Shown piece by piece: positions 1-64,000 of a DNA stretch of 64,000 nt (position 1 is the first letter of the stretch; every line of letters begins with the position of its first letter). The position numbers and the translations under genes were made by a program. Under the pieces are notes generated by a model, which was not told the DNA's origin, ran no database searches, and was given only the letters and a program-made list of their open reading frames with translations. Source of the DNA: the human T2T-CHM13v2.0 reference genome, Homo sapiens; the NCBI RefSeq assembly GCF_009914755.1, contig NC_060938.1. One strand, written 5' to 3'.

Positions 1-484
1 TAGAGTAAGACAGAGCGTGAGACCTGCTAGCTGAGGAGCTCTAAGAACCTTGTGCTTTGAAAGCCGATCTGCTTTGTGGTATTGAAATCCTCTGAGTCCA
101 TTACCTCTTTATTACAGGAAAGGTGTGTGAAAGACCCAGGACGTGTCACTACAGGACAAAAGATCTGGATGTTCAACCACAATCAAAGCTCTTGAGATCC
201 AGCAATTTCCTTGAACAATTTTTCTACCACACACACTTCTCAAAATATAGTGCATACCCATATTTAGGATTGTGGTAGAGGGCCATTACATGATCTTGAC
301 TGTATCAATAAAAGTCTCAGGGCAAATCTCTGGGGGATTCAGTGCAGATGGCCTGCCAGTTGGATGTGGAATCTGAGCAAATTATCCTTATATTCTGCTA
401 CTCATCTCCAAATAACAGGCTTGCATCAAACGGCCATCTATCTCAGACACTTTGCAATCTATGAGTCTGCAATAAAGAATGAAT

Positions 485-489
<5 letters not shown>

Positions 490-531
<42 letters not shown>
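490..531. repeat. (TG)n microsatellite
   Basis: Uninterrupted TG run of about 21 units. Confidence 0.97.
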
Positions 532-535
<4 letters not shown>

Positions 536-1078
536 AAAGAGGCATATATGTGGTTCACTTGGTTTATGTATGTGAGTTACTTGATTGCTTATATGGGAAT
601 ATTCTGAATACTTGATTAATTGAATAAACGAAATATAATTACATCATGTACAAAACTTTACATAGTTTCATCTGCTTGATCATTATTCCTGTAAGACTCC
701 ATAGTAATATCTAATTGTATTTTTAGTGAGGAAGCTATTTTGGCCTGACCTTCAAAACTGTCTTTGCATTTGGTAGGACAAAAGACTAGCAAAAAAAAGC
801 CCGAGGGGTTATTTTAAGTATTCTTATGAATTAGTGTTCCTCAGACTGTCTGGGTTAGCTGACTTGTGAAAAAACTAAAGGGACAGGATACTCAGTAAGT
901 ATGAATGTAACAGTTCACTCCTCAGTATTTCTGGAACAGGAAGGATTTTTCCTCATGCCCCCAACTGCCTCTAGCCAAACAGAAAAGCAAGAGGACAAAA
1001 TTCTTTAAATCTTAAAAGGAAGCTATGGGTAAGCAGTGACATATAGAAACTAGCACATAGGTCATCAATTTTGTATCA

Positions 1079-3337
1079 CTGGGATACTCATAATCAATCC
1101 CTAATGACTAATGACCAATTTTCGATAATAATAAACTATATAATCAAATATTATACACAAATTCATTGATAGTGTTTTCTGCCAGCCTGTAAGTGCCACA
1201 CCTGAAAAAACTTCAAACTTTAGTGTAGTTTCCATTTGGATCACCTGGGGGAAGTTTTGCACTATGGATCCGTGGGCTCCATTCCGGATATACTCATACA
1301 GAACGTCTGCACATGGAGCTCAGGATTCTGCATTTTCAAGCATTTCCTCAAGTGGTTCTGAAACAACCTGTCTCCAGCCCAACTTTGAGATCCATTTTTT
1401 ACCAAACTCTGGCTTCAGAAGCCTTCATGTACATCGGAAGTAATCTCAGTGTGGGGAAATTCCAAAGCACAGGAAGCGATGATACCATTTGCATTATTAC
1501 CCAGATGATTCTAGCTACATACACCTATTATCCAGCATTTATGTCTTGATATGAGGCTTCTATTCAGTTGACCCTATTGATATCCAAGTGTACACAACTG
1601 ACCTGTCAGGCTATAGCAACACTTCACTTATATGTAGGGAGAATTTGTGCAGGGCTTAGCTGAAGCTCATCATGGGGTATGAATTGACTTGGTCTTATTG
1701 CTATAACCCTTGGGTTCAGAAGACACTGAACAAATGCTTAAGAAACTGTTTTAGGTTAATGAATGGGGATATATTTAACTCCTCAGATAGCCAAAGAATC
1801 AAGAAGAAGGGATTGAGCTGGATGGCCCAATAGAAGTGTCCATTGATTGCACCCCCACACATACCAGCAGAAACACCACATTTAACAACAACTATCTACA
1901 CACAAAAAAGCACCTACATAGGAAATGAAAATCAAGTCAACAATCATAGTACCTATTTTAACTTCATATCACTGAAAGAGGCACTGAAGAGGTTAGGAAA
2001 GACAATTTTGAATCACTGAGGCCACCACTCCCCCATCTCCCAACAGCCACCACATGGAGCTGAGACAGAATCTGAGTGCATGGGGGAGGGAGAGTTTAGC
2101 AATTGTGGAAATCTGCATTGAACTCAGTGCTGCCCTGTCACAGCCCATCCACAGAAGGAGCATTTAGACCACCTTAGCCAAAGGGGAATTGCCTATCCCA
2201 GCGGTCAGACACTGAGTTTGGGAAAGCTTTGCCACAGTAGGCTAAAGTGCTCTGGGGTCCTAAATATATTTGAAACTCAATCTAGGCCACAAGAACTACA
2301 ACTACAAGGCAAGTCCCAGTGCTGTGCTGAGCTCAGAGCCAGTGGACCTAGACACCACTAGTGTGACACTTGTCAGGGCAGCTAAGGGAGTGCTTGCACA
2401 ACCGCTCCCCCAACCCCAGGCAGCACAGCTCACAGCAATGAAAGTGACTCCTTCCTTCTGCTTGAGGAAAGGAGAGGAAAGAGTAACTAGGACTTTGTCT
2501 TACATCGTAAAGATCAGCTCAGCCACAATAGGATAGGGCACCAGTCAGAGTCATGAAGCCACCATTTCAGGCACTCGCTCCTGAAGGACATTTCTAGACA
2601 CACCCTGCACCAGAAGAAAACCCACTGCCTAGAAGGAAAGGACCTAGTCCTTCCAGGATTCATCACCTGCTGACTGAAGAACCCTCAGGCCCTAAATAAC
2701 CAGCAGCAATACCCAGTAGCACACTCCATGGGCCTTAGGTGAGACTCTGAGATATGCTGGCTTCAGGTGAGACCCACCATACTTACAGCTGGGGCAGTCA
2801 TGAAGGGACAATTCTTCTGCTTGAGAAAAGCAGAGGGAAAAGTAAAGGGGACTCTGTCTTGCAGCTTAGATAGCAGCTCAGCTACAGCGGGGTAGAGCAC
2901 CAAGCCGGCTCTTGGATCCCCAATTCCAGATCTTGGCTCTTGGCTGGCATTTCTGGACCTGCCCTGGGTCAGAGGGGAATCCACTTCCCTGAAGGGTGAG
3001 TCCCAGGCCAGGCAGCATTCACCACAAGCTGACTGCAGAGCTCCGGGGCCTTAAGGGAACATTGGCAGTAGCCTGGCAGTATTCCTCTTGAGCCTGTGTT
3101 GGAGGTAGCAGTGGGGAGAGGCTCCTCTGCCCGTGGAAAGGTGAAGGAAGACTGGAAGGACTCCATCTCATGGCTTGAGTGCAAGCTCAGCCACAGTAAA
3201 ACAGAACACCACGTAAACTTCCCAGGTTTTTTACTTTGGTCCCTGGCTCTCAGACAGAACCTCTGGACATGCCTGGGCCTAGAGGACCTCATGACCCTGA
3301 AGGGAAGGACACAGCCTGGCTGGTATTGCCACCTGCT
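1079..3337 (+). repeat. Recent segmental duplication, copy 1 (copy 2 = 27181-29419)
   Basis: Near-identical from ctgggatactcataatcaatccc to ...tattg(c/t)cacctgct; the ORF track gives near-identical peptides (1313 vs 27414, 2270 vs 28370). Confidence 0.95.
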
Positions 3338-3365
3338 CTAGGACCTTGTAGAGCTTTAGGGCCTG
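1806..3365 (+). mobile_element. Truncated L1M/L1MA-type 5' UTR fragment
   Basis: Identical to the 5' part of the L1 at 27907-32922, which goes on into ORF1/ORF2; this copy stops at about 3365. Confidence 0.75.
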
Positions 3366-3714
3366 AGGCCCTTACTTCCAAGAAAGGAATAACTCTTTTC
3401 TAGTGAGCTGAACTGTAAAGCTCATAACACAAGTAGGTCCTCAGTGCATATTCACTTCCTTTCCTTCTTACCTGAGGTGCTGCAGTGTGAATCTGAAGGT
3501 GGCAGGTTCAACACTAAAGTGACGGACTGCAAGAAAGTTATGGTAGACTCAGAAATCTGTTCTTCAACATTTAGACTGTATTTATGCTGGCTGGATTTTC
3601 TGTTTATTCACCTATTATTCTCTACCCCTGTCAGCAACCAAGAAACTCGCAGCCCATCTCACGCTGTCTTAAAGGGAACCAAGAAGTTTTGGACTCTTGG
3701 CCTGCAGGAAGCAT

Positions 3715-3800
3715 GCAGCGCGGCGCCCCCTGCCGGCCAATACAACGGCCACGGGAACTGGCAGACCACTGAGGCTCTGGGCGGGGCGGAGTTGCCCCTT
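3715..3800 (-). promoter_or_regulatory. CpG-rich patch with CTCF motif and GC box
   Basis: 3721-3739 reverse complement is TGGCCGGCAGGGGGCGCCG, close to the CTCF consensus TGGCCACCAGGGGGCGC; GGGCGGGGCGG at about 3779-3789. Confidence 0.7.
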
Positions 3801-4352
3801 CTCCTCCCACTTCTCTAGCAGCGGCTTCTTCTGGTGACACCCCGGGAGCCACAGGGATTTGGTTCCCTAAAGGAAGCGGTTTCCCACCAGGGTATCGTCC
3901 CTAATACCCTCCGAAGGAGTCCATTGAGGAGAAAGGAACAGAACGTCTGGCAGAATGCAGAAGGACCCTATGATCCAGGACATGTAGCGCCAGCCATCAG
4001 GAGGTTTTATGAGAGCAGCTGGTGGGAAGATCAGTCCCAGGAGAAGGGGTTTGTCTAGCAGCTTGGTTGGAGCAAGCCTTTTCCAGAGAATTATTTCCGT
4101 AATTCAGGCTCCCTCCCAACCCTCCACTGCCACCTTATCCTCCACCAAAAGCCCTGACACTGTGGCAGGGATAGGGGACGTGGGGTTGGTGGGGAACAGG
4201 CTGTAAGAAAGACGCGGGAGCCTATATGTGTCTGGGAAAAATGAGGGGTCCACGTGCAAGGGAAGAAGCATTTACAAAGAAGACTTTGACAGTGCTGCAA
4301 AGATTTGAAGGCGCAGGGTGCAAGTCATTCAGGTGCCGGTGTCAGGAGGAAC

Positions 4353-4781
4353 CTAGCCATCCAGGTGAACAGATGCCCCCTTCTTGCAGCCCACTCGCAT
4401 GGGCCTGGTGGACTCCTTCTTATTTTTGGTAGTGGCAGTGAAGAGGTCGGGTCCCTGCGCTGGCAAAGCAGTCAGTGACATTGACATCATGAGTACTGTT
4501 GCGGCAGCTGCACATGGAGGGGCTGTTGGTACAGGGCAGTGGTGGAGTTCTGCAGAAATCTGCTATGGTGGTCAGATTCTATGAATGAATGTGTGGATCT
4601 GCTCGCATTTACCCCTATAGATCAGCCAACTGCGCCTCATCATCACATCACAGTATCGGTGGTGTCCTCTAGGGACCCACGACCTGGGGTTGTCTATATG
4701 TCGTGTTAAGAAGGGCAGGGCTGGAGTGAAGACAGTTAGGTCCAAAAGGAGGAAGAGGAGGAGGGTCCATATCAGATTCAT
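4353..4781 (-). pseudogene. RNase A-superfamily pseudogene (non-eosinophil type), two frameshifts
   Basis: Reconstructed: MNLIWTLLLFLLLDLTVFTPALPFLTRHIDNPRSWVPRGHHRYCDVMMRRSWLIYRGKCEQIHTFIH/fs/NLTTIADFCRTPPLPCTNSPSMCSCRNSTHDVNVTDCFASAGTRPLHCHYQ/fs/NKKESTRPMRVGCKKGASVHLDG*. Signal peptide, all 8 structural Cys positions, His12- and His119-equivalents present, CKxxNTF degenerate to CEQIHTF; acceptor ...ttcacaag|aaacATG. Confidence 0.9.
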
Positions 4782-5062
4782 GTTTCTTGTGAAAGCATTT
4801 CAAAGAAGAGCAGAGTCAAAAGAGCAAGCCATGGTCCCTTGTCCTGTTCCTAAGAAGTCTTGGCCCAACACTTAGTGTTCGCAGTTCTCCCCTCCTGCCA
4901 TTTCTACACTTATTCTTCGTGTACTCATGGCAACAAGTGTTCTCACATCCTTCTTCCACCTCCTTGTCAATAACGGAGATGGCTACCACCCTCTCAACCC
5001 TTTATGGGATTATCCTATGTACAAGGTTATTTCCAAACCCCAAAGTGATTCTTGCTCCTTAC

Positions 5063-5181
5063 CTAAGCAGACCAGTTAAACTAAAAACTTTCATCTCTGA
5101 GGTGTTTGCATCTATCAGTTCAACTGCCACTCACCCATAGCCTTGAGATGAGGCAGGCATGATTGCCAACCCCTTTTTAGA
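5063..5181 (-). promoter_or_regulatory. Putative non-coding exon 1 and TATA-like remnant of the 4.4-4.8 kb pseudogene
   Basis: Minus-strand donor TAG|GTAAGG at 5063/5062 gives a ~277-nt intron to the acceptor at 4786; TCTAAAAAGG at about 5172-5181. Mirrors the RNASE2 two-exon layout. Confidence 0.4.
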
Positions 5182-6170
5182 GTGACTTAACTCAGAAGGG
5201 AATTGACAGATTCATATGACCTGCATCTTAGAAAATATTTTCACTTCCTTAAATACAAATGTCTGTTTAAACGCTGTTTTTAAAAATGAGAGCATTTCAA
5301 TTTTAAGGGAGTAGAGTTTATGTTTCCCCCACATATTTCTCTGCCTCAAAATAAAGATTCCCAACTCTTCCATGTATAGAGCCTATCTTCCAGAAATGTT
5401 CTAATTCTTGGTGCTCAGGGATTCTGGGTGACTGTGTGTGAGCCTTCTGTCTCTAGCTCTAATATCTGACTCTTTTTTTAAATACCTGGGAGTTCCAGGA
5501 AAGGGTTTTCTGCAGAGCAGATGACATCCACAGAGATGGATATTTTTCTCTCAGAGGTTGATACTCCTAGTAGAAATGGAATCCCCGTTGCCTCTCTCCT
5601 TCCTCTAATCTTGTAGAAATTTCATTGTGGATATTTTCTTCCCAGAGGTTAGGGTGCAGGCCGTATGGAAAACTCTCAGGCCTGTCAATGATTTTAAACA
5701 GATTCCCAGGTAATGCTAATTTTATGCTTACTATTTCACACCTGAAATATTCACCAGCATCACACAGAGTGCCTATGACATCACTGCAAATATGCAGAAA
5801 CTTGGGGTTTAGTGTCTATCATAAGCTTGCTACTGGAGCTTGGCAAATCACCTTATCCTTCTACTCCTCATCACTAAAGTGAAGATTATAGACAAAAGAT
5901 CTCTTTCAGCTCTGACATTCTGTATTTTTCTATACATTACTGTGTGTTTGGGTTCATGTGTGATTTTGTATATATGCATATTGGTTTATACATGTTCAGG
6001 TTAGGAGAAATACTTAGTTTGCAAATTGAGTTTCCATTTCAGAATTGTTAATTTAATTAAGTGTAGTTTTTCCTTAAAGCAGTTATTAGCAAGGTCAAAA
6101 AAATTGAATCACTATTATGTAAAGATTACAGCATAATCTGTTTTTGTCTCCACCATTAAAGTTATACGGG

Positions 6171-6800
<630 letters not shown>

Positions 6801-7108
6801 TGAAATTATATATGTTTTTATTGAAGGAGAAGCTACTTGGAACTCCAGTCTGTATTTCAGTAAGGCAAGGGAAGAAATTAGTACGTACGTTTCTCAGAAC
6901 TCCAAAATCAGCTAAATTTAGGGACCTGTTAATGAAGGCAATAGGAGGAGTTGCGTATACAGTCTATCAACAAGGTGTGATGCAGTAGATTTCATAGTTT
7001 TTCTGTCTTAATAGGTCTCCTGAGCAGAAAGGCCTCAAAAGCCTTTTATATAATTAAGCAAAACTGACTAATCCATGGCAAGAAGCTGAGTTGAGATCTA
7101 ATACCTAG

Positions 7109-7478
<370 letters not shown>

Positions 7479-7641
7479 AGAAATGAACTCTTTTTGAACT
7501 TCATGCTCAGTTATTCTTGTTTAATTCACACAACCATTCTGACAGGTATTTATTATTATGACCACTTCTGTGGATTTCATAATTTCTTGTGTTTATAGCC
7601 TCACGTAACAGGCCATGTGTTTATAATATCCAGTCTGCTGG

Positions 7642-8056
7642 TGATATGGTTTGGATCTGTGTCTCCACAAAATCTCATGTCAAATTATCGTCCCCAGTGT
7701 TGGAGGTGGTACCTGGTGGGACATGATTGCATCGTTGGGGTGGATTTCTCATGAATGGTTTAGCACCATCCTCTTGGTGCTGTTCTTGTGATAGTGAGTT
7801 AGTTATGAGATTTGATTGTTCAAAAGTGTGCGGCACCTCCTCCCTCTCTCTCTTGCTTCTGCTCCCACCACGTGAGACACCTCGCTCCCCCTTTGCCTTC
7901 CACTATGATTGGAAGTTTCCTGAGGCCTCACTAGAAGCAGAAACCACTATGCTTCCTGTACAGCCTGCAGAACAGTGAGCCAATTAAACCTCTTTTCTTT
8001 ATAAATTACCCAGTCTCAGATATTTCTTAATAGCAATGCAAGAATGGACTAATACA
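7642..8056 (+). mobile_element. MaLR solo LTR (MSTA/MSTB-like)
   Basis: Starts TGATATGGTTTGG, ends AAGAATGGACTAATACA; flanks gctgg/gctgt form a 5-bp TSD with one mismatch. Confidence 0.85.
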
Positions 8057-8888
8057 GCTGTTATGCTCTGTTTGTCCGAGTACTATGAAAAAAGTCTTAT
8101 TACTCATAAGCAGTAGAGCTGTAATGCAAAACGATGTCCTGTATCTTAACTTTTTGAAGAGAATATGTCGCAGACAGCAGGATAAGGCAAGATGCAGAAA
8201 TTTATTCTGCAAAAAAAAGTGTCCTTATTCTGAAGAGACAGATGCCTTCATAGTGTGAGAGACTAACCTAGTCCTCCAAAGATAACCAGGAAGAAAAAAA
8301 CCACACTACCTAAAGTAATAAGTAGTTGTGATTAGTGGCAGTTATGGAAGAATGTATAGCTCAGCCAACAAATATTTACCACATGAGGAGATTTAGTTTA
8401 AGGCAAATACATTTGCTTAACTGACAATGTATTCTAATAAATTGAACACAGTAGGATGTTTTTACGGAAAGATGAAAACTTGCCACGAAAGCAGAAATGA
8501 GACTATATAGAGCAGTTTCACAGGATTTGCCCAACACTGTCTGGAGGAGAGAGACCCTGTATCTGACAGCCTTTAGCTTTCTGGTCATTGTGGCATGGGC
8601 TAGTTCATAAAGCTCTTCTGGGGCATTGATGAAACATCCCTCAAGACCACTTGCTTCTCTTTACTCTGATTAAATAATCTTCATACAGCATTTTGATAAC
8701 TGGTCTATCCTCACCAGTACTACTGTGTATTACTAGCACAGAAGACAAAATATTGAAATAGAGAGTCTTCAGAAGTAAACTATGAACAATGGCGATTTAG
8801 TAAATCTCATAATGCTGGCGTTTCTAACTGGTGAGGAAATAATGAATTGTTCAATCAATAGCACTTAGAATATTGGTGATCCATTTAA

Positions 8889-9249
<361 letters not shown>

Positions 9250-9337
9250 ATCATAGAATTTTAAAATTGGAAAAGAGGAAACAAAACTGTCACTATTTAC
9301 AGATATAATAGTGTACATTGAAAAATCTAAAAACAAT

Positions 9338-10621
9338 GTGTCGGGACTCAGAAACAATACTTCAAACTGTGGTGCTTTGGAATGAGGAGCACTCTGGGCT
9401 TTTTCTGTTGCTTGTTTTTAAATTTTTTAACAATATTTGTGTGGGTACAAATTTGGTGTATATATTTATGGAGTACATGAGCTATTTTGATACAGGCATC
9501 CAGGGCCTAATCACATCAGGGTAAATGGGGTATCCATCCCCTCAAGCATTTATCCTTTATGTTACAAAGAAGCCAATCATACTCTTTTAGTTATTTTAAA
9601 ACGTACAATAAAATTATTATTGATGAATGTCACCCTATATTTGTGCTATCAAATACTAAATCTTATTCATTCTTTTTTTTTCTTTTTTTTATTTTAATTT
9701 TTTTTGAGACAGAGTCTTCCTCTGTCACCCAGGCTGGAGTGTAGTGCCGTGATCTCGGCTAACTGCAACCTCTGACTCCTGGGTTCAAGTGATTCTCCTG
9801 CCTCAGTCTCTCAAGTAACTGGGATTACAGGCATGTACCACCATGCCCAGCTAATTTTTGTATTTTTAGTAGGAACGATGTTTAGCCATGTTGGCCAGGC
9901 TGGTCTCCAACACCTGACCTCAGGTGGTCTGCCCGCTTCAACCTCCCAAAGTGCTGGGATTACAGGTGTAAGCCACCACGCCCGGCCTAATCATTCTATT
10001 TTTTTACTCATTAACCATTCACTTCCCTCTCACCCTCCAATGCTAAGGTCTTTGAACTAAAGAAAATGAAAGGGTGTTAGAATCAGCCTCAGAACCACGG
10101 ACTTTCTTAACTTCTCCTGTTTTGCCCCCAAGTGCAGGATGAAACTCTTCCTCTCTGAAGTTACCTTATCCGAAGCTCCTCCAGAAAGAATCCAGTGGTC
10201 TTTGGTCAGCTCCCTGAGACTTTCTTAACCAGGGAAGATTAAACTCATGGCAGAAGGTAAGACTGAGGGATGTCACCACACCTAAGCAGACTTTGTCAGA
10301 AGCTGTTGTCTATTCTTTGTCATAATCCAAAGAGTTTCCAAAGAGAATAATTCACAAACTATGGTCAATTCTTTGGGCCCATTCAACTCTCCTAAAAACA
10401 ATTTCCTACTCCTCAAAATTGCCTACATTCCCCCATCTCTCTCTCTCCTGTGAAGAAGGGTATATAGATTCTGAACCTCGCTGGGTTACTGGGTAGTCAC
10501 TCTCTCGTCATTCCCCCATGAATACAATAAACTTGCCTTTTTCTCCAGTGAATCTACCGTCGGTTAATTTCAGCAAACTCAAACCTTAAAGGGAAAGGGA
10601 AATTCCCCTTTGCCCCTAACA
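9338..10621 (+). mobile_element. MER34/MER39-type ERV1 solo LTR interrupted by an antisense L1MA 3' end (~9410-10040) that itself carries an Alu (~9670-9987)
   Basis: TGTCGGGACTCAGAAACAATAC start, AATAAA at about 10526, ends CCCCTAACA; inner L1MA 3' UTR and Alu on the minus strand. Confidence 0.65.
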
Positions 10622-10696
10622 TGCAAATTAATTATTTAGATTAATAATTGCTAGATATAAAATTGGCATATGGTTTATTTATTTTTATATTTCAGC

Positions 10697-11220
10697 ACAG
10701 GGGAGGGAAAAATGACTTCCTTCCACCCTTTTAGGTTTTTTGTGGCTGGGCTACAAGTTAAATTACATAAGACGGATTAACACAAGAAAAACTGTATTAA
10801 AGTATGTGTGTATACATAGGAGTCCCACAAAAATATAAGACTCAAAGAAAGGCCAGATGAATAAAGCTTATATAGCATCTTAAGCTACAGAAAGAAACAG
10901 AGGCTTGGGGCTTCTGGAGGGTGGTGGTGCAAGTTACCGGAGCGTGAGAGGAGGAAACATATAGTAAATACATGGTAAATAAAGGTTGCCTTGTTATGCA
11001 GATAAGAGTCTCTCAGGGGATAAAAATTGCCTTGGAGCAGCTCTCTTCCTGATCAAAAACACCTTTACCAGTGAAAATTTATTGTATACATCTGAATTTC
11101 TTTTACAAAAGGGCAGCTTTTCAGAGCTAACTCCTGTGCAGGCAGTTTTTCTAAATAAATAGTTAATAATCAATATGCTAGAGAGGAATATTTTGGAGTG
11201 GTGCATTCTGAGCCCTAACC
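10697..11220 (-). mobile_element. MER34-type ERV1 solo LTR
   Basis: Reverse complement begins GTTAGGGCTCAGAATGCACCACTCCAAAATATTCCTCTCTAGCATATTGATTATT, like the MER34 5' end as recalled. Confidence 0.6.
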
Positions 11221-11447
11221 CCAGCAACAGGCAGAAACTGAAATGTTAAAATGATACAATTTGCAATACTATTAAAAATATTAAGTTCATAAGGAGAAAA
11301 ATTGGGAAAAGATAAAGAACTTTATGGACAAAAGTACAAAACTTTATTGTGAGACATTAAGGTAAATAGAAAGGTATAGCATGTTTATAGATTGTAAGAC
11401 TCACTAATTTAGATACATCAATTTTTCTGCAAATCGACCTATAGATT

Positions 11448-12445
<998 letters not shown>

Positions 12446-14149
12446 GATTTAGAACAATTCCAATCAAATTCTCAACCAAGTCTTTGTTTACTTATTTTGG
12501 GAACTTACTGATTCTAGAGGATATATAGATGTATAAGAATAGCAAAGACACCTCCAAAAAAACAAACTAAAAAACAAGCTGAGAGAGTTTGTTCTACCAG
12601 AATATATATAAAATGGAAAACAATATCTTGTTACATAAAAGCCTAGTATTGCTCGTTGACGGGCAGCCTTGTTCCATGTGTTATTCAGAGACACAGATTA
12701 CTTCCATCTTCTGATTCTGTCATCTCCTCATCCATTTCATATAGCTGGCAAACAGAATAGAAGGTGGAGAAGCACACTTTCTTAACTGCCTTGGCCATTT
12801 TTCACTGGCATCACCTTCAGGTAGGGAACTATAGTTCCTACCTGAGCTGTCGCTTCTCAGCATCAACTCTACACCATGCAAGGGTGAGCATAAGCCTGAG
12901 GGCAGCTAGTTACTACAGCTACAGCAATGTAAATGGTGTTGCCAGTTTCATCTTTGTCACAGATGAGATAAGAACAGATGCAATACAGTTGAAATATGAA
13001 AGTAGAGAGAAATCTAACACAGAGTTTCCCAAAAATGAGTTAGATGAGACCCAGGAACTTGTACAAACTCTCATCAGTGATTGACACCAGTGTCAACAAA
13101 CTTGCAAGGAGAAAAAATGGTCAGTCCCAAAACTGGACCTAAAACACTTTATCTTCTTATTAGAAAACAGCAGCAGCATTAATAATACTATACTGCAATA
13201 TCATATTTAGACTTATGGGCCAGAGAAGTGGGATGTGGAAATTAGCAATGAGTCCTAGAAGGACTATGATAATTGGATATTGGCTGCTCAAGAGATGCTG
13301 AGTAACCAAAAGAAGAGCTAACATGCGGGACAGCCTAAAAATATCATGTGAGCACACATTTAAGGAAGTCTACCCTGTGCCACAACGGTGCTGGGAGATG
13401 GACACAAAGATAACCAAGACATAGCCCCTTTCTCTCAGGAACTGTCAGTCCAGTGGTTCTGGTACCAGAGGGGGAGGACCCCCCCTTAGCAGGTGCAAAG
13501 GTGGGTAAAGTGATGATGGAGCTGTGGCCCACTAGAGGATGTTGCAAGTACAGACATCGGGATGGGGAATACTGGTTGTGTGGAGATGAGCTAGTCTTTT
13601 TGAAAATCATATTCCTGTTTTATTTGAAAAACCAATCCTCCACCTTGCTCCCGTCTGTGGCTTGGATGGACTGGCTCCACCCCAGCTCCAGTAATGAGCT
13701 ACTCAGTGTGTGTGTCTCATTAGATGAGATGGGCACTTGTCCCAGTCAGAGACCTTTGCTAGGAATATTGGGGGATGAAGGCAGGACTTCATCTTGAGAG
13801 AATGGAAGATGTGGAGTTGCTGCTGTCATCTTACAGATATACAAGGAACATCTGCCTGATAGTGGGACTATGATAGAGGAGAAAGAAACAGGAAAATATA
13901 GAGAAACCATGTACTGTTTTCATCATCTAAGTTCTGATAAGCTGCTCATTAAGCCATAACAGTGTGTTATGGCTTAGGATAGTTTAACTGTACATTCAGG
14001 TTCTTAGGCCCTCAGAAGAGATCAAGTTCTCGGGGGTAAGGGGTTTCAGTTGTGCTAAGTGGCCGAAAGAAGATTCTAGAGAATTTTGTCTTAGAAATCC
14101 ATGAGTGTCATTTATTCATTTCCATACTGGTAGCCTTTAATTTAATATA

Positions 14150-14663
<514 letters not shown>

Positions 14664-14679
14664 GAGAAAATTATTTTTA

Positions 14680-15430
14680 AGCAAAGACTTAGAGAGAGAG
14701 AGGAAGTTAGCTATGCACATTGTGGGTGCGGTGTGGTTAGGGTGGCCCTGAGATAGGGATATGCCTGGTGTGTTTACGGAACAGCTAAGAGGCCAGGGAA
14801 CTAGAGGAAATTGAGTGGGAAGGAGAAGAGTAGGAGATTAGTTTTGAAAAGCAAATGGTTTGGGAATATGGATCATGTAAGAGCACATGAGATTTTATAA
14901 GGATTTCATTTTACTCAGGGTGAAATGAAGAAGCACTAAAAGATTTTGAGTAGAGTTTCATGATCTGACTTATGTTTTAAAAGGACCCTCTAGCTGCTTG
15001 GGCTATCAGTGGTGGAAGCAGGAAGGCCAATGAGAATGCTTTTCCAGTAATTCTAGCGAAAGGTGATGGTGGCTCAGAATGGTGGTAGCAGTGAAGGCCA
15101 TGAGAAGTGGCCAGATTCTGTGTGTGATTTGAAGGCAGAAAAAGACTTCCCTGACAGGTTGGATGTGGGATATAAGAGAAAAGAAGGTTATTCAACAATT
15201 AGAGAAAATGGACTTACCTTCTCTTGAGATGAGGAATACTGAGGGAGGAACAACTTCGGGGGAAGAGTAGGAAAAGATGATCAGTGTTTCCTGGGGACAT
15301 GCTAGGTTTGATATACTTATTAGACATTTAAGAAGAAATGTCACATAGAAAGTTGCTGTACAAGTATAGGGTTCAGGAGAGAGAGGTGTACTGAAGATTT
15401 GGGCATTGTTAGAAAATTAATGATATTAAA
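14680..15430 (-). mobile_element. L2 LINE fragment (shared with paralogues at 36.9-37.8 kb and 41.5-42.2 kb)
   Basis: Purine-rich L2 3'-region motifs such as ggggacatgctaggtttga...ttagacatttaag, repeated at 41925. Confidence 0.65.
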
Positions 15431-15431
15431 A

Positions 15432-15975
15432 GTGTAGAGGTAGAAAAAGTATGATATCTCTCCTCTCCCCTCATAAGGGTCTGACACTCCTATAGCAAAA
15501 GACAGGTTAACAAGAGAAAAACATAACAAATTTACTTAAAGTTTTATGTGACTCAGAAACCTTCAGAATGAAGACCCAAAGACCCAGGCAAAACTGTCTA
15601 GATTTATGCTCAGGTTCAGTGAAGGATGGACAGCCATGTAGCAATGTAATTGGACAAAAAGGGTATGAGTTGATAGTAATAGGCTGAGGGAGGAACCCAG
15701 CACGGCCTGTCTGTTTAGATTTTTCTTGGACTCTCTGTATAGGAATTCTCCCTCCCAGCTATACAGCAAGACCCCCTCTGGAATCAGTCTTATGACCTAC
15801 TATCAGACAAGGTAGGTCAGGTAATTTCTTTATGGCCAGCTCCTACACAGAATGGCAGAGGGAAGACTAGAGTAATATTTCTAGATTTTATGGGTGATTT
15901 GGGGAGAGGGGAGCAAGAGACTGGAAGACAGGAGAAGGTCAGAGAGACCTTGGTTCTGGAGGCTACTTCACGGAA
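15432..15975 (-). mobile_element. ERV1 solo LTR (MER31-like)
   Basis: TGTAGAGG...AAGACAGGTTAACAAGAGAAAAAC motifs of MER4-group LTRs; absent from the paralogous blocks. Confidence 0.55.
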
Positions 15976-16191
15976 AGTTAAGCCTGTTGGGGAGAAATGT
16001 CTTACTCCAAGTGCAAAGCTTCCCTCATGACCACTGTTGATGGGGTGGAAGAGTCTGGGGAATTCATTGAAGAGATATCCACATTACTGGATCTAGAGAA
16101 AGAAAATCTTGTCCTGGAGGTGAACAGGAAGAGGGTCCACATCTGTGTCACGTTTTCATCTCAGTGGAGGGAATAAGGAGAAGGAGAGTAG

Positions 16192-16791
<600 letters not shown>

Positions 16792-17085
16792 TAATTTACA
16801 AATAAAACTTGTATATATTTAAGTTTTACAACTTCATGTTTTGATATACAAAAGCACTGTGAGATAATCATCACAATCAAGCTAATTGACATATCTGTCA
16901 TCTCACATAGTTACCATTTTCTTTTCTTTTTCTTTTTTTTCGTGGTGAGAACACTTGTGGTCTATCCTTTTAGTAAATTTCAAATGTGCAATACAAAATT
17001 GCTAACTCTATTCATCTTGCTAAACACTGCATCTCCTGACCCATCTCAGTTTTGAATTGTACTAATAGAATACACATAGTACTAA

Positions 17086-17430
<345 letters not shown>

Positions 17431-17599
17431 ACAAAAAGATATTTTCTAATACTCAGTTCTATCATTAATTTTTTTAGTGTGCTTAACAGATCACTCTACC
17501 ATTACTCTTCCTCAGCTGGAAAGTGAGGGGTTGGTATAAATGTCTTTAGGAGTTCCTTCCAGCTCAGACTATTTAGAAATCCGATACTCTGGAGCATAG

Positions 17600-17615
17600 G
17601 TATGTGTGTATGCAT

Positions 17616-17652
<37 letters not shown>

Positions 17653-17665
17653 CATGTGTGTGTGT
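17600..17665. repeat. (TG)n microsatellite
   Basis: Imperfect TG run; paralogous position to 43352-43392. Confidence 0.93.
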
Positions 17666-19777
17666 AGGAAAAAATGTAAAGGAAATTTGGTTGATATTTT
17701 TGTATTGTTGGTCTATGTATATCTGATTTTCCTAAATCATTATGAATTTAGGCAGAAACAGGCATAATTATCTGAAATAAAATTATTATATACAGATTAC
17801 ATCATTATTTTTAAACTATGAAAAAAAACCACGCTTGTAATCTATCTTATTGTAGAGAAGATATGAGGTCCTGTCATTTAGAACTGTCATTTAATGGAGC
17901 AAGAGAAAACATTAGCGCAAACACTATGGGATGAGCTCAAGCCCCTGAGATCTAGATTAGAGGACTGGTTAATAGCCTGGGAGATAACACTCAGTCAACA
18001 AACAATAATGTAGTCATTCCTCTTCTTGGCTATCTCCCTTCCCTTCACCTACCTGTAGTCTAATAGGTGATCGGGGGCCCAAAACTCATTACATCCAAGA
18101 GGAAGCTTTGTTTGGCAGGTGCTATCTAGCCAAGAAAATCTCAGCATCACTGAACATTTACATACATTGTAATTTTTCACTAAGCATTGGAAAAAAGAAA
18201 GAACCCAACACCACATGGGGGTCGCCATTTCATTCAAGGCATTTTTATTAAGGCTCAAAACAGGACTGTCTTGTAGGTAACCCTCGCTTCTACTGTTTTA
18301 GAGACACCGTAGACTTTCACCTGTGCTCAGGATGCAGGGTGTCCCACCACCAGACTTACTAAGTTTGTGTATTTGTGATATAAGAAACAAAGAATGTTAG
18401 CATTTCCCTGGTAGAAAAGAGAAGATAAGTGCCTTGTTTGAGGTCCCGTGTTGGTGAATAGCAGAGTTTGTGAAGTGAAACTCTAATCTTTTTTTAAGTC
18501 CATTACTTTAGATGGACAACCAAGCTTGTTCCTCTTAAGGGAAGGATGTGAGCCAAATAGGAGATTCAAAGAGATGGAGTAAGGGATGATGCTCCATGAA
18601 GGAAAATATCTGGTTTCAAAGGAAGAGCATGTCTTGACAGGGTAAGAGACCAAGAATCCCTTTGAAGAAAAGGTACCATTTACTAAAAAATATCAGTCAT
18701 AGTGACTATAGTTGAGAAATAAATGAACGCTCACAAATTGAGAAATGTAGGCAAGTAGGCTATTGACTTCGGCAAGCCCGACTCTCTATCTCAGGGTTTC
18801 CCAGACATCAGGCATCCCTGGACCATGCCCCCATTCCATTTGTACTATTGACTAATATTATCTGTTTTATTCACTCTTGCATTTATACAACATGGTCCTA
18901 AGCAATAATATGCATAACATTATGGACTAATGTGTTAATTATTCACTCCCATTAAAAGAAATGCATAACAGTGAACAATTTTTACTATTTACATGTACTT
19001 TCTAACATCAGTAACTTCACTTTCCACCTGTTGTACATATTTCATAATTTTGTGTTCAGTTTCATCTATGGCTGTAAATTAAACAATTCTACCTTGGAAA
19101 ATATTTTCACAGAAGAATAAAGGATCCAAGGACAGTAGAAAAAAATGAAGCTCAAGGTCAATGATTTGGCCAAGTTCATCAAATTCTGTATAAAAGAGAC
19201 TAAATCATGCAAGTACTGCATTTTTATCATGAAAAGGTGCTCTAACTGTTTGCTAAGACAGTTCCTCAAATTTACCACCAAATTGATGGAAAACCTAGTT
19301 TTCATGATGATCTAGTTCCCTTTGTTCTGACTTCACAACTAAATGCAAGATGTTAAAACGTGATTTCTTCTATCTCAGATTGGGAAGGGTCCCTGAGAAA
19401 CAGCGGCCCTGTCAAAATGACTTGCTGTCCACCTAAGCAGCACTTGATCAAAAGGAGACAAAAACCTGAGCTCTAGTTCTAATGCCTTCACTATGGGAAA
19501 TAAGGAAAGGAAACAAGCATACTGTCTCATCGTAAATACCACAGAGAAGATAGCGCAGTAATGGAAACTACGCTAACACCTTGATGTATAAGACTGATCG
19601 TCCTCATCAAGACTTTTTTTTCCTTTTGCAATGTTTTATGCTACATATTTCATTATTTCATACATACACACACACACAAATTACCACATTAAACTTCCCC
19701 TACAAACCAATGTATGTGTTGTTGTATTTTACAGGTTATAAAACAGAGGCATAGCAAGGATGAATAACCGTCCAACT

Positions 19778-20426
19778 CTTTTGTTGTTGTTGTTGTTTCT
19801 TTTTAAAGAGACAGGATCTTACTCTGTCTCCCAGGCTGGAGGGCAGTGGCGCAGTATCGGCTAACTGCAGACTCTGACTCCCAGGTTCAAGTGATCCTCC
19901 TACCTCAGCCTCCTGAGTAGTTGGGATTACAGGTGCACTCCACCATGCCTGGTTAATTTGTGTGTGTGTCTGTGTGTGTGTGTGTTTTGTTTGTTTGTTT
20001 GTTTGTTTGTTTTGAGATGGAGTCTCACTCTGTCACCCAGGCTGGAGTGCAGGTGATCTCGGCTCACTGCAACCTCTGCCTCCTGAGTTCAAGCGATTCT
20101 CCTGCCTCAGCCACCCGAGTAGCTGGGACTATAGGCCCGTGCCACCACGCCTGGCTAATTTTTTGTATTTTTAGTAGAGACAGGGTTTCAACATGTTAGC
20201 CAGGATGGTCTCGATCTCCTGACCTCATGATCCGCCCACCTCAGCCTCCCAAAGTGCTGAGATTACAGGCATGAGCCACCGCGCCCGACCTAATTTTTGT
20301 GGTTTTGGTAGAGGCAGGATTTCTCCATGTTGGCCAGGCAGGTCTCAAACTCCTCGCCTGAAGTGACCCCTCTACCTTGGCCTCCGAAAGTGCTGGGATT
20401 ACAGGCATGAGTCACAGCACCTGGCC
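19778..20426 (-). mobile_element. Nested Alus: younger Alu (~19958-20290) inside the linker of an older Alu
   Basis: Right arm, then a complete Alu, then the left arm of the outer element; taattt(t)tgtg at both junctions. Confidence 0.85.
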
Positions 20427-20619
20427 CTGTACAACTCTTATAGTAAGAGCCTCAAATAGAAAATGTCAGAGCTGGTATCTGGACAAGACTATACAAAATC
20501 TATACCCGACATCGCTGTAACACAAAACTTATATAACAACTTCATTTAAAGAGACACTAACCTATATAATAATTCATTTTGTGTGAGCTCTGAAATCTTA
20601 GCAAATGCATCTGTGTGCT

Positions 20620-21202
<583 letters not shown>

Positions 21203-21203
<1 letters not shown>

Positions 21204-21234
21204 AAAGAGAAAGAAAGAAAGAAGGAAAGAATGA

Positions 21235-21285
<51 letters not shown>

Positions 21286-21324
21286 GAAGGAAGGAAGGAA
21301 GGAAGGAAGGAAGGAAGGAAGGAA

Positions 21325-21358
<34 letters not shown>

Positions 21359-21381
21359 AAAAGAAAAAGAAAGAAAGAAAG
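21203..21381 (+). repeat. Compound (GAAA)n(GAAG)n(GAAA)n polypurine microsatellite (Alu tail)
   Basis: About 180 bp, almost pure purine. Confidence 0.97.
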
Positions 21382-21795
21382 ATTTTAAAAATATGCAATG
21401 GGACACGAATGCAATTTTCCAGTTTCTTAGGAAACACACTTTATTTCATCCCTCCTAAGACACACCTCTCCATAATTCCATCGGGGCTCTATTCCCATTT
21501 CTTCCCTTTCCAGAGAAGTAAAGGACTTGTTATAGTTGAGGAAAAAGGAGAAGGCTTACTTCTTTCCTCTTTCATGCCAGAAACTTAATCGAAGGGGTCA
21601 GATCTACTTATTCAATGGCTTTCAGAGGAGACATGCAGGAGGCCCCACATAAGAGGGAAGGCCTAGGGCCACCTTTCTGAGGTTTAAGAGACCAGGAAGA
21701 GCTCAGTACACCAAATATCTTTAGAAATTAGGTAAGTAAAATATTACTCAATTTGGTGCAATTTAACCTGCACCATATTATTATGACAATCTTGT

Positions 21796-21841
21796 ATTAC
21801 TTTTAATGGCAAAAATTGCAATTACTTTGGCACCAACCTAA
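21796..21841. mobile_element. Partial MADE1 (Hsmar1-derived MITE)
   Basis: ATTACTTTTAATGGCAAAAATTGCAATTACTTTGGCACCAACCTAA matches one half of MADE1; absent from the paralogue at about 48800. Confidence 0.8.
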
Positions 21842-22494
21842 TAAATAGTGTGCATTGTCTTTCCCATAGATAGCCACTGCTGCATTAGGGAAATCTGTGT
21901 GCAGGAAGGTATCTATGGTTTGGTACCTCCCTGTCAGCAGGTTAAGAGCAAATATTGCAAGGGTACCCTGGGGCTGAAGAAATTGCAAGTGTTAAACATT
22001 ATATTTTTGCACATAAATGCTATGCAAAAAGTCATTGATCAATGCAGTGTACTCAACAGTGGTTTTTACCATAAATGGAGAAGTCTTTGTCTGGGACAAT
22101 ATTTTACAATGTTCATCGGTTTCCAAAAAATGACTTAATACTGGGGCATAATTCTGACTATTCCTCTGAGTGGAAGTGTGCATTGGGTCTGAAAATGTGT
22201 CGTTAAATTAGGCTGCAAGACAAGTTATGCTAATAAAGAACCCGGGAGAAGTGGCTTGTGTCTGTTCAAGACAAAATCATGCTGAAGTCACAGAGAATTT
22301 TGTTTACCGTTGGTTTATACTTTATTATTCCTGCTTCATATAAAACAGTCTTCTCCCAAAGCTCGTAAATATCAAAGTAGATCTTTTCTAAAGTTCTGCA
22401 GGCAAATGAAAGTAGTTGGAAATGTACACAGGAAATCTACACAAGGGAGAATCAGAAAAATCTTATGAGCATGTTCTCAATACAATTTTAGTGA

Positions 22495-22782
<288 letters not shown>

Positions 22783-24719
22783 CCACAATTTTAAAGGATG
22801 AATATGGTTGCAAATTGGGCAGGTTATGTATGGTCTGAGTTATTTCTTAAGACACTGCAACAAGTCTGATGCGTCATAAGCACAGATGTCTCCAGAAGCC
22901 AGGCAGGTGTCATTACTGAACAGACAGGATGAAAGTCAGGAGGCAGAGATGGAGTCAGAGAACAGCCCCGAGCTAGAGCCCCTTCCACAGAGGCAGCTTT
23001 ACCCAGCTCTAATTGATACCACACAGCAACGGAGACACAGTGCACCAACCAACATCATGTGATTTTTAAAGATAAGACAGTAATGAAAACTTTTAGTGAA
23101 CTATTCCAATGTCAAACTTTACCTTCCAAACCAAACATTATAAATAGCACTGTATATGCTGAAAAGAGGCACTGTTTAGCCAAGTACCTGCCCTGGGGCT
23201 GCAGTCTATGTCTTTTGCCTCATACTATAGACACTTGAGTGCAAGTCTTTCTACCCAGTGTGTCTGTCAGCATCACAGAGCGGATACTCTACGTATCATT
23301 CACCTTTACATTCTCATCACCTGCAAAAATGATCTCCACACAATATACATGAAAAAAGAATTTGCTTCATGATAAAGCTGCTAATGAATGTCGGCCAGAA
23401 GAGGACTTCAAGGCAGAGCAATATTAGCTGCGCATTGAGTCCTCACTGGGTCACCATTGTGTCCACATTTACCTAAGGACTCCAGTGATAAAATTATTGC
23501 ATTTCTAAATGACAGGAAAATTGGATGGTAGTAAAAATTATGTAGATTAACTGTTGGAAGGTATATTATATCATTTAAGGGTCTAATATCAATTTTCTAA
23601 TCTGAAAGCTAGACCAGATTTAACATCTCTTAGTACTCAGGTCTTACCACTGCAATTCACTTCCCACCTCTGTACAATTTCCCCACATCATCCCCTGTGC
23701 CCAGAATGCTCATCTCTTCCCTAAAGTCCCTGAAAACTCCCTGCTTATCTTTTAGGGCCCTGCTGAAATCAAACTTTTTTTTTTGAAGTCTTCCTTGTCC
23801 CTCAAGCCAAGTGATTTCCTTCACCCTCGGCGTCCCCATGAAACCATGTTCACACAAGTGTAATACAATTATGTGTCTACAATTACTTTCCTGTATGTCT
23901 CTGAGGGCCAAGAATAAATGTATGCTTTGTGTATCAAACTGTACACTTGACCTCTATACTTTCAGGAATACAGTGCTCTGTCCTTAAATGTTCATTTGTA
24001 AATACAGAACCATTTTCTTGTTAATATCACAAAATGAAACTTACCAGGAAGATGAATGACAACCCCAGAACACAGTGTTTTGTAGAAAATACCATAGGCT
24101 GAAAAGATCACAGGAATACCGAGTGCTAGGTTGGAATCTTTCATGACACCAAATGTTCATTCATTCTCTGCCAGACTTTACAACTGTCCTCGGTGTGTTT
24201 TTAGGTTGTGTAACTTTACACAAAGTGGAAGCAATAATCAGGGCAAGACTTAAGAGAAAGTGGATCCAATGCAAGAGGAGCAAAGGAAAAAATCCCTCAA
24301 GTATGTGTAGCAGATTGTTTTAATTATCTACAGAATCTTGTGCCCTAAGAAATTAATAGCTCAAGTTTCCAGCAAGAGTGGTGGATGAGATGGAGAGCAT
24401 TTGTGTGAGAGAGAACCAAGGATATTACTAAAAATGAAAGGGAAGCTGGGTTTCTCCTGGGCAAACAGCCCTCAGTGGCTCTATTTGTTCTAACTACTAT
24501 GCCTGCCTTCATGTACTTTGGTCATTTAGTGGCCTGCCAGAGGACAGTTATAAAATCTGTGGTCATTCTGCAGGCAGCATATAGTTTTCATCCAGAGTTT
24601 GGATCTAACCAGCAAAACTCTGTCTTACACAGGATGACTTGGAATTAGAGTCCTTATAGCAGAAAGAGCAGCAGGGCTGTCCTTGGGTATCCGTTGCTCA
24701 GCCAAGTCATCAAATAAAA

Positions 24720-24921
24720 AGGATGATTGCACAAGTGGACTATGTACCAATCTGTGGGTTTCTGCATGGCCAAGAGCCAGACCCTCCCTCTGGGCTCTGC
24801 TGGCCCAACCCACCAAGGGATGCTTTATTTAAACAGTTCCAAGTAGGGGAGACCAGCTGCCCCTGAACCCCAGAACAACCAGCTGGATCAGTTCTCACAG
24901 GAGCTACAGCGCGGAGACTGG
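24720..24921 (+). promoter_or_regulatory. RNASE2: RNASE2 proximal promoter and non-coding exon 1
   Basis: C/EBP-type ATTGCACAA 24726-24734, CCAAT 24747-24751, TATA-like TTTATTTAAA about 24824-24833, donor TGG|GTAAGT at 24921/24922. Confidence 0.82.
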
Positions 24922-25642
<721 letters not shown>

Positions 25643-25799
25643 GCTCCTGTATCAGCACTCCTCATCATCACTCATCTGCCAAGCTCCTCAATCATAGCCA
25701 AGATCCCATCTCTCCATATACTTTGGGTATCAGCATCTGTCCTCATCAGTCTCCATACCCCTTCAGCTTTCCTGAGCTGAAGTGCCTTGTGAACCCTGC

Positions 25800-25805
25800 A
25801 ATAAA
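25800..25805 (+). terminator. RNASE2: RNASE2 polyadenylation signal
   Basis: AATAAA about 160 nt after the stop, followed by a GT-rich element (gtgtctgtgtgtct). Confidence 0.88.
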
Positions 25806-26055
25806 CTGCTTTGCAAATTCATCTGAAAGTGTCTGTGTGTCTTCATTAGCCGCTCTGCTGTCATTTAGTGACAATCTACTCTAGAGATTTTTCTTCCTCT
25901 AACCTGAGACTTCCGGGAAACAGAGAGATTTGAAGATAAGAGACGCTTTCTGTCATGAAACAGCACAGTCTTATCCCTCTCCCTGCTTTAGGCTGAGAAG
26001 CTGAGGTCTCAACCGATATCTAGCAACTGTCGAAGACTCTTGCTTTGATCAAGCT

Positions 26056-26850
<795 letters not shown>

Positions 26851-27906
26851 AGTGAAAAAGCTGAAAATGCACATGTTTCATTATGATTTATGAATGATAA
26901 ATTTTGATAGGATTGAATGTTACAATAGAAAACACAAAAACAGAAAGTAGAAAAAGTGAAGAATGCTATAAACATGGTGAAACCAAGATAAAAATAAGTT
27001 TAGCCTCAGAGATATTCCTTTTAAATGAGCACATCAAATCTCCAGCTATTAGCAATTGTACTAGAGGTACAACCAGGGTTTGAGTCAAATGTGCAATTAG
27101 ATAAATTGTTCAGACAGCAATATGGACAGATTGTAATGCTGCCTGGAGGAGAGGTGGACATCTTTCCCAAAACTTCCATACTGGGATACTCATAATCAAT
27201 CCCTAATGACTAATAACCAATTTTTGATAATAATAAACTACATAATCAAATATTATACACAAATTCATTGATAGTGTTTTCTGCCAGCCTGTAAGTGCCA
27301 CACCTAAAAAACTTCAAACTTTAGTGTAGTTCCCATTCGGATCACCTGGGGGAATTTTTGCACTATGGATTCGTGGGCTCCATTCCGGATATACTCACAC
27401 AGAACATCTGCACATGGAGCTCAGGATTCTGCATTTTCAAGCATTTCCTCAAGTGGTTCTGAAACAACCTGTCTCCAGCCCAACTTTGAGATCCATTTTT
27501 TACCAAACTCTGGCTTCAGAAGTCTTCAAGTACATCAGAAGTAATCTCGGTGTGGGGAAATTCCAAAGCACAGGAAGCGATGATACCATTTGCATTATTA
27601 CCCAGACAATTTTAGCCACACACACCTATTATCCAGCATTTATGTCTTGATTTGAGGCTTCTATTCAGTTGACCCTATTGATATCCAAGTGTACACAACT
27701 GACCTGTCAGGCTATAGCAACACTCTTCACTTATATGTAGGGAGAATTTGTACAGGGCTTAGCCGAAGTTCATCATGGGGTATGAATTGACTTGGTCTCA
27801 TTGCTGTAACCCTTGGGTTCAGAAGACACTGAACAAACGCTTAAGAAACTGTTTTAGGTTAATGCATGAGGAGATATTTAACGCCTCAGATAGCCAAAGA
27901 ATCATG

Positions 27907-32922
<5,016 letters not shown>

Positions 32923-32964
32923 AGAATCAAAGGAACTGGTTTGAACAGTCAAAAGACAGTTGTT

Positions 32965-33277
32965 GCCGGCTTCTGTAGTCTAAGCCACTGAGGAGGCAGA
33001 GGCAGGATGATCACTTGAGCCCAGGAGATGTGGGCTATAAGTGCGCTTAAGCCGATGGGGGTGTTCATATTAAGTTAAGCATCAATATGGTGACCTCCTA
33101 GCAGGAAGGGACAACCAGGTGGCCTAAGAAGAGTTGAACCAGCCCAAATCAGAAACAGAGCAGGTCAAATCTTCTGTGCTAATCAGTAGTGGGATCATGC
33201 CTATGAATAGCCACTGCACTCCGGCCTGGACAAGATAGTGAGACTCCATCTCTAAAGATCAAAACAAAACAAAAACC
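32965..33277 (+). pseudogene. 7SL (SRP) RNA processed pseudogene
   Basis: Alu-domain ends enclose the S domain (gcatcaatatggtgacctcc...gagcaggtcaaa...atcagtagtgggatc); A-rich tail; TSD-like acagttgttgcc/acagctactgcc. Confidence 0.9.
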
Positions 33278-33582
33278 ACAGCTACTGCCAAACAATTTAT
33301 AAAAGATACACTGAAGGATTAACCAAGATCCCAAAAGATAATGGTGTTTTACAAGCGGCAGGAAAATGCCATTAGTAGACTGAATCTATCGTATAATTTC
33401 TCACTATTCTCTGGGATTGCTCACTCAACTTGCTTTGGCTCCACGTAGTATCAGCTGCACTGGCTACAGCAAGTGTAATCTAGGCTAGAGATTTCAAGAG
33501 AACCTCATTCCATGTCTAGTTGATCTGCTGAGATGACCAGAACACTGGGGCCTCCATCTACTCTATCTTCACCATCCAGAGC

Positions 33583-34320
33583 CTGTGCTTAGACTCTTCT
33601 GCAGCTATAACAGAATACTTGAAACTTGGTGATTTAAAAAGAAAAGAGGTTTATTTGACTCAGGTTGCTGGAGGCTTGTAAGTTCAAGCAGCACAGCACC
33701 AGCATTTGCTTGGCTTCTGGTGAGGACCTCCTGTTGCGTCACAACATGGCAAAGAAGTGGAAGGGGTAGCAAACAAGCTGGAAAAGGGATGAAACAAAAG
33801 ACATAACCTGGCTTTATAACAACTCTTTCTCAGCCCGGGTGCAGAGGCTCATGCGTGTAATCCCAGCACTTTGGAAGCCCAGGAGTTCCAGATCAGCCTG
33901 GTTAACATGGTGAAACCCCACCTCTGCCCCCAGAAAAACAAAAATTAGCCAAGCATGGTGGCACATGTCTATAGTCCCAGCTACTTGAGAGGCTGAGGTG
34001 GGAAGATCATTTGAGTCTAAGAGGCAGAGGTTGTAGTGCGGAGGGATCGTGCCACTGCACTCCAGCATGGAGACAGAGTGAGACCCTGTCTCAAAACAAA
34101 CAAACAAACAAACAAACAAAAAAACTCCTTCTCATAGTAACTAATCCATTACTAGGAAAACTAACCCAGTCTTCCAAAAATGCATTCATTCGTTTATGAG
34201 AGTGGAGCTCCCATGACCCAAATATTTCTTAAAAGATCCACTACCTCTCTATACTGTTAAAATTGTAATTAAATTTCAACATGAGTTTTAGCAGGAATAA
34301 ACCACATCCAAACCATACCA
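33583..34320 (-). mobile_element. MLT1A-like MaLR LTR with a plus-strand Alu (33832-34124) inside
   Basis: gctataacagaatacttgaaactt...catccaaaccatacca are MaLR termini; the Alu interrupts them. Confidence 0.7.
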
Positions 34321-35100
34321 ACCTCTCCCTCTATGTGGTCTCTCCAGTAACAGAGCCCAGTCTTCCTTTACATGCTGCTCAAGGCTCCAAGGCAGCTTGG
34401 AATAGTCCAAGCAGCAGCAAGGACTATACTTAGGGGTGTACATGGTCACCCTTTACTGAAGTCAAAGTAACCCCAAAGTCTTTGGGTCCGAGTAAGTCAC
34501 AAAGTCAAGCCAGGGTCACTGTAACAAGGGAATCACAGAAAGGGATGGATGATAGGAGGCATTAATGATTGGGGCCATTCTGTAATAATTTGCAACAAAC
34601 TAAGTCAACTTCATGGACGTGTGAACAGTGAAGTCACACGGGACGGAGCCCATGCTTGATTTAATGTTTCAATGTCATCATTTGAAATTTCTAAACACTT
34701 TTTGAAGAAGAGAACCCACATTTTCATTCTGCACTAGGTCCAACCAATTGTTTAGCATGTCTGACCACGGATATGTTATTATGCATTACCCTAGGTGCAC
34801 CCCACCCCTACATTATGGGTCCTTCTCAACACAGGCTCTATTCATGGTTCTCTTGTCAATGAAGGATGGATGTAGCATAGGGCAAGAATACTGATTCTGG
34901 CTGCAGGAACCTGGAGGCCAGCCTGCTTGAGTTCAACTCTTGTCACTGAAGACTCCACCCTCACTTTTTTGATCCCAGTCAAGCAGGAGATTCCTATTGA
35001 CAGATGCTCTGAACCACCTGATGTTACAAGTTATAACAGGGCTGACTCATCATATAGAAAATATATTAAAATCAAAGCCATGATTGACAAAGGGAGCATA

Positions 35101-35533
<433 letters not shown>

Positions 35534-35858
35534 CTAAAGGCAAACGCATAGGCAAGATTCACTGAGTTGGACACAAGAATGAGGCATCAGTGATCATCAC
35601 ATAGGCTTAGTTTCTTCTAAGGCATCTTAACAGACAACACAGAAAATCCTCACTCAATATGACCTTATGGGACTGCTCAGTACAAGAGCCCCATTCTGAG
35701 ATTCTGAGGAATCATTCTGGGTCATTGATTGAGGGACCAAATGTAGATGTTTTGACATGACAAATCAGCTCCAACCAACATCCCCTTCCCACTGCCTAGG
35801 ATATTAGCCTGATACTGGGACAATCTGTCACAAAGTCAAAGCACAGCAGTAGCTGCAG

Positions 35859-36028
35859 GGTGAGTAAGAACTCTGTTTCATCAGGGGACAAACCCCATCT
35901 CATCCACACACCCTGACCCTCCACCCAGTATTCTTTAGGATCAGGTGAGTAAGAACTCTGTTTCAGTGGGGGACAAACCCCATCTCATCCACACACCCCC
36001 ACCCTCCACCCAGTGTTCTTTAGGATCA
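35859..36028 (+). repeat. 85-bp tandem duplication (2 copies)
   Basis: 35859-35943 and 35944-36028, both GGTGAGTAAGAACTCTGTTTCA...TTCTTTAGGATCA. Confidence 0.95.
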
Positions 36029-36494
36029 CTTTACCACCTGAAAGTTTCTAAGAACCATAAAAAACCTTTGTTTATGTTGATTATTCATATTTACTTATCT
36101 CATTAGAAATTAGAACTATTTTTTAAATAACTATTAATCATAAACCAGTTAATACAATTATTACGTGTAAATATAAAGATCATACTTTTTGAAAAGTAAC
36201 TCTGTTTTTTAAAACAAAAAAAATTAAAAGGAATGGCATTGTTTTACATTTTCAAAATTTCTTTAATGTCTGAGTCTATGTAGACATCTGGACACTCATG
36301 TCTGCCTGGCGTTCAGTCTGTTACACTATGTCGTTTTGCTGAATTGTATAAAGAGAATCTAGCCTCACACAAATGGGTGGTTAGGAAGGAAGCACCCCAT
36401 GGATACCCCAAAAAGGGTTTGAAGACCACCAGCATTCTTGGGCCACACTTGACCTAATCAGAGCATTCATCCCATTTCAGAGGTCCTGGTGGGT

Positions 36495-38970
36495 TATGAG
36501 ATGGGCCCTCGAAATAATCAGACATTGGCTGGGAATGTTGGGGGAAGAAGGCAGGAGACTTTTTCTCCTCTGCTTATTTCTGAGATAATATAAGGTTTTG
36601 GGGCTGTTGCAACCATCTTGCCAATATGTAAAGGACGTATGCCTGAAAAGTGAACTAAGATAGAGCATAGAGGGGAATGGAGAAAGAGTGTATAACTGGT
36701 TTCTCTTTTCATCATCTGAGTTCTGATAAGCTGCTCATTAAGCCATAACTGTCCCTTACTGTTTATAACAGTTTAACTATACTTTCAGATTCTTAGGTCT
36801 TGAGAAAGACCAAGTACTTGGAGGGAAGGTGTTTCAGGGTACTAAAAAGCAGCAAAGAAATCATAAAGAATTTAAGATATAAATCCATGCTCTGTTATTT
36901 GTTCATTTTAATATGACAATCATTTTATATAGGTATCCTTGAGAAAATTACTTTTGAGCAAAGACTTACAGGGGACGAAGAACTTAGCCCGGCACATGCA
37001 GGTGGGGTGGGACTAAAGTAGCCATGAAGCAGGCACATGCCAGGTATCCTCAAGGAACAGTAAAAGGTCAGGAAACTAGAGGGGAGTGACTGAGAGGCAA
37101 AAGAGTAGAAGGTGTGTCCTGAAAAGTGCGTAGGAGGACACATTACATTAGGGCACAGGAGATTGTAGGGATCCCAGCTTTTACTTAGTGAAATGTGGAA
37201 GCTCTATGGGGTTCTGAGCAGAGCAGCAGGACCTGAGTTATGGTGTAAAAGGATCACTGTGGCCACTGTGGTTGATGAAGGTGGAAGAAGGGCACAGTGA
37301 CGGGGTTTTGCAGTTCTGCCAGTGGGAGGTGTTGGTGTCTCAGACTTGGCGGTTGTAGGGGAACCAAGAATCAGTAATCAGATCCAGGCATGTTTTGAAG
37401 GTAGAAACAACAGTATTTTCCCATAGATTAGCTGGAGTATGTTAGAGAATGAAAGCGTAAAGAATTATTTCAAACCACTTTGGTTTTCACTGAAAACGAT
37501 GGAGTTATCTTCAACTGAGATAGGAATTCCGAGGAAGGAACTGGTAGATGAGGGGATTTGGGGAGATGATCAGTGTTTCCACTTGGGATGTAAAAAGTCT
37601 GCAACATACATGACACATCCATGTGGTGTTATCAAATAACAAATTGGATGCAAGAGTCTGCAGTTCAACCAAGAGAGCTGGGCTGAAGATTGGTTTGGGA
37701 GTTGATGGCATTTCATCCATTGATCCCACTGATGAAAACCAAGAGATGTCATGTGGATCAAGAAGAAGCCCACCACTGACCCTTAGGAAGCTCCAACAAC
37801 AAAATTCCAGGGGGAAGAGGAGGGACTCACATAGGAGACTGAGAATGAAAGCCCTGTAGGGTAGGGGACAGGCCAGGGGACAGCAGTGTCCTACACACTG
37901 AGAGGCAGCCTGACTATCTGCCTTAAGGGCACCACGACTGAACTTGATGCTTTTCATCCCTGTTTCTATCACAGGAAGCTCATTCCCAGATCATCCCAGG
38001 TGGAGGCAGTGATACTATGTTAAATGCTTCTGATAGATCAGTAAAGTAAGAATGGAAAATTGACCCAGACAGAGGCTGGGGCTGTGGGGAATGGTCTCAT
38101 TCCAAATGTCAGGGATCCCCATGACCCAAACTGTTGGAGGACAGGAGTCTGGGCAGTGGATTGAGGAGACTTTTCCAAGTTCTTGACCTAGAGAAGACAG
38201 TCTCCTCCAGGAGGTGAGAAGAAAGAGCGTCCACACTGGAGTCATATTTTCCTCCCAGAGGAGGGAATGAAAAGGAGGAGAGTAGAGCATGTATGTCTCC
38301 CTTCCCCTGAGACGCTGGTCCTCCTTTTCCATTACCCCGGCCCTCCATACTTCACATGAACTGTTTTTGTCTCCATCTCTCCTCACTCTTCTACAGACTC
38401 ATCAGATCAACTCACTTGACAATTCCTCCCTCCCTCTGAAGCACCCATCTCCAGTACCTTCCTTCTCTCTAATCCCCCTCTTCTGCCCTGCCCTTTCTTG
38501 TGGAGACCTCTACAGATTACCCATTCTATTTCCTTCCTGGGGCTGCTAGAATGAAATACCACAGACTAGGTGGCTTATACAAGAGAAACTTATTTTTTCA
38601 CAGTTCTAGAAACCAGAAATCCAAGGTGTATTAGACAGGGTTCTCTAGAGGGACAGAATATTAAGGATATATATATATTTATGTATATATCTGACCCACC
38701 CCACCTTCCATGTCCATGCTAATGGCAGGGTGACCTACTCAGAGCAGTCTTCAGTAAGTGACTACTTGAAATGCCTTACTGCAGTTCTCCTCAGTGACCT
38801 GTAAGAGGGATTAAGGGACTCCCCTGTGGCTGCATCCACAGCCATCAAACCTACCTTCGCTGGGCCTCACCAGTCTCTGCTTGGCCTTTCCAGATGGTCA
38901 TGGCCCCAGGCTTGTGAATCATGTCTGAGTTCCTCTGTTGTTTTTCCAGGAAGCTGGCATCATAAGGCTA
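36495..38970 (+). repeat. Ancient duplication unit A2 (internally deleted)
   Basis: Matches 13720-16330, 41930-43140, and at 38690-38960 matches 46945-47070 plus 48200-48340. Confidence 0.82.
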
Positions 38971-39264
38971 GTCTCTGTCTGACAAACTAACGCCTCCAGT
39001 CACCTCCCTGGATATGCCTTTCCATCCCTGCACTGACATCCCAGGCCCAGACCAGAGCTTCACCCTCAGTCCGTTGCACCCTACCTGCTTATAAAGGTTG
39101 ACTAACTGACTTGTATCATACAGTTAGAGTTAGGGCTGGCACTCTCAAAATGCTGTCCGCAGTCTAAGCACTGTGCCAAGGAACTTTTGTTTACAGAAAT
39201 GCAAACGTACAGATGTACGAACTCTATTTCCCGTGAGCTCTCAGGTCTCAATGGCCACCTTCAA

Positions 39265-39704
<440 letters not shown>

Positions 39705-40199
39705 AGTATGCAGACATCAAAATAGAATGAGGTATACTCTTGCTACTAGCGTGAAATATGTCTAAAATACATTGTTAGTGGAAAAGAGGTAATGTGTAGA
39801 ACGTTGTGTATAGAATGTTACTATTTGTGGGGGGGGGAATAGGAAATAAACACTCATCTATATATATATGTCAATGAGTTTATGAATATAACATGTAGAT
39901 ATGCATAGACAGTAAAAAGATATAAACAAACTGCAAATTGTTGCATCTGGAAAAGAAAAGTAGGATGTCTTCATCCTTTTCGCTACATTTGCCCTCCTAA
40001 TATTTGAATTTACCTCTGCCATTTGCATTTACAACGTATCTGTATATGTAAAAGAAAAATCAAACAGCCTACCTCATTGTAGCCCTTTCTGAGCCTACTG
40101 AGGAATGGTCCCTGGTAATAGAAAGTTTAAGAACGAAGCTGTGAATTTCAATTTACAGTTGAATTTCACAACTGTAAACTACTCTAGCGATGCAGCATA

Positions 40200-41150
40200 G
40201 ACTTGACCTCCAAACCCCAAGCCTGCAGCCCGCGGCAGACAGGCCGAGAGTGGGGCAGCCGTCTCTCCTTCCTCGCCCTGCCCTCCTTCTGCACATCCAG
40301 CCACCTCCGCAATGGAAAGCTCGTGGCATACAGCAGGCGCTCATTATTTGAAGCCTGTTCATTCTCCTGCTTCCTCGGTGGTTAAGGAGGCTTTTGGAAG
40401 TTCAAGTCCGTCTCAGCTAAGAACCAGGAGACACGGCTTTGGTGCCTCTCGGCCCGCTGGGTCTCGGCGGCGCAGCGTCCCCTGCCGGCCACTGTGGCGG
40501 CGGCTGGAATCAGCCTCAGCACTTAAGGGGCCGCGCGGGAGGAGTTGCCCCACCTCCAGGCAGCTCTTTCCAGAGCAGTGAGGGCAAGTCTGGGGATTAT
40601 CTCCATAAAGGAAGCGAGGTGGCTCGGTGGAGGGGCTTCAGATCCCCTTCCCAGGACCCTGTGACCCGCCATCGGAAGAGAGTGGACCTCATTCTATTTC
40701 AATGTCTGCATAGTACAGACATTTGCTGTGGGCAAATCGGACCCATGAGCCCAGAGAGCATCATCCCGGGAAAGCTTTCCCGAAGCACAGGCTTCCCTGC
40801 ACCACCATACACGCGCACACCCGCACGCGCTCACTCCCCCAGCCCTCCTCCCCTCCCTCACTCCCGCCCTGGAAGAAGCGGGGAGCTGAGGGGAGAGGTG
40901 GAACCAGCAGAGAAACGGGCCGGGCAGGAGCCCGCACCAGCCCGGCTTGGGACACCGCAGCCGCTCCTGCCCTCTGCTGGCTGGAAGGCGCACTTACACA
41001 TTGCGGTCATCGCGGATCGCCGAGGGCCGCTGGTGCCGCTCTGCCGCCAAGGACGCTCAGCCATTGGAGTAGAAGTGAGAGAGGCCGCGGGCTGAGTAGA
41101 GAGGGGTGAGGATTCCGGAAAGGAAGCATCGTCAGGAAGCGCTGAAGTTC
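40200..41150. promoter_or_regulatory. Orphan CpG island with CTCF motif
   Basis: High GC and CpG density without a repeat origin; 40474-40492 reverse complement TGGCCGGCAGGGGACGCTG. Confidence 0.75.
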
Positions 41151-41760
41151 CTACTGATAAAGAGGGGGTTGGGCCACCAGCAACTTGTCACATGAGGAGT
41201 AGGGGTGTCTGCATACCTTAGTGAACCTATCAGTCTAGGACTCGTGGATGGAGACTCGGCCACACCAGCAGCTGGTAAAGGCTGTCCTGGGGCCCAAATC
41301 CGTCAGTGACTCTGACATCTCAGGGACAGTGTGTGGTGGCTATAGTGCTTTGCGAAGTTGCTGCCGGGAGTTAGGCAGAAACCTCTTAGGCTGTTCAGAT
41401 CCCTCTTAACTAAGGGGTTTTAGTGCTGTGAGTATTCCCACAAATGGGTCCCTGTAGTACAATTATTTTGCAGCATTCATACGGCCTACTGGGGCTCTTG
41501 ATTTGAGGAGCCTTATTCAGCAAACATTTCTTGAGTACCTATGTGCCAGGTACGGTTAGAGGTATGTGGGAGTCATCAGAGAACGCAGGACATACGTACA
41601 AAAAAAATCTCTGCTTTCACGGAGGTCACATTCTAGTGACCTAGACACATAATGTATACTCACAGACAATAAACATATATGTAAATTACACAGACTATTA
41701 AGGTGATAAGCTCTATGGAAAAAATAAAGCAGGAAGGAGAATGGGGGAAGCAATGGGTAG

Positions 41761-42070
<310 letters not shown>

Positions 42071-42410
42071 TGAGACTGGATAAGATCACCAAGGGATAGT
42101 GTGCAGATAGAGAAGAAGACCTATGACTGACTCCTGGGGACCTCTAACATCAAGTTACCAGAGGCAAGAGGAAAAACGTGTGAGGAGCCTAAGAATGAAA
42201 GGCCTGGATGGTAAGGAAAGAGCCAGGAGACAGGGGCATCCCAGAGACCATCACGCAGCCTCGACATGACTGCCTGCATTGAGGAACCAGGACTGATCTC
42301 ACAACGCTTTTCGTCCCTATTCCTGTCACAAGAAGCCCCATTCTCAGGTCATCCTCATCAAAAAGGAGGGAATTATCCACTGTGCCTAATACTGCTGAGT
42401 GGAATATTAA

Positions 42411-42812
<402 letters not shown>

Positions 42813-43349
42813 TAAGTGCTGGGCCTTAGAAGAAGAGAATCTTGTCCAGGAGATGATTAGAAAGAGGGTCCACATATGAGCTGTGTTATTTGTTCTAGAG
42901 GAGGGAGTGAAGCGATGGAGAGGAGAGCATCTACATCCTTCAGATGAAAGGAAGCTCCCTTCCCCTGATCCCAGACCCCAGATCCTCAGGATTTCACATT
43001 CTCCCCATCTCTCCTCACTCCTCCAAGTACTCACCTGAGGAACTCACTCTGTCACATCCTTCTTCCTCTGACGCACCCAACACCATTGCCTCCCCGCTCT
43101 ACCCTGAGTCTGCACATTCTCCTGAAGAGCTCCACAACTTACACACAGACACACCTCATTTTTTTAACTGCCACATAGTACTAAGGGAATCCCAATAGTA
43201 AGGAATTATATGTTTAATTCCCAGTTCTAGCACTAATTTTCTATGAGGACTACCATTCTGGTCCTCAGCTATGAAATGTAGCTTGGAATAAAGGACCTCA
43301 CAAATTCCTTCTAGCTCGGACTCTTGTAGTTCTTTGAAGCCCTCATAAG

Positions 43350-43351
<2 letters not shown>

Positions 43352-43392
<41 letters not shown>
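43352..43392. repeat. (GT)n microsatellite
   Basis: About 20 perfect units. Confidence 0.97.
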
Positions 43393-43397
<5 letters not shown>

Positions 43398-44078
43398 GAA
43401 TGTCTACGGAAAATGCAATCTACATTTCTGAAATTTTTTACTATGTAGATCTGTTTTTCTTAAAATACTATACCTAAATCCAGAAAAAAATCACCTGATT
43501 AACTAAAATAAAATTATTGTCCTATATATACATGTATGTATGTATGTTATTATTGCTGTTGTTGCTACCTTAAGACTATCAAGAAAAACATTTAACTATT
43601 ACATTGCAGTCAACACAGAAATCCCTATTTCTTTTCCCTTCTTCAATAGAGCAAGAGAAAATGTTAGCACAGAAGACAGTAAGATGATCTTACACCTCTG
43701 AGATTATTTAGGTTTGAGGTTAGTACACTGGGGGATATCAATCAGCAAACAGTAATGTAGTCATTCCCATCCTTAGCTGTCTCTATCAGCTTCACCTACC
43801 TCATCTAATAGGAAAACAGGAGACCTAAAAGTCATTAAACCTAAGAGGAAACTTTGATGAGTGCTTTACTGCCTAAAATATCTCAGCATCATTCAAAATG
43901 TTTATCCCTCATGGTTTTGCAAGGAGTGTTGGAAATAAGGAAGCCACTCCCTCTTTGGCACACCTATTTCACATAAGGTAATTGGGATTAAGCCTCACAA
44001 CATGGTCCAGTAGGTAACACTCTACATACTTTTCTAGAGCTGATACAGGCTTTCGTCTGTGTCCACGATCTAAGGTCA

Positions 44079-45847
<1,769 letters not shown>

Positions 45848-48800
45848 CTATCTCAAGTCAACCAAAGCAGGACTTGGTAAAAAGGAAGGAGATGAAATCT
45901 GTTTTGTGACCTTTGCTTGCTAGCCACCCCCAGTCTATAAAAGATCTTACAAAGGCCTAGACAGAGGTATGATTTTCCTCTGTCATACCTGATTACATGA
46001 TAGTTACATTCCCAGCAAACTCTTTGCATTTTAAAACCATGCAAAATAAAAGGAGTTAGGGTAGAAGCTCAGATAATTCTAAGCTGTTTTCTTACCTACA
46101 TCAGCAGCCAAGAAAACAGTGATAAATTGTGTAGGCCATGTACTAATTCTTTATTTTACTTTGCTATACTCTGAGCACACTTGTTCCCTATCCATTAAAT
46201 ACTAGCACTGATCTCCTCTCCACTTATTATAGTTACCAAAAATATCTCTAGAAATTTCAAAACCACAAAATCACTTAAAAAAAAACTGGTCTAGAAGTAA
46301 GATGAAAATCTGTGTAAAATTACATTTCCATTACTGTGTCATTATGTGATGAAATAGGAATAGTTCAAATTGTATGTTAGCCATATCCTCACATCTGAAC
46401 AGTATATATTTGATATCCTAAGTCTTCCACTTTTTTTTTTTTTAAGAGATCGGGTTTGGCTATGTTGCCCAAGCTGGTCTCAAACTCCTGGCCCCAAGCC
46501 ACCCCTAACCCTGCCCCACCTTGGCCTCCCAAAGTGCTGTGATTACTTGAGCCACTGTGCCTGGCCAATCTTCGTTTACTTTTAAGGGATTCTAACAATG
46601 TTCAACTATTTATTTATACAACATACATATTCCAAGTTTAACAATATGCCTGGCTTTCCTCTAGGCACTGGGGATACAAATCTGAATAGGGACAATTTGT
46701 GCCCTCGAGCCCTCTCTAATTAGAGGACTGGAAGCTTACAGGCAAATATGATATACAGAGATAAGTGAGCATTCATAGAGTTTTTTAAAACCTAAATGGC
46801 ATAACACACACAAAATGTTCCTGTAACACAGCGAAGTGAGTTCCTTCCCATTACCTTTTGAATTACATAAAACTGGCAAAGAGATCCCCAGGACATCTCT
46901 AACAAGGCCTCCTATGCAACAGCCTTCCTCAATGAGGCCCAGCCACCGACCCATCCCACCTGCCCTGTGCTCAGGGCAGGGGTGACCTGCTCAGTAAGTG
47001 ATAACCTCAAATACCTTGCTGTAGTCTTGCCTCAGAAGCATCTAAGATGAGGAGGAAAGGACTGCTTTGTGGCCCAGATAGAATCAGACTATCTGTGTTC
47101 TTTGGTAGAAGGTGGTGTTGAAGACATTAATGCCTTATTTCCAGGAGAGAGTCCATGTCAGCATTGTTTGAGAGTTGAATTGACACTAGATTGAGGTAGA
47201 GCCTCATCTGGCAGGAGTGGAGTCAGGTCATTTGCCTGTTAGTGGGCAACAGAAAGACAACTAAAACTGATTGGAAGGAAAAAGCAGGGAGAACCAGGAC
47301 TCTCCTTTCCCCTCTGCCCGTTATCCTGATCCTACTGTCCCAAAGGAATGTCTGATAAGTCATCTTCACAGCAGCCAGACTCAGGGCAGTGAGAGTCCAT
47401 GAGGGATTCTAAGCTCCTTGTCTTTGAAGGGAGTGTGGGTAATCAAAGGAGAGTAAAAGTCCCTCCTGGAACATATTCTTTCCTGTCAATAACCAAATAG
47501 AGGATGCTTCCCCTTTATCACCCCGGCCCAGCTGCTGCTACTCTGAAAAGACCTAGGCGCATCCAGAAAGAAGTCTTTCAATAAACACAGTTTAAATAAA
47601 TCTCTGATGTTGTAATAAGCAGCCTGATGCAGAAATCCCCAGTTCTGACTTGTGGTGCTTACTACAATATTATAAAAAGTCTGTAGCTTTGAAAAGGTGA
47701 TGTGATCCCATTAAGATGTCATGAACTACGGAATTCTTTCCCCCATCTCTTCAGACATCCAGTTCTACAATTTTGCCTTGTTTTTTTGTCTGATGTCCCT
47801 CACATCCAACCTGGCCCCCCACAAGGTACTTCTTTCCACTCGGATCACACCAATTAGCCACTGAACTCTACATCCAACTATTCACACTGAGATGTAATCA
47901 AAGGTTAACTTTTACATGCTTGATTTTACAAGGTCAAGAAGAATTCTTAACCTAGTGATGGCTCGAGTACCTGAAGTATTTTTGAAAAAGTAGGAGGGAA
48001 CTTACAAACTCTTCCGTTGTCTGCCATATCCATTCACTCACTTAAATTGTTTATAAGACAATAAAACACATAAAAGCAACATTTTCACCAGGCCAATCAC
48101 CTCTCTCCAGCCTCATAATGATTAGCCTACATCCCTGTATCCAGATTTCCCTAAAATTAATAATGGTGCATTTTTACATTCACTTCTTGATTTTACTCAG
48201 CTCCATCCTGGAACATTAAATCTGCCTTGGCTTAGCTATGCTAGTTTGCACTTGGCCCTTCCTGATGGCCATGGTCCAGGCTTGTAAATTATGTCCAAGT
48301 TCCTCAGTTGCTGTTCCCGGGCCTGGGTGGCATGGAAGGTCCTGATATCTGCATCAGCCTTAGCTCATGCTGCTCCACATTGCCTGACTCTTTATCTTCA
48401 GAGCCATCCCTTACTGTCAACTTTCCTATTTAATTCCTGAAACATCATCAAACAGGCCAAGATATGCTTTCATTTGGTACCTTCAGGGAAGATATGCAAA
48501 AGGCCCCATACAATAAGGAAGGTCTAGGATCACCTTGCTGAACCCAAGAGACTAGGGAGAAGTCAGTACACGAGGTGTCTTTTTTTTGTTTTTAAAGACA
48601 TGGGGTCTCATTATGTTGCCCAGCTTGGACTCAAACTCCTGAGCTCAATTGATTTTCCCGTGTCAGCCTCTTGCATAGCTGGGACTTAAGGTGTGTACCA
48701 CCATGCCTAGCTCCCAAATGTCTTTTGAGCTAAGGTTAGTTAGCTCCCTCCATTCATTGCAATTACATTAACCTGTACCATGTTTTATGAAAAGCCTTCA

Positions 48801-49341
48801 TATGGTACCCGCAAGTAGTATGTATTTGTCATTCCCATAGATAGCCACTGCATTAGGGAAAGATGTGTGAAAGAAGGTATTGACCGTTGGTACCTGCAGG
48901 TTAAGGGCAGATACTGCAAGGGTACTTCACAACTGAAGAAATTTCAAGTGGCAGACATCAAGGTGGCTTTGAGCAACCCTGTGGCCAATGTCCTCAACAG
49001 TTGTTTTTACCATAATGCAGAAGATCTTTCCCTGGGACTATATCTTACCACGTCCCTTGATTATAAATAATGGCGTAATGACATTATCTAATAATTTAGA
49101 GGCTGCTGTGACACTGATTTGATGCTAAAGCTAATGAAATAATAGAACAAGCCCATATTTAGCAGCCTTTTGATATTAAAGACAAACTCATGCTAAAAAC
49201 CCAGGGTACTCTCCTGGGTTTTCAGCATGAGTTTATATTGATTCCTGTGTTTATATTGATTCCTGATTTAAACAAACAGGTCCTTAGCCCAAGATCTTTC
49301 CTATCATTTGGTTTTAATTTTGAGGCAGTGGAGGGCAGTTA

Positions 49342-51600
<2,259 letters not shown>

Positions 51601-52406
51601 AACTAATTAATTAATTAATTAAAACTTGCTTAATAATTTAAGGAATTAAGGAATTCCACAGAATGAGATGGCTAAGTCCTATTAGCTCTACCTTCAGTCC
51701 TGTTCAGGTCAATATTTGTGTCCATATTCATATAAGGGCATTAACAACAACATTGCATTTTCAGATGACAAGAATGTAAAAATATAGTGAAAAATATGTG
51801 AATTAATTTTGTTGGAAGATTACATACAGTTCAAGGGTCTAATTCCAATGTTTCTCACCTAGAACTTGACCCAGTGATTTAACACCTCTAACCACTCACG
51901 CCTTCCCTACCTTCAATACACTTCCCCATCTCTGTACATTTTCCCATGCCAATCTTTTTGCATGCACTGTCCGTCCCTTCCTGAATGCCCCAGCAAACCC
52001 TTGCTCACCCTCATGACCCTGCTCAGGTGGAGCCTCCTTGTAGAAACCTTCCTAGACCCAATGGGCAAAGTAACTTCCTCCATCTCTGTGCTCCCAAAAA
52101 GCAATGTTCATATAAGTGTTATTGCTTCTATCACATATTTAGTTTCTCTGCTTCTCCATAAGCTACTTAAGGACCAAGACTACGTTTCATGTATCTTAAT
52201 ATATCCTGTGACTAACACAGTTTCAGGAATAGAGTGCGCAGTACATAAATGCCTCATTTATAAAGATTAAATTCCCATTTTACATAGTGAAATACAAGCC
52301 TAGGAATGTAAATGACAGCTGTGTAGAAAGAAGCACAAATGTGAATGAATGCAAGATTTTGGAAATCTAAGTTGGAGTTGTTTATACATTAGATATTCAT
52401 TCTTTT

Positions 52407-54476
52407 TTTTTTAATCAAGAACAAACTTTGTTGAACTTTGTACCCTATTAACAGAAGTTAAAAAAAAAAAAAAAAAGAACAGACTCTGTTTTACTAAACC
52501 CTCAGCTGTTGTCCCTCCTTCCCAGCTGGGGCTGTGACTGGAGCCCTTTTCCACAGCCTTGCTGCATCTTCTCCTTAGCACCTGTTCCACCTGCCAGGAA
52601 GTAGCTAGTTTCCATGTCTCTGTGCTCCAGTTTATGGGCTCCTCCCAGGTCTGACCATCAGCAGCCTCCTCCTCATCTTCCTTTATACATAAGTCCTCAG
52701 GAAAAGGTATGCTGGCCTCTGGTTCTGAAGCCACCATACCCTTATCTGGCTTGCTATCTTGTAGCAGCTTCACGGTTTGTAGCTGCATGTTCAGAAGCTC
52801 TTACGGCTCCAGCCAGAGTAGTCACACACTCAAAAAGGGGGTCCAGCGGGGCCACCAGATTGTCCAGGTGCTGCTCTGCCTGGATCAGCTGTTGCTCCAA
52901 CTGCAATGGGTGCTTCTTGCCTGACTCCTCTTGGAGAACTGCAGCTTCATCTTTCCCCTGTTGTGGAAGAAAAAAGGGGCAATACTGCAGCAAAATTGTT
53001 CTGCTCCATCACCTCAGTCTCCAAAGCCAGTAAAGAGAGGAGTGTCATTTAAGGTAGAGAATGCTATTGGGATTTTACCTCAGAGAATCACAATTACTTC
53101 TAGTCTAGTTCCTCACCCAGCACATGAAGCAACATGTCATCGTGTCCCACACATGGTCATTCGGTCTGCTGAAACACCTCCAGGAATGAGCAGCTCTCTC
53201 GCGTTTGATTGAGCTCTGGTTGTTAGACAGTTCATATACAAAGCCAGAATTTGTCCTTCATGTATCTTCTTTCCATAGCCCTGATTAGAGCCTTCCAAAA
53301 TAATGGCTCTTCAACGTGATAGTTCCTCAGGAATTTGAAGACAATGGGCATACCCTTGCTCCCTTTCCTGAGTTTTTTCTGGTTTAATATCTTTGATCTT
53401 TTCAGTCAGGGCTCATTTTGCATAGTTTTCTCTGGTTGCTTTACTGAACATATAGCGCTCTTAAGGCAGTTCTGGGAGACAAAAATTCTCCAGGAATGTT
53501 CTGGTCAGTAGATAAAGCACAACACCTTGTTCCTACCATTGATTTGGGAAGTAGGTTGTTGGTTGTCACATCACACCATAAACTTATTAGTCAACGGGTA
53601 GGCCTAAGTCTCTCTCATAAGTGCTGCTGCTAAGAAATATCTTCTTCCAGACTGTACTCACGCCGAAGGATAGAATTTACTAAACTATCCTTGTTAAATT
53701 TCATTATTAAATCCAGTCACTCATCCTAGCCTGTCATGTCTACCTGGGATCATTATTAGCTATCTCTTCTAGTTTCATACATCAAAATTGGTTCAATCGG
53801 TTTTATTTTCTAATGCAAATAAACAATAGGGTCAGAGCTGAAGATACTGTCCTAGAAAGTTTACTTTCCAAAATGTACCATCAACTCATATTTAAGGGCC
53901 TCTCTCCCTAGGAGAACATGAGACCACTTGATGTCTTGAACTCTAGAAACACTATGGTTGCAGCAATCAACCCCTTGTGCCACAGTTGGCCCCACTTTAG
54001 TAGTATGAACACTAGCTGAGTGTCCAGCTCCACCAGTTGCTGCTCTGGGTGACCTCAAGCAAGTGGCTACTCTTTATCAGATTGTAGGAAAATTAAATGT
54101 GATGGTCATTATTCATTTACAGTTTACCACGTGCCTTCCACATTCAGCCTTACCTCGCTGAATCCTTAAAATTACTCTATAATGTTGGAGGCCAATCAAC
54201 TATTATCTTCATTTTACAGACAGCGGAAACTGTATCTTGCTCTCAGTACTATGGTGCCCCCATGAGAGATGCAGACTCAGGGCACCCAGACCCCCAGCCA
54301 TCTCTGCATCTGCAACACTTATACAACACAAAAGCCACAATGGCTGAAGTGTACAGCATTCCCAAAAGCAGCACCCTGGCCCTGGCCCCCTCATGCTGGT
54401 CCTTGAACAGCAGTTGCCCGCATTCTGTGGCCCCAGGGCCTACATGGGCCGGGTTCCCTGTGGAAGGAGGGCAAAG
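52407..54476 (-). pseudogene. Semi-processed, 5'-truncated retrocopy of CCDC107
   Basis: 17-bp TSD TAGATATTCATTCTTTT (52390-52406 and 54477-54493), poly(A) on the minus strand. 52957-52477 encodes GKDEAAVLQEESGKKHPLQLEQQL..LDPLFECVTTLAGA/fs/ELLNMQLQTVKLLQDSKPDK...EDEEE..WEEPINWSTETW...WEGGTTAEGLVKQSLF, matching the CCDC107 C-terminal two-thirds as recalled. Confidence 0.85.
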
Positions 54477-54892
54477 TAGATATTCATTCTTTTACAGATT
54501 TTACATAAAGATCTGTGTGTTTTTTTTTTTTAGGTTTATGTTAGTTGACATGGAATGGAGGCATTAATCAGGTCAAGACTAAAATCTAGAGAAGATAAAT
54601 CCAATGGATATGGAGCAGTGGAATCACTTCAGGAGGAACTGAACAGACTGCTTTAATTCACTGCAGAATTTTGAACAGCAAGAAATCCAAAGACTCAAGT
54701 TTCCAGCATAGAGGTGTGATGAGATGGAGAATGTTTGTATGAAGAGAGAAACAGGGGTGTTGCTAAAAACAAAAAAGAAGCTGGGTTCCTCCTTGGAATG
54801 GCCCTCCCTTGCTCTACTTGTTTTGGGTTTTAGGCTCCCCTTTATACAACATGGCTCTTTGGCGTGCTGGAGTAGGATTAAAAAGAAGAAAG

Positions 54893-55294
<402 letters not shown>

Positions 55295-56726
55295 CTATCA
55301 GAGCTTGAACAAAAACAGCTCCACCAAATTCAAAGTAGAAATTTGGAACAAGATTTGAACAAGAAAAAAAATACCACTTCCCATAACACAGTCTCCTCCT
55401 CTCCTAGCTTTAGCCCTTAACACAGAGTGTGGCACATCTAACATGGTCAGTAAAGAATTCCACCAACTCAAGAACGAAAAATAAACTCCCTATCATGGAT
55501 AAATGTCTTTCCCCATTATATATCTTTCTTTCCTCTTTATCTTCTCTTTCTTCATCCCTTTCTTCTCACATTTTTTCTTCATTTTCTGTATAATAGCAAG
55601 TCTCCTAGGCCAGGTGGCTGTGCTGGCCATTCCCAGTAGTTCTCAAAAACACAAACAGATCCTTCTGGAAAGTTCTGTCTTGAATTGGTCCCTGTTGCAG
55701 GACAGTACATTAGAAATGGTATTTCTAGAAGGCTTGGAGAAGTAGATGATAAGCCAGAGTTTCCTTCTTGGGATTCCTCTCCCGAGTCTGAACTGGAAAC
55801 CATTGACCTAGTTGTTAAACAATGGAGGCCCCCAACCCAGAACATTTTAATGGGATAACTTTTAGATTTTCTTGAGAAACATGAACTGAGAATAGAAAGA
55901 CTTCTACATTCTCTCACTGCCCTGGCCATTCCGGTCCCTATTTCAGGGTCTCAGTCCCTCAGGAGAGATATACGAGACCCCCAATGGGTGTCCAATCCTT
56001 GGATTTTCCTCTAAGACTTTATCCATGTGTTAAGAGTCCACAATGCACCTCCAAAGAAGCTCCTGTGTGACCACCATTCATCTTCTGAGGATATCAGCGA
56101 TCCTTTCATGCCATCCCATGCCAAGACTAACACTGCTCTGTGGTGATCCCCCATCCTATATCTGTAGGAAGCCATGCTGGGTCTGCCCGAGCCAGAGTTT
56201 TCAAAATCTATAATCCCTCCAGAACCTCCTTGCTTTCCTCAACATAGATTTTTGCCAAAGGAGATCAGATCCAATTGGAAGATCCCTCCCCCGCAGCAGA
56301 ATACTTTGTAATTGGATTAGTCTCAACAGCAACAGTAGTTCTGGCCTTGAATATGAGTTAATCAGCCAAGTCACAACACAAGAAAGCTGACTGCACCAGA
56401 AAACCCTGTACAATCCGTGAATTTCTTCATGGTTGAGACTCAGATGAATCATCATGTTGATCTGACTCATGCTTCTCCCTGCCTTAGGCCAAGAGACTGA
56501 GGCTTCACCTGGGATCTGCCTCTTTCCCACTCAAGAGTCAAATGAGCCCCCAAGGAGTAAGAAAAAAATGTGATTGATTCTGATTTGCACCCCAGTCTTT
56601 TTTTAATTTATCATAAAGAATCAAATATTTACATTAGAAGATATCTTGTGCTGTGAAAAAAAAGGAATAAACGAAGGGAGGAAGAAAAGAAGTGGGAGGG
56701 TGGGAGAGAAAGGAAACAATAGAATA

Positions 56727-57045
56727 AGGCAGGCGCGGTGGCTTACGCCTGTAATCCCAACACTTTGGGAGGCCAAGGCCAGAGGATCGCTTGAGCTCAG
56801 GAGGTCAAGACCAGCCTGGGCAACGTGGAAAGACCCCATCTCTCGAAAAAAATAAAAAATTAGCCAGGCACAGTAGCATACACCTGTCGTCCCAGCTATT
56901 CAGGAGGCTGACGTAGGAGAATCGCTTGAACCTAGGATGTGTGGCTGCAGTGAGCCATGTTCTCACCACTGCACTCCAACCTGGGTGACAGAACGTCACC
57001 TGTCTTAAAAAGAAAACAATAGGCTAGAAAAAAAAGAAAAGAAAG
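56727..57045 (+). mobile_element. AluJ-like element
   Basis: Diverged dimeric Alu (ggatcgcttgagctcagg). Confidence 0.88.
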
Positions 57046-57462
57046 CAGTAAGTGACATAAGACCAAGAGGAAAAAGGGAAACTTGAGCATCATCTGTCCT
57101 CCCAGTGGCCTACGGAGGGAAAAGAGTAGACACTTAGCTTCACAGTCCACAGCAAATCAGGCAGGGTCACTTCTGCAAACACTGGTAACCTACTAAAACC
57201 CAAGCACAGAATAAGACAGACACTGAGATTCAGAGATAAAGTCAAGATGGCTCCTACTGTTGCAGGGGAACTAGAATGACTCAGAATCCCAGACAGGTCA
57301 TGTTTGAAGAGGCCATTCATTCACTACCATTGAGGTGAAAGTTGCATCCCTTTCTCCCTTCTCTCCTTCTCTTATCCTGGAGCGCAAACATTGTGTGGAG
57401 TGCAAACATTGTGTGGAGCCCCTACATAGGCGCGGTGGCTTATGCGTTGGAGTTGAACTACT

Positions 57463-57890
57463 ATGAAGGTACTTGAGATCTGGTGATTCCCTTGGATAAA
57501 TTTCCTACAAGGAATCATTTCACAAAGTTTTATGGACAGCAAATGCCCATAATTTGGATGGTGGCTTTTGGAGCCGTGACATGATCTCAGCTATATGAAT
57601 AGAATTATAAGGACAAGATGCTGAGGGATTTACTCAAGAGCTCTGACTAGCTGACAGTAGAATCTTGGCAGATCTTCCAACACACACATCTAGTATGGCC
57701 CAATCTTCAGAATTATCTGTGCATTTGGGCAAGAATAGGCCCCATCGCCAGCACCCTGGCATTTGGGCAAGACTCGCACAAAAAAATGAGGGATGGCTTC
57801 AGGAGTAAGAACCTTTGAGACGGCCTGGGTTGTGGACTTAATAGTCTGGAGAGATATCAACAGGTATCAATTTAATGGTTCCATTCCTCA
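57463..57890 (+). pseudogene. Highly decayed EDDM3/FAM12-like (RNase-superfamily-related epididymal protein) pseudogene
   Basis: Ordered fragments: MKVLEIW (cf. MTSSLKIW), HDLS (HYLS), agaattataaggacaagatgc (REFKEYKC), GRSSNTHIY/VWPNLQNYLCI (GKSFHMFIYSLWFKIQRACI), ctggagagatatcaacaggtat (WEKYNNRY). Many stops and frameshifts; compared from memory. Confidence 0.55.
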
Positions 57891-58332
57891 GATATCTCTA
57901 GGGCAGAGTCCTCAGCCCAGGGCACACACAGAATCACGACTCTGAACGTGAGCATTCTCACTGGAGGGGTAGAGGTCACTGTGGTGACCCTTTTGAGCAC
58001 CCAGGAAAGATTCCCAGGTAAAAGGAGGACTGAGGAAAAGCTGGAAAAGAGGCAAGTGTCAGCCTAGGATGTGTCAGTGGGCCATGCATTCATCTACAGG
58101 AAGGGCGGTTCCGCCTGGAAGAGGCAGAGCGGCCCTTCTCCCCCTGTCCACCCATGTCTCCTCACCCCACCTCACCCCGAGATGAGGAGCCCTGAGAGAG
58201 CTGGCAGGCTGCAGTCGGTGAGGTCTGCAGATTTGGGGAAGAAGTCGAATAAGGTAGAGAACCACAGAAGGGAAGTCTAATTAGGGCGCTGGGGCCTGAG
58301 ATCATCAGGCCCTAGCCTGATGACCCAGGAGT

Positions 58333-58743
58333 CTAGCCCTCCAGATGAACTGGCTGGTTCCACACACAGGTCAAGTGGATGTGCTGGGAGAACATCCTAA
58401 ACCTGTAACGGAAATTAGGGGGCCAGGAGCCCACAGAAATCACACACTGGGTGAGCTCAAGTGTTCGGAGACTGAGGTAGCAGTTGTCCACTGTCAGGTC
58501 CCGAAAGTAGATATTGCCTTGCATATGCCATTTATCCTTCTGATGCTCTAGTGAATGAAGGTGTTGATGAGCTTGCAGACTCTGGAGACCATTCCCCTAT
58601 GCTATATTATCACGTCACAATAGTGGCTGGACCCACCTGAGATTCTGCACCTCAGGTAATCAGACGGCTACTGTCTAAGTCCTGGGCCTGGGGGAAACAC
58701 TCTGACGTAGCAGCAGACACAGGAGGGTCCCCGTCAGAACCAT
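58333..58743 (-). pseudogene. RNase A-superfamily pseudogene, angiogenin-like, with stops and frameshifts
   Basis: MVLTGTLLCLLL.../fs/DYLRCRISGGSSHYCDVII*HRGMVSRVCKLINTFIH*SIRRINGICKAIS/fs/DLTVDNCYLSLRTLELTQCVISVGSWPPNFRYRFRMFSQHIHLTCVWNQPVHLEG*. Intact CKxxNTF signature and PVHL; acceptor cttcacag|aaaacATG. Confidence 0.9.
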
Positions 58744-59094
58744 GTTTTCTGTGAAGTGGGGATCAGTCCTTTTCCCTGAAGTACCTAGCACATAGGTGTT
58801 CTCAGTAAGTGTTATGTTAGCTTACTAAGAAGACTGGTCTCATTTGAAGAGAAATTAACAAATGTAAAAAAATAAATAAACCTATTAACTAGGTTTAATA
58901 TTTATCAAACTATTAACTATTCAATAATCATTTAACTATTAATTTCTGTTTTCTTCAGTCGCTTAAATCTGATTTTTCTCTTCTTTCCGTTACTGCAGTC
59001 TCCCTTTTTCACACAGGGAAACAACCCAAGACTCAGAGTTCTCCGCGGAGGAATGCAAAGAACACAGGAAGTCAGTACTCCCAGAAACAGTCTT

Positions 59095-59396
59095 TGCTGG
59101 CGCGCTCACACCCAACTCCATCCCGCCCCCGTCCCGTCCCGCCCCGCCCCGCCCCACCCCACCCTCTTGATTTCTGGGGTCGGTGACCAGGCCCAACGCA
59201 GCCTTCAAGTCGGCCCAAACACGGTTTCTGCCTCAAGGATTATTTATATAACCATTGCTTATTGGCTGCTGGCAAACACTCGCTCTTCTCGTTGGCTGAA
59301 ACTGTCGGGAGAAGTTCTGCGAAGGCTGCTCCTTGCGGCGTTGGGACTGAGGGTCACAGGCACCTATATTTCCGTTTCCGGTTCGCCTCCGGAGCC
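59095..59396 (+). promoter_or_regulatory. METTL17: METTL17 CpG-island promoter and 5' UTR
   Basis: GC-box array at about 59122-59160, inverted CCAAT (ATTGG 59261-59265), tandem ETS/GABP-type TTCCG sites 59370-59381, YY1-like CCATGGCGGC over the ATG. Confidence 0.8.
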
Positions 59397-59471
59397 ATGG
59401 CGGCGGCACTGAAGTGTCTACTGACATTAGGAAGATGGTGCCCCGGCCTTGGAGTGGCTCCCCAGGCCCGG
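59397..59471 (+). CDS. METTL17: METTL17 coding exon 1 (mitochondrial targeting peptide)
   Basis: Kozak GCCATGG; [25 protein letters not shown]; donor GTGAGT. Confidence 0.95.
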
Positions 59472-59623
59472 GTGAGTGCCTACATTCCCTGCTGTCGGAG
59501 AGACTCTGGATCTGCAGAGACATCTCCGCGCAGAGGAGGAGCGCTCCTGGCAGCCCCCGCCCTAGCGATTGCCAGCAACTTTCCTTTCTGCCAGGAAATC
59601 AACCTACCTTTCTCTGCCTGCAG

Positions 59624-59777
59624 GCGCTCGCCGCCTTAGTACCCGGAGTGACCCAGGTAGATAACAAGTCCGGTTTCCTGCAGAAGAGGCCTCATCGCCA
59701 GCACCCTGGCATCCTAAAGCTGCCGCACGTGCGGCTGCCACAGGCACTGGCTAACGGTGCCCAGTTATTGCTACTTG
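59624..59777 (+). CDS. METTL17: METTL17 exon 2
   Basis: cag|[51 protein letters not shown]|gtgagt; phase 0 to 1. Confidence 0.95.
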
Positions 59778-59857
59778 GTGAGTAACGGCGGGAAAGCGAG
59801 AAGAAACGGGACTGGACCTACATGCAAGTGATTCCGCTTTTCGTCTTTGGCCCATAG

Positions 59858-59992
59858 GGAGCGCTGGGCCCACTATGGAGAATCAGGTGCAAACACTGAC
59901 CAGTTATCTCTGGAGCAGACATTTGCCTGTAGAGCCAGAGGAGTTGCAAAGACGGGCTAGGCATCTTGAGAAAAAATTCCTGGAAAACCCAG
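59858..59992 (+). CDS. METTL17: METTL17 exon 3
   Basis: tag|[45 protein letters not shown]|gtagga; 135 nt, frame consistent. Confidence 0.95.
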
Positions 59993-60200
59993 GTAGGACT
60001 TAAGAATAATTAAAAAGTGGGCGAGATTGAAATATCGGTTAGAAATGAAGAGTAAGAAATAATTCTACAATCTCTCAGATACTGAAGTCTCTTATTTGAC
60101 TTTCTAACCAGAGCAGCAGTTGTTACAATGATGCCTTACTAAAAGAAGGTAGATTATTTTAGAGATTGCTTAGGTAAAGGTCAGAATGTCCCAGTATACT

Positions 60201-61228
<1,028 letters not shown>

Positions 61229-61523
61229 TACCCTTTAAATTTTTATCACACTTTCCTTTAATATAAAACAAACCTGTGGGACAGGATTGGTTAAGCTGAA
61301 TAAACCATTCTTATAAATAAAACGCTATCTGATACAATCTGTTAGTGGTAGTTGTTACCGTTAATTCTTGCCTGAAACTTTTCTCTAGGTTTGTCGTCTC
61401 TCTTGAGCTTTAAGGCTTTTCTTAGGTGGAGTCGGGGAGGACTGGGTGGGCAGTATATTCAGATATTGGATCTGAGCCCTGTTCTCCCTAGGTCCTGACT
61501 TCCAGTCCTTGTTCTCACCACAG

Positions 61524-61605
61524 ACTTATCTCAGACAGAGGAGAAACTTCGTGGAGCAGTGCTACACGCACTACGTAAAACTACCTACCATTGGCAAGAA
61601 CTGAG
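61524..61605 (+). CDS. METTL17: METTL17 exon 4
   Basis: cag|[27 protein letters not shown]|gtaag; 82 nt. Confidence 0.94.
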
Positions 61606-61940
61606 GTAAGGGGGCCCAGAAGAGGTGCACAAGAAAGCAAAGGTAGACTTTAGAAAGAGAGTTGGGGGAGTACAATTACACAATCAATTTAGTATTTTCT
61701 TTTATATCACCTGACCTTAAAAGGATCAATTTAGTATTTGAAAAAGCTAAAGTACAAAGTTTTGAACACTGAAGTTTGAAAATTTAGTGTTTGTAAGTCT
61801 CCCCAGGACCCTTTTGTATTGGGGAGTGAAAGGCCTGAGCTGGAAGAGCCCTTTCCAAGATGTCATTTTCTAAATCTAGAAGGTAATTATGGGATTAAGG
61901 TTATTTACTAGTATGTACAACTCTGTGATTTTAATGGCAG

Positions 61941-62022
61941 CTACACTGAGGGACTGAGCCTGGTGTATATGGCAGCAAGACTGGATGGTGGCTTTGCAGC
62001 AGTCTCCAGAGCATTCCATGAG
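61941..62022 (+). CDS. METTL17: METTL17 exon 5
   Basis: cag|[28 protein letters not shown]|gtgaaa; 82 nt. Confidence 0.94.
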
Positions 62023-62517
62023 GTGAAAGTCCCTTAACTTCCAACCTGAACTTTTTGACCATCAGTTCCCTATTCATAAAGTAGTTTTCTAGGATGGGGA
62101 TTCTTGGGACATTGCATATGCATTTTTTTTTTAAAGAGGATCTCCGCTGGACATAGTGGGCTCCTGCCTGCAGTCCCAACTGTTTGGGAGGCTGAGGCAG
62201 GAGGATTGCTTGAGCCAGTTTGAGGCTGCAGTGAGCTGTGATCTCCACTGTACTCCAGCCTGGTGACAGAGTGAGACCTCATCTCTTAAAAAAAACACAA
62301 AATAAAGACGTTCTCTTTATCCTGTGAAAGCTTTCTGTGACCCAAGAAAGGTTTAGAATCACTATTTTAGGAGATTCTTATCCCATAAGGTATTTGTATT
62401 GAATCTCAAAAGGCATTCACATCTCACATCCTCTGTGATAGCCTCCTAATTCACATTTATCAAGGTCCTAAATAAGTATCTAATTACCCTACTGTGGGAT
62501 GTTGTATATTTCTTCAG

Positions 62518-62591
62518 ATCCGGGCTCGAAATCCAGCATTTCAGCCACAAACTTTGATGGACTTTGGCTCAGGTACTGGTTCTGTCACCTG
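62518..62591 (+). CDS. METTL17: METTL17 exon 6 (SAM-binding motif I)
   Basis: cag|[24 protein letters not shown]|gtgagt; DFGSGTG is the class I methyltransferase motif. Confidence 0.96.
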
Positions 62592-62876
62592 GTGAGTAAC
62601 TTTCTTCAGCCCTATCTTGGTCAATTTTAGCTCTAGAAAGCCATACTTACACCACTCCAAAATTAACAGACTGGAAAACCAGAGGGAGAATAGGCAAGTT
62701 GGGAATCTATAATGTTTCTTCCATCAGATTAGGCAAGGCAGAAGAAGGTATATGGATTGGGGCCAGAACTTAAAAGAAATGTCAAGTAAAAAAAGGCGCA
62801 TGTGTAGAAAAATTAAAAAGAAAAGGAATTATCAATCAAAGTTGTTTTTGCCTACAAATAGTATTTTGAGTCTACC

Positions 62877-63172
62877 TTTTTTTTTTCTTTTTTGAAACGG
62901 TGTCTCACTCTGTCGCCCAGGCTGGAGTGCAGTGGCACAATCTCGGCTCACTGCAGCCTCCTCTCCTGGGTTCAAGTGATTCTCCTGCCTCACCCTCCCG
63001 AGTAGCTGGGACTACAGGTGCACGCCACCACACCCAGCTAATTTTTGTATTTTTAGTAGAGACGGGGTTTCACCATATTGGCCAGGTTGGTCTCTAACTC
63101 CTGACCTTGTGATCCGCCCACCTTGGCCTCCCAAAGTGCTGGGATTACAAGCATGAGCCACTGTGCCCAGCT
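62877..63172 (-). mobile_element. Intronic AluS (monomeric Alu pieces also at 62145-62305 + and 63683-63820 -)
   Basis: Dimeric Alu; TSD tgagtctaccttttt. Confidence 0.92.
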
Positions 63173-63368
63173 GAGTCTACCTTTTTTTTTTTAGGAGTTG
63201 TAAATAAAACAAGAAAATAACACTATTAGTTATTTTATTACTAACTATACAACTACTTTAACATAACACTCTCTTTTCCCAGGGGTGGGGTTGGGTGTAA
63301 ATGGGCCTCTTGTAGAGATGACTCTTGGTCATGGGAATTGGTGATTTATAATAATTTTGCCATCTTAG

Positions 63369-63463
63369 GGCTGCTCACAGTATTTGGGGCCAGAGCCTAC
63401 GTGAATATATGTGTGTGGACAGATCAGCTGCCATGTTGGTTTTGGCAGAAAAACTACTGAAAG
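63369..63463 (+). CDS. METTL17: METTL17 exon 7
   Basis: tag|[32 protein letters not shown]|gtgagt; 95 nt. Confidence 0.94.
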
Positions 63464-63942
63464 GTGAGTGCAAGAGCACTTCCAAAGTTGAGGGAGTTAA
63501 GAAAGCAAAGGGGTACTAGTAAAAGTGTTTTACTGGGAAGTAGAGAAGAGGGTAAAAATTAAGATGAATCTGGTTTACTTTTAAAGTTATAGTCAAGCAA
63601 AGGGTGGTATTAGAGGTTTCTGCTGGACTGAGGATGGGTTGGGTAAGAATCAAAGGACAGGAGGCCTAATATTCTCCCTGCCCTTTTTTTTTTTTTTTTA
63701 ATTAGAGGTAGGGTCTCCATATGTTACCCAGGCTGGTCTCAAACTCCTGGCCTCAAGCCATCCTCCCACTTCAGCCTCTAGGGTAGCTGGGATTACAGGC
63801 ACGCACCGCCATACCTGGCTCATCCCTGCCCTTTTTGATATACACTTTACCTATTCTTGGGGCCATGTTTCTTATCTGGATATCTCTTCAGTTTATACCT
63901 AACTTCCTACACACTCACAGTTGCCTCTTCTTTTCTCCACAG

Positions 63943-64000
63943 GTGGTTCAGAATCTGGGGAGCCTTATATTCCAGGTGTCTTTTTCAGACAGTTTCTACC
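63943..64000 (+). CDS. METTL17: METTL17 exon 8 (cut by window end)
   Basis: ctccacag|GGSESGEPYIPGVFFRQFL... Confidence 0.93.
   Translation, partial: MVQNLGSLIFQVSFSDSFY

What the first reader, a model, noticed from the sequence alone, without database searches (positions are those of the whole stretch)
52390..54493. Semi-processed CCDC107 retrocopy that retains an intron
Seen: 2.07-kb insert with an exact 17-bp TSD, poly(A) and an L1-type GT/AAAA nick site; the paralogue near 24150-24200 shows the empty site. Only the 3' 0.55 kb is exon-like; directly upstream is an intact acceptor (cccttttttcttccacaacag|GGGAAAGAT at 52958/52957) and 1.5 kb of intron-like DNA with old MIR/L2-like pieces. From memory of CCDC107, the downstream introns are spliced out and the GEGSGG...SPHT segment is skipped. 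Inference: a captured partially spliced RNA that records splicing order and an ancestral intron.
Basis: partly seen in the sequence, partly recalled or inferred. Interest (0 to 1): 0.7.

Follow-up and report, generated by a model that had tools for sequence, protein, structure and literature searches.

The report
Intron-retaining CCDC107 retrocopy, dead pseudogene
This is an old, dead copy of the CCDC107 gene made by reverse transcription of an incompletely spliced RNA, so it still carries one whole intron; this type of pseudogene is rare but already known.

Summary
The insert is real. Window 52407-54476 (sense on the minus strand) lies between an exact 17-bp target-site duplication and maps to one parent only, chr9:35679215-35681832.

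It is colinear with that gene. It holds the last 19 nt of intron 1, exon 2, all of intron 2 (1,352 bp), then exons 3, 4 and 5. Introns 3 and 4 and an 81-nt in-frame intron inside exon 5 are removed exactly at GT-AG borders.

Three corrections:
- The 5' end is not all intron: exon 2 sits at 54310-54457.
- The A17 run at 52460-52476 is on the wrong strand to be the tail. It belongs to a nested 44-bp plus-strand insertion with its own 14-bp duplication (12 of 14). The true tail is the short run at 52407-52412.
- The RNA ended 1-2 nt after the stop codon, not at the end of a long 3' UTR.

The copy lacks an Alu that now sits in the parent intron. It differs from the parent intron at 18-19% of sites, and its reading frame is broken.

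RefSeq annotates only the spliced 477 bp. This is a new member of a known kind, of modest interest.

The parts
52390..52406 (.). Left copy of the outer target-site duplication, TAGATATTCATTCTTTT.
   Evidence: Exact 17/17 with 54477-54493. 0 of 300 simulations reached 17.
52407..52412 (-). Remnant poly(A) tail of the retrocopy: T6 on the plus strand, A6 in sense, continuous with the AAAA of the duplication.
   Evidence: Read. It abuts the TTTT end of the duplication, as target-primed reverse transcription predicts.
52413..52432 (-). Last 20 nt of the copied RNA (sense AACAAAGTTTGTTC TTGATT), cut off from the rest by the nested insertion. 52419-52432 is also the left copy of the inner duplication.
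   Evidence: The best local match of the 47-mer within parent L007 4800-5400 is L007 4819-4837, exactly where the main homology ends; 18 of 200 shuffles scored as high.
52433..52476 (+). Nested later insertion in plus orientation: 27 nt of unknown source followed by A17.
   Evidence: Flanked by GAACAAACTTTGTT (52419-52432) and GAACAGACTCTGTT (52477-52490), 12 of 14 identical; 0 of 5000 shuffles reached 12. The tail abuts the right copy.
52477..52718 (-). Exon 5, the part after the 81-nt internal intron. Includes the right copy of the inner duplication (52477-52490) and the hexamer AGTAAA (52490-52495).
   Evidence: Aligns to L007 4592-4832, 211 of 250 columns identical.
52719..52826 (-). Exon 5, the part before the internal intron. 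Its junction to the next part is exact, with parent 4511-4591 removed.
   Evidence: 94 of 108 identical. Junction coordinates. Contains a 2-nt frameshift deletion.
52827..52896 (-). Exon 4. It lacks one of the two 21-nt tandem units present in the parent.
   Evidence: 62 of 70 identical with a 21-nt gap. Intron 3 (95 nt) and intron 4 (98 nt) are absent.
52897..52957 (-). Exon 3 (GKDE...).
   Evidence: 51 of 61 identical to L007 4053-4113.
52958..54309 (-). Retained intron 2 of CCDC107 (1,352 bp), in its state before the Alu insertion. The acceptor is intact. The donor now reads CAG|AT.
   Evidence: Colinear with L007 2380-3499 plus 3797-4052. 1061 of 1317 aligned columns identical, K2P 0.23.
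54310..54457 (-). Exon 2 (148 nt in the copy, 152 nt in the parent). It has lost nearly all its CpGs.
   Evidence: 104 of 149 identical. CpG count is 19 in the parent and 2 in the copy. Contains a 1-nt frameshift.
54458..54476 (-). Last 19 nt of intron 1 with its acceptor (CTTTGCCCTCCTTCCACAG). This is the 5' end of the copy.
   Evidence: 14 of 19 identical to L007 2209-2227.
54477..54493 (.). Right copy of the outer target-site duplication.

Best explanation
**What it is.** An L1-mediated, minus-strand, semi-processed retrocopy of CCDC107 (parent on chr9), now a dead pseudogene.

**The template RNA.** Introns 3 and 4 and the 81-nt in-frame intron inside exon 5 had already been spliced out. 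Intron 2 (about 1.37 kb before a later Alu entered the parent) was still present, as was at least the 3' end of the 90-nt intron 1. The RNA was cleaved and polyadenylated at a weak proximal site 1-2 nt after the stop codon.

**The insertion.** L1 endonuclease nicked TTTT|AC upstream of METTL17. The T-run primed on the tail. The cDNA was either copied as far as, or truncated at, 19 nt upstream of exon 2. A 17-bp duplication was made.

**After the insertion.**
- A 27-nt + A17 fragment inserted in the opposite orientation 6 nt from the end of the copy, duplicating 14 bp.
- The CpG-rich exon 2 decayed.
- The frame was broken.

**Shown versus inferred.** Shown: single parent, colinearity, exact intron removal, both duplications, absence of the parent's Alu, disablements. 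Inferred: L1 as the agent, the proximal poly(A) site, the order of later events, and the age.
For: **Single parent**
- One search returned 6 matches: the insert itself plus 5 colinear pieces on chr9. Two candidates were found and both were scored.

**Parent gene model** (read, checked)
- All five introns are GT-AG.
- The joined exons give an 852-nt ORF of 283 aa with one terminal stop.
- The form without the 81-nt intron gives 771 nt and 256 aa.

**Alignment of the copy to the predicted template**
- Intron 1 end 14/19, exon 2 104/149, intron 2 861/1071 and 203/249.
- Exons 3, 4, 5a and 5b: 51/61, 62/70, 94/108 and 211/250.
- The three exon-exon junctions are exact.

**Hallmarks of retrotransposition**
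- Outer duplication 17/17; 0 of 300 simulations reached 17.
- TTTT|AC nick site and a short A tail next to it.
- Insert absent from the colinear paralogue.

**Nested insertion**
- A 12/14 duplication flanks 27 nt + A17; 0 of 5000 shuffles reached 12.
- Both copies share a C where the parent has T.

**Proximal poly(A) site** (read)
- Parent ACTAAA at L007 4815-4820 (AGTAAA in the copy), 19-20 nt upstream of the end of the copy.
- A TGTGTGTTTTTT run at L007 4851-4862, downstream of the proposed cleavage site.
- That this layout is typical of poly(A) sites is established knowledge, recalled.

**The parent's Alu came later**
- The Alu at L007 3500-3796 is flanked by AACCAAAG / ACCAGAG, and the copy holds that site once.

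**Dead**
- No exon 1 and no ATG.
- Frameshifts of 1 nt and 2 nt, and one CAG-to-TAA stop.
- 26 synonymous versus 59 non-synonymous differing codons, out of 222 parent codons walked.
- The longest sense ORF is 125 aa.
Against: - The outer duplication is exact, although intron and parent differ at 17.8% of non-CpG columns. If both duplication copies drifted at that pairwise rate, 17/17 has a probability of about 0.036 (my arithmetic). So the copy may be younger than the divergence suggests, or the parent intron may evolve faster.
- The tail is only 6-10 A.
- The match of the last 20 nt to the parent's stop-codon region is weak on its own: local score 12, reached by 18 of 200 shuffles.
- The proximal poly(A) site rests on a minor hexamer and was not checked against transcript data.
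- The source of the nested 27 nt is unknown.
- Pfam has no family for the parent protein (0 families). The name CCDC107 therefore rests on the RefSeq label of the pseudogene and on the unique parent.
Confidence: 0.9

Rival explanations
1. Chimeric retrocopy. The intron-like 1.5 kb and the spliced 0.5 kb come from different RNAs or loci, joined when the reverse transcriptase switched templates.
For: L1 reverse transcriptase is known to switch templates (established knowledge, recalled). The 3' end of the insert is indeed composite.
Against: All of query positions 7-1999 map colinearly to one 2.6-kb stretch of chr9. The intron-exon 3 boundary is continuous, as in the parent. No second locus was found.
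Confidence: 0.02
2. DNA-level duplication of the CCDC107 locus, followed by separate deletions of three introns.
For: The presence of an intron and of intron 1 sequence is what a DNA copy would show.
Against: Three deletions exactly at GT-AG borders. A 17-bp duplication at a TTTT|A site with an A tail. No promoter, exon 1 or 3' flank was copied. The copy ends 19-20 nt downstream of a poly(A)-type hexamer.
Confidence: 0.01
3. Only intron 2 was retained. The template was a full-length transcript that started inside intron 1, at a dispersed start site of the CpG-island promoter. The copy is then not truncated and intron 1 was never 'unspliced'.
For: The 5' end lies about 180 nt downstream of the ATG in very CpG-rich DNA: 19 CpG in the 152-nt exon 2. 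Promoters of this kind have broad start zones (established knowledge, recalled).
Against: No extra G or other cap mark at the junction. 5' truncation is common in L1-made copies (recalled). No transcript-start data were available here.
Confidence: 0.3
4. The odd 3' end (T17 in sense plus 27 nt plus a repeated 14-mer) arose in the same retrotransposition event, through repeated template jumps or slippage of the reverse transcriptase, and not through a later nested insertion.
For: The motif occurs a third time in partial form: GAAC..TTTGT at the start of the 27-mer. No genomic source for the 27-mer was found.
Against: The arrangement duplication - body - pure A17 - duplication is the standard signature of an independent insertion, in the correct orientation. 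A U17 tract inside the template has no counterpart in the parent.
Confidence: 0.12

Closest known systems
Semi-processed (partially spliced) retrocopies, for example murine preproinsulin I
   Same: Made from a partly processed pre-mRNA. Some ancestral introns are kept and others removed, with a poly(A) tail and flanking direct repeats. This is the definition and example in PMC3449122 (passages read).
   Different: Preproinsulin I also carried upstream regulatory sequence and is functional. This copy has no promoter and no exon 1, and its frame is broken.
The eight 'partially spliced pseudogenes' of the GENCODE pseudogene resource (PMC3491395, Table S3)
   Same: [quoted passage not shown]
   Different: The eight listed have parents FAM108A1 (six), TRMT11 and KCTD9. 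None is on chr14 and none derives from CCDC107 (supplement file 1, part 2). This one is therefore not in that list.
Ordinary L1-mediated processed pseudogene (RefSeq LOC100130571 as annotated, 52481-52957)
   Same: Target-site duplication, A tail, TTTT|A nick site, new location, no promoter, exact loss of introns 3 and 4.
   Different: The annotated span covers only the spliced exons. The true insert extends about 1.5 kb further and holds intron 2, exon 2 and the end of intron 1.

Membership tests
L1-mediated retrocopy (processed pseudogene in the wide sense) | Flanking target-site duplication | tested here: met
   17/17 exact. 0 of 300 simulations reached 17.
L1-mediated retrocopy (processed pseudogene in the wide sense) | Poly(A) tail at the 3' end of the sense strand, next to the duplication | tested here: met
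   Short: A6 plus the AAAA shared with the duplication, at 52407-52412. The A17 is not this tail.
L1-mediated retrocopy (processed pseudogene in the wide sense) | Endonuclease-type nick site, TTTT/A | tested here: met
   The empty site reads ...CATTCTTTT|ACAG on the plus strand. The consensus itself is recalled.
L1-mediated retrocopy (processed pseudogene in the wide sense) | Single parent gene elsewhere in the genome; no parental promoter copied | tested here: met
   The only other match in the genome is chr9:35679215-35681832. The copy starts 177 nt downstream of the parent ATG.
L1-mediated retrocopy (processed pseudogene in the wide sense) | Lack of all parental introns | tested here: not met
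   Intron 2 is present whole and 19 nt of intron 1 are present. It is therefore not a fully processed copy.
Semi-processed / partially spliced retrocopy | At least one parental intron retained, colinear with its flanking exons | tested here: met
   Exon 2 - intron 2 - exon 3 is continuous. 1061 of 1317 intron columns are identical.
Semi-processed / partially spliced retrocopy | Other parental introns removed exactly at their splice sites | tested here: met
   Introns of 95, 98 and 81 nt, all GT-AG in the parent, are absent and leave exact junctions.
Functional retrogene | Intact reading frame or evidence of constraint | tested here: not met
   No start codon or exon 1. Frameshifts of 1 nt and 2 nt and one premature stop. 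26 synonymous versus 59 non-synonymous differing codons.

The most novel reading that the evidence does not exclude
The 5' end of the copy (L007 2209) lies 6 nt downstream of the A of CTGAC (L007 2200-2204), the best branch-point-like motif in the 90-nt intron 1. The boldest reading not excluded is that the template was a splicing intermediate: the intron 1 lariat still joined to exon 2 and the rest of the RNA. Reverse transcription would then have stopped at the 2'-5' branch. That would make this a genomic fossil of L1 machinery copying an RNA taken from inside a spliceosome, with the position of an ancient branch point recorded.
Probability: 0.03. Interest if true: 0.75.

Novelty: new member of a known kind. 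Interest (0 to 1): 0.3.

Why it matters
- **Annotation.** The RefSeq pseudogene span (477 bp) misses about 1.5 kb of the same insert, plus a nested insertion.
- **Fossil of an old RNA.** The copy is a dated snapshot of one ancient CCDC107 RNA. It shows intron 2 before the Alu entered the parent. It shows that splicing of the 81-nt in-frame intron in exon 5 was already in use. It points to a poly(A) site at the stop codon.
- **Rarity.** Copies that keep an intron are few: GENCODE listed eight in 2012. Each one adds evidence that L1 can copy incompletely spliced RNAs.
- **Function.** There is no sign that the copy does anything today.

Tried and rejected
- **Pfam on the parent's exon 5 and exon 3 translations:** 0 families. 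No family-level confirmation of the name was possible.
- **Is the nested 27-mer the 3' end of a high-copy element?** This idea came from a recalled likeness to L1 3' ends.
  - A degenerate motif found only the 27-mer itself in the window; 1 match against 0.40 expected by chance.
  - A 30-mer at up to 3 mismatches found only itself in the genome.
  - A 20-mer at up to 3 mismatches gave 276 places against 1076 for the reversed control.
  - The idea was rejected and the source stays unknown.
- **Is the 3' 47 nt a copy of the parent's long 3' UTR, direct or inverted?** No alignment beat shuffles on either strand of L007 4800-5400. On the plus strand 18 of 200 shuffles scored as high, and on the minus strand 98 of 200. 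The best plus-strand hit fell at the stop-codon region, which led to the nested-insertion model.
- **MIR/L2 content of the intron:** not testable here.
- **An RNase-like coding remnant in the paralogous stretch downstream of the insert:** tblastn with RNASE2 found only RNASE2 itself; every other hit had E > 3.
- **Literature:**
  - No paper holds LOC100130571 (0 papers).
  - Nine papers hold both CCDC107 and 'pseudogene'. By title and abstract start none is about this locus (listing only).
  - None of the 12 papers listed holds CCDC107.
  - PMC2584115 has no passage on retained parental introns for the six terms tried.
- **Dating in other primates:** not possible, because no primate genome is held.
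Full report
**The observation**

Window 52390-52406 and 54477-54493 are an exact 17-bp direct repeat, TAGATATTCATTCTTTT. It is the longest exact direct repeat in 52200-54700. None of 300 first-order Markov simulations of that region reached 17; their maximum was 15. Read once, the empty target is ...CATTCTTTT|ACAG on the plus strand, a TTTT|A site of the kind L1 endonuclease nicks (read; the consensus is recalled).

The flanks are an old duplicate of the stretch upstream of RNASE2:
- 51623-52281 matches 23359-24016 at 65%, and 54482-54884 matches 24159-24554 at 68%.
- With the insert taken out, the joined flanks align straight across the insertion point, at 182 of 306 columns.

So 52407-54476 (2,070 bp) is an insertion. 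The 'empty site' in the paralogue is real, but it is a distant one.

**Where the insert comes from**

A search of the window's own genome with the whole insert gave the insert itself plus five colinear pieces of one locus, chr9:35679215-35681832 on the plus strand, and nothing else. Two candidates were found and both were scored.

I fetched chr9:35677001-35684000 as L007 and read the gene from it. In L007 coordinates:

| Feature | Position |
|---|---|
| ATG | 2032 |
| Exon 1 | ends 2137 |
| Intron 1 | 2138-2227 (90 nt) |
| Exon 2 | 2228-2379 |
| Intron 2 | 2380-4052 |
| Exon 3 | 4053-4113 |
| Intron 3 | 4114-4208 |
| Exon 4 | 4209-4299 |
| Intron 4 | 4300-4397 |
| Exon 5 | from 4398 |
| TGA | 4837-4839 |
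| GT-AG intron inside exon 5 | 4511-4591 (81 nt) |

All five introns have GT-AG borders. The joined exons give an 852-nt frame of 283 aa with one terminal stop. Without the 81 nt, the frame is 771 nt and 256 aa.

Pfam has no family for this protein (0 families). The name CCDC107 therefore rests on RefSeq's label for the pseudogene at 52481-52957 and on this locus being its only relative.

**Anatomy of the copy**

The sense strand is the minus strand. Alignment to a template predicted from the parent (coordinates) gives, from 5' to 3':

| Window | Part | Identity |
|---|---|---|
| 54476-54458 | last 19 nt of intron 1, with its acceptor | 14/19 |
| 54457-54310 | exon 2 | 104/149 |
| 54309-52958 | whole of intron 2 | 861/1071 and 203/249 |
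| 52957-52897 | exon 3 | 51/61 |
| 52896-52827 | exon 4 | 62/70 |
| 52826-52719 | exon 5, first part | 94/108 |
| 52718-52477 | exon 5, second part | 211/250 |

The three junctions exon 3/4, exon 4/5 and across the 81-nt intron are exact. None of the 95, 98 or 81 nt of those introns is present.

The claim that only the 3' 0.55 kb is exon-like is wrong: exon 2 sits at the 5' end. It is hard to recognise because it was part of a CpG island and has gone from 19 CpG to 2, leaving it only 70% identical.

**The 3' end**

The conspicuous A17 at 52460-52476 is on the plus strand. In the sense of the copy it reads T17, so it cannot be the tail. The parent has no such tract.

The 14-mer just right of the A17, GAACAGACTCTGTT (52477-52490), recurs at 52419-52432 as GAACAAACTTTGTT. 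The two match at 12 of 14 positions, and none of 5000 shuffles of the 53-nt left region reached 12. Both copies correspond to the parent's AACAAAGTCTGTTT. Both also share a C where the parent has T.

The arrangement is duplication, then 27 nt, then pure A17, then duplication. That is the standard signature of a separate plus-oriented retro-insertion into the end of the CCDC107 copy. Its 27-nt body has no second copy in the genome within 3 mismatches of a 30-mer. It does not come from a high-copy family: a 20-mer gave 276 places against 1076 for a reversed control.

With the nested piece removed, the copy ends ...AGTAAA ACAGAGTCTGTTC TTGATT + A6-10. This corresponds to the parent's ...ACTAAA ACAAAGTCTGTTTTCATGAT, 1-2 nt past the TGA. 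The supporting alignment is weak by itself: score 12, reached by 18 of 200 shuffles. It does, however, fall exactly where the main homology stops.

The parent has a minor poly(A)-type hexamer 20 nt upstream (4815-4820) and a TGTGTGTTTTTT run 11-22 nt downstream (4851-4862). This is the usual layout of a cleavage site (recalled knowledge). I infer that the RNA used a weak proximal poly(A) site at the stop codon. No transcript data were available to test this.

**The 5' end**

The copy starts at L007 2209, inside intron 1. Three readings cannot be told apart here:
- truncation of a cDNA from an RNA that kept both intron 1 and intron 2;
- a transcript that began inside intron 1 of this CpG-rich promoter region;
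- least likely, a stop of reverse transcription near a lariat branch. The best branch-like motif, CTGAC, has its A 6 nt upstream of the start.

The donor of the retained intron reads CAG|AT in the copy and CAG|GT in the parent. Whether the change preceded the copying, and so caused the retention, or came later cannot be told.

**Age**

Intron 2 differs from the parent at 19.4% of 1317 aligned columns (K2P 0.23), and at 17.8% of 1262 non-CpG columns (K2P 0.21).

The parent intron now holds an antisense Alu (L007 3500-3796) flanked by AACCAAAG / ACCAGAG. The copy has that site once and no Alu. So the copy is older than that Alu.

As a local yardstick I compared 28 near-full-length Alus of the window and the parent's Alu with their majority consensus at non-CpG sites:
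- The parent's Alu is 4.5% diverged, the second lowest of 29.
- 25 of the window's Alus lie between 3.4% and 10.4%.
- Three lie at 14-17%.

Half of the intron divergence, about 9% per lineage, falls in the upper part of the main group and below the three oldest. If the main group is AluS and the oldest are AluJ (subfamilies not determined here, ages recalled), the insertion is roughly 40-60 million years old. This assumes equal rates in the two lineages.

One mild oddity remains. At 17.8% pairwise divergence, an exact 17-bp duplication has a probability of about 0.036 (my arithmetic).

**State today**

The copy has no exon 1 and no start codon, and a 1.35-kb intron full of stops. Aligned to the parent's codons it shows a 1-nt and a 2-nt frameshift and a CAG-to-TAA stop. 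It has 26 synonymous and 59 non-synonymous differing codons out of 222 parent codons walked. The longest sense ORF is 125 aa and runs into the nested insertion. It is a dead pseudogene.

**Comparison with what is known**

Semi-processed retrocopies made from partly processed pre-mRNA are a described class, with murine preproinsulin I as the textbook case (PMC3449122, passages).

The GENCODE pseudogene paper calls them hard to annotate and lists eight (PMC3491395, passage). Their parents are FAM108A1 (six), TRMT11 and KCTD9, so this one is not among them (supplement file 1, part 2). A long-read survey notes retained introns as rare corner cases (10.1101/2020.06.07.139212, one passage).

No paper in the library holds LOC100130571. 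Of the nine papers that hold both CCDC107 and 'pseudogene', none looks from its title or abstract start to be about this locus (listing only).

The pseudogene itself is annotated in RefSeq, but only its spliced 477 bp.

**Verdict**

It is a new member of a known, rare kind, with no sign of present function. Interest is modest.

Noticed in passing
L007 3500-3796 (chr9:35680500-35680796): An antisense Alu sits in intron 2 of the parent gene, flanked by AACCAAAG / ACCAGAG. It is absent from the retrocopy. It is 4.5% diverged at non-CpG sites from the majority consensus of the 28 window Alus and itself.
   Followed up: yes
L007 4211-4252; window about 52880-52896: Parent exon 4 holds a 21-nt unit (CAACAGCTGGCCCAG...) twice in tandem, and the retrocopy holds it once. 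This is either a slippage deletion in the copy or a 7-codon duplication in the gene after the copy was made.
   Followed up: partly
window 54520-54531 and 54526: According to the supplied annotation, an alternative METTL17 transcript exon starts at 54526. That is 33 bp from the right-hand duplication and lies inside a T12 run. The retrocopy's former CpG-island end faces it. No link was tested.
   Followed up: no
window 51623-52281, 54482-54884, 56244-56444 versus 23359-24781: The stretch upstream of METTL17 is an old duplicate (63-68% identity) of the stretch upstream of RNASE2. tblastn with RNASE2 finds no RNase-like coding remnant downstream of it.
   Followed up: partly
window 52390-52406 / 54477-54493: The outer duplication is exact, although the copied intron is 18% diverged from its parent. 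The probability is about 0.036 under equal drift. The nested, necessarily younger, insertion has a less perfect duplication (12/14).
   Followed up: partly
L007 4815-4862: The parent gene has a poly(A)-site-like layout around its stop codon: ACTAAA, then a CA 15-16 nt downstream, then TGTGTGTTTTTT 11-22 nt beyond the proposed cleavage point. This suggests a proximal site that would give an mRNA with almost no 3' UTR.
   Followed up: partly
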